Source of the DNA: Dehalococcoidia bacterium | GTDB taxonomy: Bacteria; Chloroflexota; Dehalococcoidia; UBA2979 | DNA: 64,000 bases | Direction of reading: 5' to 3' | NCBI GenBank assembly: GCA_963667465.2 | Contig: CAXXDN010000002.1 | Coordinates: 512,001-576,000 of the forward strand | Part shown: one piece after another, positions 1 to 64,000 of the stretch | Position numbering within the stretch: the stretch's first letter is position 1 | Layout: the number at the start of each line of letters is the position of its first letter | Position numbers and translations under genes: made by a program | The notes under the pieces: model-generated | What the model was told of the DNA's origin: nothing | Seen by the model: the letters and a program-made list of their open reading frames with translations, nothing else | The model's database searches: none

Positions 1-318
1 CCGGTCCGGCAGCATGCGCGACTCGAGCAGCATCGTGCGCGTGCGCGCCGTGTCGGTCGTGAGCTCGTCGAAGACGGTGCCGCTCTGGTTATGGCGCGTC
101 TGCGCGTCGCCCCAGCGCTCCATCGTCGCCCGGACCCATTCGAGGATGCCGGCGTGGCCCTCGGCGTGGATGAACGGCTCCGGGTGTGCGACCGACGTGA
201 CCTCGAAGACGCCGCGTATGCTGAACAGCGCCGTGTACGCCTCGACGTCGCGGCTGTCGACGGCGTACGAATAGCGCTGGATCGCCTCGATAATCGCGAG
301 CCGGTCGTCGGCGCTCAT
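1..318 (-). CDS. SnoaL-like / NTF2-fold protein (3' end runs off the window)
   Basis: Not in the ORF track. Hand translation from ATG 318: MSADDRLAIIEAIQRYSYAVDSRDVEAYTALFS...GHAGILEWV...TRHNQSG. The RY...D.RD...LF and TRH pattern fits SnoaL_4. Confidence 0.8.
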   Translation of the reverse strand, partial: MSADDRLAIIEAIQRYSYAVDSRDVEAYTALFSIRGVFEVTSVAHPEPFIHAEGHAGILEWVRATMERWGDAQTRHNQSGTVFDELTTDTARTRTMLLESRMLPDR

Positions 319-388
319 GGCGCAAGCCTCGCCGCCCCGCCGCGAGAAGGCAAGGGCCGCCGGGCTGCGCCCCCGAGGGAGGCCCGCG

Positions 389-1432
389 ATGCCCATTGTC
401 CAGAGCAGCGACCTGCACGACTTCATCGTGCGGATGTTCACAGCCGTCGGCTCACCCGATCACGATGCGCGCGAGCTGGCCGACCACCTGATCGACTCCA
501 ACCTCGCCGGCCACGACTCGCACGGCGTGATCCGCGCGCCGCAGTACCTCGGGCAGATCGAGACCGGGCTGATCGTGCCCGGCGCCTCGTCCGAGGTGGT
601 GCGCGAGACGGAGACGACGACGCTGCTGCGCGGAAACTGGAACTACGGCCAGGTCGTCGGCCGCGAGGCGATGGACGCCTCGATCGCGAAGGCGCGCGCC
701 CACGGCATCGGCATCACGGTCGCCTGGGAGCTCTCGCACACGGGGCGGATGGGTACGTACGGCGAGCAGGCGGCGCGCGCGGGGATGCTGGCGATCGCGA
801 CGGTCCAGGGCCAGGGCCGGAGCGTCGCGCCCTTCGGCGGCGCCGAGGGCCGGCTCTCCACCAACCCGATCGTCGTCGCCGCGCCAACCCCCGACCCGGA
901 GCAGCCGTTCGTGCTCGACATGGCCACCTCGGTGGCCGCGGGCGGCAAGGTGAAGGTGGCGGACGCCGCCAACTCCGAGCTGCCGCCGGACTGGGCGATC
1001 GACGCGGAGGGCCGTCCCACGCGCGACCCCTCGGCGATCGAGGCGGGCGGCGCGATCCTCCCCCTCGGCGGTCCGGCAGGGCACAAGGGCTTCGGACTCT
1101 CGCTGGCGGTGACGGCGCTCGGTGCGCTCACCCCCGAGATCGAATTCGGCAAGCACCGGGGCAGCAGCACGGTCATGCTCGCGGTGGACCTGAAGCGCTT
1201 CCGCGAGCCCTCGGAGTACACGCGGGTGTTCGGCGCCTTCCTCGACTTCGTCCGGGAGACGCCGCTGCAGGAAGGTGTCGAGGAGATCGTCGTCCCCGGC
1301 GAGCTGGAGCGCCGTAACCGCGACCGTCGCCGCCGCGACGGCATCGACCTCGACGACGGCACCTGGCAGCGCCTCGCGGACGGCGCGGTGCAGACGGGGA
1401 TCGAGCCACTGCCGGGGATGAGTGGCACGTAG
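389..1432 (+). CDS. Ldh_2-family (malate/L-lactate/ureidoglycolate-type) NAD(P)-dependent oxidoreductase
   Basis: Motifs GHDSHG, HTGRMGTY, STNPI, LDMATS, GHKGFGL, VPGE; SD GGGAGG before ATG 389. Confidence 0.9.
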   Translation: MPIVQSSDLHDFIVRMFTAVGSPDHDARELADHLIDSNLAGHDSHGVIRAPQYLGQIETGLIVPGASSEVVRETETTTLLRGNWNYGQVVGREAMDASIAKARAHGIGITVAWELSHTGRMGTYGEQAARAGMLAIATVQGQGRSVAPFGGAEGRLSTNPIVVAAPTPDPEQPFVLDMATSVAAGGKVKVADAANSELPPDWAIDAEGRPTRDPSAIEAGGAILPLGGPAGHKGFGLSLAVTALGALTPEIEFGKHRGSSTVMLAVDLKRFREPSEYTRVFGAFLDFVRETPLQEGVEEIVVPGELERRNRDRRRRDGIDLDDGTWQRLADGAVQTGIEPLPGMSGT

Positions 1433-1476
1433 TCCGAGCGCCCCGCTCAGCGACTCGTGTGGTACAGTCCGTCATA

Positions 1477-1504
1477 TATGGCACTATTGAGTTGACGTGC
1501 CATA
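1477..1504. promoter_or_regulatory. Inverted repeat TATGGCAC-N12-GTGCCATA, probable autoregulatory operator of the TA operon
   Basis: Perfect 8-bp arms overlapping TTGACG (1492-1497); an extra GTGCCA half-site at 1516-1521 just before the antitoxin ATG. Confidence 0.6.
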
Positions 1505-1522
1505 CAGTGATCAAGGTGCCAC

Positions 1523-1771
1523 ATGGAGCAGACTGCGACCAAGGTCGACCGGCACGGCCGGATAGTCATCCCCGCCGAGTACCGGCGTGCCCTCGGACTT
1601 CGCGAGGGCGACCCGGTCACGGTTCAGCTTGATGACGGTGAACTGCGAATCCTCACGCGGGCCCAGGCGATCCGGCGCGCGCAAGAGATCCTTGCCAAGT
1701 ACGTACCCCCCGGGAGGTCGCTCGTCGACGAACTGATCGCCGAACGCCGCGCCGAGGCCGCGCGTGAGTAG
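1523..1771 (+). CDS. AbrB/MazE-type antitoxin (VapB-like)
   Basis: KVDRHGRIVIPAEYRRALGLREGD swapped-hairpin signature; overlaps the downstream PIN gene. Confidence 0.9.
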   Translation: MEQTATKVDRHGRIVIPAEYRRALGLREGDPVTVQLDDGELRILTRAQAIRRAQEILAKYVPPGRSLVDELIAERRAEAARE

Positions 1772-2153
1772 TTGGGTTCTGGATGCCTCGGCACTGATGG
1801 CCGTGGTCAACAATGAACCCGGCGCCGGGCGCGTTGAAGAGGCGCTCGATGCGGGCGCCATCATGAGTACCGTGAATCTCTCGGAGGTCGTTTCGAAGCT
1901 CGCCGAGGTGGGCTTGCGGGAGAACGAGCTCCTGGCAGTGGTTGGTCCCGCGGGTCTTCAGTTCGCGGTCTTCGATGCCGACGACGCGCTCGCTGCCGGG
2001 CTGCTCCGGCCGTCCACCCGATCGGCCGGACTCTCGTTCGGTGATCGCGCCTGCCTCGCGCTTGCATCGCGGACAGGCGCTGCGGTTCTTACGGCCGACA
2101 GGGCCTGGGCGGAGCTTCATCTCGAAGGCATCGAGGTCCAACTCTTCCGCTAG
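1764..2153 (+). CDS. vapC: PIN-domain toxin (VapC family)
   Basis: VLDASA, NLSEV, LSFGDRACLALA, LTADRAW with the acidic PIN residues present. Confidence 0.9.
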   Translation: MSSWVLDASALMAVVNNEPGAGRVEEALDAGAIMSTVNLSEVVSKLAEVGLRENELLAVVGPAGLQFAVFDADDALAAGLLRPSTRSAGLSFGDRACLALASRTGAAVLTADRAWAELHLEGIEVQLFR

Positions 2154-2174
2154 CCTCGCGGCCCGCTCGGTCCG

Positions 2175-3221
2175 CTACAGCGCGGGCAGGACCTCGTCGC
2201 GGAGCAACTCGAGGTGGCGGAGTTGGCCGGCGCCCCAGGCGAACCAGACCTTGTCGATACCTCGTGACTGGAGCTCGCGGAGGCGGGCGGCGAAGGCGGG
2301 CGGGTCTCCGACGACGCCGTAGCGCTCGTAGAAGTACTCCGTGAGGCCGGACTCCTCCATGCGCCGCACGTTGTCCCCGTGCGCGAACTGGTGCTGCGTG
2401 GTGTCGTAGCTCGCGACGAAGCGCTCGAGCTGCGGGGCCAGCTCCGGCGGGACGTTCTTGCCCTCGAATCCGAAGCGCATCGAGTGGTTGCCCGCGGAAG
2501 AGATGCTTCCCTTCGCGACCTCGATCGCCTCGTCCATCGTTCGCTCCAGCGACGGTCGTGCCGTCCACCAGATGTCGAGGTCGTCGAGCGTGCGGCCGGA
2601 CTCCCTCGCGCCTGCCTCGATGCGCTCGAGGGCGTCCTCGATCGTTTCCGGGAGCAGGCCCGCGCCGATCACCACGCCGTCGCCGATGCGGCCCGCGAGG
2701 TGCAGCATCAGCGGGCCCTCGGCGAGGATGTAGATCATCGCCTCCGGCCGGTACGACCACTGCGACCAGCGGACCACCTGCTCGCGGCCCTGGTAGCTGG
2801 CGCGCCCCGTGCGGATCAGGTCGCGCATGCACTGCACGTAGTCCTCAATCACCGCGCGCCGTCCGGGCTTGAGCCCGGCGTTGTAGGCGGCCGTGTCGCC
2901 TGAGGCCATCACCAGGCAGGCGCGCCCCTTCGAAAGCGAGTCAAGACCCGCGAGCACCGAGGCCATCACGCTCGGCTCGCGCGTGACCGGGTTCGTCGGC
3001 GAGATGCCGATCAGCGCCTGCTCGGTCTGCTCGGCCATCAATGTGGCGACGATCACCGCGTCGAAGTGCGACCACTGCGAGTCGCCGATGGCGATCCGCG
3101 AGATACCGACCTCCTCGGCGATGCCGAGCATCGCGCTCAGCCGCGCGCGCTCGGCGTCCTCGAGGTCGTCGATGCGGAAGGAGATGCCGAGGTGCGGCCT
3201 CCCGCCGGAGCCGAAGGTCAC
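2175..3221 (-). CDS. LLM-class flavin/F420-dependent oxidoreductase (Mer-like)
   Basis: TNPVTREPSV.A, LDSLSKGR, IYILAEGPLML.LAGRIGDGV. Confidence 0.88.
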   Translation of the reverse strand: MTFGSGGRPHLGISFRIDDLEDAERARLSAMLGIAEEVGISRIAIGDSQWSHFDAVIVATLMAEQTEQALIGISPTNPVTREPSVMASVLAGLDSLSKGRACLVMASGDTAAYNAGLKPGRRAVIEDYVQCMRDLIRTGRASYQGREQVVRWSQWSYRPEAMIYILAEGPLMLHLAGRIGDGVVIGAGLLPETIEDALERIEAGARESGRTLDDLDIWWTARPSLERTMDEAIEVAKGSISSAGNHSMRFGFEGKNVPPELAPQLERFVASYDTTQHQFAHGDNVRRMEESGLTEYFYERYGVVGDPPAFAARLRELQSRGIDKVWFAWGAGQLRHLELLRDEVLPAL

Positions 3222-3222
3222 G

Positions 3223-3879
<657 letters not shown>

Positions 3880-4060
3880 CGCTGCGCCTCTCGCTGCGAA
3901 CACGGGTTGTGGATCGCGACGAGCCCGCCGAACTCTCGATCGTCGAGGGCGCCCCGCCGCCGCGCGATCCATGGTAGCGGTTCCGGAGATGCTGCGTGTT
4001 GGACGGGCGTCGGCTAGGCTTCGCCGCCGGAACACGACGGCACGCCGGGGAGGCGCGGAC

Positions 4061-5269
4061 ATGAAGATCGACATCTTTTGCGAGGTCCAGAAGGCCGAGG
4101 AGTCCTGGGGCGAGGACCATGAGCAGGTTCTGATCCAGGAAACGCTGGAGCAGGCGCGGCTCGCCGACGAGCTCGGCTACGGCTGCTGGTGGGAGGTGGA
4201 GCACCACGCCGCCGGCATCTTCAGCCACAGCTCGGCGCCGGAGATCATGCTGACGACGATCGCGAACCAGACGAAGAACCTCCGCGTCGGCCACGCTGCC
4301 GTCCTTGCGCCGTTCAACTTCAACCACCCCGTGCGTGTCGCGGAGCGCGCCGCCTTCCTCGACCACGTCAGCCGGGGCCGCCTCGAGGTGGGACTCGCGC
4401 GCTCGACCGCTCCGGAGTGGCGGCTGTTCGACATCGAACCCGACGACGCCCGCAACCAGATGCAGGAAACCTTCGAGATGCTGCCGAAGATCTGGACGGA
4501 AGAGGAGTTCTCCTGGAACAGCGAGAGCTTCCAGATTGACCGCCGCAACATCGTCCCGAAGCCCTACCAGAAGCCGCACCCGCGCCTCTGGCAGGCGGTC
4601 GGCACCGCCGGAGGCTTCCAGCAGGCCGGGCGCAACGGCGTCGGCGTGCTGCTCACGACGGTCAACTTCCCGATCGAGGCGGTCGCCTCGATGCTCTCGA
4701 TCTACCGCGAGGAGATCAAGAACTGCGACCCGGTCGGCAAGTTTGTGAACGACCAGGTCGCGCTGTTCACCTTCGTGCACTGCGCCGAGACCGAGCAGGA
4801 GGCGATCGACAACGGCGCCGCCGCCGCGGCTGCCTGGTACGTCAACACCGTGTCCGACTTCTTCGAGGTGCGCGAGTTCATGCTGCGGGCCGGCGATGAA
4901 CTCGCCGCCGCCGTGTCCGCCAACCCTGACAGCGCGCTTGCGGACTGGGCCGCCATGCAGGAGGAGGCTGCCGCGAATATCGAGGAGACCGAGTTCACGC
5001 AACTGCTCAACCGCATGGTTTCCGGCGAGCACATCAGCAACGAGGAAGCCTACGAGATCCTCAACAAGCAGGACACGGTGATCATCGGCGACGTCGACAC
5101 CTGCCGGAAGAAGATGCAGCGCTACCGCGACATCGGCCTCGACCGCCTGATGTGCTTCCAGCAGGTCGGCAACCTCACCCCCGAGGCGATCAAGAAGAGC
5201 ATGCGCCTGGTCGGCGAGCAGTTGATTCCCGAGTTCGATCCGGAGGCGACGCCCGCGGGCGCCTCGTAG
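4061..5269 (+). CDS. LLM-class flavin-dependent oxidoreductase (luciferase-like)
   Basis: [46 protein letters not shown]; SD GGAGG. Confidence 0.92.
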
Positions 5270-5290
5270 CCGCGTCTCGGGCGCCTCGGG

Positions 5291-5313
5291 CGCATCGGGC
5301 GCTGCCCGATGCG
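5291..5313. terminator. GC-rich hairpin after the LLM gene, possible terminator
   Basis: CGCATCGGGC-gct-GCCCGATGCG; no clear U-tract. Confidence 0.35.
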
Positions 5314-5377
5314 GGCGGCGGCTTGCTATGCTGCGCCCGCGTCGGGCCGCCAGGGCGGTCCGGGAAGGAGTGCGGTC

Positions 5378-5794
5378 ATGACACTGCCCGTCGAGGACCA
5401 CCTCGCAATCCTCAATCTCGCCTACCGCTACGCGCAGGCCTTCGACTTCATCCAGCCGGACGACTACGCGAACTGCTTCACGCCGGACGGCGTCTTCGAC
5501 GCGCGGCCCGTCGGCCTCTTCGAGGGCCACGCCGCGCTGAGGGCCTTCTCGGCGAGTGCGGGGGAGACCGGCGGCGACACCGGCAGCCGCCACTGGATGG
5601 GCAACCCCGTCATCGACGGCGATGGCGACGAGGCGTCGATGACCACCATGCTGATGATGGTGAACACCGGCGCCGCCTCCAGCACGGGCGTCACCGGCGT
5701 TTACCGCGACAAGCTGGTCAAGGTCGACGGCGAGTGGAAGATCAAGCACCGCCACCTGACGTTCGAGGAGCCGCCGGAAGGCTACGAGGAGTAA
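5378..5794 (+). CDS. SnoaL-like / NTF2-fold protein
   Basis: RYAQAFD, CFTPDGVF, SRHWMGN, GVYRDKLVKVDGEWKIKHR; SD AAGGAG. Confidence 0.88.
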   Translation: MTLPVEDHLAILNLAYRYAQAFDFIQPDDYANCFTPDGVFDARPVGLFEGHAALRAFSASAGETGGDTGSRHWMGNPVIDGDGDEASMTTMLMMVNTGAASSTGVTGVYRDKLVKVDGEWKIKHRHLTFEEPPEGYEE

Positions 5795-5884
5795 CGCACT
5801 GCCCGGTGGGGCGATCCGCCAGGCCAACTGACCGCGCGAGGGCTGTTGTTCGCCCTCGCGCCCTCGCGTACGATCCACGCGCGC

Positions 5885-5960
5885 GCCGAGGTAGCTCAGT
5901 TGGTAGAGCACGCGACTGAAAATCGCGGTGTCGGCAGTTCAAATCTGCCCCTCGGCACCA
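5885..5960 (+). tRNA. tRNA-Phe (GAA)
   Basis: GCCGAGG acceptor stem, D-arm AGCTCAGTTGGTAGAGC, anticodon arm CGCGA-CTGAAAA-TCGCG, T-loop GTTCAAATC, encoded CCA; 76 nt; -10-like TACGAT at 5869-5874. Confidence 0.98.
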
Positions 5961-6009
5961 CCACGCCGGGCGCGACGCAATACGGGAGGGACGTGACGAG
6001 GATGCCGCA

Positions 6010-6858
6010 ATGCCGCTGATCCTCGTCGCCGGATCCGCCGAGGCAGGCGCGAGCACCGTTGCCGCCGGGTTGGCGCACCGGCTCGCCGCCTCCGGGCGGA
6101 CCGTGCGCCTCGAACGTCTCACCGGGGACGCGCGCGCCGAGGCAGACGCCACGGCCTTCGCCGCACTTGAATTCGCCCGCGCCGGCGGGACGCCCGTCGT
6201 GGCGGCCGCGCTCTCCGCCGAGGGCGACGAGGTCGTGATCGCCGAGGCGCCCGCGGGCGCCGACGGCGAGGCGCTTGCCGCCGAACTCGGCGCGCGACTC
6301 GTCACCGTCTCGCGCGAGGGTGACGCAGCCGCCTCGAACGGCGCGGTCGCCCTCGCCACGCACGCGCGGGCGGCCAGCCCGCTGGCGCTGCCCGAGGACC
6401 GCCTGCTCGCCGCCCCGACCGTCGGCACGCTGATCGCCGTGAGCGGCGCGCAGGTGCTCGCCCGCTCGACCGAGGGCGACGCGGCAATCTGCGAACACGT
6501 AGTCGTCGGGCCGATCGCCTCGGACGCCGGAGACGCCTACTTCGGCCGCTTCCCGCGCAGCGCCGTCGTGACGCGTGCAGAGAAGGTCGACGTCGCTCTC
6601 GCCGCGCTGCGCGTGGACCCGGAGTGCCTGATCCTCAGTGGCGGCGGCGAGCCCAGCCCCTACCTGCTGGACCGCGTCGCCTCCTCGCGGCGCACGACGC
6701 TGCTGCTCGCGCCCGAGGGCACGGTCGAAACCGTGCGCGACATCGAGGGCAGCTTCGGCCGCTCCGCGTTCGCCGGCGAGGCCAAGGCCGAACGCGCCGG
6801 CGAGTTGATGGCCGCCGCCGTCGACGACGACACGCTCGCCGGCCTCCTCGCGGGCTGA
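6010..6858 (+). CDS. Phosphotransacetylase N-terminal-like (BioD-like plus DRTGG) protein
   Basis: Degenerate P-loop AGSAEAGAST; APTVGTL, AVVTRAEKVDVALAAL and CLILSGG resemble DRTGG. Confidence 0.7.
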   Translation: MPLILVAGSAEAGASTVAAGLAHRLAASGRTVRLERLTGDARAEADATAFAALEFARAGGTPVVAAALSAEGDEVVIAEAPAGADGEALAAELGARLVTVSREGDAAASNGAVALATHARAASPLALPEDRLLAAPTVGTLIAVSGAQVLARSTEGDAAICEHVVVGPIASDAGDAYFGRFPRSAVVTRAEKVDVALAALRVDPECLILSGGGEPSPYLLDRVASSRRTTLLLAPEGTVETVRDIEGSFGRSAFAGEAKAERAGELMAAAVDDDTLAGLLAG

Positions 6859-6867
6859 CGCTCCCGG

Positions 6868-7416
6868 CTACGACCCGGGCTCGCTCGCAGGCTCGGCCGG
6901 CTCCGGCTCGGCGCCCTCCTCGAAGCTTCCCGCGAGATCGCGCAGATAGCCGTCGATCGTGCGCGTGTGGCCGATCACGAAGCGGCTGATCACGCGGAAC
7001 AGCGGGTGCTTCACCTCGCCGTGCTCGGTCACCGCGACGATCGCGCCGCCCGCGCCGTCGGCTGTCAACTCGATGGTCCACGAGCCGCCGAAGGGCAGCG
7101 TCTCGTCGGCGATGCGGCGCACGAGCCTGCGCGGAGCATCGGCCGCGAGGGTCTCGAAGGTCAGCGCCGAGCGGCCCTGCACCTCTTTCCAGCGCTCGCG
7201 GCCGCCCTCGTCGGGCAGGCGCTCGACACGGTTGAGCTTCGATCGCCAGCCGGGCTCGGCGGCGTGGTCGCGGATGCGCGACCACACCTCCCCGGGCGGC
7301 CGGCGCAGCCGCACGCGGCGCGCCGCCACGTGCGCGCGAGGCAGTGCGAACCCGACGCCGATCAGCGCCAGCAGGGCGGCGAGGACGACCGCGACGGGGG
7401 CGACAAGCCAGACCAT
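6868..7416 (-). CDS. SRPBCC/START-family protein with an N-terminal membrane anchor
   Basis: Hydrophobic N-terminus; EVWSRIRD...WRS, PFGGSWTIEL, VTEHGEV..PLFR. Confidence 0.8.
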   Translation of the reverse strand: MVWLVAPVAVVLAALLALIGVGFALPRAHVAARRVRLRRPPGEVWSRIRDHAAEPGWRSKLNRVERLPDEGGRERWKEVQGRSALTFETLAADAPRRLVRRIADETLPFGGSWTIELTADGAGGAIVAVTEHGEVKHPLFRVISRFVIGHTRTIDGYLRDLAGSFEEGAEPEPAEPASEPGS

Positions 7417-7438
7417 GCCGGGCGCTCCGCCTCGAGGC

Positions 7439-9670
7439 CTACTCGCGCGGATCGAGCGGCGCGAGCGACAGCAGCAACTGCTTCACGCCCTTGCCCTCGA
7501 AGGCGACGGTGACCTTCTGGTCGCCGCGCAGCAGCTCGCAGGAGATGACGACGCCGGGGCCGAACGTTCCGTGCTGGACCTTGTCGCCGGGTGCGTAGCG
7601 CGGCTCATCGACGGCGCCGTCGTCTGCCTCGCCCTGGTCAGCACTCTGCCAGTGTGCGATCTCGGCGCGGCGCTCGCGGGCAGTGCGCTCCGGACGGGAG
7701 GGAGCGCGGCTGCCGCTCGCGCTCATCGTGACCCCCTCGGGGAGATCGTCGAAGAAGCGCGAGGGCAGGGCGCCCTGGTAGCGGCCCTGGCGCTGCCGCC
7801 GCCGCGCCCTCGTGAGGTAGAGGCGCTCCTGGGCGCGCGTGATGCCGACATAACAGACGCGCCGCTCCTCCTCCATCTCCGACGGATCGTCGAGCGACCG
7901 GAAGTGCGGCAGCAGGCCTTCCTCGAGGCCCGGCATGAACACCACCGGGAACTCCAGGCCCTTCGCCGCGTGCAGCGTCGTCAGCGTCACGGCGTCCGGC
8001 GTGTCCGCGCCGGGGTCGTCGACATCCGCGACGAGCGCGACCTCCTCGAGGAAGGTGGAGAGCGAGGCCCCGCCCTCGAGGTCCTCGTACTGGGCGGCGA
8101 CGTTAAGCAGCTCCTGCACGTTCTCCCAGCGCAGCTCGGCGCGCTCTTCCTCGGATCGTTCGAGGTGGTCGCGGTAGCGGGTCTCCGCCAGTACCTCGCC
8201 CAGCAGCCCGGAGACCGACTGGTCGCCCGCAGCGGCGCTGAGGCGGTCGATCAGCGCCACGAAGTCGCGCAGCGCGAGGCGGATGTCGCCGCGCAGCTGG
8301 GGCAGCTCGGCGTCCTCGTCGCCGCGCGCGATCATCGCGGCGACTGCGAGGAGCGGGCGCTCGAGTTGCTCGGCGGCGTGCTGGATGCGCTCCAGCGACG
8401 TGGCGCCGATGCCGCGAGCGGGGACGTTGACGATGCGGCGGAACGCCATCGCATCTGCGTGGTTGTGGATCAGCCGCAGGTACGAGAGCAGGTCGCGGAT
8501 CTCGCGGCGGTCGTAGAAGCGGGTGCCGCCGACGATGCGGTAGCGGATGCCCTGCTGGATGCATGCCTCCTCGATGGCGCGCGACTGCGCGTTGGTGCGG
8601 TACATCACGGCGAAGTCCGCGAACTGGCGGCCCTCCTCGCGCATCTGGCGCGAGATCTCGAGGGCGACGAAATGGCCCTCTTCGTCGCCGTCGTAGAGCT
8701 CTTCGACGATGATCGGGTCGCCCTCGGGGTTCTCGGTCCAGAGCTCGCGCTCGCGCCGTTCGCTGGCGCGATCGATCAGCGCGTGGGCGGCCTGCAGGAT
8801 GCGGCCGGTGGAGCGGTAGTTCTGCTCCAGCAGGATCACCTGTGCGTTGGGGAAGTCGCGCTCGAAGTGCTGGAGGTTGCGCACATCGGCCGCGCGCCAG
8901 GAGTAAATCGACTGGTCCGGGTCGCCGACGGCGGTGATCGCGCCGTGCGTGCTCGCCAGCTCGTGGGCGAGGCGGTACTGCACCAGGTTCGTGTCCTGGA
9001 ACTCGTCGATCAGCACGTGCTGGTAGCGCCCCGCGTAGCGGTCACGCACGTCCGGGTGCTGCTCGAACAAGCGCAGTGTCTCCCCGAGCAGGTCGTCGAA
9101 GTCGACCGCCCCGCTGTTGCGCAGCGCCTGCTGGTAGTGCTCGAAAGTACGGCCGACGAGTTCCTCGAAGTACGAGCCGGCGTCGCGCAGCGTCGTCGAG
9201 GCGTCGCGCCGCTCGTTCTTCGCGGCGGAGATCGCGGAGAGCAGCGCGCCGGGCGGCCAGCGCTTCGGGTCGATGCTGAGCGTCTGCTGCGCCCGCCTGA
9301 TGAGGCCGAGCTGGTCGTCGCGGTCGTAGATCACGAAATCGGGAGGCAGGCCGATCACCTCGCCGTCGCGTCGCAGGATGCGGGCGCAGGCGGAGTGGAA
9401 GGTGCCGAGCGTGACGCCGTGCGCGTCGCCGTCGAGCAGCAGCGCGGTGCGGTCGCGCATCTCGCGGGAGGCCTTGTTGGTGAAGGTCACGGCGAGGATG
9501 CGCCACGGCTCGACGCCGGCGACGCGCACCAGCCAGGCGATGCGATGCGCGATCACGCGCGTTTTGCCGGAACCGGGGCCGGCGAGGATCAGGAGGGCCC
9601 CATCCGGGGCCTCGACGGCCCGGCGTTGCGCCTCGTTCAGGCCGTGCAGGAGATCAGTGGCGGCGCTCAT
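7439..9670 (-). CDS. pcrA: ATP-dependent DNA helicase PcrA/UvrD
   Basis: AGPGSGKTR, TFTNKA, DEFQDTN, VGDPDQSIYSWR, LEQNYRST, HAAKGLEF, EERRVCYVGITRA, C-terminal Tudor-like domain; start ATG 9670. Confidence 0.97.
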   Translation of the reverse strand: MSAATDLLHGLNEAQRRAVEAPDGALLILAGPGSGKTRVIAHRIAWLVRVAGVEPWRILAVTFTNKASREMRDRTALLLDGDAHGVTLGTFHSACARILRRDGEVIGLPPDFVIYDRDDQLGLIRRAQQTLSIDPKRWPPGALLSAISAAKNERRDASTTLRDAGSYFEELVGRTFEHYQQALRNSGAVDFDDLLGETLRLFEQHPDVRDRYAGRYQHVLIDEFQDTNLVQYRLAHELASTHGAITAVGDPDQSIYSWRAADVRNLQHFERDFPNAQVILLEQNYRSTGRILQAAHALIDRASERRERELWTENPEGDPIIVEELYDGDEEGHFVALEISRQMREEGRQFADFAVMYRTNAQSRAIEEACIQQGIRYRIVGGTRFYDRREIRDLLSYLRLIHNHADAMAFRRIVNVPARGIGATSLERIQHAAEQLERPLLAVAAMIARGDEDAELPQLRGDIRLALRDFVALIDRLSAAAGDQSVSGLLGEVLAETRYRDHLERSEEERAELRWENVQELLNVAAQYEDLEGGASLSTFLEEVALVADVDDPGADTPDAVTLTTLHAAKGLEFPVVFMPGLEEGLLPHFRSLDDPSEMEEERRVCYVGITRAQERLYLTRARRRQRQGRYQGALPSRFFDDLPEGVTMSASGSRAPSRPERTARERRAEIAHWQSADQGEADDGAVDEPRYAPGDKVQHGTFGPGVVISCELLRGDQKVTVAFEGKGVKQLLLSLAPLDPRE

Positions 9671-9796
9671 GGGGCCTTCGCATGGGGGTGGGGAGCGGTA
9701 CTGAGGCCGGGAGTGCGCCGACGGCGACCCCGACGGCCTCATGGTACGCTTTGTGTGCTGGCGGGGCGAGCGTGCGGGACGAGCGAAGGAGCGCGC

Positions 9797-10465
9797 GTGG
9801 AGACCCTGATCGACAGCCTGCCGGGCAACCTGTTGACGATCCTCAAGGTCGTCGGCGGCGTGATCGGCGTGTACCTCTTCCTGATCTGGGTCGCCTCGCT
9901 GTTCTGGGCCTACCGCGACATGCGCAGCCGCACGCGCGATTTCGTGACCCGGTTGGCCGGCGTCTCCGTCATGCTCTTCCTGCCGCTGATCGGCTACCCC
10001 GTCTACCTCGCGGTGCGGCCCTCGCTCACCCTGCGCGAGGCCTACGACCGCCAGCTCGAGCAGGAGGCAATCCTCTCCGAGCTGCACGCCGCCCCCACCT
10101 GCCCGGAGTGCCGCCGGCCGATCGAGGGCGAGTGGATGATCTGCGCCTTCTGCAGCAACGCGCTGAAGCAGCCCTGCCAGGGCTGCGAGCGCCTGCTGAT
10201 GAACTCCTGGCGACACTGTCCCTACTGTGCCGCGCCTCGTGAGCTCATAGCGCCCGAGCCGGCCGAGGAGCCCGCCGCCACCGAGGAAGAAGGCGCCCCC
10301 GTCGAGGACCAACCGACCCGCCGGCGCCGCCGCGCGGCCCGGGCCGCCGCCGCGAGCACCGTGATCCCGCCAGTCACGCGCCCTCCGCGGCCCGACTTCC
10401 AGGCGGAGGCGGGACGCGAGCCGGCGGCGGGCCCGGTCGGCGGATCGGCGTCCAGCCAGGTCTGA
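9797..10465 (+). CDS. Membrane protein with double zinc ribbon
   Basis: GTG 9797 after AAGGAG; two TM helices, then CPEC..CAFC..CQGC..CPYC. Confidence 0.85.
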   Translation: METLIDSLPGNLLTILKVVGGVIGVYLFLIWVASLFWAYRDMRSRTRDFVTRLAGVSVMLFLPLIGYPVYLAVRPSLTLREAYDRQLEQEAILSELHAAPTCPECRRPIEGEWMICAFCSNALKQPCQGCERLLMNSWRHCPYCAAPRELIAPEPAEEPAATEEEGAPVEDQPTRRRRRAARAAAASTVIPPVTRPPRPDFQAEAGREPAAGPVGGSASSQV

Positions 10466-10555
10466 GGCGCGATTCACCCGCTCGCGCCCCGGTGTATCCT
10501 CGATGTCCGGCACCCGTCGCGGGCGCCGCGTTGAGCGCAACCGCAGGAGGATCCA

Positions 10556-11143
10556 ATGACCAGCGAGACTTCCGTCGTCACCCCTGACCGCTTCGCCAGC
10601 GGCATCGATTCGTTCGGCAAGTGGATGGACGAGATCGAGGGACGAGACGCCGAGTTCCAACGCCACTACGACGAGTACGAGCCGGACCCGGACGACATCG
10701 CTGCCGTCGCCTCGCTCGTCGAATCGCATGGCGTGAAAGCGCTCGTGCTCGGCGAGCACTGGTGCCCCGACGTCTGGCGCGGGCTGCCCGTCATGGCGAA
10801 GATCGCCGAGGGCGCGGGCATGGAACTGCGGATGTTCTTCCGCGACCAGAACAAGGACATCATGTCCGAGTTCCTCAAGGATGGTGAGTTCGAGTCGATC
10901 CCCGCGATCGTCTTCTACGACGCCGACCACAACGAACTCGGCCACTGGATCGAGCGGCCCGCGCTCGCCAACGAGGAGATGGCCCCGTTGCGCGAGATTA
11001 TGGAGGGCGTCGAGCGCGGCAGCCCGGAGTTCGACGACGCTCGCGCGCGCTACATGGATGCGACGTGGGAGCGCTCGGTGGGCTGGCGGCACGCCCAGCT
11101 AAGCGAGCTGCGCGCCCTGCTCGAGAACGCGCTCGGCGGCTAG
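10556..11143 (+). CDS. Thioredoxin-fold protein (single-Cys WCPD type)
   Basis: EHWCPDVWRGLP, RDQNKDIM, SIPAIVFYD, WIERP; SD AGGAGG. Confidence 0.85.
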   Translation: MTSETSVVTPDRFASGIDSFGKWMDEIEGRDAEFQRHYDEYEPDPDDIAAVASLVESHGVKALVLGEHWCPDVWRGLPVMAKIAEGAGMELRMFFRDQNKDIMSEFLKDGEFESIPAIVFYDADHNELGHWIERPALANEEMAPLREIMEGVERGSPEFDDARARYMDATWERSVGWRHAQLSELRALLENALGG

Positions 11144-11922
11144 CCGGACCCGGCTCCCGCGGCCGCAGCGGCGACAGCTTCGATATAGCGCTCCGCGCGC
11201 TCGCGTAGCGCGCTCTCCGCGTCGAGGTCGTGCGCGCGGGCGTAGCGCGCGACGGCCCAGAGCAGCGTTCCCAACGCCTCCTCGCGCGCTCCCGCAGCTG
11301 TGGCGCCGTCCGTGCCGTCCTGTGCCCGCAGCGCCTCGACGGCGTCGCCGAGCGCCTCGAGGGGCGGCGCGTCGCCGGGAGCGATGCCGGAGCGCTCGGC
11401 GCGGCCGATCAGCGACTGGGCGCGTTGCAGCGCGGGCAGCGCGCGAGGCAGCGAGGCGAGCGCGCTCGCGGGCGACTCGTCCGCGCCCGACGCGGCGCGC
11501 TCCTGCGCCTTGATCTGCTCCCAGCGCGCCCACACCTCGCTGCTGTCGGAGGCCTGCTCGCCACCGAAGACGTGCGGGTGGCGGCGCAGCATCTTGAGGC
11601 AGATCGCCTCAACCAGCTCGTCGAACGTGAACTCGCCCGCCGCCTCCGCGATCGTCGTGTGGAAGACGATCTGCATCAGCAGATCGCCCAGCTCCTCGCT
11701 CAGTCCCGCGAGGTCGCCGCGATCGATTGCCTCGACGGCCTCGTAGCTCTCCTCGATCAGGGAGCTGCGCAGCGACTCGTGCGTCTGCCCGGCGTCCCAG
11801 GGGCAGCCGCCCGGTGCATAGAGGCGCGCCATGATGGCGCGCAGTCCTTCGACGGTGTGTGTGTCCTCGATCGCGGCGTCCGGCGAGGCCGCGCCACGAG
11901 CGGCGCCTGGTTCGGCGCTCAT
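11140..11922 (-). CDS. mazG: MazG-family nucleoside triphosphate pyrophosphohydrolase
   Basis: GCPWDAGQTHESL, EESYE, EELGDLLMQIVFH, KMLRRHPHVF, WEQIK; second domain degenerate. Confidence 0.92.
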   Translation of the reverse strand: MSAEPGAARGAASPDAAIEDTHTVEGLRAIMARLYAPGGCPWDAGQTHESLRSSLIEESYEAVEAIDRGDLAGLSEELGDLLMQIVFHTTIAEAAGEFTFDELVEAICLKMLRRHPHVFGGEQASDSSEVWARWEQIKAQERAASGADESPASALASLPRALPALQRAQSLIGRAERSGIAPGDAPPLEALGDAVEALRAQDGTDGATAAGAREEALGTLLWAVARYARAHDLDAESALRERAERYIEAVAAAAAGAGSG

Positions 11923-11962
11923 TGCCACGGACCGTGAATCATGGCGCGAGTATACTCGCGAC

Positions 11963-12685
11963 GTGCTGACACTTCGCTGGGCCGCAACGGCACTGTTCGT
12001 CGTCGCGCTGCCCCTCTTCCTCGTGCTCACGAACGTGCGGATCGCGACCCTCTGGCCGCCCGTGCACGAGTACTCGTTCGCGCGCTACGACGCCGAGGCG
12101 ACCACCGGCGTAGAGCGCGCCGAGCTCGACCGTGCTGCGCGCGAGATCATCGACTACTTCCGCAACGACGCGGACCTGCTCGACATCGAGGTGATGGTCG
12201 CTGGCGAACCGGCGCCGCTGTTCAGCGAGCGCGAGGTGCTGCATATGCGGGACGTGAAGTGGCTTATGCAGGCCGCCTTCCGGGTGCATGAGGGCGCGCT
12301 CGCCGTCCTCGTGCTCTACGTCACGGTGGCGCTGGTGCGCAGTCGGGGGCAGGCGGTCGCGCAAGTCGCGGGGCTGCTGCGGGTTGCGGGCGTGCTGACG
12401 GTGGTGCTGCTCGGGGTGGCGGCTGCGGCGGTGGTGGTCGGCTTCGACGACCTGTTCCGGCAGTTCCACGTGATCTCGTTCGCGAACGATCTCTGGAAGC
12501 TCAGCCCGGCCCGCGATCACCTGATCCAGATGTACCCGCGCGGCTTCTGGTTCGACGTGACGCTCGCGGTCGGCCTCATCAGCGCCATCGAGGGCGCCCT
12601 GCTTGCTGCTGCCGGACATGCCTGCCTGGTGTCCGCACAACGCGAGCACCGCCGGGCGCCGGGCGCAGCAGCGGGAGCGGTGTAG
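11963..12685 (+). CDS. TIGR01906/DUF1461-type integral membrane protein
   Basis: FSEREVLHMRDVK, FDDLFRQFHVISFANDLW, LIQMYPRGFW; GTG 11963 lies 6 nt after TATACT. Confidence 0.85.
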   Translation: MLTLRWAATALFVVALPLFLVLTNVRIATLWPPVHEYSFARYDAEATTGVERAELDRAAREIIDYFRNDADLLDIEVMVAGEPAPLFSEREVLHMRDVKWLMQAAFRVHEGALAVLVLYVTVALVRSRGQAVAQVAGLLRVAGVLTVVLLGVAAAAVVVGFDDLFRQFHVISFANDLWKLSPARDHLIQMYPRGFWFDVTLAVGLISAIEGALLAAAGHACLVSAQREHRRAPGAAAGAV

Positions 12686-12736
12686 CGCCGGGCGCCGGCC
12701 CCGGCAGGTGCGCGAGGATCGAGGAAGGTTCGGCGG

Positions 12737-13024
12737 CTAGAAGCCGTCCATGCCGGGCGGCATACCGCCCATGCCGGGCGGCATACCGCCCATGCCCTCC
12801 ATGCCGGCCATGTCCTCCAGGCCTTCCATGCCCTCGAGGTCGCCGAGATCGAAGTCGCCGCCACCTCGGGAGACGCCGACGAGGGCGAACGACATGCTGA
12901 CCTGGCGCTCGCCGGTGGTCGTGTTGCACTCGGGGCAATCGCTCAGTTCGTCCATGGCAGCCATGCTGCGCCGCTGTTCGTACTCGTGCCCGCACCCCTT
13001 GCAGCGGTACTCGTAAATCGGCAT
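12737..13024 (-). CDS. FmdB-family zinc-ribbon protein with a Gly/Met-rich tail
   Basis: MPIYEYRCKGCGHEYE...CPEC; tail GMEGMGGMPPGMGGMPPGM. Confidence 0.88.
   Translation of the reverse strand: MPIYEYRCKGCGHEYEQRRSMAAMDELSDCPECNTTTGERQVSMSFALVGVSRGGGDFDLGDLEGMEGLEDMAGMEGMGGMPPGMGGMPPGMDGF
12749..12796. repeat. 21-bp coding tandem repeat, about 2.3 copies
   Basis: CATGCCGGGCGGCATACCGCC at 12749 and 12770, plus CATGCC; encodes GGMPPGM. Confidence 0.85.
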
Positions 13025-13042
13025 CTCGATCCTCTCCGAAAT

Positions 13043-13074
13043 GGCGCGGCGCGCTTCGTCGGGCGCGCCGCGCC
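13043..13074. terminator. GC hairpin between rpoD and the fmdB-like gene
   Basis: GGCGCGGCGCGC-N8-GCGCGCCGCGCC, 12-bp perfect stem. Confidence 0.45.
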
Positions 13075-13102
13075 GGTCAGTCCGGCCGTCTGCTGCGGCC
13101 GT

Positions 13103-14842
<1,740 letters not shown>

Positions 14843-14864
14843 CTCGTCCCCCCGTTCCGCTCGT

Positions 14865-16865
14865 TCACTCTGCGCCCTCCGGCGCATTCAATCCACCATT
14901 CGCATCGCCGTACGTCTCCACCGGCTCGCCGGCCGAGGCGAAGGCGCGAGCCAACTCGCGCTGCTGCCGGCTCAGCTCGACAAAGCTTGTGGCCAGTTCG
15001 GCCTCCTCGCCGGCGGCATCCGCCGGAAGCGCGCCGCGCTCCGCGGCGCTGCGCGCGAACTCGAGCACCCCGGCGCCCTCGCGCCGCGCATCCGCCATCT
15101 GCTCCGCGACCGCGCCCGCCTCGGCGCGGATGCGTGCCTGCTGACGGCGGGTGCGAAGCTGCCAGGCCGTGCCCTCGATGATCTCGCGGAGTTGCTGCGC
15201 CGTCATCTGCTCGTACGCCTCCGGCAGTTCTCCCGCGCTCAGCGAGGCGTGTAACTCGCGCAACTCCTCGTCCATTTCTGCGATGCGTTCGTCGAGGTCT
15301 TCGTGGTCGCGCCAGGCCTCGAAGAGGCGGCGGTACTCGCTGTCCTCGAACGTGTCCGCGTCGAGCGCCGCTCCGGCGTCGCGACAGGAGGGATAACGCA
15401 GCAGCAGCCTCAGAAGTTGCGTCTCGCCCGGGTTCGTGTCGCTGGCCGGGGGCGTTCCCGGCGGCGGCTGCTGGCGGGCGGCGGCCGCGACTTCCCGCGA
15501 GGACGGCACCGGCTCCGGGCGGACCGGGCCGCGCCCGCGCGCGACCAGCGCCTGCGCGGCCGCCTCGCTGATGCGGCCGAGGCGCGCCAGCCGTTGCAGC
15601 CAGTGCGCCCGGACCACCGCGTCCGCCATTGCCGCGACCGTCGGTGCGAGCGCCTCGACTGCCTGCGAGCGGGCGCGCGGATCCTCAAGGTTCGTGCGCT
15701 CCTCGATCGCGTCGAAGAGGTGGTCGGCGACGGGCCGGGCGGCGTCGATCAGTGCGCGCAGGTCGTCCGGGTCCTTGCGCGCCAGCGAGTCCGGGTCCTC
15801 GCCCTCGGGCAGGGCGGCGATGCGGATGTCAGCGCGCAGCACGTCCTGGTAGGAGACCAGCCCGCGCCAGTTGATGGTGGCGACCGTGTCGTGATCGGCG
15901 GCCCCGGCGGCGACGCCGACCGCGCGCAGGGTGGCCTCGGAGCCGGCGTTGTCGGCATCGAGGGCGAGTACGAGGTTGGGCGTGAAGCGCTTGACGAGGC
16001 GCATTTGGCGCTCGCTGATCGCCGTGCCCATCGAGGCGGCGACGTTGCGCAGGCCGGCCTGCCAGCAGCCGATCACGTCCATGTAGCCCTCGACGACGAT
16101 CAGTTGCCCGGCGCGGCGCGCCTCGGGGCCGGAGCGGTCGAGGCCGTAGAGCGTGCCGCTCTTGTCGAAGAGCGGCGTCTGCGGGGTGTTGAGGTACTTC
16201 GGCTCCTGATCCTCGAGCAGCGCACGCCCGCCGAAGCCGGTGAGGCGGCCGCGCTCGTCGCGAGTGGGGAAGATCAGCCGCCCGCGGAAGCGGTCGTAGG
16301 GTCCGCGGTCGCCCTGCGCGGCGAGGCCGGCGGCGATCAGCACGTCCGCGCCGTAGCCGCGCGCGCCGAGGTGGTCCGTGAGCGCCTGCCAGCTATCCGG
16401 CGCGTAGCCGATCTGCCAGTCGCGCCGCGCCCCCGCGTCCAGCCCGCGCCCCTCGGCGTAGGCAAGCGCCGAGGCGCCCTCGGGACTGTCGAGGGCGGCC
16501 TGGAAGAAGACGGCGGCGGCCTCGTTGGCGCTGAGCAGTTGCTCGTGCTGTTCGCGCTGCTCGCGCTCGGCTCGCGTCGGCGGGCGCAGCTCGACGCCGG
16601 CGCGCTCGGCGCAGCGGCGCAGCGCCTCGCGGAACTCGAGCCCCTCGAAGCGGCGCACGAACTCGATCACGTCGCCCCCGGTCGAGCAGGCGCCGAAGCA
16701 GTGCCAGGTGTTGCGGCCGGGGTCGACGATGAATGAGGGCGTGCGCTCGTTGTGGAAGGGGCAGTTCGCCTTCCACGTACGGCCGCTCCGCTTGAGGTTC
16801 GGCACGTAGTTGCCAACCGTCTCGACGATATCGAGACGCGCTTTTACTTCTTCGATGGTACTCAT
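14865..16865 (-). CDS. dnaG: DNA primase
   Basis: [44 protein letters not shown]. Confidence 0.98.
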
Positions 16866-16924
16866 GGTCTAGCTGTTAAGACACCACAACCGCCCGATCG
16901 TTACGGTCGGCTGCACGGATTCCG

Positions 16925-17383
16925 CTACGCGTCCTCCGCGCCGTCCCCAAAGCGGGCGCGGATCGCGGCGGCGGCCTGCTCCTCGCGCCCGGCGACCGCG
17001 CGCAGTGCTGCCAGCGGGTCGCCTCCCACGCCTCCTGGCGCCTCGATTGCATCGAGGGCGAGCAGCGTCCGCCGACGTGCTCCGGCGAGGTCGTGGACCA
17101 TTTGGGGCGCCATCATCGCGTCGCGGCGCCGTCCGGCGCCTGTCTCGTCGCCGCTGCCGGCAGTGCCGGCTGTAGCGGCAGCGGCGTCGGCCCGCTCCGC
17201 GGGCGCGAGCTCGCCGAGCAGGTCGAGCACGCTGCGCCCTTCCTCGATCTCGCTCGCGAAGTCCCGCTCCGTGAGACTCGCGAGCGCCTCGAGCAGCGCG
17301 GACCGCGATCGCTCGAGGCGTTCGCGCAGCGCGGCGATGGGGTCGTCGCGCGATTGCAGCGCGTCCTTCGGCTGCTCGTTCAC
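16925..17383 (-). CDS. DinB/YfiT-like helical bundle protein lacking the metal-binding His residues
   Basis: RSRSALLEALASLTERDF...RSVLDLLGELA..ER resembles a DinB N-terminus. Confidence 0.5.
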   Translation of the reverse strand: MNEQPKDALQSRDDPIAALRERLERSRSALLEALASLTERDFASEIEEGRSVLDLLGELAPAERADAAAATAGTAGSGDETGAGRRRDAMMAPQMVHDLAGARRRTLLALDAIEAPGGVGGDPLAALRAVAGREEQAAAAIRARFGDGAEDA

Positions 17384-17392
17384 TGCAGCACC

Positions 17393-18343
17393 TCAGCGCG
17401 GTCCCCGCCGGGGGAGCAAGTTGTTGGACGCATCGGCATCGTTGATCGCGTCGGTCGAGATGATCACCTGCACGGACTCCAGCGGCGCCGCCGTGATTGC
17501 CGGGAACTCGAACGCCTGCGTCGCGCCCCGTTCGACATCGAGCTCGCGCGTCTCGCGCAGCAAGAGCTCGTCCTCGGCCGAGAACTCCCGGATCGCAATC
17601 GTAACCTCGCCGGTCAGCGGAATCGGGCTGCGGTTGCGGATGGTTGCGATCAGGTGGGGGCCGCTGCCCCCGTAGGTGATGTCGATGACCGCGAGGTCGT
17701 TGGGCACGTCCGGCGTGACTACCCCGACGAAGATGTTGTTCCCGGCGTTGCGCTCGACGATTGAGGCGGTAGGCCGCACGGTCACCACCACCTGCCCCCG
17801 GCGCTGCACGTACTCGCCCTCGATCGGGTACTGGAGGAAGTCGCCCGGCCGGAGCGCCTTGCCGGTGTCGATCGGGTGTGGAGGGCCGCCGTCGATGCTG
17901 ACCTCGACCACGCCGTCGGCGTCGGCGTTGCCCGCGTTGGCGACGACGACGAAGAGCTGGTTGAGGCGCGAGAACACCTCCCGCACGACGAGGTCCGGGT
18001 AGTCCGTTCGCGACGGATCGGGCGTGGGGCGCGCCTCTTGCGAGGGCGTCGGCGTGGGCGAGGTCGCCGGAGAGGCTGTCGCCGCGGGAGTCTCCGTCGC
18101 AGGTGGCGCAGGGGACAGCGATTCGGTAGCGGGACTCGCGCTCGTGTCGGGGCTCGGGCTCACGCTCGGCGTCGCCGTCGCGACTGCGGCGGGGCTCGCC
18201 ACGGGCGGGACGGGGTCCTCGGCGGAGGGGCTGCCGAAGAACAGGAGCGCCCCGCCGGCAGTGACTGCTGCGGTCACGGCCAGCACCAGGGGCGGCGCGA
18301 GCCAGCGCCAGCGGCTGGAGCCTCCCTCGGGAGTGCCCCGCAC
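17393..18343 (-). CDS. Membrane-anchored exported protein with a Pro/Thr linker and two CARDB/Ig-like domains
   Basis: TM helix, ATATPS..PTPTP linker, PDLVV..VANAGNADA..VERNAGNN, DLAV..IRN..DADASNN. Confidence 0.7.
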   Translation of the reverse strand: MRGTPEGGSSRWRWLAPPLVLAVTAAVTAGGALLFFGSPSAEDPVPPVASPAAVATATPSVSPSPDTSASPATESLSPAPPATETPAATASPATSPTPTPSQEARPTPDPSRTDYPDLVVREVFSRLNQLFVVVANAGNADADGVVEVSIDGGPPHPIDTGKALRPGDFLQYPIEGEYVQRRGQVVVTVRPTASIVERNAGNNIFVGVVTPDVPNDLAVIDITYGGSGPHLIATIRNRSPIPLTGEVTIAIREFSAEDELLLRETRELDVERGATQAFEFPAITAAPLESVQVIISTDAINDADASNNLLPRRGPR

Positions 18344-18665
18344 GATCAGGTCCGCGCGCCCGGGCGGGCGCGTTCACGGCTGTGCGGTGTCTCGATGACT
18401 GCGCCGCTGCTGTGCACGATCCCGTTCCAGCGCCGGCGGCTCATCGGCAGGCGCGTCGTTCCGGTTCGCCCTCGGTGAACGTCCGATTCGGCCGGGCGAG
18501 GGTCGTCCCTCACCGATCCGGGCCGTGGCGGGGACAGTGTATCAAGGCGAAAGCATCATCCCGCGGCGCCAATCCCGGCCGCAGTCAGAGCGAGGAGTCG
18601 TTTCCGCTGCGGGGCCGCTCGCGGTACGCTGGGTGCGACGTGGGGGGCCGGCGAGGAGCGCGGCC

Positions 18666-20513
18666 ATGTGCGGAATCATCGGCTACAGCGGCGAGCGGCC
18701 CGCGGGGCCCATCCTCCTCGAAGGACTGGGCCGGCTCGAGTACCGCGGCTATGACTCCGCCGGTATCGCGCTCTTTGACGAGCAACACCGCCTCTACTGC
18801 GCCCGCGCCACCGGCAAGCTCGAGCGGCTGACAAACCGCATCGAGGGCGTCCTGCCCCCGGCCGTCGCGGGCATCGGACACACCCGCTGGGCCACGCACG
18901 GGAGGCCCTCCGAGGCCAACGCGCACCCGCACCTCGATCCCTCGGGCCGCGTCGCCGTCGTGCACAACGGCATCATCGAGAACTTCGCCGCGCTGCGGGA
19001 GCGCTTCACCGAGCGCGGCGCCCACTTCGCCTCCGAGACCGACACCGAGGTGCTCGCGCACCTCGTCGCCGATGCACTGGGCAAGGGGGCCGATCTCGCC
19101 GAGGCGCTGCGGGTCACGCTCGCGGAGACCGAGGGCGCGTACTCGGTCGTCGTGATCGCCACGGACGATCCCGGGCGGCTGGTGGCGGCGCGGGCTGGCA
19201 ACGCAGGCGGCCTGGTGATCGGCCACGGCGAAGGCGAGCAGTTCGTCGCCTCGGACCTCGCCGCGCTGCTCCCGTACTCGCGGCGCGTTACCTTCCTCAA
19301 CCCCGGCGAGATCGCAGACATTCGCCGCGAGGGCGTCACGCTGACCGATGCGGACGGCGCAGCCGTCGAGCGCGCGCCGCAGCTCCAGCCGTACGACCCG
19401 GTCGCGGCGGTCAAGGGGCGCTACCGCCACTTCATGCTGAAGGAGATCCACGAGCAGCCCGATGTCGCCCTCGACACGATGCGAGGGCGCTACCTGCAGG
19501 ATCCGCCCCGCGTCGAGTTGGACGACGGATCGCCGATCGCGGCCGCCCGGGCCCAGGAACTGCAGCGCGCGGTGCTGGTGGGCATGGGCACCTCCCAATA
19601 CGCCGCGATGGTCGGGCGGCACTACATCGAGCGTTTCGCGCGGCTGCCCGCCGAGGTCGACAACGCCTCCGAGTTCGGCTACCGCCGGCCGGTGTTGGAC
19701 CCGCGCACGCTCGTCGTCTCCGTCGCGCAGTCGGGCGAGACGGTGGACACGCTGCTGGCGATGGAGGAGGCGCGCCGCGATGGCTGTCCGCAGCTCACGG
19801 TCTGCAACACGCCGGGATCGCAGGCGACGCGCATCGCCGACGGCGTGATCTACACGCGCGCCGGCCCGGAGATCGCGGTCGCCAGCACGAAGACAATGAC
19901 CGCCTCCGTGATCGCGCTGCACGCTATGGCGCTGCACCTCGGACGGCTGCGCGGCGCGCTCGATCCGGCCCTCGAACGAGCCGAGATCGAGGCGGCGCTG
20001 CGGCTGCCGGCGGTGCTGGGTGAGGCGCTGCTGCTCGAGGAGCGCATGGCCGCGGTCGCGCGCCGCTACGCACAGTTCGAGGACTTCCTGTTCCTCGGCC
20101 GCGGGCTCTCCTACCCGGTGGCGCTCGAGGGCGCGCTGAAGCTCAAGGAGGTCTCCTACATCCATGCCGAGGGCTACGCGGCCGGCGAGATGAAGCACGG
20201 GCCGATCGCGCTGATCGACGAGCGGCTCGCCACCGTCGCGATCGCCACGCGCGACGAGGTGCGCGACAAGATGCGCTCGAATGTCGAACAGGTGAAGGCG
20301 CGCCGAGGCCCCGTGATCGCCCTCGTCAGCGAGGGCGACGACAGCCTCGACGGCCTCGCTGACGAGGTGATCGCCGTCCCCGCCTTCGAGGGCGCGCTCG
20401 CGCCCGTCGTGGCCCTCGTGCCGCTGCAGTTGCTCGCCTACCACATCGCGCTGGAGCGGGGCGCGGACATCGATCAGCCGCGCAACCTCGCCAAGACCGT
20501 CACTGTCGAGTAG
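18666..20513 (+). CDS. glmS: Glutamine--fructose-6-phosphate aminotransferase
   Basis: MCGIIG, LEYRGYDSAG, GHTRWATHG, HNGIIEN, QSGET, KHGPIAL, PRNLAKTVTVE. Confidence 0.98.
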   Translation: MCGIIGYSGERPAGPILLEGLGRLEYRGYDSAGIALFDEQHRLYCARATGKLERLTNRIEGVLPPAVAGIGHTRWATHGRPSEANAHPHLDPSGRVAVVHNGIIENFAALRERFTERGAHFASETDTEVLAHLVADALGKGADLAEALRVTLAETEGAYSVVVIATDDPGRLVAARAGNAGGLVIGHGEGEQFVASDLAALLPYSRRVTFLNPGEIADIRREGVTLTDADGAAVERAPQLQPYDPVAAVKGRYRHFMLKEIHEQPDVALDTMRGRYLQDPPRVELDDGSPIAAARAQELQRAVLVGMGTSQYAAMVGRHYIERFARLPAEVDNASEFGYRRPVLDPRTLVVSVAQSGETVDTLLAMEEARRDGCPQLTVCNTPGSQATRIADGVIYTRAGPEIAVASTKTMTASVIALHAMALHLGRLRGALDPALERAEIEAALRLPAVLGEALLLEERMAAVARRYAQFEDFLFLGRGLSYPVALEGALKLKEVSYIHAEGYAAGEMKHGPIALIDERLATVAIATRDEVRDKMRSNVEQVKARRGPVIALVSEGDDSLDGLADEVIAVPAFEGALAPVVALVPLQLLAYHIALERGADIDQPRNLAKTVTVE

Positions 20514-20606
20514 CGGCCCGTCGCGGGCTGCGGGATGCTCGGGCCGGATTGGCCGGGCAGCTGGCCCGCGAGCCACACTGCTGACCGAACGGCAGGGACG
20601 TTCTTC

Positions 20607-22202
20607 GTGACTGGTCCCGAACTGACGCTTGCCAACTGGCTGCTGGCCGCTGCGCCGGTCGTCCTGCTGGTGGTGACGATTCTCGCCCTCGACTGGAGCG
20701 CGCCACGGGCGGGGGCGGCGGCCTGGGTGCTGGCGTTGGCGCTCGGCCTCGCGGTCTTTGGCGCGGCGCGGGACCACGTGGCGATCGCCAGCGCGAAGGG
20801 CCTCAGCCTCGCGCTGTTCGTGCTCACGATCGTCTGGGCCTCGGTCTACATGTTCAACCTGGTCGACAGGCTGAAGGGCATCGACGCGATCGGGCGTGCG
20901 CTGGCGCGGCTGGCCGACGACCGGCTCACGCAGGCGCTGCTGATCGGCTGGGGCTTCTCGAGCTTCATCCAGGGCATCACCGGCTTCGGCGTGCCGATCG
21001 CCGTGGCCGCGCCGCTGCTGATCATGCTCGGCTTCTCGCCCGCGCGGGCCGCGGGCATGGCTCTCGTCGGCCACGGCTGGGCCGTCACCTTCGGCTCGAT
21101 GGGCTCGTCCTACTACACGATCCAGCTCGTCACCGGCATCGAGGGCGACGTGATCGCGCCGCACATGGCGCTGCTGTTCGCGCCCGTGATCCTCGTGAGC
21201 GGCGCGCTCGTCGCCCACATCCAGGGCGGACTCTACGCGGTCCGGCGCAGCCTGCCGATCGTGATCGTCGCCGGAGTGGTCATGGCGGCGGGGATGTACC
21301 TGCTCGCCCTCGCGGGCGCGCCGCAGATCGCCTCGAGCGTGCCTGCTGTCCTCGGGATGGTCGCGATCGCCCTCGTTGCCCGAACCCCGCTCTTCCGAGG
21401 CGAGCCCGGCACTCCCGAGGCGCCCCCGGAGCCGGACGGTGACAGTGGCGAGGGAATGCCGTTCTGGCTCGCGTTCATGCCCTACCTGCTGCTGATCACG
21501 CTCAGCGTCATCTCGCAGATCGGGCCGATCAAGGAGGCCGTCTCTGGTCTCCGCTGGGCGCTCGACTACCCGGGCTTCGTGACCGCCGAGGGCTTCGCCG
21601 TCCCCGCCGTCGACGACTACGCGCCGATCCGGCTGCTCAACCACCCGGCGCCGCTGATCGCCCTCTCCGTGGCAGTCAGTGCGGGTCTCTACGTCCTCGC
21701 CGGACGCTGGCGGCGTGGCGTCGCCTGGGAGGCGGCGACGCTCACCTACTCGCAGTGCCTCGGCACCACCATCGGCGTCGCGACGATGGTGATGATGGCC
21801 GTCGTCATGGCCGACTCCGGTATGACGGTGCTGCTGGCGAGGGGCATCGCCGACGCCTCGGGGCCGGTCTTCCCGCTCGTCTCGCCCTTTGTCGGCCTGC
21901 TCGGCTCGTTCATGAGCGGCAGCAACACGAACTCCAACGTGATGTTCGGTCTGCTCCAGCTGGAGACCGCGAGGGCGCTCGACATCGGCGGCGTGACGAT
22001 CTCGAGCATCCAGTCGATCGGCGCCTCGGTCGGCAGTCCGATGGCGCCGGCGAAGGTGCTTGTCGGCGCCGCCGTCGTCGGCCTCGCGGGCCGCGAGCGC
22101 GAGATCTTCCGGCTCGTGATCCCCTATATCCTGCTGCTCGTGCTGATCGTGGGCATCGAGGCGATCATCGTCATCGAACTGCTGCCGGGACTGTCGAGGT
22201 AG
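20607..22202 (+). CDS. L-lactate permease family transporter
   Basis: Many TM helices; GITGFGVPIAVAAPLL..LGF, FMSGSNTNSNVMFG.LQ; probable GTG start 20607. Confidence 0.9.
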   Translation: MTGPELTLANWLLAAAPVVLLVVTILALDWSAPRAGAAAWVLALALGLAVFGAARDHVAIASAKGLSLALFVLTIVWASVYMFNLVDRLKGIDAIGRALARLADDRLTQALLIGWGFSSFIQGITGFGVPIAVAAPLLIMLGFSPARAAGMALVGHGWAVTFGSMGSSYYTIQLVTGIEGDVIAPHMALLFAPVILVSGALVAHIQGGLYAVRRSLPIVIVAGVVMAAGMYLLALAGAPQIASSVPAVLGMVAIALVARTPLFRGEPGTPEAPPEPDGDSGEGMPFWLAFMPYLLLITLSVISQIGPIKEAVSGLRWALDYPGFVTAEGFAVPAVDDYAPIRLLNHPAPLIALSVAVSAGLYVLAGRWRRGVAWEAATLTYSQCLGTTIGVATMVMMAVVMADSGMTVLLARGIADASGPVFPLVSPFVGLLGSFMSGSNTNSNVMFGLLQLETARALDIGGVTISSIQSIGASVGSPMAPAKVLVGAAVVGLAGREREIFRLVIPYILLLVLIVGIEAIIVIELLPGLSR

Positions 22203-22204
22203 CC

Positions 22205-22375
22205 GTGCTGCCAGACGCCACGAAGCAGAAGCTGCGGCACGTCGTCCTCCTCGGGACGATCGTCAGCTTCCCGCTGCTCTACCTGGGGCCCGTGACGCTG
22301 GAGAGCGCGGTCGTGACGGTCGCCGGCCTCGCCGTCGCTGCTGCGACGGCCATCCTCGCCTGGCTGGCGTTCTGA
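22205..22375 (+). CDS. Small two-TM membrane protein (56 aa)
   Basis: GTG 2 nt after the permease stop: MLPDATKQKLRHVVLLGTIVSFPLLYLG...AILAWLAF; GC-rich third codon positions. Confidence 0.65.
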   Translation: MLPDATKQKLRHVVLLGTIVSFPLLYLGPVTLESAVVTVAGLAVAAATAILAWLAF

Positions 22376-22391
22376 GGCGGTGGCGTACGCG

Positions 22392-25106
22392 CTACTCCCC
22401 CGCGACCGCGGCCTGGGCCGCCGCGAGTCGGGCGATCGGGACGCGGTAGGGGGAGCAGGAGACGTAGTCGAGGCCCGCGCGGTGGAAGAAGCCGACCGAG
22501 GCCGGGTCGCCGCCGTGCTCGCCGCAGATGCCGAGCTTCAGGCCGGGCTTCGCCCCGCGCCCTCGCTCCGCCGCGATGCGCACGAGGCCGCCGACGCCCT
22601 CGGTGTCGATCTGGACGAAGGGGTCGACCGACAGCACCTGCGTGTCGATGTAGTCCGACAGGAAGCGCCCCGCGTCGTCGCGCGAGAGCCCGAACGTCGT
22701 CTGCGTGAGGTCGTTCGTGCCGAACGAGAAGAAGTCCGCGTGCCCGGCGATGCGGTCCGCCACGATGCAGGCGCGCGGCAGCTCGATCATCGTGCCGATC
22801 AGGTAGTCCGGGCGCAGCCCGCGCTCGTCGATCACCGCCTCGGCGACGGCGGTGACCTGCTCGCGCAGCCGCCGCAGCTCCTCCTCGATGCCGACGAGCG
22901 GGATCATGATCTCCGGCAGCACCGCGACGCCCTCGGCCGTCAGCGCGCAGGCCGCCTCGAGGATGGCGCGGGTCTGCACCTCGTAGATCTCGGGGAAGCT
23001 GATCGCCAGCCGCACGCCGCGGTGGCCGAGCATCGGGTTGAACTCGTGCAGCGCGTCGAGGCGGCGGCGAATCTCGGCGCCGTCGATGCCGAGCGCGTTC
23101 GCGACCTCGGCGATCTCGGCCTCGCCCTGCGGCAGGAACTCGTGCAGCGGCGGGTCGAGCAGGCGGATCGTGACCGGGAACCCGGCCATCGCACGCAGGA
23201 TGCCGGCGAAGTCCTCGCGCTGCATCGGGAGGATCTGGTCGAGCGCCTCGCGGCGCCCCGCCTCGTCGGCCGCGAGGATCATGCGGCGCACGGCGAGGAT
23301 GCGGTCCTCGCCGAAGAACATGTGCTCCGTGCGGCAGAGGCCGATGCCCTCCGCGCCGAAGGCGCGCGCCCCCGCGGCGTCCTCGGGGGTGTCGGCGTTG
23401 GCGCGCACGCCGAGCTGGCGCCGGCTGTCCGCCCAGCCCATCAGCCGCCGGTACTCGTCGGGCAGCGAGGGCTCGACGAGCGGTACCGCGCCGAGCAGCA
23501 CCTCGCCGCTCGTCCCGTCGATCGAGATCGTGTCGCCGAGGTTCACGGTGTGGGTGACGCCTCCGGGCGTCTCGACGCTGAAGCGCTCGCGCGCGTAGTC
23601 GATCGCCAGCGCGCCGCAGCCGGCGACGCAGCACTTGCCCATGCCGCGCGCGACGACCGCCGCGTGCGAGGTCGCGCCGCCGCGGGCGGTGAGGATGCCC
23701 TGCGCCACCTGCATGCCCGCGAGGTCCTCGGGGCTGGTCTCGACGCGCACGAGCACGACCTGTTCGCCGCGGCCGGCCCATTCGGCGGCCTGCTCCGCGG
23801 AGAAGACGACGCGCCCGACGGCCGCGCCCGGCGAGGCGCCGAGGCCGGTCGCGATCACCAGCCGCTCGGCGGCGGGGTCGAAGGTGGGGTGCAGCAGCTC
23901 GTCGAGCTTCTCGGCTTCCTGGCGCGCGATCGCCTCGTCGAGGTCGATCAGCCCCTCGTCGACGAGGTCGACGGCGATCTTGACCATCGCCTGGCCGGTG
24001 CGCTTGCCGGAGCGTGTCTGGAGCACCCAGAGCCGCCCTTGCTGGACGGTGAACTCGATGTCCTGCATGTCGCTGAAGTGGCGCTCGAGGCGCTCGCACG
24101 CCTCGGCCAGCTCGCGCTGCGCGTCGGGCATCAGTTCCTCGAGGGAGTCGCCCGCGCCTGAGGCGAGCAGCGGTTGCGGGGTGCGGATGCCGGCGACGAC
24201 GTCCTCGCCCTGGGCGTTGATCAGGTACTCGCCGCTGAGCCGCCGCTCGCCGGTGGCGGGGTCGCGCGTGAAGACGACGCCGGTTGCGCAGTCCTCGCCG
24301 AGGTTGCCGAAGACCATCGCCTGCACGGTGACTGCCGTGCCCCAGTCCGAGGGGTATCCGTAGAGCTCGCGGTAGACGACGGCGCGCGGGTTCTCCCAGG
24401 AGTTGAAGACCGCCCCGATTGCGCCCCAGAGCTGCTCCCATGGGTCGTCGGGGAAGGCGAGGCCGGTGTGCGAGGCGATGACCGCCTTGAACTCGGCGAC
24501 CAGCTCGCGCAGCGCTGCCGCGTTCAGGTCGGTGTCGAGCTCTACGCCGCGCGCGTGCTTCTTGCGCTCGATCAGCGCCTCGAACGGGTCCTCTGCGGTG
24601 TCCGACTCAGCGCGCACGCCGAGCACGACGTCGCCGTACATCTGCACGAAGCGGCGGTAGGAGTCGTAGGCGAAGCGCGGGCTGCCCGAGCGCCGCGCGA
24701 GGCCCTCGGCGGTTTCGTCGTTGAGCCCGAGGTTGAGGACGGTGTCCATCATCCCCGGCATCGAGACGCGCGCGCCGGAGCGCACGGAGACGAGCAGCGG
24801 GTTGTGAGCGTCGCCGAAGCCCGCGCCGACGAGGCCGCCGACCTGTTCGACGGACTCGCGCACGGCGTCCTCGAGGCCGTCGGGGTAGCGGCGGCCGAGG
24901 GCGTAGAAGGCGTTGCAGACCTCGGTGGTGATGGTGAAGCCCGGTGGGACGGGGATGCCGAGGCTGCTCATCTCGGCGAGGCCGGCCCCCTTGCCGCCGA
25001 GCAGGTTGCGCATCGAGGCGTCGCCGTCGGCGTTGCCGGCGCCGAAGCGATAGACCGGCGGGAGGGTGGTAGCCGCGGTCGTGCCTTCGGGCGCGGTGGT
25101 GGTCAT
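22392..25106 (-). CDS. ppdK: Pyruvate, phosphate dikinase
   Basis: LLGGKGAGL, VSVRSGA..SMPGMMDT, RGGATSHAAVVARG, GIGLCRTEHMF, SFGTNDLTQ, GICGEHGG. Confidence 0.98.
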   Translation of the reverse strand: MTTTAPEGTTAATTLPPVYRFGAGNADGDASMRNLLGGKGAGLAEMSSLGIPVPPGFTITTEVCNAFYALGRRYPDGLEDAVRESVEQVGGLVGAGFGDAHNPLLVSVRSGARVSMPGMMDTVLNLGLNDETAEGLARRSGSPRFAYDSYRRFVQMYGDVVLGVRAESDTAEDPFEALIERKKHARGVELDTDLNAAALRELVAEFKAVIASHTGLAFPDDPWEQLWGAIGAVFNSWENPRAVVYRELYGYPSDWGTAVTVQAMVFGNLGEDCATGVVFTRDPATGERRLSGEYLINAQGEDVVAGIRTPQPLLASGAGDSLEELMPDAQRELAEACERLERHFSDMQDIEFTVQQGRLWVLQTRSGKRTGQAMVKIAVDLVDEGLIDLDEAIARQEAEKLDELLHPTFDPAAERLVIATGLGASPGAAVGRVVFSAEQAAEWAGRGEQVVLVRVETSPEDLAGMQVAQGILTARGGATSHAAVVARGMGKCCVAGCGALAIDYARERFSVETPGGVTHTVNLGDTISIDGTSGEVLLGAVPLVEPSLPDEYRRLMGWADSRRQLGVRANADTPEDAAGARAFGAEGIGLCRTEHMFFGEDRILAVRRMILAADEAGRREALDQILPMQREDFAGILRAMAGFPVTIRLLDPPLHEFLPQGEAEIAEVANALGIDGAEIRRRLDALHEFNPMLGHRGVRLAISFPEIYEVQTRAILEAACALTAEGVAVLPEIMIPLVGIEEELRRLREQVTAVAEAVIDERGLRPDYLIGTMIELPRACIVADRIAGHADFFSFGTNDLTQTTFGLSRDDAGRFLSDYIDTQVLSVDPFVQIDTEGVGGLVRIAAERGRGAKPGLKLGICGEHGGDPASVGFFHRAGLDYVSCSPYRVPIARLAAAQAAVAGE

Positions 25107-25275
25107 GGTGGCCTCTCGCGGGCGCGTCGGCAGCGCGCTCCGTGGGGAATGGCTGATGGGAATGCAAGAGACGCGCGCCGCCACGGGCTCGCGCTGCCCC
25201 CGCACTCTGCACGCAGTATAGGCGGTCCCCGCGCAACGCTCGCCACGAGGCGTAGCCGCTGCCCTCCACGGCCGG

Positions 25276-25311
25276 TTGCGTTGAATTGGGTAGCGTTTAT
25301 AGTGACACTAT
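25276..25311 (+). promoter_or_regulatory. hicAB promoter with overlapping palindromic operator
   Basis: TTGCGT (25276-81), N16, TATAGT (25298-303); palindrome ATAGTG-A-CACTAT (25299-25311) covers the -10 and the start codon. Confidence 0.6.
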
Positions 25312-25578
25312 GACGCCTCCACGGCCGCGAGACCTGTCTGCTCTGCGGCTGCGGGTCGGCAGCCTGACCGCGCGAGACTTGATCCGCGAGGCCGAGGCGC
25401 GCGGCTGGGTGGGCGCGGCTGGGTGGAGGTGCGGCGGCGCGGCAAAGGGAGCCATCCGGTCTGGGCGAAACCCGGAGGATCACGGATCGTGATTCCGGCA
25501 AGACCAGCCCGGCCGACCGTGCTGCGCATCCTCGCGATGCTCGACGAGGGGAGCGATCCCGATGACCCACATGGATGA
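25310..25578 (+). pseudogene. hicA: HicA-family toxin frameshifted by a 14-bp tandem duplication
   Basis: GCGCGGCTGGGTGG at 25399-25412 and 25413-25426. Removing one copy gives an 84-aa ORF ...EARGWVEVRRRGKGSHPVWAKPGGSRIVIP...TVLRIL with the HicA GSH motif. Confidence 0.88.
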
Positions 25579-26014
25579 AGCGAGCGCCATCACGGCCGCG
25601 CGGTTGGGGCCGTACGCGAGAGTCCTCACGCGTGACGAGGACGGCCGCTACGCCGCCGAGGTGCTTGAGTTCCCGGGCTGCTTCTCCAGCGGCGACGACG
25701 CCGAAGAAGCGATGGCGAATCTCGACGAGGCGATCGAAGTCTGGGTCGGGGGGACGCTCGAAGAGGGGGCCGGGGTGCCGCCCCCGATGCTGCACGGTGA
25801 GTTCTCGGGCCGCGTCACGCTGCGTCTGCTGCCCTCCGTCCACGAGCGCGCCTCGATGCTCGCGCGCCGCGAGGGCGTGAGCCTGAACCGCCTGCTCTCG
25901 AACGCGGTTTCGTACTACGTCGGCTATCTCGGCGGTGTGAATGACGCCGCACTGCTGCGCGACGCGCCCCGGCCGGCGTACGTGGCGGAGGAGCCCCCAA
26001 CCTACGAGGCGTAG
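25562..26014 (+). CDS. hicB: HicB-family antitoxin with a C-terminal ribbon-helix-helix
   Basis: EFPGCFSSGDDAEEAMANLDEA, SGRVTLRL.PSVH..A.REGVSLN. Confidence 0.92.
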   Translation: MTHMDEASAITAARLGPYARVLTRDEDGRYAAEVLEFPGCFSSGDDAEEAMANLDEAIEVWVGGTLEEGAGVPPPMLHGEFSGRVTLRLLPSVHERASMLARREGVSLNRLLSNAVSYYVGYLGGVNDAALLRDAPRPAYVAEEPPTYEA

Positions 26015-26020
26015 CCGCTG

Positions 26021-26743
26021 CTACGGCTTCCCGGCCGTCTCCGTCCCGCGGGCGACGACGATCTCGCCCTCGCTGGCGGAGCCGTAGGCGCCCTGGTAAC
26101 CCTCCGGCAGCAGCGCGGCGATGTGGCGCATCAGCAAGTCCGTCGCCTCCTCGGCCCGGCTGGCGGTCGCGGCGCCGTCGCCGAGCGAGAACGGCTCGCC
26201 GAAGCGCACGCGCACCGTGGGCCGCCCGCGCAACAGCCCACCGAGGATGGCGCGAGGCCCGCTCAGCGCCTCGGTGCCGGTCACGGCGACGGGCACGACG
26301 GGTGCGTCGCCCAGCAGCGCGAGCATCGCGGAGCCGGGCAGGGCGGGCATCAACGCCTGCGTCCGCGATCGCGTGCCCTCGGGGAAAACGAGCACGGCGC
26401 GGCCGGCCACCAGGTGGTTGCGCCCCACGCGCAGCGCGCCCATGTCGGCGGAATGACGCCGCACGGGGAACGCGCCGTAGGCCCAGACCGTCCAGCCGAC
26501 CAGCGGCGTCTCGAACATCTCGCGTTTCGCCATCGTCCGCACCCGCCGCGGCGAGCAGGCGGCGACCAGCACCGGGTCGAAGTTGCTCAGGTGGTTCGCG
26601 ACGATGAGCACGCGGCCATCCGCCGGCACATTCGCGGCGGCGACCACCTCGAGGCGGGCGAAGGTGCGGATCAACCAGTAGATGGCGCTGGTCGCCATCC
26701 AGTAGGCGAAGATCGAGAAGCGACCCCGGACCCAGCCGGTCAC
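26021..26743 (-). CDS. plsC: 1-acyl-sn-glycerol-3-phosphate acyltransferase
   Basis: NHLSNFD, MAKREMF, GAFPVRR, FPEGTRS. Confidence 0.93.
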   Translation of the reverse strand: MTGWVRGRFSIFAYWMATSAIYWLIRTFARLEVVAAANVPADGRVLIVANHLSNFDPVLVAACSPRRVRTMAKREMFETPLVGWTVWAYGAFPVRRHSADMGALRVGRNHLVAGRAVLVFPEGTRSRTQALMPALPGSAMLALLGDAPVVPVAVTGTEALSGPRAILGGLLRGRPTVRVRFGEPFSLGDGAATASRAEEATDLLMRHIAALLPEGYQGAYGSASEGEIVVARGTETAGKP

Positions 26744-28308
26744 GGGGCGTTCGCCCGCTCGTAGGCTTCGAGGGCGCGCGCGACGACCTGCTCGATGCCG
26801 AGGCTGTCGGTATCGAGGATCACCGCGTCCGGCGCGGCCTGCTCCGGGTGGATCGCGCGCTTGCCGGTCTGGTCAAGGCCGTCGCGGCGCGCGGTTTCCT
26901 CGATGACGCGCTCCAGGTCCGTCTCGCGGCCGGCGGCCAGCTCCTCGGCGAGGCGGCGGCGGGCGCGCACCTCGATCGAAGCGGCAAGGAAGATCTTCGC
27001 CCGCGCGTCGGTGAGCACGCGCGTGCCGATGTCGCGCCCGGCCATCACCACCGGGCTGCGCTCGGCGACTGAGCGCTGCAGCCGCACCAGCTCGTCGCGC
27101 ACCTCCGGCACGCGCGAGATCAGTGAGACGCTCGCCTCGATCGCCGGCTCGCGCAGGCCCTCGGTCACGTCCTCGCCGTCGACCGAGACGCGAGGCGTCT
27201 CCGGCTGCGGCCACGTCACATCGAGGTCGGCCGAGCGCACGCGGGCGATCACGGCCGCGGAGTCCGCGGCGTCGATGCCCGCGTCGAAGACGGCGCGCGT
27301 GCAGGCGCGGTACATCATGCCGGTATCGAGGAAGCCGAAGCCGAGCCGCCGGGCGAGCGCGCGCCCGACGGCGCTCTTGCCGGAGGCGGTCGGCCCGTCA
27401 AGCGCCAGGCTGCGCGCGGCCGGCTCGCTCGAGGCCTCGCCTGCCTGGGGTGGCGGCACGGGGGATTGTGGCGACGGGGATTGGGCAGCGATCGCGCGTG
27501 CCTCCGTCCCCGTACCGGCGGTCGCCCTCGAGGCGTCCGCGGCCAGCGTGCGCCGCGATGATATGGAGGCCGCCTCCGGCGAGTCCAGCAGCCCGACCAG
27601 TGCGAGCAACGCCCGCTCCTCGGCGGCGTCGAGTGGCCGCGAGGCGCCCGCCGCGAGATCGCCGAGTTCGAGACCGCCGACGGAGGTGCGGATCAGCCGC
27701 CGCACCGGGTGGCCGACGGCGTCCAGCATGCGCCGTAGCTGGCGCTTGCGGCCCTCGTGCAGCACGAGGCGCAGCCAGGCGCCGCGGCCATCGCGGCGCA
27801 GCAGCTCCGCCCCGGCCGGTGCGGTCGGGCCGTCGTCCAGCTCGACGCCCTCGCGCAGGCGGGCCAGCGCCGAGGCGTCCGGGACGCCATCGACGAGCGC
27901 CTGGTAGGTCTTGTCGACGCGATGGCGGGGGTGCATCAGGCGGTGCGCCAGCTCGCCGTGCGTGGTCAGCAGCAGCAGGCCCTCGCTGTCGCGGTCCAGC
28001 CGCCCGACGTGCCGCAGGCTCGCCGGCGGGTCGTCAAGCAGGTCGAACACCGTCGCGCGGCCGCGCTCGTCCGAGGCAGTCACCAGGACGCCTCGTGGCT
28101 TGTGCAGCAGCAGCGTGAGCTCGGGCGGGAGCGGGGGCAGCGGCGAGCCGTCGACGGTGATCACGCTGGCGGCGGAGTCGGCGCGGCGGCCGAGCTCGGC
28201 GACGGCGCCATCGACGCTCACACGGCCGTCGCTGATCAGCGCCTCGACGCTGCGGCGGCTGCCGAAGCCGTGGCGAGCGAGGATCTTCTGGAGCCGCTCC
28301 TCGGTCAC
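26740..28308 (-). CDS. Fused RluB-type pseudouridine synthase (S4) and cytidylate kinase
   Basis: ERLQKILA..G.GSRR, HVGRLDRDSEGLLLLT, EGRKRQLRRM; then ALDGPTASGKS, LDTGMMYRA, GRDIGT, RRDGLD. Confidence 0.92.
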   Translation of the reverse strand: MTEERLQKILARHGFGSRRSVEALISDGRVSVDGAVAELGRRADSAASVITVDGSPLPPLPPELTLLLHKPRGVLVTASDERGRATVFDLLDDPPASLRHVGRLDRDSEGLLLLTTHGELAHRLMHPRHRVDKTYQALVDGVPDASALARLREGVELDDGPTAPAGAELLRRDGRGAWLRLVLHEGRKRQLRRMLDAVGHPVRRLIRTSVGGLELGDLAAGASRPLDAAEERALLALVGLLDSPEAASISSRRTLAADASRATAGTGTEARAIAAQSPSPQSPVPPPQAGEASSEPAARSLALDGPTASGKSAVGRALARRLGFGFLDTGMMYRACTRAVFDAGIDAADSAAVIARVRSADLDVTWPQPETPRVSVDGEDVTEGLREPAIEASVSLISRVPEVRDELVRLQRSVAERSPVVMAGRDIGTRVLTDARAKIFLAASIEVRARRRLAEELAAGRETDLERVIEETARRDGLDQTGKRAIHPEQAAPDAVILDTDSLGIEQVVARALEAYERANAP

Positions 28309-28317
28309 GGGCGGGCG

Positions 28318-28608
28318 CTAGCCCTGGCGTCGGCGGAAGCGCTCGACGATCAGCCAGTCGGTGATCTCGGTGCGCGTGATCGCGCCGGAGCGGAAGGGCG
28401 AGAGCACTCGCAGGAGCGTTCCGCCGAGGGCAACCCGCAGCGCGTACTCCGCGGCGAGCGCCGCCCCAGCCACGAGCAGCGAGCGTTGCACCACGGGCAG
28501 CACGCCCGCTGGCACGAGGCTCACGACGCGCGCCGGGAGCCCTTCGCGACGCCGCACGAGCCCCCTTCGGCCCGTCGGCCGCGGCGCCGGCAGATAGCGC
28601 TCCGCCAT
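28318..28608 (-). CDS. Hypothetical protein
   Basis: SD GAGGAGG, upstream TAGGCT, co-oriented directly upstream of rluB-cmk. Confidence 0.6.
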   Translation of the reverse strand: MAERYLPAPRPTGRRGLVRRREGLPARVVSLVPAGVLPVVQRSLLVAGAALAAEYALRVALGGTLLRVLSPFRSGAITRTEITDWLIVERFRRRQG

Positions 28609-28713
28609 GCCCTGCCCTCCTCGTGGGGACGCCGTCAGCCTAGCGTGCGGGCTTGTGTCGGGCTAGAAAGGTCATGCGCAAAGCGCCAACGGTCGCTACA
28701 CGAGGAGGAAGGC

Positions 28714-29232
28714 ATGCTGCAACGGGGAACGGCACTGGCGGTCGGCCTGGCGCTGGCTCTCGTCCTCGCCGCCTGCGGCGGGTCGGACGGGGACCCGCCC
28801 GGCGACGAGGCCACCGCAACACCGGCGTCCGCACCGGTGGCCACTGCCACGCCCACGGCGGAGCCCACACCTGCCGAGGCCGCGACCGGGGAGGCCGCAG
28901 CTGCCGGGGGCGTGGACATTGTGGAGCACCTCCGCGAGAAGACCATGCAGCTGTGGGAGGTCTACAACACGTACGACGCCGACGCCCTCGCGGCCTTCTA
29001 TGAGCCGGGCTACTGGGCGGAGCAGGAGGAGGAGGTCCGGGCAAACCTGCGGCCCTTCAGAACCTTTGGCACAAAGGTCGACGCCGAGGAAACATCGTCG
29101 CCCACGGAGATCGAGCCGGGCAAATGGGAGACCAAACACACCGCCAGCTTCAGCTTCGGTTCAGTGAAGATGATCTTCATCTGGGAGCAGTTCGACGGCG
29201 AGTGGCTGCTCACCTACGCCGAAGACCAGTAG
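28714..29232 (+). CDS. Lipoprotein with an NTF2-like C-terminal domain
   Basis: Lipobox LAAC, Pro/Thr/Ala linker, YNTYDADALAAFY...FIWEQFDGEWLL; SD GAGGAGG. Confidence 0.8.
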   Translation: MLQRGTALAVGLALALVLAACGGSDGDPPGDEATATPASAPVATATPTAEPTPAEAATGEAAAAGGVDIVEHLREKTMQLWEVYNTYDADALAAFYEPGYWAEQEEEVRANLRPFRTFGTKVDAEETSSPTEIEPGKWETKHTASFSFGSVKMIFIWEQFDGEWLLTYAEDQ

Positions 29233-29256
29233 GACGGCTGTCCTGCGTGGCCGATT

Positions 29257-30114
29257 CTAATGGTCTGTAATCTCGTTGTCCGGGCTCTTCGACTGATGGG
29301 GCGGCGATTCAATGGCCGATCGTGTTACGCGCCTGCTGACGAGCGAACTGCGCATGACTGACTTCACAACTTCGGCGAACCACGGCGCGACGTCCGGCGA
29401 GAGGATAATTGCCTTCACTAGGATTTCAAGATCTACAGGTACGTATCGGCCTCGCTGCGCGGCTACATCCGGATCAAGGGGAACATCCGATGCTGCCTGA
29501 GGATAGCCTTTGAGCCATTCGTCAAATGGTGGCCCAGGCAGAACGGCGCGCACCTCATCTTCTCCACGGTATTCGATCCGCTTATGGAAGAGTGGTGCCC
29601 AACCAAGCCTTGGCACTTCTCTCCTTCGGTAGTCAACGTACTCGACTTGTCCGAATGTGACCGGCGGCGCGCCAACCGAGCGAATCGACTTCTGTAAGTC
29701 TTCGAAGGTGGTTCGAATCGCTACTCCCTCCGAGCCGGCGTAGGCGTCCCACATTAGCCTTGACTCATGGCAGGATTCCGTCCAGCAGCTTATCAAGGAG
29801 GCCTGCGTAATCTTGCGCAGGACTTCGTGGCCGAGGCGCTCGGCTTGTTGCAGCCGCTCTTCTCGCTCTTGGGGTGTTGGCGGGTTGATGAATCCTTCGT
29901 ACTTGTCCTCCATGTCTCCGACCAGGGAGAAGAACAGTGCCTTCCGTTCCAGCAGGGAGCAGAACTTTGCGAAGCTCATGTAGCGCCATAGCGTGGCAGT
30001 TGCCTCTGGTGCCGACGGCTCCCAGGAGTCCCCCCAACGGGCGTCAACACCGGAAAACAACCGTTGAGCGCCCAAAGCCATCCCGATCAGCGGCTTCCCA
30101 TACTCGTATGTCAA
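29257..30114 (-). CDS. DUF2971-like protein in a lower-GC segment
   Basis: LWRYMSFAKF, DKYEG, ISCW, MWDAYA, GVAI, GQVEYVDY, FHKRIEYRGEDEVR; start TTG 30114 (after AAGGGG) or ATG 30081. Confidence 0.75.
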   Translation of the reverse strand: MTYEYGKPLIGMALGAQRLFSGVDARWGDSWEPSAPEATATLWRYMSFAKFCSLLERKALFFSLVGDMEDKYEGFINPPTPQEREERLQQAERLGHEVLRKITQASLISCWTESCHESRLMWDAYAGSEGVAIRTTFEDLQKSIRSVGAPPVTFGQVEYVDYRRREVPRLGWAPLFHKRIEYRGEDEVRAVLPGPPFDEWLKGYPQAASDVPLDPDVAAQRGRYVPVDLEILVKAIILSPDVAPWFAEVVKSVMRSSLVSRRVTRSAIESPPHQSKSPDNEITDH

Positions 30115-30146
30115 TCTCGTAGTCCCCTTCAGCCTTGGGTGCGTAG

Positions 30147-30965
30147 CTACGCGCGCCCCAACTGCGCGTCCACCTCCGCCGTCAGGTCCGCGGGCTCCGC
30201 GCGGGCGCCCTCGGCGTCGAGGATGAGCGGGCCCTCGACGCGGCGGCGGGCGGCGGCGAACTCGGCGAGGGTGGCGACGACCAGCGGGGCCTCGCGGGCG
30301 ACTCCGCGCGCGCGGATCGCGGCGAACAGCTCGGAGGCGTCGAGGGTTGCGTCGTCGAGGTCGGCGGGGGGGCCGGGGAGCTGCTTGCGCAGGGCTTCGA
30401 GCTCGGGGTCGCCTAGCGAGTAGCGGCAGTAGGCGACCACCGGACCCTCGTCCACCTCGGCGATGGCGCGGTGCAGCATCACGCCGCTCTCCTCCGCGCC
30501 CTCGCGGATCAGCTGGCGGATCACGGCCTGCCACATACCCGCCGGGCCCGTCGGCAGCGCCGGGTGCAGGTTCAGCACGGCGTGCCGCTCGACGAACTCG
30601 CGCTCGAGGATCAGCATGTAGCCGGCCAGCATCCCGATGTCGAAGGGGTGCGCCGCCAGGTCCTCGTCCACCAGCCGGTCGTACTCCAGCCGCCACGCGG
30701 GCAGCGGCTCGCCGGGGCGCGAGAGCTTGCCGTCGACGGACCGCCGGTAATGGACCGAGGAGCGTGTGACCAGCGGCGTGCCGCCCTCGGCGACGAGGTC
30801 GAAGAAGGAGTCGGTCGCCCCGGACTCGCCGCGCTCGCGGTTGCAGAAGACGACGGCCAGCTCGGCGTCCATCGCGCCGGCGTCGATGGCGGCGCGCACG
30901 GCCTCGAACATCGCGCGTGACCCGGGACCGCGCGCGGTCGTGAACCAGCCGATGCGCAGCGTCAC
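30147..30965 (-). CDS. purN: Phosphoribosylglycinamide formyltransferase (atypical long form)
   Basis: VFCNRE, LAGYMLI, LNLHPALP, SGVMLH, VDEGPVV. Confidence 0.8.
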   Translation of the reverse strand: MTLRIGWFTTARGPGSRAMFEAVRAAIDAGAMDAELAVVFCNRERGESGATDSFFDLVAEGGTPLVTRSSVHYRRSVDGKLSRPGEPLPAWRLEYDRLVDEDLAAHPFDIGMLAGYMLILEREFVERHAVLNLHPALPTGPAGMWQAVIRQLIREGAEESGVMLHRAIAEVDEGPVVAYCRYSLGDPELEALRKQLPGPPADLDDATLDASELFAAIRARGVAREAPLVVATLAEFAAARRRVEGPLILDAEGARAEPADLTAEVDAQLGRA

Positions 30966-30978
30966 CGCGGCCTCGCCG

Positions 30979-31227
30979 TCATCGCGCGTCCGACTCGCCG
31001 GCGTAGGCCTCGCGCAGCTGCTCGATGCGCTGTTCGGCCTCGCTGAGCAGGCGCTGGCAGCGCTGGGCGAGCGTCATGCCTTCCTCGTAGAGCGCGACGG
31101 CGCGGTCGAGCGCGACGTCGCCGGTCTCGAGCTGTGCGGTGACTTCCTCGAGGCGCTCGAACAGTGCCTCGAAGGATTCGCCGGCTGCTTCCGGGGTGGT
31201 TGGGTCCGGGAGTTCGGCCTGGGCCAT
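30979..31227 (-). CDS. xseB: Exodeoxyribonuclease VII small subunit
   Basis: SFEALFERLEEV..QLETGDVALDRAVALYEEGM.L...C...L..AEQRI. Confidence 0.95.
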   Translation of the reverse strand: MAQAELPDPTTPEAAGESFEALFERLEEVTAQLETGDVALDRAVALYEEGMTLAQRCQRLLSEAEQRIEQLREAYAGESDAR

Positions 31228-31258
31228 GGTGTCCCTTCGCTTCTTCTTCGGTCGGCTG

Positions 31259-31370
31259 GGGACCCCCTCACCCCCGCCCTCTCCCGCCGGGGGAGGGGGG
31301 GCCGGAGTGGAGGGGACCGCCTCACTTCCGCCTTCTCCCTCGGGGAGAGGGGGCCGGACGGAGGAGGGGG
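31259..31370. repeat. Two BoxC/REP-like palindromic units between xseA and xseB
   Basis: CCCTCACCCCCGCCCTCTCCC-gccg-GGGGAGGGG and CCTCACTTCCGCCTTCTCCC-tcg-GGGAGAGGGGG; same family as 56059-56268 in the opposite orientation. Confidence 0.7.
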
Positions 31371-31395
31371 TTCGGCTGCGGCCGTCCGCGCCCCG

Positions 31396-32595
31396 TCAGT
31401 CCTCGATGCGCGCGCGGCGGAGGCCGTCGCGCAGGCGCAATGCTACCGCCTCGCCGCGCTGCAGGGCCGCCGCCGAGGTTGCCAGCGTGCCGTCGGCGTG
31501 CTCGACGATGGCGTAGCCGCGCTCCAGCGTGGCCTGCGGCGAGAGCGCGCCGAGCCGCCCGGCGATCGCTGCCGTGCGCTCGCGCGCGAGGCCGAGGCGA
31601 TCGCCGAGGGCGCTCGCGGCCGCCGCCTCGTGCCACTCGATCGCGCGCCGCCATTCGGGGAGATCGGGCAGCGCGGCGTCGAGCGCCGCGCTCTGGCGGA
31701 CGGTGCGCTCGTGGGCGTCGCGCAGCAGGCGCGCCAGCCGGGTCTCGCCACGGCGCGAGATGGCGTCGATGCGCTGGGCGACCTCGCTGCGGTCGGGCGC
31801 GACCAGCTCGGCGGCGGCCGAGGGGGTGGGCGCGCGCAGGTCGGCGACGAGGTCGGCGAGCGTGGTGTCGGTCTCGTGGCCGACGGCGGAGACGACGGGC
31901 ACGGGCGATGCGAAGATCGCGCGGCCGACCGGCTCCTCGTTGAAGGCCTGCAGGTCCTCGGCGGCTCCACCGCCTCGCGCGAGAATGATCACGTCCGGCT
32001 GCTGCGTCGCCCGCTCGCCGAGGGCGCGCAGCGCCTCGGCGATCAGCGCGCCCGCGCCATCGCCCTGCACCTGCGTCGGCTGCACGATCACCTCGGCGAT
32101 CGGCCAGCGCCGGCCCAGCACGTCGAGCACGTCGTGCAGCACCGCGCCGGCGGCCGAGGTGACGACGCCGACGCGTTGCGGGAAGGCGGGCAGCGGGCGC
32201 TTGCGCTCCGGCGCCAGCAGCCCGTCCGCCTCGAACAGCGCACGCAGCCGCTCGAACTCCGCGGCCTGCGCCCCGGTGCCCTCGGGCTGCACGAACTCGA
32301 CGATGAAGGAGAGCTCGCCGCGCGGCTCGTAGACGGAGAGCGAGCCGTAGACGACGACCGAGGCGCCCTCGGCGAGCCGCTCTCGCTGGCCGATGTTGCG
32401 CTGACGGAAGAAGGCGCAGCGCAACCCGGCCCGGGCCTGCTCGTCGCTGAGCGTGAAGTAGATGTGCCCCGAGGAGGCCGCCGTGAGGTTGCGCACCTCG
32501 CCCGCGACCCAGATCTGCGAGAGGTGGCGGTTGGCCTCGATCAGCTCGCGCAGGTAGCGGGTGACCTGGCGAACCGGGTAGACCTCGGGAGGCAT
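31396..32595 (-). CDS. xseA: Exodeoxyribonuclease VII large subunit
   Basis: SGHIYFTL.D, GVVTS..GAV.HD, ARGGG..EDL..FNEE, SAVGHETD, RAPTPSAAAE, LERGYA. Confidence 0.97.
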   Translation of the reverse strand: MPPEVYPVRQVTRYLRELIEANRHLSQIWVAGEVRNLTAASSGHIYFTLSDEQARAGLRCAFFRQRNIGQRERLAEGASVVVYGSLSVYEPRGELSFIVEFVQPEGTGAQAAEFERLRALFEADGLLAPERKRPLPAFPQRVGVVTSAAGAVLHDVLDVLGRRWPIAEVIVQPTQVQGDGAGALIAEALRALGERATQQPDVIILARGGGAAEDLQAFNEEPVGRAIFASPVPVVSAVGHETDTTLADLVADLRAPTPSAAAELVAPDRSEVAQRIDAISRRGETRLARLLRDAHERTVRQSAALDAALPDLPEWRRAIEWHEAAAASALGDRLGLARERTAAIAGRLGALSPQATLERGYAIVEHADGTLATSAAALQRGEAVALRLRDGLRRARIED

Positions 32596-32617
32596 CGCGT
32601 GCGCCCTCGATGGCCCG

Positions 32618-33181
32618 CTAGGCGGTGGAGGTCCGCTCGAGGTACCCACTGCCCGAGGTGGAAACCTTGATCGTGTCGCCGCGGTTGATGAACAGCGGCA
32701 CGTCGACGACCAGACCGGTCTCCAGCGTCGCCTGCTTCGTCGCGCCGGTCGCGGTGTCGCCCTTCACGCCGGGTTCCGCCTCGGTGATGAGCAGGGTGAC
32801 GGCGGCGGGCAGCTCGACGCCGAGCGCCTCCTCGCCGTAGGTCAGCACCTGGACGATGTCGTTCTCCTTCAGGTAGGGGAGCTGGTCGTCGATCAGCGCG
32901 CGCGGTACGAGGATCTGGTCGTAGTTTTCGGTGTTCATGAACGTCAGCATCTCGCCGTCGGAGTAGAGGTACTGCATCGCGCGGCGCTCGACGCGCGCGG
33001 CGGTCAGCTTCTCGCCGGCGTTGAAGGTGCGCTCGATCTGGTGGCCGGCTCGCAGGTCGCGCAGCTTCACGCGGTAGACGGCCGACTTCTTGGTCTTGAT
33101 GTGGTGCGCCTCGACCACCTGGTAGAGCGTGCCGTCCACCTCGACGGTCGTCCCGCGCCGCAGATCGCCGCTTCCGATCAC
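32618..33181 (-). CDS. efp: Elongation factor P with a non-canonical tip loop
   Basis: GTG overlapping the upstream stop (GTGA); DLRRG, MQYLYSDG, FMNTENYDQ, PGVKGDTATG, LETG...VPLFI. Confidence 0.95.
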   Translation of the reverse strand: MIGSGDLRRGTTVEVDGTLYQVVEAHHIKTKKSAVYRVKLRDLRAGHQIERTFNAGEKLTAARVERRAMQYLYSDGEMLTFMNTENYDQILVPRALIDDQLPYLKENDIVQVLTYGEEALGVELPAAVTLLITEAEPGVKGDTATGATKQATLETGLVVDVPLFINRGDTIKVSTSGSGYLERTSTA

Positions 33182-34311
33182 GAGGCCACCCCCACTCCGA
33201 ACCCAACTGATGGTCGCACTTGCAGATCCAGTTTCGGCGCGCGCGACAGTACGCGCAGCCGTCCGTCCTCCATCACGCACTGATCCTCGATGCGCACGCC
33301 GCCCCAGCCGGGGAAGTAGGCGCCCGGCTCGACCGTCACGACGTGCCCGTCGGCCAGCACGTCGCCCGAGTCGGCCGCGAGCCGCGGCGCCTCGTGGACC
33401 TCGAGGCCGACACCGTGGCCGAGGCCGTGCGTGAAGGCCTCGCCGTAGCCGAACTCGCTGAGGACGGTCGCCGCGATCGCGTGCGCAGCGGCGCCGCTCA
33501 TGCCCGCCTCGATTCGCTCGACGGCCATCGTCTGGGCGGTCAGGACTGCATCGTACACCCGTGCGAAGCGCGCATCCGGCTCGCCGGCGAAGACGGTGCG
33601 CGTCAGGTCCGAGCAGTAGCCGTCGACGACCACGCCGAGGTCCATGACCACGCCCTGTCCGGCCTCGACGGCGACGTCGCGAGGGCGCGCGTGCGCCATC
33701 GAGCCGTGCGGTCCGGCGGCGATGATCGTCTCGAAGGAGAGGCGCTCGGCGCCGTGCTGCAGGGCGTGGCGCTGCACCTCCCACGCCAGTTCGCGCTCGC
33801 TGACGCCGGGCCGCAGTTGCGCGGCCGCGTGCGCGAACGCCTCGTCGCCGAGCCGCACCGCGCGTGTGATCGCCTCGAGCTCTCCGGCGTCCTTGATCGC
33901 GCGCAGCGGCTCGATGGCGTCTCGCAGCGGCGTGAGCTGCGGGCGGTCTGAGGGCGGAAGCGATTCGATCGCCTCGGCCCACTCGGCGTGCTCCGCGACC
34001 GTCATCTGCGCTGCCTCGATGGCGACGGCGTTGCCGCCGAGCCCGGCGAGGAGGTCCGCCGCGAACGAGTCGATCCGCCGCAGCGGGGCCGCGACGAGCG
34101 CGAAGGCGGGCGCCTGTCGCCGCGCCTGCTCGTGGTAGCGGCCATCGGTGGCGATGCGCGCGGCCTCGGAGCTCACGAGCAGCACACCGGCCGAGCCCGT
34201 GAAGCCGGAGAGCCAGCGGCGGTTCGCCGGCGTGGTCACCAGCAGCGCGTCGACCTCGAGCGTGTCGAGCCGCTCGCGCAGGCGCGCGAGGCGTGAGGGG
34301 GCAGCGCTCAC
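33178..34311 (-). CDS. Xaa-Pro aminopeptidase (M24 family)
   Basis: LSGFTGSAG, TDGRY, DLG...GYCSDLTRT, HGLGHGVGLEVHEAP, TVEPG.Y, GVRIED. Confidence 0.95.
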   Translation of the reverse strand: MSAAPSRLARLRERLDTLEVDALLVTTPANRRWLSGFTGSAGVLLVSSEAARIATDGRYHEQARRQAPAFALVAAPLRRIDSFAADLLAGLGGNAVAIEAAQMTVAEHAEWAEAIESLPPSDRPQLTPLRDAIEPLRAIKDAGELEAITRAVRLGDEAFAHAAAQLRPGVSERELAWEVQRHALQHGAERLSFETIIAAGPHGSMAHARPRDVAVEAGQGVVMDLGVVVDGYCSDLTRTVFAGEPDARFARVYDAVLTAQTMAVERIEAGMSGAAAHAIAATVLSEFGYGEAFTHGLGHGVGLEVHEAPRLAADSGDVLADGHVVTVEPGAYFPGWGGVRIEDQCVMEDGRLRVLSRAPKLDLQVRPSVGFGVGVAS

Positions 34312-34751
34312 TCGCCGGCGCCTTCGCTCAGCCGCGCGTGCAGCAGGTCGAGCGCGGCCAGGTAGCCACGGAAGCCGAAGCCGCTGATCAGGCCCCAGGC
34401 GTGAGGCGCGGTCAGCGACTGGCGGCGGATCTCCTCGCGCGCGTGGATGTTGCTCAGGTGCACCTCGACGACCGGGGGCTCGAAGGCGGCGAGCGCATCG
34501 GCGAGGGCGAGCGAGGTGTGGGTGTAGGCGGCGGCGTTGAGGATCACGCCGTCCCGATCGCGGTGCGCCTGGAGCAGGTCGACCAGCTCACCTTCGGAGT
34601 TGGACTGGGCGAACTCGATCGCGATGCCCAGCTCGGCAGCGCGCGCGCGGCACTGCTGCTCGAGGGTGGCAAGGGTGTCGCTGCCGTAAATCTCCGGCTC
34701 GCGCTCGCCGAGGAGATTGAGGTTTGGGCCGTTGAGAATCAGCACGCGCAT
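34308..34751 (-). CDS. aroQ: Type II 3-dehydroquinate dehydratase
   Basis: LNGPNLNLLGEREPEIYG, QSNSEG, NAAAYTHTS, EVHLSNIHARE..R. Confidence 0.98.
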   Translation of the reverse strand: MRVLILNGPNLNLLGEREPEIYGSDTLATLEQQCRARAAELGIAIEFAQSNSEGELVDLLQAHRDRDGVILNAAAYTHTSLALADALAAFEPPVVEVHLSNIHAREEIRRQSLTAPHAWGLISGFGFRGYLAALDLLHARLSEGAGE

Positions 34752-34777
34752 GGCGGTCGGTTCCTTCAGTCGGTCCT

Positions 34778-35770
34778 TCAGCCGGTCTTCGCCTCGTTCG
34801 TTTCGCGGTCGCCGTCGCGCTCGACAGCGCGTGCGCGGGCCAGCGCCGCGGAGACGATCGCCTCCTTCCGGGAGCCGGTCACCGCGGTGTAGATCTGCGT
34901 CGTGTCCGCCGAGGCGTGCCCCAGCAGTTGCTGCACGATTCGCAGGTCGGCGCCCTCGTCCAGCATATGCGTCGCGAAACTGTGGCGCAGCAGGTGCGGA
35001 TGCACGCGCTGGCGCACGGACGCCGCCATCCCCGCCGAGCGCACCATCGACTGGATCGAGCGCGCCGAAAGCCGCCCGCCGGAGCGGTTGAGGAACAGCG
35101 CCGCCTCGGCGCCGCGCGCCAGTTGCGGGCGGCCTCGATCGAGATAGTCGCGCAGCGCGTCGCGCGCCGGCCGACCGAAGAGCGCGATGCGCTGGCGCTT
35201 GCCTTTGCCGGTGACGCGCACCTGCCGGTTCGCGAGATCGAGGTCGGAGCTGTCCAGCGCGGCGGCCTCGCTGACGCGCAGGCCCGCGCCGTAGAGCAGC
35301 TCCAGCAGCGCGCGGTCACGCAGCCCGGCGGGCGTGTCGTCCTGGGGAGCGGTCATCAGGTCGCCGGCTTCCTCGCCGGAGAGGATCTGCGGAAGGCGAT
35401 TCGGGGCCTTCGGTGAGCGCAGCCGCAGGATCGAGTCGCCGGGCTGCCCCGGCCGCAGCTCGCCCTCGCGATCGAGCCAGCCGTAGAACGCGCGGATCGT
35501 CGAGGCGATGCGCTTGACCGAGGCGGGCGCGCGGTGCTCGCCCTGCAGCAGCAGCCCCAGGTAGGTCCGCGCCTGCTCGCGTCCGGCCTCGTCGAACTCG
35601 ACCCCCGCGCCGGCGAGGTGCGAGAAGAAGCCGCCCAGGTCGTCGCGGTAGTTGCGGATCGTGCGCTCCGAGCGCTGTCTCACAAGCGCGAGCTCGCCGA
35701 GGTAGCGTTCGAGCGTCTCGAGGGCGCGAGCGTCTGGGGGCGGTGGTTCGGGGGTACGCGGCTCCGACAC
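34778..35770 (-). CDS. xerC: Tyrosine recombinase XerC/XerD
   Basis: RDRALLELLYGAGLRVSE, GKGKRQR, HPHLLRHSFATH, LLGHAS..TTQIY; housekeeping dprA-topA-xerC order. Confidence 0.9.
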   Translation of the reverse strand: MSEPRTPEPPPPDARALETLERYLGELALVRQRSERTIRNYRDDLGGFFSHLAGAGVEFDEAGREQARTYLGLLLQGEHRAPASVKRIASTIRAFYGWLDREGELRPGQPGDSILRLRSPKAPNRLPQILSGEEAGDLMTAPQDDTPAGLRDRALLELLYGAGLRVSEAAALDSSDLDLANRQVRVTGKGKRQRIALFGRPARDALRDYLDRGRPQLARGAEAALFLNRSGGRLSARSIQSMVRSAGMAASVRQRVHPHLLRHSFATHMLDEGADLRIVQQLLGHASADTTQIYTAVTGSRKEAIVSAALARARAVERDGDRETNEAKTG

Positions 35771-35834
35771 CGTCAGTCTCCGGTGTGCTCCGTAACCCCG
35801 CGCATCGAGCGTAGCACGACAGCCGGGCAGGAGA

Positions 35835-38555
35835 TCAGGCGGAGCGCCTCTTCGGCGAGCGTCCGCCGCGCCGCGCCCCGCCGCCGCGCCTGCCGCGCTG
35901 CTGCTTCGGCGCGCGCGGATCCTGGCCCTGCTCGCGCATGCGCTCCTCGCGGGCCGCGATCAGGCCGAGGGCCTCGTCGAGCGTGACTGTCGAGGGCTCC
36001 TGTCCCCGCCGCAAGGAGGCGTTGACCTGGCCGTCGGTGACGTACGGGCCGTAGCGCCCGTTGCGCAGTTCGATGCTCGCGCCGCTGTCCGGGTGCTGGC
36101 CGAGCACCGCGAGCGGCCCTGCCGCCGCGCCGCGGCCCCGGCGCTTCGGCTCCTTGAGCAGCTGTATCGACTCGTCGAACTCGATGGCGCGCAGGTGTTC
36201 GTGGTCGCGCAGGCTGCGGGTCTCCTTGCCGGCGCGGATGAACGGGCCGTAGCGCCCGTCCATGGCCGCGATCTCCTCGCCGCTCTCGGGGTGCTCGCCG
36301 AGGATCCGCGGGTAGGACAGCAGCTCGAACGCCTGGTCCGCCGTCAGGGTCTCGATGCTCATCTCGGGCCAGAGGCTGGCGCGCTTCGGCTTGCCCTTGT
36401 TGTCGTCGTTCTCGCCGACCTGCACGTAGGGCCCGTTCGGCCCGCTCTTGACGTAGATCGGCTTGCCGCTCTCGTCGTCGGTCGCCACGACGCGCCCGCC
36501 GCGGGCAGCCTCGGCCAGCAGCTCGAGGGCGCGCTCGATGGTCAGTTCGTCCGGCGCCTGGTCGTCGGGGATGGTGGCCCGCTGCTCGCCCTCGCCGGCC
36601 TCGAGGTAGGGACCGTAGCGCCCGACGCGCGCGGCGATCGTGCGCCCCTCGGCGTCCTCGCCAAGCGGGATGGTCGAGATCGCCCGCGCGTCGATCGCCT
36701 CCCAGCTGGAGTCGATACGCTGCTTGAGGCCCGCTGCCGCGAGGCCACTACCGGCCTCGCTGTCGTCGCCGAAGTAGAAGCGGTGCAGCCACGGCTCGCG
36801 CTCGAGCTCGCCTCCGGCGATGCGGTCGAGGTCGTCCTCCATCCGCGCCGTGAACTCGAGATCCACGAGGTCGCCGAAGTGCTGCTCCAGCAGCGCGACG
36901 ACGGCGAACGCGGTCAGCGTCGGCGTCAGCGCCGAGCCCTGCTTCCAGACGTAGCCGCGGTCCTGCACCGTCTGGATGATCGAGGCGTAGGTGGAGGGCC
37001 GCCCGATGCCGCGCTCCTCCAGCTCGCGCACGAGGCTGGCCTCAGTGTAGCGGGCGGGCGGTCGGGTTTCGTGGCCGCGCGCCTCGGCGGAGACGCCGCG
37101 CAGCGTCTGGCCCTCGGTGAGCGGCGGCAGGATGCGCTCCCGGTCGTCGAGGGCGGCGTCGGGGTCGTCCGAGCCCTCGACGTAGGCGCGCAGGTAGCCG
37201 GGGAAGTCGATCACCTTGCCGGAGACCGCGAACAGCGCCGCGCCGTGGTCGCCGGCGTCGGCGCGGAGGCGGACGTTCGTGGTCCGTCCGCGGGCGTTCT
37301 CCATCTGCGAGGCGACCGTGCGCTTCCAGATCAGGTCGTAGAGGCGCAGCTCGTCGGGGCGCAGCGCGCCGCGCAGGCTGTCCGGCGTGCGGAAGATGTC
37401 GCCGGCAGGGCGGATCGCCTCGTGCGCCTCCTGTGCGCCGCGCGAGCGCGTCCGGTAGCGGCGCGGCTGCTCGGGCACGTAGGCGTCTCCGTAGAGGTCG
37501 CGCGCCTGCCTGCGGGCGGCGTTGATCGCCTGCTCGGAGAGGTTCACCGAGTCCGTGCGCATGTAGGTGATGTAGCCGTTCTCGTAGAGGTTCTGCGCGG
37601 TGCGCATCGTGCGCTGCGCGGTGAAGCTCAGCTTGCGTCCCGCCTCCTGCTGGAGGCTCGAGGTGATGAACGGGGGCGACGGCCGCTGCGTGTAGGGCTG
37701 CTCGTCGACCTCGACGACCGTGTACTCCGCCGTCGCCACCGCGGTGGCGACGGCGCTCGCGCGCTCCTCGTCGAGCTGCACCACCGTGGCGCCCTCGCGG
37801 AGCTGCCCGGTCTCCGGGTCGAAGTCGCCCCCCCTCGCGAGCCGCTGCCCGCCGAGCTCGGCGAGGCGCGCGCCGAAGGGCTCCGAGGGCGGAACCTCCT
37901 GCTCGCTGCGCACCACCGAGCGGACGTCCCAGAACGAGGCGCTGGCGAAGCGCATGCGCTCACGCTCACGCGCGACGATCAGCCGGATCGCCGCCGACTG
38001 CACGCGCCCCGCCGAGAGGCGCGGCTGGATCTTCCGCCAGAGCACCGGCGAGACCTCGTAGCCGTAGAGGCGATCGAGGACGCGGCGCGCCTCCTGTGCG
38101 GAAACGAGGTGCTCGTCGATCTCGCGTGGGTTGCTGAGCGCCTCGGCGATCGCCCGCTCGGTGATCTCGTGGAAGACCATGCGGCGCACCGGCGCCTTCG
38201 GCTTGAGCACCTCGGCGAGGTGCCAGGCGATCGCCTCGCCCTCGCGGTCCTCGTCCGTGGCGAGGTAGAGCTCGCTCGCCTCGCGCGTCAGTTTGCGCAG
38301 CTTGCTGACCTGCTGCTTCTTGTCGGTCGGGATCTCGTAGCGCGGCTTGAAGCCGTCCTCGATGTCCACGGCGTCGTTGCCGGACGGCAGGTCGCGGATG
38401 TGCCCGATCGAGGACTCGACGACGTACTCGGGCCCGAGGAAGCCGGCGATCGTGCGCGCCTTGGCCGGCGACTCGACGATCACGAGGCGCGTGCCGCCGT
38501 TGCCGGTGGCGTCCGCTGCCTTGCGTCTGCGTCCGCGCGTCGGGCTGCTGGTCAA
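35835..38555 (-). CDS. topA: DNA topoisomerase I with GRYGPY-type C-terminal repeats
   Basis: IVESPAKA, ATDEDREGEAI, SAGRVQS, YITYMRTDS, AQEAHEAIRP, GIGRPSTY. Confidence 0.98.
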   Translation of the reverse strand: MTSSPTRGRRRKAADATGNGGTRLVIVESPAKARTIAGFLGPEYVVESSIGHIRDLPSGNDAVDIEDGFKPRYEIPTDKKQQVSKLRKLTREASELYLATDEDREGEAIAWHLAEVLKPKAPVRRMVFHEITERAIAEALSNPREIDEHLVSAQEARRVLDRLYGYEVSPVLWRKIQPRLSAGRVQSAAIRLIVARERERMRFASASFWDVRSVVRSEQEVPPSEPFGARLAELGGQRLARGGDFDPETGQLREGATVVQLDEERASAVATAVATAEYTVVEVDEQPYTQRPSPPFITSSLQQEAGRKLSFTAQRTMRTAQNLYENGYITYMRTDSVNLSEQAINAARRQARDLYGDAYVPEQPRRYRTRSRGAQEAHEAIRPAGDIFRTPDSLRGALRPDELRLYDLIWKRTVASQMENARGRTTNVRLRADAGDHGAALFAVSGKVIDFPGYLRAYVEGSDDPDAALDDRERILPPLTEGQTLRGVSAEARGHETRPPARYTEASLVRELEERGIGRPSTYASIIQTVQDRGYVWKQGSALTPTLTAFAVVALLEQHFGDLVDLEFTARMEDDLDRIAGGELEREPWLHRFYFGDDSEAGSGLAAAGLKQRIDSSWEAIDARAISTIPLGEDAEGRTIAARVGRYGPYLEAGEGEQRATIPDDQAPDELTIERALELLAEAARGGRVVATDDESGKPIYVKSGPNGPYVQVGENDDNKGKPKRASLWPEMSIETLTADQAFELLSYPRILGEHPESGEEIAAMDGRYGPFIRAGKETRSLRDHEHLRAIEFDESIQLLKEPKRRGRGAAAGPLAVLGQHPDSGASIELRNGRYGPYVTDGQVNASLRRGQEPSTVTLDEALGLIAAREERMREQGQDPRAPKQQRGRRGGGARRGGRSPKRRSA

Positions 38556-39709
38556 GGCGTTGTCTCCTGCTTCGGTGGAGTCGATCCGGCTTCGTACGCG
38601 GGGGCTGGTTCGCGCACCCGGACGTATTGCATGCCGCCCAGATCGCGCACCTGCCCCTTGAGTTCAAGCAATGCGAGCGTAGCCGAGACCCGGGCTGCGG
38701 CCAAACCGCTATCGCGCACGACCTCGTCGACGTGCCTCGGTTCGCGGGTGAGCACCTCCATCAAGGCGCGCTCATCCTCGCTCGCCGGGGGCGCGGTGCG
38801 ACCGAAGTCCATCTGCGCGCCGATCATCGTCAGATTCAGCGCTTCGAGGACGTGCTCGACGCTCGCGACCGGCGTCGCGCCGTCGCGGATCAGCGAGAGC
38901 GGCCCGCGTGATTGCGGCGCGAAGATCGAGCCTGGTACCGCGAACACCTCGCGGTTCTGCTCGCCGGCGAAGCGCGCGGTGATCATCGCCCCGCTCTTCA
39001 CGTCGCCCTCGACGACGAGCGTGCCGAGGGCGACGCCGGACATGATGCGGTTGCGGCGTGGGAAGAACTCGGCGCGCGGCTTGGTGCCCAGCGGGTAGTC
39101 GCTGATCAGCGCGCCCGCCTCGGCGATCTCGCTCGCCAGGCCGCGGTTCTCCGGCGGGTAGACCGTGTCCAGGCCGTTCGCCAGCACGGCGATCGTGCGC
39201 CCGCCGGCGTCCAGCGCCGCACGGTGCGCGATCGTGTCGATGCCGCGCGCGAGGCCGGAGACGACCGTTACGCCGTTCGTGGCGAGGTCGCGCGCGAACT
39301 CACCGGCGGCTTGCCGCCCGTAGGCCGTCGCGCGTCGCGTGCCGACGAGCGCAAGCGCCCACTCGTCCTGCGGCGTCAGCGTACCGTGCACGTAGATGAC
39401 CGGCGGCGGGTCGGCGATCTCGCGCAGCCGCGAGGGGTAGGCCGAGTGGAAGCGCGGGATAGGCCGCACGCCCGCCTCCTCGAGGCGCTCCAGTTCCCGC
39501 TGCGGATCGATCTCCGGCCTCCGCGCGATCACGAGGTCCACCGTCGCCGCGTCCAGCCCGGCCGCGCGGAGCGCCGCGCCGTCGGCCTTCCACGCCTCCT
39601 CGAGCGAGGGGAACGCCCGCTCGAGCAGCCCGAAGCGCACGGAGCCGAGGCGGGAGATGCGGTGGAAGGCGACCCACCACGCCAGACCATTTGTTCTCAC
39701 ATCGTCCAT
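38552..39709 (-). CDS. dprA: DNA-processing protein DprA
   Basis: VGTRRAT.YG, VSGLARGID, FPRRNRIMSG, SGAMITA, REVFAVPG, C-terminal wHTH. Confidence 0.97.
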   Translation of the reverse strand: MDDVRTNGLAWWVAFHRISRLGSVRFGLLERAFPSLEEAWKADGAALRAAGLDAATVDLVIARRPEIDPQRELERLEEAGVRPIPRFHSAYPSRLREIADPPPVIYVHGTLTPQDEWALALVGTRRATAYGRQAAGEFARDLATNGVTVVSGLARGIDTIAHRAALDAGGRTIAVLANGLDTVYPPENRGLASEIAEAGALISDYPLGTKPRAEFFPRRNRIMSGVALGTLVVEGDVKSGAMITARFAGEQNREVFAVPGSIFAPQSRGPLSLIRDGATPVASVEHVLEALNLTMIGAQMDFGRTAPPASEDERALMEVLTREPRHVDEVVRDSGLAAARVSATLALLELKGQVRDLGGMQYVRVREPAPAYEAGSTPPKQETTP

Positions 39710-39768
39710 GAGCACAGCCTACCAGCCGTTGGCAAGGGGGCAAGTCTTGAGAGGCCGATGTTGGCCCG

Positions 39769-40182
39769 CTATGCCTCGCTGTTCACCGTGAGGCCGGGAA
39801 TGTCGCTGAAGTCCCGGCGGTTGTGCGTCACGACGGGGCACTGGAGCCACAGCGCCGTCGCCGCGATCCACGCATCGGCAGTCTCGATCTCGCGCCCGAT
39901 GCGACGCCGATGCGCGCGCAACTGAGCGAATCGCTCTGCCATCTGAAGGTGGAACGGAGCCACTGCATAACGGCGCACCTCGCGACGGAGTCGGTCCAGG
40001 CGCGTGTCGCCCCAGCCTCGCTGATATGCGCCTTGTAGCAATTCGGCAACGGTCTGAAACGAGAGCACCGCGACGCGCCCTTCGACATGCGCGCGATAGC
40101 GGTCGGCGAGTGGGTGCGCATGGAAGATGTACGAGAAGACGTCGGTGTCGACGAGGACTGGGGTAGGCGCTGGCTGTACTAC
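39769..40182 (-). pseudogene. PIN-domain toxin (VapC-like) without a canonical start codon
   Basis: Frame reads *WESPVVQPAPTPVLVDTDVFS...TVAELL...ADAWIAATA...VTHNRRDF; no ATG/GTG/TTG between the in-frame TGA (40197-95) and the catalytic DTD. Confidence 0.7.
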
Positions 40183-40391
40183 TGGAGACTCCCATCACCG
40201 AAGATCGCATCGAGGAACGCCTCGACATCCTCTGGATCTTCGATGTCCGATGGGTCCGGGAAGGTGTAGGGGGCTACCCCTGACTGCCGAGTGAACTCGT
40301 CCGGAGCCGGCGAATGCCAGAATGAGTCGTCCGGGATTGCCGGCTCGGCCGCTTCAGCGTCCAGGACCTGTGCGTTGCGCCTGCTGCTCAC
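40179..40391 (-). CDS. Putative antitoxin (acidic, 70 aa)
   Basis: SD GGGAG; immediately upstream of the PIN frame; acidic C-terminus EDVEAFLDAIFG. Confidence 0.65.
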   Translation of the reverse strand: MSSRRNAQVLDAEAAEPAIPDDSFWHSPAPDEFTRQSGVAPYTFPDPSDIEDPEDVEAFLDAIFGDGSLQ

Positions 40392-40467
40392 CGGTCAAGT
40401 CTCCCGCTGCGAGTTGCTCTGCGCATCCAGTCTACCGGACTGCCTGCGGGTGTGAACCGACCTCCGC

Positions 40468-41745
40468 CTACCCCGCGGCCGCCTCGTCCACCGGCGGGTG
40501 GTGGGTGACGCGGACGCGGCGGATGCGGCGGCCGTGGATGGACAGCACCTCGAGGTCCAGGCTGTGCTCCACGCTGCTCACGTGGTCTCCCGGCACGGCG
40601 AGGCGGCCGAGCAGCGAGAACACGAAGCCTCCAACCGTGTCGAAGTCCTCGTTGTGGATCTCGGCGCCGAACAGCTCGTTGAGGTCGTCGATCGCGAAGC
40701 GTGCGTCGACGATCGCCTCGTCCTCGGAGATCACCTCGACCTCGACCTCCTCGGTGTCGTACTCGTCGGCGATCTCGCCGACGATCTCTTCGAGCACGTC
40801 CTCGACGGTCACGAGGCCGGCAGTGCCGCCGTACTCATCGACGACGATCGCGACGTGCGTCTGGTCGCGGCGCAGGTCCGCGAGGAGCTCGTCGGTGCGT
40901 TTCGTCTCCGGTACGAAGTAGGGGGGACGCGCGATCAGGCGCAGGTTCGGCGAAGCGACGCCGCGCTGCAGGCGGGCGAGCAGGTCCTTGGCGTAGAGCA
41001 CGCCGATGATGCGGTCGATGTTCTCCTCGTAGAGGGGGATGCGGCTGAACCCGGACGAGTCCACCACTTTCATCACGTCGCCGATCGAAGCCTCGGTGGA
41101 GACGGCGACGATGTCGATGCGGGGCGACATAATCTCTCGCGCCGTCTGGCGTGACATCGCGAGGATGCCGCGCATCATGCGCCGCTCCTCGGTGAGCGTC
41201 TCAGCCCCGTCGCCGTTGGCCGGCGCCTCGAGAACGGCGAGCAGTTCGGCTGCGGGGTCGTCGGGGACTTCGGTGCGGCGGCCGGCGAGGCGGAGCAGCC
41301 CGCGGGCGGGCGTGCTCATCAGCCAGGCGAACGGCGCGAGCAGGGACGCGAGGAAGGCGATCACGCGCGCCAGGCGGTAACCGACGCCCTCCGGGCTGGC
41401 GAGCGCGATGGCGCGCGCGTTCTGGCGCAGTGCGGCGATCACGATGAGCGCGATCAGGCCGGCGGTAGCCGCCTCCAGCACGCCCGGTTCGTCGCCGATC
41501 AGCAGCAGGGCGATCCCGAGGCTGAGCGTGACCGTCGCCAGCGTCACGCCGGCGCCGAGCGCGCTCAGGATCTGCTGACGCTGCTTGATGTAGCTGTCGA
41601 AGAGGCCCGCCACGCCGTTCTCGGCGCGGATGCGGGTGCGGCGGCGGGTGATTGCGGCCACCCCCGCCTCGGCGGCCGAGATCAGCACGAGCAGCACGCC
41701 CGCCGCGATCATCACCACCAGAGCCAGAACTGTCAGGGTATCCAA
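40468..41745 (-). CDS. Hemolysin/CNNM family protein (TM region, CBS pair, CorC domain)
   Basis: REIMSPRIDI, GFSRIPLYEENIDRIIGVLYAKDL, VDEYGGTAGLVTVEDVLEEIVGEI.DE, DTVGG; start uncertain (TTG 41745). Confidence 0.92.
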   Translation of the reverse strand: MDTLTVLALVVMIAAGVLLVLISAAEAGVAAITRRRTRIRAENGVAGLFDSYIKQRQQILSALGAGVTLATVTLSLGIALLLIGDEPGVLEAATAGLIALIVIAALRQNARAIALASPEGVGYRLARVIAFLASLLAPFAWLMSTPARGLLRLAGRRTEVPDDPAAELLAVLEAPANGDGAETLTEERRMMRGILAMSRQTAREIMSPRIDIVAVSTEASIGDVMKVVDSSGFSRIPLYEENIDRIIGVLYAKDLLARLQRGVASPNLRLIARPPYFVPETKRTDELLADLRRDQTHVAIVVDEYGGTAGLVTVEDVLEEIVGEIADEYDTEEVEVEVISEDEAIVDARFAIDDLNELFGAEIHNEDFDTVGGFVFSLLGRLAVPGDHVSSVEHSLDLEVLSIHGRRIRRVRVTHHPPVDEAAAG

Positions 41746-41770
41746 ACCTGTACGAGCCGAAGGCGGCCCG

Positions 41771-43156
41771 CTACTGCTCCTCTCCCGCTTCGCCCGAGGC
41801 CTTCCGGATGCGCGCCGGCGCGCCGATCGCGGAGGCGCCCGGGGGCACGTCACGCGTGACCACCGAGCCGACTCCCGTGCGCGCGCCCGCGCCGATCCTG
41901 AGCGGCGCCACCAGCATCGAATCGCTGCCGATGAACGCGCCGTCTCCGATTACGGTGCGGTGCTTCCCGGCGCCATCGTAGTTCGCCGTGACTGTGCCCG
42001 CTCCGATGTTCACAGCCTCGCCCACGTCCGCGTCGCCGACGTAGGAGAAGTGCCCGACGCGGCTGCCCGCGCCGATCCGCGAGGCCTTCACCTCGGCGTA
42101 GTTGCCGAGCCGCGCGCCCGCCTCGATGGTCGAGCCGGGGCGGATGTGACAGTAGGGGCCGACGTGTACGTCGTCGGCGAGCGTGGCGCCCTCGAGGGTG
42201 GAGCCGCCGATGCTGCAGCGCTCGCCGATGCGCGTATCGCGCAGCACGGCGTTGGGCCCGATCCGGCAGTCACGACCCACCGCCGTCGCGCCCAGCAGGT
42301 GCACGCCGGGCAGCAGCGTCGTGTCCTCGCCGACCTCGACGCCGGCGTCGACCCATGTCGCGGAGGGGTCGATGATCGTCACGCCGCCGGCCAGCAGCGC
42401 CTCGCGCACGCGGGCGCGCAGCGCCGCCTCGGCGGCCGCGAGCTGCGAGCGGGTGTTGACCTGCTGCGCCTCGCTCGCGTCGCCCAGCGGGCAGGCGAGC
42501 ACGGTGCGCCCGGCGGCGATCGCCGCGCGCACCGCGTCGGGCAGGTAGACCTCGCCGCCGGGCGAGGGCGCCAGCGAGGCCAGCGCCGGCCACAGCCAGG
42601 CGGCCTCGGCGGTGTAGACGCCGACGTTGATCTCGCGGATCGCGCGCGTGGCCTCGTCGGCCTCGCGCTCCTCGACGATCGCCGCGACGGAACCGCCGGA
42701 GCGCACGATACGTCCATACCCTGAGGGGTCCTCGACCTCGACGGTGAGGAGGCTGAGCGTGGCCTGTGCGTCCAGGTGTGCGTTCGCGAGGGCGGCGAGG
42801 CTGCCCGAGGTGAGCAGCGGCAGGTCGCCGTGCGCGATCAGCACGCGGCTCGCTTCACCGACCGCCTCGGCGGCGGACAGGGCGGCGTCGGCGGTGCCGC
42901 GCGGCTCGCGCTGGACGGCGATGAGGGCGCCCGCCTCGCGGGCGGCTAGCGCGACCTCGTCGTCCGCGTCCGCGACGACGACCACGGTGCGGTCGCAGCC
43001 GGCGCCGGCGAGGGCGTCCAGCAGCAGGAGCAGCATCGGGCGGCCGGCGACCTCGTGCAGCGCCTTGGGGCGGCGCGAGCGCATGCGAACGCCGCGCCCG
43101 GCGGCGAGCACGACGGCGGTCCAGCCGCGCAGCGGCGCCGATCCGCCGGAACTCAT
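41771..43156 (-). CDS. glmU: Bifunctional UDP-GlcNAc pyrophosphorylase / GlcN-1-P acetyltransferase
   Basis: LAAGRGVRM.S..PKALH, GTADA, GYGRIVR, EINVGVY, HFSYVGDA, NIGAGTVTANYDG..KH. Confidence 0.96.
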   Translation of the reverse strand: MSSGGSAPLRGWTAVVLAAGRGVRMRSRRPKALHEVAGRPMLLLLLDALAGAGCDRTVVVVADADDEVALAAREAGALIAVQREPRGTADAALSAAEAVGEASRVLIAHGDLPLLTSGSLAALANAHLDAQATLSLLTVEVEDPSGYGRIVRSGGSVAAIVEEREADEATRAIREINVGVYTAEAAWLWPALASLAPSPGGEVYLPDAVRAAIAAGRTVLACPLGDASEAQQVNTRSQLAAAEAALRARVREALLAGGVTIIDPSATWVDAGVEVGEDTTLLPGVHLLGATAVGRDCRIGPNAVLRDTRIGERCSIGGSTLEGATLADDVHVGPYCHIRPGSTIEAGARLGNYAEVKASRIGAGSRVGHFSYVGDADVGEAVNIGAGTVTANYDGAGKHRTVIGDGAFIGSDSMLVAPLRIGAGARTGVGSVVTRDVPPGASAIGAPARIRKASGEAGEEQ

Positions 43157-43384
43157 GCGGAGTGGGACGAGGGAGGTTTGTCGCTGTCGGCGCTGGTTTC
43201 GATCGTGGTGCTCCACGGTCACGCGCCTGCCCCGCCTTGTGCGGGAGCGGCTGCGAAAATTGACCCGTCACTCGCGCCCATTCTACACTCGCATGCGGCC
43301 CTGTCTCTACCGGAGCGGCCCGATCGCTGGCCCGGAGACTGCGCCGCAGGGGCGTGGCAGTGATCGATCGGCAGTGACCATAGC

Positions 43385-46066
43385 GTGATCGTCGAAGAGC
43401 TGCGCGCCGCGTTCCTCGCCTACTTCGAGGCGCGCGCCCACCGCCGCATTCCGTCCGCCTCGCTCGTCCCCTACGGCGACCCCTCGCTGCTCTTCACGTC
43501 GGCGGGGATGGTGCAGTTCAAGCCCTACTTCCTCGGCCTGGAAACGCCGCCCGCGAGGCGCCTGACGTCCGTCCAGAAGTGCTTCCGCGCCACCGACATC
43601 GAGTCCGTCGGCGACGACTCGCACCTCACCTTCTTCGAGATGCTCGGCAACTTCTCGCTGGGCGACTATTTCAAGGCCGAGGCGATCGAGGCGGCGCTCG
43701 GCTTCCTGATCGGCGTCCTGGAACTCGACGTCGATCGGCTCTGGGTGACCGTCTACACCGACGACGATGAGGCGTTCGAGCTGTGGCGCGGCCAGGGCGT
43801 GCCAGCCGAGCGGATCCTGCGCTACAGCGCCGAGCTGGGGAACTACTGGTACTCCGGGGACACCGGGCCGTGCGGCCCCTGCTCCGAGCTGCACTACTAC
43901 TTCGGCGACGACCCGGCCTCCGAGCCGCGCCTGCCGGACGGGCAGATCGACCTCGAATCGCCCAACTTCCTCGAGATCTGGAACCTGGTCTTCATGGCCT
44001 TCGAACGCGCGGCCGACGGCTCGCTGACGCCGCTGCCCTCGCAGAACATCGACACCGGGGCAGGGCTGGAGCGGCTCGCCTGGGTGCTGCAGAAGGTCGG
44101 CTCCGTCTACGAGACCGACCAGCTGCGCTCGGTCCTCGCGAGCGCCGAGGCCGCCGCCGGTATCGCCTACGACCCGGACGGCGCGCCCGGGCAGGCGCGC
44201 GCGCTGCGCGCCATCACCGAGCACGCCCGGGCCGCCGCGTTCCTGATCCACGACGGGGTGTTGCCGGGCAACGAGGGCCGCGGCTACGTGCTGCGCCGCG
44301 TGCTGCGTCGCGCGATCTACTTCGGCTACACGATCGGCCTGCGCGAACCGTTCATCGAGGGCGTGATCGAGGCCGCAATCGACGCCTCGAAGGCCGCGCA
44401 CACCGGCCTCGACGAGCAGCGCGCGTTCATCATCCGCGTCGCCGCCGACGAGGAGCGCCGCTTCCAGGCGGCGCTCTCGCGAGGCATCGAGCTGCTCGAG
44501 GGCGTGATCGAGCGCGAGGCCGCGGCGCAGCACATCCCCGGCCGCGACGTGTTCACGCTCTACGACACGCACGGCCTCCCACCCGAGCTGACGCGCGAGC
44601 TCGCCTCGGCCCGCGGCTACGCCGTCGATGAGGAAGGCTTCGAGGCGGAGATGGCCGCACAGCGCGAGCGCTCGCGCGGTGAAACGGGGTTCAGCGACTT
44701 CGGTGGTGACGAGGCAGAGCGCTTCGCCGCCCTCGGCCTCCACAGCGCCTTCCTCGGCTACGAGGCGCTCGAGGCGCAGTCGACCGTCGCGGCGCTGTTC
44801 GCGGACGGCGAGCGCGTCGAACGCCTCGAGGCAGGCGCCGCGGGCGACGTGGTGCTGGAGGCGACGGCGTTCTACGCCGAGGCTGGCGGGCAGGTTGGCG
44901 ATCACGGCGAGATCATCACCACGGGAGGGCGCTTCCGCGTCGACGACACGCAGCCCCTCGGCGGCGTGCACGTGCACCGTGGCGAGGTCGTCGAGGGCGC
45001 CCTCGCGGAGGGCGAGCCCGCCGAGGCGCGGGTCGATCCGGCCTGGCGCGCCGGGAGCCGCCGCAATCACACCGCCACGCACCTGCTGCACGCGGCGCTG
45101 CGCGAGGTGCTCGGGCAGCACGTACGGCAAGCCGGCTCGCTCGTCGCGCCGGACCACCTGCGCTTCGACTACACCCACCCCCAGGCGCCGTCCGCCAGCG
45201 AGCTCCGCGAGGCGCAGCGACTGGTCAACGCGAGGATCCGCGACGACATCGCGCAGGAGACGTTCATCCTCCCCTACGAGGAGGCGATCGACCGCGGCGC
45301 GATCGCGTTCTTCGAGGACCGCTACACGGCGGAGGTGCGCATGGTCGAGTACTGCGAGGCGCGCGCCGCCCCGGGCGGCGCGGCGCACACGCACACGCCC
45401 GCCTGCTTCAGCCGCGAGCTGTGCGGCGGCACGCATCTGCACTCCACCGGGGGCGTCGGCAACTTCGTGATCAGCGGCGACTCCTCGATCGGCGCGGGCC
45501 TGCGCCGCATCGAGGCGCTGACCGGCCCCGAGGCGGAGCGCTACATCGAGGAGCGCCTGGAGCTGGTGGACGACCTCTCGCAGCGCTTCAAGGCGCCGCC
45601 CGCCGAGATCGCCGGGCGTATCGACGCCCTCGAGGAGCAGCTTGCCGAGGAGCGCCGCCGCGCCCGCGCGCAGTCCGCGGACCGCGCCGCCGGGCTCGCC
45701 GAGGAGTTGGTAGACCAGGCGGAGCAACTGGGCGGCGTACGGCTCCTCGTCGCCGTCGTCGAGGCGGACTCGGCCGACGCGCTGCGCGGCATGGCCGACC
45801 GCATGCGCGCGCGCATGGACAGCGCCTTCGTGACGCTGGGCGCGGTGATCAACGAGCGCCCGCAGCTGCTCGCGCTCGCCACCGATGACGTCGTCGAGCG
45901 GGGACTCCGCGCCGACGACGTCGTGAAGGCCGCGGCTGCGGTCGTGGGCGGCGGCGGGGGCGGCAGGCCCGGACTCGCGCAGGCCGGCGGGCGTGACGCG
46001 AGCCGCCTCGCCGAGGCGCTCGAGGCCGCGCGTCTGTTGGCTCGCGAGCGCCTGGGCGAGGCGTAG
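43385..46066 (+). CDS. alaS: Alanine--tRNA ligase
   Basis: LLFTSAGMVQFKP, HLTFFEMLGNFS.GDYFK, GPCGPCSE, IDTGAGLER, NHTATHLLH, ELCGGTH, GGGGGR...AQAG. Confidence 0.98.
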   Translation: MIVEELRAAFLAYFEARAHRRIPSASLVPYGDPSLLFTSAGMVQFKPYFLGLETPPARRLTSVQKCFRATDIESVGDDSHLTFFEMLGNFSLGDYFKAEAIEAALGFLIGVLELDVDRLWVTVYTDDDEAFELWRGQGVPAERILRYSAELGNYWYSGDTGPCGPCSELHYYFGDDPASEPRLPDGQIDLESPNFLEIWNLVFMAFERAADGSLTPLPSQNIDTGAGLERLAWVLQKVGSVYETDQLRSVLASAEAAAGIAYDPDGAPGQARALRAITEHARAAAFLIHDGVLPGNEGRGYVLRRVLRRAIYFGYTIGLREPFIEGVIEAAIDASKAAHTGLDEQRAFIIRVAADEERRFQAALSRGIELLEGVIEREAAAQHIPGRDVFTLYDTHGLPPELTRELASARGYAVDEEGFEAEMAAQRERSRGETGFSDFGGDEAERFAALGLHSAFLGYEALEAQSTVAALFADGERVERLEAGAAGDVVLEATAFYAEAGGQVGDHGEIITTGGRFRVDDTQPLGGVHVHRGEVVEGALAEGEPAEARVDPAWRAGSRRNHTATHLLHAALREVLGQHVRQAGSLVAPDHLRFDYTHPQAPSASELREAQRLVNARIRDDIAQETFILPYEEAIDRGAIAFFEDRYTAEVRMVEYCEARAAPGGAAHTHTPACFSRELCGGTHLHSTGGVGNFVISGDSSIGAGLRRIEALTGPEAERYIEERLELVDDLSQRFKAPPAEIAGRIDALEEQLAEERRRARAQSADRAAGLAEELVDQAEQLGGVRLLVAVVEADSADALRGMADRMRARMDSAFVTLGAVINERPQLLALATDDVVERGLRADDVVKAAAAVVGGGGGGRPGLAQAGGRDASRLAEALEAARLLARERLGEA

Positions 46067-46068
46067 CC

Positions 46069-47817
46069 GTGTCCGGGGAGCAGCCCCGCTCGATTATGGA
46101 TCAGGCCCGGACCGTCCTGTTGCGCGCCTGGGATGAACTGACTACAGCTCTCGAGGATCTTGCCGCTCGCGTCGGGGCACAGCGCCGCCGCGCGGCGGCC
46201 AAACGCCGCGCCGCCAGGGAGGAAGCCGCCGCGACCCGTGCGGCCGGGGAGCGAGACGCGCCGCGCCGCCTGCGCGGTCCGCGCCTGCCCGGTGCGGCCA
46301 CCGTCGTCGCCGCGCGCGAGGACGACGCCCGCGCGATCATCGGCCGCATCGCTGCGGCGAGCGAGGTGGAGCTGCTGCTCGTCGTGCCGCGCCGCAGCCA
46401 TGCGCTGCGCAACGCGGTGGAGTGGCTGCGCATCGCCGCCTACGTGCAGCAGCGCGGGATCCAGGTGCGGGTGCTCGCGAGCCGCGGGGATGTCCGCCAG
46501 CATGCCGCGGACGCCGGCCTGCCCGCCGCGCGCACCGTTCGGGCCTTGCGCCCCCGGCGTGCGCTGCGCATCCCCTTCGGCAGCCGAGACTTCTTGCTCC
46601 GCGCCCCGTCGCTTGGCCCGTTCGTGCGAGCGGCGCTGCTGGCGGGCGTGGTCTTCCTGATCGGCCTCGCGGCCTGCACCTACATCCCGTCCGCCTCGAT
46701 CCTGGTCTCGCCGCCGGTGGAGACGCTGTCGGTGACGACCCGCGTGCGCCTGAGCCCGCTCGGTGAGACCGACCTCGGGCTCGGCGTGATCGCCGTCGAT
46801 TCCGTGCAGGCGGAAGTGACCTTCGTGGTCTCCGCCGCCTCAACCGGGCTCGCGACCGTGGGCGACAAGCACGCGCGCGCCGGACTCACCTTCACGAACA
46901 ACGGCGACGCCGACCTCGTGCTGCCGATTGGCACGCCGGTCGAGTCCGCGAGCGGAGTGACATTCACCACCGACCGATCGGTCTCGATCGCACCGGGCTC
47001 CAGCTCCGTTGTCGGTGCGACCGCGATCGAGCCGGGGACCGCCGGCAACGCTCCCGCGGACAGCCTGACGCAGCTGACCGGGTTCCCGCCGACCCTCACG
47101 GTCACGAACATTGCCGCCGGGGGTGGTACGGACATCGAGGTCTCCGTCGTCAGCCCGGACGACGTGATCACGGTCGCCAACCTCGCCGACGCCGCGCTGC
47201 GCCGCGCGGGCGAGCGCGAGTTGCAGCGCTCCGTCACGGACGGGACGGTCTTCCCGGAGACGATCTCCGCGGTGATCCTCGGCCAGACCCCGCTGGACGA
47301 GGTCGGGGCCCCAACCGATGTCTTCTCGATGGAGTACAGCGCCGTCGCGAACGCGTTCGTGCTGACTGACGAGGCTGCCCAGCGCGTCGCGCAGCAGCTG
47401 CTGCAGAGCAGACTGCCCGACGGCATGGCGCTGCTGCCCGATACCGCCGAGGCGACGATCGATGAGGTCCACTCTTTCGATGGCAGCCGCCTCACGATCG
47501 ACCTGACCGCGACCGGCTGGGGCAGCCCGCTGTTCGACCCGGCCTCGCTGCGCGGCCAGCTCACGAACGTCTCGCCCGCCGTCGCCGCGCAGCGGCTGCG
47601 CGAGGAGCTGGAGCTCTCACGCGATCCGCACATCACCGTGCATCCGGGGTGGATCCCGGGCCTGCGCATGCCTCGCCGCTCGGATCGCATCTCGATCACG
47701 CTTGTCAGCCCGGAGGCGCTTGCCGCTGCTATCGCAGGTGACCCGCTGGAGGACGAGGAGGACGGGCCCGAGGACGCCGAAGATGCGGAGAGCGCGGGCG
47801 CCGATGAGGGCTCCTGA
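46069..47817 (+). CDS. Membrane protein with a baseplate J/gp47-like domain
   Basis: N-terminal alpha/beta domain, one TM helix, then LTFTN...LPIGTPV...FTTD.SV...ATAIEPGTAGNAPAD...VTN.AAGGGTD. Confidence 0.65.
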   Translation: MSGEQPRSIMDQARTVLLRAWDELTTALEDLAARVGAQRRRAAAKRRAAREEAAATRAAGERDAPRRLRGPRLPGAATVVAAREDDARAIIGRIAAASEVELLLVVPRRSHALRNAVEWLRIAAYVQQRGIQVRVLASRGDVRQHAADAGLPAARTVRALRPRRALRIPFGSRDFLLRAPSLGPFVRAALLAGVVFLIGLAACTYIPSASILVSPPVETLSVTTRVRLSPLGETDLGLGVIAVDSVQAEVTFVVSAASTGLATVGDKHARAGLTFTNNGDADLVLPIGTPVESASGVTFTTDRSVSIAPGSSSVVGATAIEPGTAGNAPADSLTQLTGFPPTLTVTNIAAGGGTDIEVSVVSPDDVITVANLADAALRRAGERELQRSVTDGTVFPETISAVILGQTPLDEVGAPTDVFSMEYSAVANAFVLTDEAAQRVAQQLLQSRLPDGMALLPDTAEATIDEVHSFDGSRLTIDLTATGWGSPLFDPASLRGQLTNVSPAVAAQRLREELELSRDPHITVHPGWIPGLRMPRRSDRISITLVSPEALAAAIAGDPLEDEEDGPEDAEDAESAGADEGS

Positions 47818-47830
47818 TGAGGCGCGCCCC

Positions 47831-48250
47831 ATGAGGTGGCTGGGCATCGACCCGGGGGAGGTGCGCATCGGCATCGCCGCGTGCGACCCTGACGAGCGCA
47901 TCGCCGTGCCGCTCGAGGTCGTCCCCGCCGCGGCTGCCTTTCCGGCGATCCGCAGCATCGCGCAGCGCGAGGAGATCGGCGGCATCGTCGTCGGGCTGCC
48001 GCGCCTGCTCGGCGGCGAGGAAGGCGCGGCCGCCGCCGCCGCACGCGTCCTCGGGGAGCGGCTGCGGAGCCGCCTCGACCTTCCGGTCGAGTACGAGGAC
48101 GAGCGCCTGACCTCGGTCGCCGCCGAGCGGTCGGCGCCCCGCAACCGGGCGAGCGACGATCTCGCCGCCGCGCTGCTGTTGCAGCAGTTCATCGATCGAC
48201 GGCGGCGCCTGCGCAAGAGCGCGCGGATGGACGACGCCGGTGATCCGTAA
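47831..48250 (+). CDS. ruvX: Holliday junction resolvase-like / pre-16S rRNA nuclease YqgF
   Basis: LGIDPGEVRIGIA, IVVGLP, DERLTS, DDLAAALLLQ. Confidence 0.93.
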   Translation: MRWLGIDPGEVRIGIAACDPDERIAVPLEVVPAAAAFPAIRSIAQREEIGGIVVGLPRLLGGEEGAAAAAARVLGERLRSRLDLPVEYEDERLTSVAAERSAPRNRASDDLAAALLLQQFIDRRRRLRKSARMDDAGDP

Positions 48251-49340
48251 ATTCGACCCGATCCTGATCGTGAGCGTGTTGTTGCTGGTCTGGGTCGCCC
48301 TCGTGGTCTCCGTGCTGGTCGCCACGTTGACCGACACGCAGTCGCGGACGGTCGGCGCCATGGCCGCGAGTGTCCCGCCGCCACGGGACTCCGCGGGCGC
48401 CCGGACCGCCGAGGCCGAGCCGATCACCGTGACCGTGGAGCCCGGCGACGGCGTGGACGCGATCGCCGCCCGCCTCATCCGGAGCGGCGTCCTCCAGGGC
48501 GAGGAACGCTTCCGTGTGCTGGTGCAACTGATCGGCGTCGGCGCCGAACTCCGCGCCGACAGCTACAGCTTCGCGCCGAACACCCCGGCAGCCGAGATCA
48601 TCCGCCAGCTGCGCGAGGGCGTCCCGCGAGAGCGCTTCTTCGTGGTGCACGAGGGAATGCGCGTCGAGGAAATCGGCCAGGCGGTCGTCGCCCTCGATCT
48701 GGCGACGCAGGAGGAGTGGGATCTCGCGGTCACCATGCGGCGCACGGAGCCGATCCTCCGTGACCGTCCATTCGACGCCACGCTCAACGGCTACCTCTTC
48801 CCCGCGACCTATCCGATCGACAAGGAGACCACGGCAGAGAGCCTCGTCGCGGCGATGATCGAGGCGCTCGACGAGGCGCTCGACCGGGTGCTGCGTGGCC
48901 GCATCGCGCTCTCGGACTTCACGCTGCACGAGGTGCTGACGCTCGCCTCGATCGTCGAGCGCGAGACGCTGCTGCGGGCGGAGATGCCGCTGGTCGCCTC
49001 CGTCTTCCTCAACCGTATCGAGGTAGGCGTGAAGCTCGACGCCGACCCGACCGTGCAGTACGCGATCACCACCCAGAGCAGCGGGGAGCCGGGCGACGGC
49101 TGGTGGAAGGTCGCCCTGACCCTCGACGATCTTGCCTTCCAGTCGCCGTACAACACCTACCTCGTGGCGGGCCTGCCGCCCGGGCCGATTGCCAGCCCCG
49201 GCCTGGCCGCCATCGAGGCGGTGCTGAGCCCGGCGGACACGGACTACTTCTACTTCGTGGCGCGTGGCGACGGCTCCCACGCCTTTGCCGAGACGCTCGC
49301 CGAGCACAACGAGAACGTCGCCGAGTACCTCGGCCAGTGA
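48240..49340 (+). CDS. mltG: Endolytic transglycosylase MltG
   Basis: GYLFPATY, LASIVERE, VASVFLNR, DPTVQYA, SPYNTY...GLPPGPIASPG, YFYFV. Confidence 0.95.
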   Translation: MIRKFDPILIVSVLLLVWVALVVSVLVATLTDTQSRTVGAMAASVPPPRDSAGARTAEAEPITVTVEPGDGVDAIAARLIRSGVLQGEERFRVLVQLIGVGAELRADSYSFAPNTPAAEIIRQLREGVPRERFFVVHEGMRVEEIGQAVVALDLATQEEWDLAVTMRRTEPILRDRPFDATLNGYLFPATYPIDKETTAESLVAAMIEALDEALDRVLRGRIALSDFTLHEVLTLASIVERETLLRAEMPLVASVFLNRIEVGVKLDADPTVQYAITTQSSGEPGDGWWKVALTLDDLAFQSPYNTYLVAGLPPGPIASPGLAAIEAVLSPADTDYFYFVARGDGSHAFAETLAEHNENVAEYLGQ

Positions 49341-49379
49341 CGCCGCCGCCGATGCGCGGCGAGGACGTATGATCGAGGC

Positions 49380-50696
49380 ATGAGCGCGCCCGAGCACCGC
49401 CACGTCCTGCCCGCTGACATGATCTCCGTCGAGGAGGCGCGCGCGAGGATCCTCGCGCACTTCGCGCCCCTCGAGGCGGTTTCCGCGCCGCTGCTCGAGA
49501 CGCTCGGCCAGGTGCTGGCGGAGGACGTGCGTGGCGGCTTCGACATCCCGCCGCTCGCCAACACCTCGATGGATGGCTACGCCGTCCGCGCCGCGGACAC
49601 CACGGGCGCCGCGCCCGCCAGCCCGCGTCGGCTGCGCGTCAGCGGCTACCTCGCGGCGGGCTCCGTCTACGACGGCTCGGTCGGCCCCGGCGAGGCCGTG
49701 CGCATCATGACCGGCGCGCCGCTCCCCGACGGCGCCGACGCGATCGTCCCCTTCGAGGAGACCGACGAGGAGGAGCAGCACACCCGCTGGGAGGATGCCC
49801 CCCGCGGCGACGTCCGGATCGACGTCGCCGCGGCGCCCGGCGCGAACGTGCGCCCGGCCGGCGAGGACGTGCGCGCCGGCGAGCTGGTACTGGCGGCGGG
49901 GACGATCCTCGGACCAGCGCAGATCGGCGTGCTCGCCTCGCTCGGCCTCGATCAGGTCACGGTGATCCGCCGTCCGCGCGTCGCCGTGCTCTCGACGGGC
50001 GACGAGCTGCTGCGGCCGGGGGAGCCGCTGCGGCCGGGCGCGATCTACGACGCCAACGGCTTCTCGCTCGCCTCGATGGTGCGCGAGCTGGGCGCGGAGC
50101 CGCTCGTGCTGGACATTGCCGGCGACACTGTCGAGGCGCTGACGGCGCGCGTCCGCGAGGGCGTCGCGGACGCCGACCTGCTGGTGACCTCGGCCGGCGT
50201 CTCGCGCGGTGACTTCGACGTGGTCAAGCAGGTGCTCGCCCGCGAGGGCGAGGTCGGCTTCTGGACGGTGCGGATGCGGCCCGGCAAGCCGCTCGCCTTC
50301 GGAACCTTCAGCGCGGGCGAGGGCGAGCGCGAGCGCGTGGTGCCGCACCTCGGGCTGCCGGGCAACCCGGTCTCCGCGATGATGACCTTCGAGCTGTTCG
50401 GGCGGGCGGCCGTGTTCACGATGCTCGGTAAGCCGCAGGCCTGGGAGCGCCCTCGGGTGCGCGCGATCGCCGCGGAGCGCATCGCGCGGCCGGACGAGCG
50501 CCGCTTCTACGCCCGCGCCATCGTCGAGCGGCGCGACGGTCGCTACCACGCACGGCTGACGGGCCCGCAGGGCTCCGGCGTGCTCACCTCGTTCGCCCTC
50601 GCCAACGGCATCGCCGTCGTGCTTGAGGATGCACCGCCGGTGGAGCCGGGCGACGAGGTCGAGGTGCTGCTGATCGAGCGCGTCCCGGAGCGATGA
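49380..50696 (+). CDS. moeA: Molybdopterin molybdenumtransferase
   Basis: SMDGYAV, RIMTGAP.P.GADA, STGDEL, GVSRGDFD, MRPGKPL, GLPGNPVS, QGSG. Confidence 0.96.
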   Translation: MSAPEHRHVLPADMISVEEARARILAHFAPLEAVSAPLLETLGQVLAEDVRGGFDIPPLANTSMDGYAVRAADTTGAAPASPRRLRVSGYLAAGSVYDGSVGPGEAVRIMTGAPLPDGADAIVPFEETDEEEQHTRWEDAPRGDVRIDVAAAPGANVRPAGEDVRAGELVLAAGTILGPAQIGVLASLGLDQVTVIRRPRVAVLSTGDELLRPGEPLRPGAIYDANGFSLASMVRELGAEPLVLDIAGDTVEALTARVREGVADADLLVTSAGVSRGDFDVVKQVLAREGEVGFWTVRMRPGKPLAFGTFSAGEGERERVVPHLGLPGNPVSAMMTFELFGRAAVFTMLGKPQAWERPRVRAIAAERIARPDERRFYARAIVERRDGRYHARLTGPQGSGVLTSFALANGIAVVLEDAPPVEPGDEVEVLLIERVPER

Positions 50697-51238
50697 CGAC
50701 CGATCCTTCGCCATCGGGTAACGCCGGGCCCCCCGTGCTGCGCGTCGTGGGGCCGCAGATTCCGGCGCGCAACCTGCTCGTGATCGCCCTCGTCGAGGCG
50801 CTGCGCGCGCGCGGGCTGCGCACCGCCACCGCCGAGCTGCTCGCCGATGGCCGCGCCACGGTGACACTGCCCAGCGGCGGCCGCGTCACGCCCGCGCCTG
50901 GCGGAGTACCGCTCGACAGCGCCGCGACGCTCGCCGCCTTCATCGCCTCGCTCGACCCGCGCGCCGACCTCGTGATCGCCGAGGACTCCGAGGAGCCCGG
51001 CGTGGCGGCGGTCGCGTTGACGGCCTCGGGCGGCGAGGCTTCCGGAGGGGCCGTCGCGCCGGGCGATTTGCTCGCCTCGGTCGAGGCGGAACGCCTCGAG
51101 GGCGACTTCACGGCGCGCGGCGCCGAGGCGGTCGCGGAGCTGGCGGCGCTCGTCGAGGCGCGGCTGCTGCGCGGCGAGGCTGCGCCGGAGGGAGGCGGGC
51201 TGCTCGCCAGGCTGCGAGGGCGGCTGCGGGGCGGCTAG
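50693..51238 (+). CDS. MobB-like protein with a degenerate P-loop
   Basis: Overlaps the moeA stop; PVLRVVG...LVEALRARGLRTAT...ADLVIAE follows the MobB layout without GKT. Confidence 0.55.
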   Translation: MTTDPSPSGNAGPPVLRVVGPQIPARNLLVIALVEALRARGLRTATAELLADGRATVTLPSGGRVTPAPGGVPLDSAATLAAFIASLDPRADLVIAEDSEEPGVAAVALTASGGEASGGAVAPGDLLASVEAERLEGDFTARGAEAVAELAALVEARLLRGEAAPEGGGLLARLRGRLRGG

Positions 51239-51259
51239 CTAGATACGAGGACGGCGGCG

Positions 51260-51589
51260 CTAGATCACAGCCTCGAAGCCGCTGAACTCGCCGGTGGCTT
51301 CCTCCCAGCGGTACTCCACGTCGTGCACCACGGCCATGCGCGGGCCCTCGCGCAGGCGCTCGATGAAGCGGCGCAGCGTCGGCTCGTCCGCCTCGGCCTG
51401 GACTTCGACGCTGCGGCCGTCGGGCAGGTTGCGGGCGTAGCCGTCGACGTGCAGCCGCCCCGCCTCGTCGGCGCAGAAGGCGCGGTAGCCGACGCCCTGG
51501 ACGCGCCCGATGGCCTTCGCTACGAGGCGGCGAGGACTGCGCGGGTCGGCGCGGCTGCCGCCCTCGTTCGCACCGTTGCCCAGCGCCAC
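51260..51589 (-). CDS. acyP: Acylphosphatase
   Basis: GRVQGVGYR, GYARNLPDG.SVEV, GPRMA.V. Confidence 0.95.
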   Translation of the reverse strand: MALGNGANEGGSRADPRSPRRLVAKAIGRVQGVGYRAFCADEAGRLHVDGYARNLPDGRSVEVQAEADEPTLRRFIERLREGPRMAVVHDVEYRWEEATGEFSGFEAVI

Positions 51590-51599
51590 GCGGTCTGGC

Positions 51600-53297
51600 C
51601 TATCCGGCAGTGAGGGCGCGCACGACGTCGCGCACGATCTCGCCCGGCACGTCGCCGTGGACGACCGGGTGTCCGATCTCCTCGAGCAGCACGAAGCGCA
51701 GCCGCCCCGCCTCGACCTTCTTATCGAGGAGCATCGTCTCCATCACCGCCTCGGCGTTCACGCCCGGCGCGGCGAGCGGCAGGCCGAGCGTGCGCAGCAC
51801 GTCCGCCTGGCGGGCGACGACCTCGTTGTCGAGGATGCCCATGCGCTCGGCGATGCGGGCCGCGCCCATCATGCCGACGGAGACCGCCTCGCCGTGCAGG
51901 TAGTCCTCGTAGCCGGTCACCGCCTCAATCGCGTGGCCGATGGTGTGTCCGTAGTTGAGGATCGCGCGCAGCCCGCGCTCCTTCGGGTCGGCCGAGACGA
52001 TCAGCGCCTTGAGCCGCGAGGAGCGCGCGATCACGTGCGCCAGCAGCTCCTGGTCCGGCGCCAGACCGCCGAGGTCGCCCGCGTGCCGCTCGATCTCGCC
52101 GAGCAGCAGCGGGTCGAGGATCAGCGCGTGCTTCACCACCTCGGCGAGGCCCTCGGTGAAGGCGCGACGCGGCAACGTGCGCAGCAGGTCGATGTCGGAG
52201 AGGACGGCGCGCGGCTGGTGGAAGGCGCCGACGAGGTTCTTGCCGCCCGGCAGGTCGACGGCGACCTTGCCGCCGATCGCCGCGTCGTTCATCGCCAGCA
52301 CGGAGGTCGGCACCTGCACGAAAGGCATCCCGCGCAGGTAGGTGGCCGCCACGTAGCCGGCGAGGTCGCCGACCACGCCGCCTCCGAAGGCGAGCACCGT
52401 ATCGCGGCGCTCCGCGCGCGACTGCGCGAGCCAGCCGTAGATCTCCTCGGCGGCGCGCAGGCTCTTCGAGGTCTCGCCTGGCGGGACGACGTAGGAGGCG
52501 CCGCGGTAGCCGCCGCTGTCGAGCGCGTCGACAAGCAGCTCGCCGTGCGCCTCCATAACCGACTCGTCGGCGATCACGTACACGGAGCCCTCGAGGCCGA
52601 GCAGGCGCAGCCGCTCGGGCAGCCGCATCAGCTCGCCGGCGCCGACCCAGATCGGGTAGCGCTCGCTGCCCGTGTCGACGATCGCGGCCGGGCCGGCGAC
52701 GGGCTGGGGGCTGCCGAGGCGCTCGAGGCGGCGCGCACCGCCGGCGGGCACGTCCGCGCCGCCCGACCAGGCCTGCAGGATGCGATCCGCCACGTCCTCC
52801 GGGGACATGCCCTGCGCGGGCGTCCAGAGGTCGGCCTGGCTGTAGTGGATGCGCCGCTCGTCGCTCAGCTCCTGCAGGCGGCCCTCGAGGTCCTCGCCGA
52901 GCAGCGGGCGCTCCGTGGAGTCCGGCGCGTCGCGCAGGCGGCGCGCGATCTCTGCGGGCGCGGCGTCGAGCCAGCAGATCAGCCCGCGCTCCCCGAGGGC
53001 GCGTCGCGAGCGGGAGCTGAGGAAGGCGCCGCCGCCGAGCGAGATCACGGCCGGCGTGCGCCGCGCGGCCTCGGCCACCACGCGCTCCTCGACCTTACGG
53101 AATTCCGGCTCGCCGCGGGTCGTGATCAGCTCCGCCGGCGAGCGGCCCTCCAGCTCGGTGACGAGGTCGTCGGTGTCGATCAGCGGCCAGCCAAGGCGTT
53201 CGGCGAGGATCGCGCCCACCGAGGACTTGCCGACGCCGCTGAGGCCGATCAGCACGATCTGCTGCAGCGGAACCTCCGCCCGCTCGTTGGCGCTCAT
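51600..53297 (-). CDS. aroB: Fused shikimate kinase and 3-dehydroquinate synthase (AroK-AroB)
   Basis: GLSGVGKSSVG, DTD, GEPEFR..E, SLGGG, RPLL; then GETSKS, GGGVVGDLAG..AATYLRG, GGK, KNLVGAFHQP, LNYGHTIGHA, HGEAV. Confidence 0.96.
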   Translation of the reverse strand: MSANERAEVPLQQIVLIGLSGVGKSSVGAILAERLGWPLIDTDDLVTELEGRSPAELITTRGEPEFRKVEERVVAEAARRTPAVISLGGGAFLSSRSRRALGERGLICWLDAAPAEIARRLRDAPDSTERPLLGEDLEGRLQELSDERRIHYSQADLWTPAQGMSPEDVADRILQAWSGGADVPAGGARRLERLGSPQPVAGPAAIVDTGSERYPIWVGAGELMRLPERLRLLGLEGSVYVIADESVMEAHGELLVDALDSGGYRGASYVVPPGETSKSLRAAEEIYGWLAQSRAERRDTVLAFGGGVVGDLAGYVAATYLRGMPFVQVPTSVLAMNDAAIGGKVAVDLPGGKNLVGAFHQPRAVLSDIDLLRTLPRRAFTEGLAEVVKHALILDPLLLGEIERHAGDLGGLAPDQELLAHVIARSSRLKALIVSADPKERGLRAILNYGHTIGHAIEAVTGYEDYLHGEAVSVGMMGAARIAERMGILDNEVVARQADVLRTLGLPLAAPGVNAEAVMETMLLDKKVEAGRLRFVLLEEIGHPVVHGDVPGEIVRDVVRALTAG

Positions 53298-54478
53298 GCG
53301 TCCGGCTCCCGCGGGCCGACCGTCGCCTGGAAGGCCTCGTAGTTGCGCAGGAACTCGTCGATGTGGTCGCCGCCGAACTTCTCGAGGGCGGCGTCGGCGA
53401 GCGTCATCAGCACCATCGCCTCGCCGATCACGCCCGCCGCCGGGACCACGCAGGTGTCGGCGCGCTCGAAGAAGGCCTGGGCTTCCTCGCCGGTCAGCAG
53501 GTCGGCGGTGGGCAGGCGGCGGGCGAGGGTGGCGATTGGCTTGAGCGCGCCGCGCACGATCAGCTCCTCGCCGTTGGTCATGCCCGCCTCGAGGCCGCCC
53601 GCGCGGTTGGTGCGCCGCTCCCACGGCCGGTCGCTCCACTGCGAAGCGGGCAGCAGCTGGTCGTGAACCTCGGAGCCGGGCTTGCGTGCGTTGTCGAAGG
53701 CGGGGCCGATCTCGACGCCCTTGACGGCGTTGATCGCGAGGATCGCCTGCGCGATCTGCCCGTCCAGGCGCCGGTCCCACTGCACGTGCGCCCCGAGGCC
53801 GAATGGCAGCCCGCTCGCGCGCACCTCGAAGATGCCGCCCAGGCTGTCGTGCGCGTCCTTCGCCGCGTCGATCGCCGCGATCATGCGCGGCTCCGCCTCG
53901 CGGTCGGCGACCCGCACCGGCGAGGCCTCGACGGCCTCCCAGTCGATCGCGCCCTCGGGCGGGGCAGCCTCCACGTCGCCGATCGCGATCGTGTGCGAGC
54001 GCACCGCGACGCCGATCCCGGCGAGCAGCGCGCGCGCGATCGCCCCCGCGCCGACGCGCATCGCGGTCTCGCGCGCGCTCGAGCGTTCGAGGATCTGGCG
54101 CACGTCGTCGAGTTGGTACTTCTGCGTGCCGGCGAGGTCGGCGTGGCCGGGCCGCAGCAGCGTGACGCGCTCGACCTCCTCGTCGACCTCCTCGGTGGCC
54201 ATGCGCACGCGCCAGTTGGCGTTGTCGTGGTCCTTGTTGCGCAGCCAGAGCGCAATCGGCGATCCGATCGTGCGCCCGTGACGGACGCCCGAGGTGATCT
54301 CGGCGCGGTCGGTCTCGATCTGCTGGCGCTTGCCGCGCCCGTAGCCGCGCTGCCTGCGCCCCAGGTCGATGGCGATCATGTCTTCGTCGATGCGCAGCCC
54401 GGCGGGGACGCCCTCGACGATCACGGTCAGCGCCTTGCCGTGCGACTCGCCCGCGGTGAGGAAGCGGAAACGGCTCAC
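53294..54478 (-). CDS. aroC: Chorismate synthase
   Basis: TAGESHG, RPGHAD, ERSSARETA, INAVKGVEIG, NRAGGLEAGMTNG, ERAD.C.VP. Confidence 0.98.
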   Translation of the reverse strand: MSRFRFLTAGESHGKALTVIVEGVPAGLRIDEDMIAIDLGRRQRGYGRGKRQQIETDRAEITSGVRHGRTIGSPIALWLRNKDHDNANWRVRMATEEVDEEVERVTLLRPGHADLAGTQKYQLDDVRQILERSSARETAMRVGAGAIARALLAGIGVAVRSHTIAIGDVEAAPPEGAIDWEAVEASPVRVADREAEPRMIAAIDAAKDAHDSLGGIFEVRASGLPFGLGAHVQWDRRLDGQIAQAILAINAVKGVEIGPAFDNARKPGSEVHDQLLPASQWSDRPWERRTNRAGGLEAGMTNGEELIVRGALKPIATLARRLPTADLLTGEEAQAFFERADTCVVPAAGVIGEAMVLMTLADAALEKFGGDHIDEFLRNYEAFQATVGPREPDA

Positions 54479-55131
54479 GATGCGCCCTCCACGCTGGCGG
54501 GCGCAGCCGCCGGCTTCGCGTCCGCCTCCGGCTCGATCAGCGCGCCCGCCTCGGGGTCGAGCGGGGCGTCTGGCTGGCGCTCGCGCGTGTGCCAGGTGGC
54601 GAGGATCTCCTCGAAGCCCAGCTCGTCCCAGTAGGTCTCCGCGCCTTCTTCGCGCGTCAGCTGCGTGGTCAGCAGGCAGACGGACTCTGTGACGCCTTCG
54701 GGGTCGCGGTACTCGGTGTAGACGTCGACCTGCACGGCGTCGAAGCGGATCAGCGGGATCTCGTAGAGCAGCCGCTCGGCCATCATCACGGCCGAGCGGC
54801 GCGCGACGTGGATCGCCCCGCCGACCTCGTCGCGCACGCCGTCGACGACGCGGATGTCGGGGTCGGCGAGCAGCGAGACGCGGCAGCGCGTGCTGTCGGC
54901 GGCAACGATCCCGGCCGACTGCAGCGCGCGCCAGTCCGAGGGGATCACGTCGCGGTCGGGGCGCATCCGCCGCCAGGTGTCGAAGGCCTCGAGCAGCGCG
55001 GCGCGCATTGCGGCCTCGTCGCCCTGCGCGATCGCGCGCCGCCAGTAGCGGTGGCCGAAGAAGGACTGGACGATCACCCAGCCCAACGCGCCGCCGATCA
55101 CGACTGTCAGGATGATCCCGATCTCGATCAC
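54475..55131 (-). CDS. Hypothetical protein with an N-terminal TM helix, within the aro operon
   Basis: GTG overlapping the aroE stop: MIEIGIILTVVIGGALGWVIVQSFF...; its stop overlaps the aroC start. Confidence 0.8.
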   Translation of the reverse strand: MIEIGIILTVVIGGALGWVIVQSFFGHRYWRRAIAQGDEAAMRAALLEAFDTWRRMRPDRDVIPSDWRALQSAGIVAADSTRCRVSLLADPDIRVVDGVRDEVGGAIHVARRSAVMMAERLLYEIPLIRFDAVQVDVYTEYRDPEGVTESVCLLTTQLTREEGAETYWDELGFEEILATWHTRERQPDAPLDPEAGALIEPEADAKPAAAPASVEGAS

Positions 55132-56006
55132 GGCAGCGACTCCTGAGCTGCGAGTGCGGCGCGGGCGGCCCCGAACATCACCTCGAGCGGGGGCTCGAGG
55201 CCGGTCCAGAGGCGGAACGACTCTGCGCCCTGGTGGACCAGCATGCCCAACCCGCCGATCGGCCGGGCGCCCGCAGCTCCGGCGGCGTGCAGGAACGGCG
55301 TGCGCTCGGGTGTGTAGACCAGGTCGAAGGCGGCCTGCCCCGGCTGGAAGCAAGCCGCCGGCAGGGGTGTCGCCGCCTCGTCCGGCCCGTGGCGCATCCC
55401 CAGCGAGGTCGAGTGTATCACCAGCCCCGCGCGCTCCAGCGCCGCGCGCAGCGGCCTCGTGTCCACGTCCAGCGGGCAGACGCGCAGCTCGAGGGGCGGC
55501 GTAGCGCCCTCCTCGGCGACCTCGTGCAGCGCCTCCGCGCGCTCCGGCGTGCGGTTGGCGACGGTGAGCGAGCGCGCGCCGCCCGCGCGCAGCGCCGCGA
55601 CCACAGCGCGAGCCGCACCACCCGCGCCGATCAGCACCACCTCGATGTCCTCGAGGGCGACCGAGGCGTCGGCGAGCGCGCGCTGCACGCCGGCGACGTC
55701 GGTGTTGGTGGCGTGCAGCACGCCGTCGTCGCGGCGGACAAGCGTGTTGGCCGCGCCGATGCGCCGCGCGACGGCGTCGGCGGAGTCGGCGAGGCGCAGC
55801 GCCTCGAGCTTGTGAGGGACGGTCACGTTGGCGCCGAGCACGGCGGGGTCGCGCAGCCGTTCGAGGGCGTCCGGCACGTCCGCGGGGGGCGTGTCCCAGG
55901 CCTCGTAGCGCGCCTCGACGCCGAGCGCGTCGAGGGCGGCCTGCTGGAAGGCAGGCGAGATCGAGTGGGCAACCGGGTGTCCGAGCAGCGCGATGGTCTG
56001 CGTCAT
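55128..56006 (-). CDS. aroE: Shikimate dehydrogenase
   Basis: GHPVAHSISP, GANVTVPHK, GAANT, NTDVAG, GAGGAARA, NRT, DLVY.P..T, GLGMLVHQGA. Confidence 0.97.
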   Translation of the reverse strand: MTQTIALLGHPVAHSISPAFQQAALDALGVEARYEAWDTPPADVPDALERLRDPAVLGANVTVPHKLEALRLADSADAVARRIGAANTLVRRDDGVLHATNTDVAGVQRALADASVALEDIEVVLIGAGGAARAVVAALRAGGARSLTVANRTPERAEALHEVAEEGATPPLELRVCPLDVDTRPLRAALERAGLVIHSTSLGMRHGPDEAATPLPAACFQPGQAAFDLVYTPERTPFLHAAGAAGARPIGGLGMLVHQGAESFRLWTGLEPPLEVMFGAARAALAAQESLP

Positions 56007-56058
56007 GGCCCAAGCGTCCGCCAGCCGGCGCTCACGCGCCAGCGGCGCGCCCTCCGCG

Positions 56059-56268
56059 CCCTCCGATCCCCTCGCCCCTGGCGGGAGAGGGTGAGGGTGA
56101 GGGGGATCCGCGCAGTTGCGCGGCCAGCGAGGCAGTCCGGCTCCCTCCGATCCCCTCTCCCCCGGCGGGAGAGGGTGAGGGTGAGGGGGATCCGCGCAGT
56201 TGCGCGGCCAGCGAGGCAGTCCGGCTCCCTCTCCCCCAGCGGGAGAGGGTGAGGGGGATCCGGCCAGC
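56059..56268. repeat. 84-bp tandem repeat (two full units and one partial) built on a BoxC-like palindrome
   Basis: Units start at 56059, 56143 and 56227: CCCTCCGATCCCCTC(G/T)CCCC.GGCGGGAGAGGGTGAGGGTGAGGGGGATCCGCGCAGTTGCGCGGCCAGCGAGGCAGTCCGGCT. Confidence 0.92.
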
Positions 56269-56292
56269 GGCTACCCGAGGGTCAGCCGGCGG

Positions 56293-56544
56293 TCAGCCGA
56301 GCGAGACTGCGAGGCAGGTGGTGGTGCGTTGCACGCCGGCGACGGACTGCAGTTCCTTGGTGATGCACTTGCCGAGCTGGTCGAGGTCCTCGGCGTCGAG
56401 CTGGACGATGACGTCGTAGGGGCCGGTGACGGTGTCGACGGCGGTAACGGTGGCGAGCTCGGACGCGAGGTCGCGCATGGCGCGCCCGACTGCCTGGGTC
56501 CTCCCCACCTCGGTCTCGACGAGGATGTAGCCGCGAACGCTCAC
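56293..56544 (-). CDS. Stand-alone Lrp/AsnC ligand-binding domain protein
   Basis: GYILVETEVG, VTGPYDVIV, GVQRTTTC; SD AAAGGAG. Confidence 0.9.
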   Translation of the reverse strand: MSVRGYILVETEVGRTQAVGRAMRDLASELATVTAVDTVTGPYDVIVQLDAEDLDQLGKCITKELQSVAGVQRTTTCLAVSLG

Positions 56545-56727
56545 GGGGTGCTCCTTTCGGGAGTGCGATGTGTGGGGATTGTAGGGGACGGGGGTAGGGG
56601 GCGGCGCATGGAACGGGTGTTCGCGGTACTGTGTGGCCGCAACCGAGTGCGAGCTCGCGGTTTACGCGCACATGCCCCTTGATGTATCCTTCCGCTATTG
56701 CAGATAAGCAGAAGGTGAGGGTGACCG

Positions 56728-57420
56728 ATGGTCGGCGAAACGACTCCAGTGCTGAACGTCACTGCGTGGTGGGCACTGCGACAGCAATTCAAGCGCACGC
56801 TGCCGCCGCTTGTAACCGAGATGTACCTGGCCACAGTGCTCTCCCTAAAGGACGGCCCGGCCCGGAATGTGCTGCGCAACCTCAGGATGCTCGGCCTCGT
56901 GGGAGAGGAGAACCAACCGACTGAGCTGGCGAACCGCTGGCGGGACGATGAACAGTACCGGGCTGCGTGCGAAGAGATCGTGGCGCGCGCTTACCCTGAC
57001 GAGCTTCGTGCGGCAGTGCCGGGTCCTGACCCGGACCCGGCCAAAGCGGCTCAGTGGTTCCTGCGAAGTCGGCGGCTCGGGGAGGGCGCAGCCAAGAATG
57101 CTGCGCGGACGTACGTCCTGATCGCTTCGGCGAAGCTGCCCGACGAGCCTGGTGCGGCTGCTACTCGCACGCCGGGCGCTCCTGCTCGCAAAGGAGGCTC
57201 GGCGAGGAAGGCACTGCGAACGCCGAAGGAAACTCGCTCACGCACCAAGGGGGCCCGAGCGGGTGCTGCACAGCGGCCTGAGATGGCAGGTGGGTTCGAA
57301 ATGCCTCGCCCGCAGATCGCCGTGCAGATCAACATCGCTCCCGATATGTCGGCGGAGCAGATCGACCAGGTCTTCGCAAGCATGGCGAGGCACCTCTACA
57401 GCGGGGCGGGTGTCGAGTAA
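56728..57420 (+). CDS. DUF5343-like protein
   Basis: WWALRQQFKRTLP..VT..YLA, NLRMLGLV, RWRDDEQY, C-terminal VQINIAPDMSAEQIDQVFASMARHLY. Confidence 0.7.
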   Translation: MVGETTPVLNVTAWWALRQQFKRTLPPLVTEMYLATVLSLKDGPARNVLRNLRMLGLVGEENQPTELANRWRDDEQYRAACEEIVARAYPDELRAAVPGPDPDPAKAAQWFLRSRRLGEGAAKNAARTYVLIASAKLPDEPGAAATRTPGAPARKGGSARKALRTPKETRSRTKGARAGAAQRPEMAGGFEMPRPQIAVQINIAPDMSAEQIDQVFASMARHLYSGAGVE

Positions 57421-57423
57421 GCC

Positions 57424-57912
57424 GTGAACCACGAGCCATTGCTCCTTGCGGCGCGCGGGCTTGCGCTGGCCGCCCGTGCTGGTGCATCTCGTCGCGTGCC
57501 CAGCGGCGAACCCCTCGAACTCTTCGACGCGGTTGTGACACACCCGTTGCTCACCAGCGCTACCCGCCAACTATTCGCGGACGGGCATTACGCTCGCGCC
57601 GTCGAGCAAGGATTCAAGGCCGTGAACAGCGTCGTGAAGAAGCGCACCGGATTCGCTGACGAGGGGCGCCCACTGATGGAACGGGCATTCTCGCCGAAGA
57701 CGCCCAGGCTCGCGGTGAACAACCTAAAGGTCCGCACCGAGAAGGACGAGCAAACCGGGGTCATGTTCTTGTTTGCTGGCGCCATGGCTGGGATCCGCAA
57801 CGTGCGAACGCACGACCTCACGCATGTAGACGATGCAGCGACGGCGCTCGAGCTGTTGGGGTTCGCGAACTACCTCATGCGCATCGCCGAGGCGGCATCG
57901 ATCAGGAACTAG
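57424..57912 (+). CDS. TIGR02391-family (Ymh-like, HEPN) protein
   Basis: HP, LF.DGHY..AV..GFKAV, G..LME.AFS, EQ.G.MFLFAGAMAGIRNVRTH. Confidence 0.85.
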   Translation: MNHEPLLLAARGLALAARAGASRRVPSGEPLELFDAVVTHPLLTSATRQLFADGHYARAVEQGFKAVNSVVKKRTGFADEGRPLMERAFSPKTPRLAVNNLKVRTEKDEQTGVMFLFAGAMAGIRNVRTHDLTHVDDAATALELLGFANYLMRIAEAASIRN

Positions 57913-57984
57913 ACCGCGCGAGCCAGCTCTGACGCTCGACCCGCACCCTTCCCCCTCCCCTGCCCCCTCCATACACTCCCCTGC

Positions 57985-59052
57985 ATGACCGCCAACCCCC
58001 CTGCTGACCTCGATACCCTCGCGCGAGAGTGGCGTGCGGCGCTCGCGCGCGCGGGCGACGAGGAGGCCGTCGAGGAGTGGCGGCGCTCCGTGCTCGGGCG
58101 CTCGGGGGCCCTCACCGGCGTGCTGCGCGGGCTCTCCGCGCTGCCGCCCGAGGAGCGGCGCGCGACCGGGCAGGCTGCCAACGCGCTCAAGCGCGACCTC
58201 GAGGCGGATCTCGAGGCGCGCCGGGAGGAACTGCGCGCCGCCGCGCTTGCCTCGCAACTTGCCGGGGGCGCGGTCGATGTGACGCTGCCCGGCAGACGCC
58301 GCCGCCGCGGCGGGCTGCACCCCGTGACGCAGACGCTGCAGGAGATCCTCGACGCCTTCACGCGCATGGGCTTCGCCACCGTCGAGGGCCCCGAGGTCGA
58401 ACTCGACGACTACAACTTCACCCGCCTGCGCATCCCCGAGGACCACCCCGCGCGCGATATGTGGGACACCTTCTGGCTCGACGAGGACGTGGACGGCGAG
58501 CAGCCGCTGCTGCTCCGCACGCATACCTCGCCGATGCAGATCCGCTACCTCGACGCCCACGACGAGCCGCCCGTGCGCATCGCGGTGCCGGGCCGCTGCT
58601 ACCGCTACGAGGCGACCGACGCGACGCACGAGTGGATGATGACCCAGGTCGAGCTGCTCGCCGTCGACGAGGGCGTCTCGCTCGCCGACCTCAAGGGCAC
58701 GCTGCTGGAGTTCGCCCGCCAGCTCTTCGGCGGCGAGCGCCGCGTGCTGCTGCGGCACTCCTACTTCCCTTTCGTCGAGCCCGGCGTGGAGGTCGCCGTC
58801 GACTGCTTCTCCTGCCCCGGCGACAACCCGGCCTGCGCGGTCTGCCGCGGCAGCGGCTGGCTCGAGATCCTCGGCGCGGGGATGGTGCATCCCGAGGTGC
58901 TCGCCGCCTCGGGCTTCGACCCGGATCGCTACACCGGCTTCGCCGCCGGCATGGGCGTCGAGCGGATCGCGATGCTGCGCTACGGCATCGAGGACATCCG
59001 CAACTTCTACGCCAACGACCTGCGCTTCCTGCGCCAGTTCCAGGGGGTGTGA
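57985..59052 (+). CDS. pheS: Phenylalanine--tRNA ligase alpha subunit
   Basis: HPARDMWDTF, LLRTHTSPMQ, DATH, YFPFVEPG, WLEILGAGMVHP, GMGVERIAMLRY, NDLRFL.QF. Confidence 0.98.
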   Translation: MTANPPADLDTLAREWRAALARAGDEEAVEEWRRSVLGRSGALTGVLRGLSALPPEERRATGQAANALKRDLEADLEARREELRAAALASQLAGGAVDVTLPGRRRRRGGLHPVTQTLQEILDAFTRMGFATVEGPEVELDDYNFTRLRIPEDHPARDMWDTFWLDEDVDGEQPLLLRTHTSPMQIRYLDAHDEPPVRIAVPGRCYRYEATDATHEWMMTQVELLAVDEGVSLADLKGTLLEFARQLFGGERRVLLRHSYFPFVEPGVEVAVDCFSCPGDNPACAVCRGSGWLEILGAGMVHPEVLAASGFDPDRYTGFAAGMGVERIAMLRYGIEDIRNFYANDLRFLRQFQGV

Positions 59053-59054
59053 CG

Positions 59055-59480
59055 ATGTCCGATGACACTGCGGCCAGCGACATCGAGGCGCCCGAGCCGC
59101 CCCCTGCGGGCGACCCAAACCTCGGCTATTTCTCGGTCAGCCTGTCGGTGAGCGACCTCGCGGTCTCGCAGGAGTTCTACGAGCAGCTCGGCTTCGAGCC
59201 GCTCGGCGGCGGCGAGGGCTGGCTGATGATGCGCCAGGGCGGCGCGATGATCGGCCTCTTCGAGGGGATGTTCGAGGGCAACATCCTGACCTTCAATCCT
59301 CCCGACGTGCGCGCCGTCCGCAGCCGCCTCGCCGAGCGCGGCCTCGAGACCGAGCTGCTGCACGAGATGCCGGACGGCCAGGACCCCTCGGTCGCGCTCC
59401 CGGCCACCGGGGACGAGGGCCCGGCGCACGTCGTCCTCGAAGACCCGGATGGCAACGCCATCCTGCTCGACCAGTTCTAG
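59055..59480 (+). CDS. VOC/glyoxalase family protein
   Basis: LGYFSVSLSVSDL..SQEFYEQLGF, IGLFEGMFEGNILTFNP, GPAH..LEDPDGNAILLDQ. Confidence 0.88.
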   Translation: MSDDTAASDIEAPEPPPAGDPNLGYFSVSLSVSDLAVSQEFYEQLGFEPLGGGEGWLMMRQGGAMIGLFEGMFEGNILTFNPPDVRAVRSRLAERGLETELLHEMPDGQDPSVALPATGDEGPAHVVLEDPDGNAILLDQF

Positions 59481-59493
59481 CGAGGCCTGCCGA

Positions 59494-61929
59494 ATGCTCG
59501 TCTCCCTCAAGTGGCTGCGCGACTACGTCGACCTTCCGGACGACCTCGACGTCGAGGCGTTCGCGGAGCGGCTGACGATGGCCTCGGCGGAGGTCGAGGG
59601 CATCGAGCGCGTCGGCGGCTGGGACCGCGAGCTGGTGACCGTCGCCGAGGTGCTCTCGGTCGACCCGCACCCGAACGCCGACCGCCTCAAGCTCGCGACG
59701 GTCGATTGCGGCACGCCCACGCCGCATACGGTGGTCTGCGGCGCGCCGAACGTCGCCGCCGGGCAGCGCGTCGCCTTCGCGCGCGTGGGCGCGACGCTCG
59801 TCGATCCGCGCAGCGGCGAGAGCGCGACGCTCAAGGCCGCGCGCATCCGCGGCGTCGAGTCCTCGGGGATGGTGCTGTCCGAGCGCGAGCTGGGGCTGTC
59901 CGAGGAGCACGAGGGCATCCTCGAGCTGCCGGGGGACGCGCCGGTGGGCGCGCCGCTCGCCGACTACCTCGGAGACGTGGTGCTCGACGTGCACACCTGG
60001 CCGAACCGCGCCGACATGATGAACATGGTCGGCGTCGCCCGCGAGGTCGCCGCCGTCCTCGGCTCCGCGCTGCGCCTTCCGGACAGCGCCCACGCCGAGA
60101 GTGACGAGGCCGTCGAGGACGCCGCCGCCGTCGCGATCGACGATCCGGACCGCTGCGCGCGCTACATCGCCACGGTCATCGAGGGCGTGCGCGTCGGGCC
60201 CTCGCCGCGCTGGCTGCAGGAGCGCCTGCAGGCCGCCGGGCAGCGCCCGATCAACAACGTCGTCGACGTCACGAACTACGTCATGCTCGAGCTCGGCAAC
60301 CCGCTGCACGCCTTCGACGCCGACCGCCTGCAGGGCACGGTCGTCGTGCGCCTCGCAAGCGAGGGCGAGCGGCTGAGGACGCTCGACGGCGAGCACCGCG
60401 AGCTGAGCGACGACACGCTGCTGATCACCGACGAGAGCGGCCCGATCGCCCTCGCGGGCGTGATGGGCGGCCTCGAGAGCGAGGTCCACGAGGGCACGAC
60501 GCGCGTGCTGCTCGAGGCCGCGCAGTTCGACCCCGCGAGCATCCGCCGCACCTCGACGCGGCTGCGGCTGCGCAGCGAGGCCTCCTCGCGCTTCGAGCGC
60601 GGGCTCTCGCCGGAGCTGGCGGAGCACGCCTCGCGCCGCGCGACGCAGCTGCTGGTCGAGGTCTGCGGCGGCACGGCGCGGCGCGGCACGGTCGACGTCT
60701 ACCCGCGACCGCAGGGCGCCGCCCGCGTGACGCTGACCCGCGACCGCCTCGACACCGTGCTCGGCTTCCACGTCCCCGACGCCGAGGTTGAGTCAGCCCT
60801 CCGCACGCTCGGCTTCACGGTCGCCCGTGAGGGCGGCGCGGACGGCGGCGCGGAGCGCTTCCTCGTCGAGTCGCCGTGGTGGCGTACCGACGTGACGATC
60901 CCCGACGACCTCGCCGAGGAGGTCGTGCGTATCGCCGGGTACGACCGGCTGCCGGCGACGACGGTGCGCGGGCGCGTGCCCTCGTACGAGCCGGCGCCGC
61001 TGCCGGCGCTGCGCGACCACGTGCGTCGCGCGCTCGCGGCGGCGGGGCTGCAAGAGGTGATCAACTACTCGCTGACCACGGGCGAGACGCTGAGCCGCGT
61101 CCGGCCCGCCGCCGAACTGGAGGCGAACGCGCCGCTGCGGCTGCGCAACACGCTCTCCTCGGAGCACGAGGTGCTGCGCACCTCGCTGCGCCACTCGCTG
61201 ATCGAGACGGTCGACCGCAACCTGCGGGCAGGCGCCGACGAGATCGCGATCTTCGAGGCAGGGCGCAGCTATACGCCGCGTCGTGGCGAGGACGGCCCGT
61301 TGCCCGACGAGCGCGAGGTCGTCGCCGGCGCGCTCTGCGGCGTCGAACGCGACCGCTGGGGCAGCCCGCTTGAGCGTGCCCTCGGTTTCTTCGACGCGAA
61401 GGGCGTGCTCGACGAGCTGGGCGAGCGCCTCGGCGTCGCCTTCGAGTACGAGCCGCACGAGGAACACGGCCTGCTCGCCGGTCGCTGCGCGCGCGTCAGC
61501 GTCGGCGGGACGGCCGTCGGCACGCTCGGCGAGGTGCACCCCGACACGCTTGAGGCGTTCGGCGTCGAGCAGCCGGTCGCGCTGTTCGAGCTCGACCTCG
61601 CGGTGCTGCTTGAGGCCACGCCCGGACGGCGCAGCGCCGAGCCGGTGCCGCGCTTCCCGGCGGTGGAGCAGGATGTCGCGCTCGTCGTCGACGAGGGCGT
61701 CCCGGCGGGTGCGCTGCGGGCGCTCATCGAGCAGTCGCGGCTGGTCGCGGAGGCGCGCGTCTTCGACGTCTACCGAGGCGAGCAGCTGCCCGCGGGCAAG
61801 AAGTCGATCGCCTTCGCAATCCGCTACCAGGCGTCCGACCGCACGCTCACGAGCGAGGACGCCAACCGCGAGCAGGCACGCATCCTCCAGCGCCTCGCCC
61901 GCGAGCACGGCGCGGAGCAGCGTGTGTAG
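59494..61929 (+). CDS. pheT: Phenylalanine--tRNA ligase beta subunit
   Basis: HPNADRL, VVCGAPN, RGVESSGM, PNRAD, INNVVDVTNYVMLE.G.PLHAFD, SSRFERG, DLAEEV.RI.GY, FDVYRG. Confidence 0.98.
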   Translation: MLVSLKWLRDYVDLPDDLDVEAFAERLTMASAEVEGIERVGGWDRELVTVAEVLSVDPHPNADRLKLATVDCGTPTPHTVVCGAPNVAAGQRVAFARVGATLVDPRSGESATLKAARIRGVESSGMVLSERELGLSEEHEGILELPGDAPVGAPLADYLGDVVLDVHTWPNRADMMNMVGVAREVAAVLGSALRLPDSAHAESDEAVEDAAAVAIDDPDRCARYIATVIEGVRVGPSPRWLQERLQAAGQRPINNVVDVTNYVMLELGNPLHAFDADRLQGTVVVRLASEGERLRTLDGEHRELSDDTLLITDESGPIALAGVMGGLESEVHEGTTRVLLEAAQFDPASIRRTSTRLRLRSEASSRFERGLSPELAEHASRRATQLLVEVCGGTARRGTVDVYPRPQGAARVTLTRDRLDTVLGFHVPDAEVESALRTLGFTVAREGGADGGAERFLVESPWWRTDVTIPDDLAEEVVRIAGYDRLPATTVRGRVPSYEPAPLPALRDHVRRALAAAGLQEVINYSLTTGETLSRVRPAAELEANAPLRLRNTLSSEHEVLRTSLRHSLIETVDRNLRAGADEIAIFEAGRSYTPRRGEDGPLPDEREVVAGALCGVERDRWGSPLERALGFFDAKGVLDELGERLGVAFEYEPHEEHGLLAGRCARVSVGGTAVGTLGEVHPDTLEAFGVEQPVALFELDLAVLLEATPGRRSAEPVPRFPAVEQDVALVVDEGVPAGALRALIEQSRLVAEARVFDVYRGEQLPAGKKSIAFAIRYQASDRTLTSEDANREQARILQRLAREHGAEQRV

Positions 61930-62091
61930 GACCGGCTCCCGCCGCCGCCTCGCGGCCCGCGCACTCCCGGCCCTTGTCCGGCCTTTGTCATTTCTGGAAG
62001 GTTGGAGCATACTCCAGCCATGAGTACCGGAAACTGGTTCGGGAGTCTTGTGCGCCGCGTCTTCGGGGGCGGCGGGAATGGGGAGGTGGCG

Positions 62092-62826
62092 ATGGCCACG
62101 ACAGAGGACTGGGCGGGCCTCAGCCAACGGCTGATGTCGAGCGTCGGGACCGACGTGCCGCCGATCGCGATCACCTTCTCGGACGCGCCTCCCGACGGCG
62201 TGGACGCCTTCGACGACCCGATGCCGCCGCCGCTCGAGGACGGCCGCACCGGCCGCGTCTCGGCCGGCTGCGTGTTCTGGATGAAGTCCACGGACCGCAC
62301 CTTCTCGACCGTCGCCGAGGACCACGGCAACTGTAGCGTCGGCAGCCTCACGCACGGTCTCAAGACGCTCGAGGAGGTCGGCGGCAACTCCGACGTGGCC
62401 GCGATCCTCGAGTGCGGCTGGGTGACGATGGACATCGTGCCGCTGATCCCGGTGGTCACGGAGAAGCCGGGCGCGATCACCTACGGCCCGCTCGCCGGAA
62501 CGCCGATCGACCCGGACGTGGTGATGCTGCGCGTCACCGGGCGCCAGCTGATGGTGCTGTCAGACGCGCTGCCGGACCTGAGCCTGCAGGGCAAGCCACA
62601 GTGCCACATCGTCGCGATGGCGAAGGAACACGGAGTCGCAGCCGCGAGTGTTGGCTGACAGCTCAGTCGTGTACGGACCGGGATGTCCAACTCCGAAATG
62701 ACCTGCGCGATTCCGGCAAACCAGCTGGCCGACGTCGTCTCGAAGATCGAGGCGGCCGGCGGCGCCGACCTTGCCGTGGCGGGCTACGCCGCCGAGGATG
62801 CGAGGCGCTTCCCTCCGGTGAACTGA
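62092..62826 (+). CDS. DUF169-family protein with an in-frame TGA (candidate selenoprotein, Sec189)
   Basis: SD GGGAGG then ATG 62092 (alternative ATG 62020). AGCVFW, HGNCSVG, YGPL...PDVV, GKPQCH, AASVG-TGA-QLSRVRTGM...EMTCAIP...YAAEDARRF; next stop at 62824-62826. Confidence 0.8.
62667..62696 (+). promoter_or_regulatory. Candidate bacterial SECIS hairpin
   Basis: Hand fold UCG-U-GU-AC-GGAC[CGGGAU]GUCC-A-AC-UC-CGA; apical loop starts 20 nt after the UGA and has G at position 2. Confidence 0.5.
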
Positions 62827-62855
62827 CGCCGAGGGCGCGCTGGCAGCGAATACCG

Positions 62856-62886
62856 GACGGGGCGGCTCAGCCGCCCCGTTTGCTTG
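62856..62886. terminator. Intrinsic terminator between the convergent DUF169 gene and rplT
   Basis: ACGGGGCGGC-tca-GCCGCCCCGT followed by TTGCTT. Confidence 0.65.
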
Positions 62887-62889
62887 CCC

Positions 62890-62921
62890 TCGGGAGTAGC
62901 GGCGTCGGGAGTAGCGGCGTC
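62890..62921. repeat. 15-bp tandem duplication next to the rplT stop codon
   Basis: TCGGGAGTAGCGGCG twice, plus TC. Confidence 0.85.
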
Positions 62922-63276
62922 AGGCCAGGGCGGCCTGGGCGCGTGTGGCGAGCTGGCCGAAGGCCTCGGGCTCGCGGGCCGCGAGGTCCGCAAGCATCTT
63001 GCGGTCGATCTCGATGCCGGCGCGCTTGAGGCCCTGGATCAGGCGGCTGTAGCTGAGGCCGTGCAGCCGGGCTGCCGCGTTGATGCGCACGATCCAGAGG
63101 CGGCGGAAGTCACCCTTGCGTTCGCGCCGGTGGTCGGTCGCGTAGCGCATGGCGTGCAGCACCGACTCGTTCGCGACCTTGAAGTTGCGATGGCGCTTGC
63201 CACGGTGGCCGCGTGCGCGGCGGAGGATCTTCTTGTGGCGGGCGCGTGTGGCGACCCGATTGCGCGTGCGCGGCAT
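62920..63276 (-). CDS. rplT: 50S ribosomal protein L20
   Basis: RARHKKILRRARG, DHRRERKGDFRRLWIVRINAA, GLSYSRLI.GLK.AGIEIDRKMLADLA. Confidence 0.98.
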   Translation of the reverse strand: MPRTRNRVATRARHKKILRRARGHRGKRHRNFKVANESVLHAMRYATDHRRERKGDFRRLWIVRINAAARLHGLSYSRLIQGLKRAGIEIDRKMLADLAAREPEAFGQLATRAQAALA

Positions 63277-63295
63277 GGCGTTCTACCCCTCGTGC

Positions 63296-63490
63296 CTAGC
63301 GGCCGAGCAGCGTGCGGAGGCGCTTGCGCTGCGTCGGGTGCGCCTCGTGCAGGCGACCGAGCGCCTGCAGCTTCTCGCGGCGCTTCTTCATGCGCTTGTT
63401 GTTGAGGTGATGGGCGCGGACCATCAGCTTCCCGCTGCCGGTCACCTTCACACGCTTCGCCGCACCGCGGTGCGTCTTCATCTTGGGCAT
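63296..63490 (-). CDS. rpmI: 50S ribosomal protein L35
   Basis: MPKMKTHRGAAKRVKVTGSGK. Confidence 0.97.
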   Translation of the reverse strand: MPKMKTHRGAAKRVKVTGSGKLMVRAHHLNNKRMKKRREKLQALGRLHEAHPTQRKRLRTLLGR

Positions 63491-63556
63491 CGCTTGAGTC
63501 CTGTTGAGTTCCGTGTTCGAGTCTACCGAGCCGGAGACGCTACGGGCCAGCGCCGG

Positions 63557-64000
63557 CTACGAGTCCGCTGCCGCCTCCGCAGCCTCCGCCTTCGGGTCGC
63601 GCATCACGACCATCGAGAGCATGCGTCCCTCCATTTGCGGCGGCCGCTCGACCGTCGCGACGTCCTCGATGCGCGAGTAGAAGCGATCCAGCAGGTCGCG
63701 GCCCACCTCCGGGTGGGTGATCTCGCGCGCGCGGAACATGACCGAGATCTTCACCTTGTCGCCCTCGGCCAGCAGCTTGCGCGCGGTGCGCGCCTTGAAG
63801 GCGATGTCGTGCTCGTCGATCTTGACGCGCATCCGCACCTCGCGCAGCGAGGAGTGGCGCGAGGACTTGCGCGACTCGCGCTCCCGCTTGGCCTGCTGAT
63901 ACTTGAACTTGCCGTAGTCCATGATCCGGACCACCGGCGGGCTGGCCGTCGGCGCGACCTCGACGAGATCGAGGTTCGCCTCGTCGGCGACGCGCTGCGC
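63557..64000 (-). CDS. infC: Translation initiation factor IF-3 (5' end outside the window)
   Basis: DLVEVAPTASPPVVRIMDYGKFKYQ, IDEHD, GDKVK...FRARE. Confidence 0.97.
   Translation of the reverse strand, partial: AQRVADEANLDLVEVAPTASPPVVRIMDYGKFKYQQAKRERESRKSSRHSSLREVRMRVKIDEHDIAFKARTARKLLAEGDKVKISVMFRAREITHPEVGRDLLDRFYSRIEDVATVERPPQMEGRMLSMVVMRDPKAEAAEAAADS

What the first reader, a model, noticed from the sequence alone, without database searches (positions are those of the whole stretch)
62092..62826. Candidate selenoprotein: DUF169-family gene with an in-frame UGA at an expected Cys site and a SECIS-like hairpin
Seen: the ORF track stops at TGA 62656-62658, but the frame continues for 55 more sense codons (QLSRVRTGMSNSEMTCAIPANQLADVVSKIEAAGGADLAVAGYAAEDARRFPPVN). 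It ends at 62826, just before a terminator hairpin. A foldable stem-loop follows the TGA (GGAC-CGGGAU-GUCC plus lower pairs, 62667-62696), with the apical loop 20 nt downstream and G at loop position 2. Codons around the TGA are unusually A/T-ending for this genome (GGA, GCA, AGT, GTT, AGT, CGT, GTA), as expected if RNA structure constrains them. Knowledge: bacterial Sec insertion uses UGA plus an immediately downstream SECIS read by SelB. From memory, DUF169 proteins carry an S(L/V)GC..(S/G)R motif, which puts Cys where this TGA sits. Inference: a 244-aa protein with Sec189 and five Cys, possibly redox-active or metal-binding. Standard gene callers would truncate it. I cannot verify whether DUF169 selenoproteins are already catalogued.
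Basis: partly seen in the sequence, partly recalled or inferred. Interest (0 to 1): 0.88.

Follow-up and report, generated by a model that had tools for sequence, protein, structure and literature searches.

The report
Selenocysteine codon in a DUF169 gene
A gene of unknown function (DUF169 family) in a sponge-associated Chloroflexota bacterium almost certainly reads an internal UGA as selenocysteine where relatives have cysteine, which would add a protein family to the list of selenoproteins and mark its likely active-site residue.

Summary
TGA 62656-62658 lies in frame in a 244-codon DUF169 (PF02596) gene, 62092-62826.

Evidence that it encodes selenocysteine:
- The genome has tRNA-Sec, selA, selB and selD, plus at least 12 other genes with an in-frame TGA in known selenoprotein families.
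- The same TGA stands in 11 of 19 species genomes of the genus and in one more divergent metagenome contig. The other 9 loci read have TGC or TGT there.
- 118 of 120 database homologues have Cys at that column. The other 2 are gene calls cut off exactly at the TGA.
- Downstream codons vary mainly at third positions.
- An AlphaFold model of the read-through protein has pLDDT 96.3, with residues 190-244 as regular helices and a strand.

Evidence on the RNA signal:
- A 56-nt block around the TGA is invariant in all 11 Sec forms, and 23 nt of it survive in the divergent copy.
- The hairpin alone is no better than chance: 43% of control sites do as well.

DUF169 is not among the 119 families in a 2026 catalogue of prokaryotic selenoproteins. 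Verdict: a genuine, probably uncatalogued selenoprotein that uses the known recoding mechanism. Selenium insertion itself is untested.

The parts
61985..62013 (+). Promoter-like site (TTGTCA, 17 nt spacer, CATACT) between the upstream ORF's stop (61929) and the gene
   Evidence: 1 site found against 0.1 expected from shuffles. This is a consensus match only and its function is not shown.
62082..62086 (+). GGAGG Shine-Dalgarno-like motif, 5 nt before ATG 62092
   Evidence: Read directly. The start at 62092 agrees with the MATT(E/Q)DW N-termini of orthologues.
62092..62826 (+). DUF169 (PF02596) coding sequence, 244 codons plus stop TGA 62824-62826, with Sec at codon 189
   Evidence: Pfam scores 61 bits when read through. 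Orthologues are full length. The AF2 model has pLDDT 96.3. Downstream of the TGA, variable sites fall 3/3/12 by codon position.
62656..62658 (+). In-frame TGA read as selenocysteine (U189), in the motif SVG-U-QLSRVRT
   Evidence: TGA in 11 of 20 orthologous loci and TGC/TGT in the other 9. Cys in 118 of 120 database homologues. TGA also in metagenome contig L054.
62650..62705 (+). 56-nt block invariant in all 11 Sec-form genomes, including synonymous sites. It is the longest invariant run of the gene.
   Evidence: the next longest runs are 29, 27 and 26 nt; 61 of 5000 codon-column shuffles reach 56. RNA-library contigs of related strains show no change inside it. Cys forms vary at these synonymous sites.
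62668..62690 (+). 23 nt (+13..+35 from the U of UGA) still invariant when the divergent Sec form L054 is added. It is the longest invariant run of the whole gene in that comparison.
   Evidence: 249 of 735 sites are variable, and 31 of 5000 shuffles reach 23.
62675..62688 (+). Candidate SECIS apex: GGAC / loop CGGGAU / GUCC, with the loop at +24..+29
   Evidence: It is the only one of five tested structures with no broken pair in both sequence variants. The loop position matches the hairpins of most of 11 other selenoprotein genes of this genome, whose loops start at +16 to +35 and mostly at +20..+24. It is the weakest of them (-3.3 kcal/mol) and is not above chance on its own.
62666..62702 (+). 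Alternative longer interrupted hairpin (+11..+47), the RNAfold minimum-energy structure in this genome's sequence (-11.6 kcal/mol)
   Evidence: Two of its pairs become C-A and G-A in L054, so it is not supported by comparison, though it is invariant within the 11 genomes.
62857..62879 (.). GC-rich 10-bp hairpin between the convergent DUF169 gene and the minus-strand ORF 62920..63276. It looks like a terminator.
   Evidence: Sequence. Weak Rfam matches only to the terminator ends of sRNA models. Not called by the terminator scan.

Best explanation
The gene 62092-62826 encodes a full-length 244-residue DUF169 protein. UGA 62656-62658 is decoded as selenocysteine by the bacterial SelB / tRNA-Sec pathway, directed by an RNA element just downstream of the codon.

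The element lies within 62650-62705. Its best-supported core is the small hairpin at 62675-62688, with a G-rich loop 20 nt after the UGA.

Sec189 replaces a cysteine that is almost invariant in this DUF169 subfamily. It sits in a G-C/U-x-L-S-R motif alongside three cysteines conserved across the wider family (C60, C81, C171).

I infer that Sec189 is a catalytic redox residue or a metal or cluster ligand, and that the Cys-to-Sec switch arose once within one clade of a genus of sponge-associated Dehalococcoidia that already used selenocysteine.

Shown in silico: the conserved in-frame UGA, the Cys/Sec pairing, the machinery, coding constraint downstream of the UGA, and nucleotide-level constraint around it.

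Inferred only: actual selenium insertion, the exact SECIS structure, and the chemical role of the residue.
For: Machinery in the same genome (93.6% complete):
- tRNA-Sec at 77 bits; ARAGORN calls it SeC with anticodon TCA.
- selB 299 bits, selA 517 bits, selD 358 bits with its own TGA.

Other selenoprotein genes in the genome, each with an in-frame TGA:
- SelD and FdhA (CNRT-U-H).
- Read-through proteins matching Pfam: AhpC-TSA, four UGSC, thioredoxin-like, rhodanese plus CBS, ferredoxin-thioredoxin reductase beta.
- A CMD match just below its cut-off.
- A fifth UGSC recognised by motif only.

TGA is otherwise an ordinary stop: 491 of 1182 long high-GC3 ORFs end in it.

Conservation of the codon:
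- TGA at the same codon in 11 of 20 orthologous loci from species-level genomes, and Cys codons in the other 9.
- A further Sec form in metagenome contig L054.
- 118 of 120 nearest database homologues have Cys there, and 2 are calls truncated at ...SVG.
- G188 and C189 are at least 90% conserved in 56 sequences down to 27% identity.

The downstream frame is coding:
- Variable sites fall 3/3/12 by codon position in the 11 genomes and 8/8/32 with L054.
- There are 21 synonymous and 8 non-synonymous codon differences against L054.
- The final stop is TGA, TAA or TAG in different species.

Nucleotide constraint:
- The 56-nt and 23-nt invariant runs are the longest in the gene and sit on the UGA.
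- Codon usage there is atypical.
- Cys forms use GC-ending synonymous codons there.

Structure and phylogeny:
- AF2 model pLDDT 96.3, pTM 0.92, with residues 190-244 modelled as helix, strand and long helix at block-mean pLDDT 86-98.
- On the tree the 12 Sec rows need one change and are nested among Cys forms.
- 5 of 5 Cys-form relatives tested also have selA and tRNA-Sec.

Independent sequence data:
- Contigs of two DNA studies match 62000-62900 exactly, but either may be the source of this assembly.
- Contigs from two metatranscriptome libraries bridge the TGA unchanged.
Against: - There is no experimental evidence of selenium insertion.
- The candidate SECIS hairpin is weak: 4 bp, -3.3 kcal/mol, the weakest of 12 in this genome.
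- It is not better than chance. 43% of control sites have an equal or better one, and RNAfold z-scores are -0.44 to +0.11.
- No Rfam SECIS family matches, even at E up to 10.
- No compensatory base change is available. The one divergent copy breaks pairs in both longer candidate structures.
- The 11 genomes are close kin (93-100% protein identity), so their agreement is partly shared ancestry.
- The single-origin branch has weak support: 73/32, with 69% of bootstrap trees giving one change.
- RNA-library contigs do not prove transcription.
- In 29 more typical DUF169 proteins of the phylum the column holds C in 12, D in 11, G in 5 and a gap in 1. The residue is therefore not essential to the whole family.
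Confidence: 0.9

Rival explanations
1. The UGA is read through without selenium. A near-cognate tRNA (Trp or Cys) or general leaky termination yields some full-length protein, and the conserved downstream block promotes readthrough rather than binding SelB.
For: The hairpin is weaker than in the 11 other selenoprotein genes and is not above chance. No Rfam SECIS match. Nothing here measures selenium.
Against: The organism has the complete Sec pathway and at least 12 other Sec genes. The column is Cys in homologues, the classic Sec/Cys pairing. The loop lies at the same distance from the UGA as in most of the other Sec genes of this genome. A full Cys-to-stop change kept across 11 species would be costly unless decoding were efficient.
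Confidence: 0.04
2. The TGA is a real stop. The clade makes a truncated 188-residue DUF169 protein, with or without a separate 47-residue product from ATG 62683, or the gene is a pseudogene.
For: Table 11 reads it this way, and public gene calls do too: P0010 at 188 aa, P0027 at 212 aa, and P0122 ending at residue 188.
Against: Downstream codons stay under coding constraint in frame. The TGA and full downstream frame persist in 11 species and in L054 with no further stop or frameshift. The truncated protein would lack residues 190-244, which the model shows as a helix, a strand and a long helix at block-mean pLDDT 86-98. The Pfam score drops from 61 to 41.6 bits. The invariant block is centred on the TGA.
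Confidence: 0.04
3. The TGA is a sequencing or assembly error or a strain-private nonsense mutation.
For: None was found. The two identical DNA contigs laid may come from the source sample and so do not count as independent.
Against: The same codon is present in 11 distinct nucleotide sequences from species-level genomes, in 10 named genome contigs that probably overlap those genomes, in an unrelated metagenome contig, and in contigs of two RNA libraries from other studies.
Confidence: 0.01

Closest known systems
Computationally predicted bacterial selenoprotein families defined by Sec/Cys pairs, such as DUF166, DUF523, DUF1858 and UGSC in Table 1 of the 2026 review PMC13188914
   Same: The evidence is of the same kind: an in-frame UGA at a conserved Cys column, Cys homologues in many organisms, TGA-containing orthologues in other Sec-using organisms, a hairpin after the UGA, and Sec machinery in the genome.
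   Different: DUF169 / PF02596 is not among the 119 families and subfamilies listed there. It also has no NCBIfam model. The motif is G-U-x-L-S-R with no nearby CxxU or UxxC partner. The Sec form is confined to one clade of one genus in everything searched.
Bacterial SECIS elements read by SelB, with E. coli fdhF as the type example (features recalled, not from a call)
   Same: The element lies directly downstream of the UGA inside the coding sequence. The apical loop is about 20 nt from the UGA and contains G residues. This spacing matches fdhA and most of the other Sec genes of this genome.
   Different: The only structure consistent with both sequence variants has a 4-bp stem, against 5-10 bp in the other 11 genes. 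It has no covariation support and no Rfam hit.
Cys-containing DUF169 (PF02596, COG2043) proteins
   Same: Same length, same domain and 67-84% identity to many full-length Cys forms. C60, C81, C171 and R193 are shared with the wider family.
   Different: Sec replaces Cys189. The family itself has no known function and no solved structure by sequence. It also has no significant fold match in the PDB: 0 hits at E <= 0.001.

Membership tests
Pfam PF02596 (DUF169, COG2043) | Whole-protein score above the Pfam gathering cut-off of 27 bits | tested here: met
   61 bits, residues 14-217 on profile positions 2-208 of 209 when read through. Truncated, it scores 41.6 bits on profile 2-141.
Bacterial selenoprotein gene (SelB-dependent UGA recoding) | In-frame UGA followed by a conserved coding frame | tested here: met
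   There are 55 downstream codons. Variation is concentrated at third positions, with 21 synonymous against 8 non-synonymous differences versus L054.
Bacterial selenoprotein gene (SelB-dependent UGA recoding) | Homologues carry Cys at the aligned position | tested here: met
   118 of 120; 9 of 9 non-TGA orthologous loci; at least 90% of 56 diverse sequences.
Bacterial selenoprotein gene (SelB-dependent UGA recoding) | tRNA-Sec, SelA, SelB and SelD are encoded in the same genome | tested here: met
   All score above the curated cut-offs.
Bacterial selenoprotein gene (SelB-dependent UGA recoding) | A SECIS stem-loop immediately downstream, with the apical loop within roughly 16-37 nt of the UGA and G near the start of the loop (criteria recalled from bSECISearch, not from a call) | tested here: inconclusive
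   A hairpin that fits is present, with its loop at +24, and it lies in the most conserved 23 nt of the gene. It is weak, not above chance and has no covariation support.
Bacterial selenoprotein gene (SelB-dependent UGA recoding) | Selenium is actually incorporated at the UGA | not testable with these tools
   This needs 75Se labelling or mass spectrometry.
Rfam bacterial SECIS families | A covariance-model match | tested here: not met
   no SECIS family matched at E up to 10 in 62400-62950. I recall these models as lineage-specific, so this weighs little.
Catalogued prokaryotic selenoprotein families | Listed in the 2026 inventory or covered by an NCBIfam selenoprotein model | tested here: not met
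   not in Table 1 of PMC13188914; no NCBIfam family matched; no paper in the library calls DUF169 a selenoprotein.

The most novel reading that the evidence does not exclude
DUF169 is a selenoprotein family that has not been catalogued.
- Its Sec marks the fourth, variable (C/D/G) member of a Cys cluster (C60, C81, C171). That would be the redox or metal-binding active site of a widespread family with no known function and no solved fold.
- The switch to Sec is recent: one clade within a genus of sponge-associated Dehalococcoidia.
- It works with an unusually small SECIS of 4 bp, which would narrow down what this lineage's SelB needs to recognise.
Probability: 0.5. Interest if true: 0.62.

Novelty: new member of a known kind. 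Interest (0 to 1): 0.58.

Why it matters
- Sec almost always sits at a catalytic redox or metal-ligand position. A natural Cys-to-Sec switch therefore points to residue 189, and with it C60, C81 and C171, as the working site of DUF169.
- DUF169 is present in 114 of 401 sampled genomes of this phylum alone. It has no known function, no solved structure and no recognisable fold relative.
- The finding would add a family to the 119 catalogued prokaryotic selenoprotein families.
- It shows that public gene calls truncate this gene at 188 residues.
- It documents a Sec-rich genome, with at least 13 Sec genes including this one, in a sponge-associated Chloroflexota lineage.
- The mechanism, SelB/SECIS recoding, is not new.

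Tried and rejected
- **Rfam scan of 62400-62950** at E up to 10. It gave only weak matches of the terminator-like hairpin to sRNA models, and no SECIS.
- **RNAfold of three stretches**. The energies were no better than shuffles, so folding energy was dropped as evidence.
- **Five candidate structures scored on both sequence variants**. Only the 4-bp core survives. One divergent sequence cannot settle the structure.
- **Degenerate motif scans** of genome contigs and metagenome contigs. They found 10 loci of the same clade and one divergent locus, with no Sec form in any other lineage. The motif required VGUxLSRVRTGM, so Sec forms of other DUF169 subfamilies would be missed.
- **Phylum scan with PF02596**. 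401 genomes were searched and 114 had a match, among them G077, which the tool flags as unpublished. No claim here rests on G077 alone. Only G000 has a stop inside a match.
- **Genome-wide codon-score scan for readthrough TGAs.** The first thresholds were too strict: 2 hits and none of the known genes. The relaxed scan gave 164 candidates, which I sorted by eye. DUF169 itself fails that filter because of its odd local codon usage, so the list of Sec genes is a minimum.
- **PDB searches.** By sequence profile, nothing relevant (E 0.7). By Foldseek, 0 hits at E <= 0.001 and best TM about 0.2-0.3.
- **ESM Atlas lead.** It pointed to the GGGtGRT family (PF14057) at score 0.90, with recognition below the tool's reliability mark. 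Pfam scans of four homologues at E up to 10 do not back it. Dropped.
- **Literature hints on DUF169 function.** It is a STRING partner of YedE in Slackia (PMC5322559, one passage). It lies next to a TauE-like exporter and has a nitrate-fitness phenotype in Desulfovibrio G20 (PMC4001038, one table passage). It lies near MerR and HgcA in Nitrospina (10.1101/648329, one figure legend). It is occasionally found near SepRS in archaea (PMC8762117, one passage). All are too thin to name a function.
- **PMC12828279**: the passage shown did not contain DUF169 itself.
- **Papers seen only in part.** PMC12013277: passages only. PMC13326102 (BSepDB): search listing only. PMC13188914: passages plus section 7 parts 1 and 2, that is the whole of Table 1.
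- **Supplements** were closed. A DUF169 candidate could sit in supplementary tables of these papers or of the groundwater-MAG study the review mentions.
- **Read laying**. All four runs are contigs, so neither depth nor transcription can be judged. RNA contigs cover only parts of the gene.
Full report
**What is in the sequence**

ATG 62092 is preceded by GGAGG at 62082-62086. It opens a frame that meets TGA at 62656-62658 (codon 189), runs on through 55 sense codons and ends at TGA 62824-62826.

With table 11 the ORF list stops at 62658. Read through, the 244-residue product matches Pfam DUF169 (PF02596) at 61 bits over nearly the whole profile (positions 2-208 of 209). The truncated product scores 41.6 bits and covers profile positions 2-141 only. 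NCBIfam has no model for it.

The gene sits between a long + strand ORF ending at 61929 and a convergent minus-strand ORF at 62920..63276. A promoter-like site lies at 61985-62013. A GC-rich hairpin lies at 62857-62879; the terminator scan did not call it because its T tail is weak.

**Does the organism use selenocysteine?**

Yes. The window lies in a 2.97-Mb genome of two contigs, 93.6% complete. Record titles of near-identical loci call such genomes Dehalococcoidia or Chloroflexi MAGs, and most runs that hold the gene are labelled sponge metagenome or coded organisms.

The genome has:
- tRNA-Sec at 77 bits, which ARAGORN calls SeC with anticodon TCA;
- selB at 299 bits;
- selA at 517 bits;
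- selD at 358 bits, itself with an in-frame TGA.

fdhA carries the classic CNRT-U-H site.

A codon-score scan of the genome gave 164 readthrough candidates, which I sorted by eye. The read-through proteins of the clear cases were checked against Pfam:
- AhpC-TSA peroxiredoxin;
- four UGSC proteins, plus a fifth recognised by motif only;
- a thioredoxin-like WUQFC protein;
- a rhodanese plus CBS protein;
- a ferredoxin-thioredoxin reductase beta chain (CHU);
- a CMD/AhpD-like CKWU protein, at 20.2 bits just under its cut-off of 23.

So this is a Sec-rich organism with at least 12 selenoprotein genes besides the one in question. TGA is otherwise an ordinary stop: 491 of 1182 long high-GC3 ORFs end with it.

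**Is the TGA conserved, and what do homologues have there?**

A six-frame search of 41 related genomes found the gene in 23. I read 20 loci:
- 11 have TGA at the same codon. All are of the window's genus and include the window's own genome.
- 9 have TGC (8) or TGT (1). Eight of these are from the same genus and one from a second genus of the family.
- The two rows marked "1 TAG" are Cys forms in which the alignment ran over the gene's own stop.
- Three further matches (G021, G022, G034) were listed without stops, but their column was not read.

In the 11 Sec forms the gene's final stop is TGA, TAA or TAG, depending on species.

Of the 120 best database homologues, 118 have Cys at the column. 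The other two (188 and 212 aa) end exactly at ...SVG, so they are truncated gene calls of Sec forms. In a more diverse set of 56 sequences, down to 27% identity, G188 and C189 are at least 90% conserved, as are H78, C81, C171 and R193.

A degenerate DNA motif for VGUxLSRVRTGM found 10 genome contigs. All are of the same clade and probably the same genomes. It also found one metagenome contig, L054, which is a clearly more divergent Sec form.

In a sample of 401 genomes of the phylum, 114 have a DUF169 match and only the window's genome has a stop inside one. That tally includes G077, which is flagged as unpublished.

**Is the downstream part coding?**

Among the 11 Sec forms, codons 190-244 show 3, 3 and 12 variable sites at codon positions 1, 2 and 3. 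With L054 added the counts are 8, 8 and 32. Against L054 there are 21 synonymous and 8 non-synonymous codon differences downstream, similar to 97 and 33 upstream.

An AlphaFold2 model of the read-through protein, built on the 56-sequence alignment, has mean pLDDT 96.3 and pTM 0.92. Residues 190-244 form a helix, a strand (203-208) and a long helix (209-239) at block-mean pLDDT 86-98. A 188-residue product would lack these elements.

**The RNA element**

The 11 Sec-form genes are 11 different nucleotide sequences, with 108 of 735 sites variable. Their longest invariant run is 56 nt (window 62650-62705), starting 6 nt before the TGA. The next longest runs are 29, 27 and 26 nt. In codon-column shuffles, 61 of 5000 reach 56.

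With L054 added, 249 of 735 sites vary. The longest invariant run of the whole gene is then 23 nt, at +13..+35 counted from the U of UGA (62668-62690). In shuffles, 31 of 5000 reach that length.

Cys forms encode the same peptide here with varying, GC-ending synonymous codons. Codon usage of the 12 codons on each side of the TGA is well below the genome's 5th percentile.

Contigs from two metatranscriptome libraries of different studies bridge the TGA. They differ from the window only outside 62650-62705. Such contigs do not prove transcription.

I scored five candidate structures on both sequence variants:
- Only the 4-bp core keeps all its pairs in both.
- The minimum-energy interrupted hairpin (+11..+47, -11.6 kcal/mol here) loses pairs in L054.
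- A UGA-in-stem fold loses a pair in L054.

The best contiguous hairpins after the UGA of 11 other selenoprotein genes of this genome have 5-10 bp and energies of -5 to -14 kcal/mol. Their loops start between +16 and +35, mostly at +20..+24, and commonly read GUG, GGC or GGUCU. The DUF169 loop starts at +24 and contains GGG, so its position fits. Its stem is the weakest of the twelve.

As a control, 43% of 491 ordinary stop TGAs and 43% of 1182 random coding positions are followed by an equal or better hairpin in that range. RNAfold energies are no better than shuffles, and Rfam has no match.

There is therefore good evidence for a constrained RNA element at the UGA. Its exact structure is not established.

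**History**

In a maximum-likelihood tree of 42 proteins, with the Sec/Cys column masked, the 12 Sec rows need a single change. They are nested among Cys forms, and a Cys clade of the same genus is their neighbour. Support for the single branch is weak: 73/32, with 69% of bootstrap trees giving one change.

Five of five Cys-form relatives tested also have selA and tRNA-Sec.

The simplest reading is one Cys-to-Sec switch inside a lineage that already used Sec. The root is assumed to lie among the distant Cys forms.

**What the protein may do**

DUF169 has no solved structure by sequence. The model has no significant fold match in the PDB: 0 hits at E <= 0.001.

In 29 more typical DUF169 proteins of the phylum:
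- C60 is kept in 28 of 29;
- C81 in 24 of 29;
- C171 in 27 of 29;
- R193 in 28 of 29;
- the Sec column holds C in 12, D in 11, G in 5 and a gap in 1.

Three fixed cysteines plus a fourth position that alternates between Cys, Asp and nothing is the pattern expected of a metal or cluster site with a variable fourth ligand, or of a redox site with a resolving residue. This is inference only. I could not measure distances because model coordinates are not exposed.

Literature hints are thin.

**Is it known?**

Full-text searches:
- "DUF169" together with "selenoprotein": 2 papers;
- "DUF169": 19 papers;
- "COG2043": 1 paper;
- "PF02596": 0 papers.

None of them describes DUF169 as a selenoprotein.

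Table 1 of the May 2026 review PMC13188914, which I read in full, lists 119 families and subfamilies. It includes DUF166, DUF523, DUF1573, DUF1858 and DUF3179, but not DUF169.

Supplements, BSepDB itself and NCBI records could not be checked, so an existing record cannot be excluded.

**Verdict**

This is a genuine selenoprotein gene with confidence about 0.9. It uses the known bacterial recoding mechanism in a protein family not so far catalogued as Sec-containing. The SECIS structure and the role of the residue remain open.

Noticed in passing
Own genome outside the window: G000:C1:106777 (selD), C2:1517823 (fdhA), loci L085-L093 (C1:262091-262600, C1:1026489-1028282, C2:955813-957540, C2:912015-912860, C2:495177-496967, C2:1165246-1165896, C2:1144965-1145699, C1:711873-712700, C1:536923-537330): At least 12 further genes carry an in-frame TGA at the known Sec position of catalogued selenoprotein families. 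They are SelD, FdhA, a peroxiredoxin, five UGSC proteins, a thioredoxin-like protein, a CMD/AhpD-like protein, a rhodanese plus CBS protein and a ferredoxin-thioredoxin reductase beta chain. This is a Sec-rich Chloroflexota genome. The list is a minimum, because the scan misses genes with odd local codon usage.
   Followed up: partly
G000:C2:314888-316369 (fifth UGSC gene): After about 170 residues the read-through translation turns into an Arg/Ala-rich string, unlike its paralogues. This may be a frameshift or assembly error, or the protein may be shorter. It was not sent to Pfam.
   Followed up: no
window 62626-62655: The A/T-ending codons upstream of the TGA (GGA, GCA, AGT, GTT) vary among the Sec-form genomes (GCA/GCT/GCC, AGT/AGC), yet stay A/T-richer than in the Cys forms. 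They are not part of the invariant block and I have no explanation for them.
   Followed up: partly
window 62588-62627: Many short, high-depth contigs from all four runs laid map only to this 40-nt stretch, which encodes the GKPQCHIVAMAKE motif, and carry their own flanks. They probably come from other DUF169 genes in the same communities.
   Followed up: no
Proteins P0122 (237 aa, 82% identity, ends at residue 188) and P0149 (120 aa, 96% identity, ends at 188): Cluster representatives from public metagenomes end exactly at the Sec column. More Sec-form variants therefore exist than the DNA scans recovered. Their DNA could not be fetched.
   Followed up: no
Loci L055-L084 (DUF169 genes of other genera of the phylum): The column aligned to Sec189 holds Cys (12), Asp (11) or Gly (5), with a gap in the remaining sequence, while C60, C81, C171 and R193 are nearly fixed. 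The family appears to have subtypes that differ in this one position.
   Followed up: partly
window 59449-61929 (+), 62920-63276 (-), 63296-63490 (-), 63557-64000 (-): The neighbouring ORFs read like pheT, rplT, rpmI and infC. I recognised them by eye from the translations and did not test them. The DUF169 gene is wedged between housekeeping translation genes, so its context says nothing about its function.
   Followed up: no
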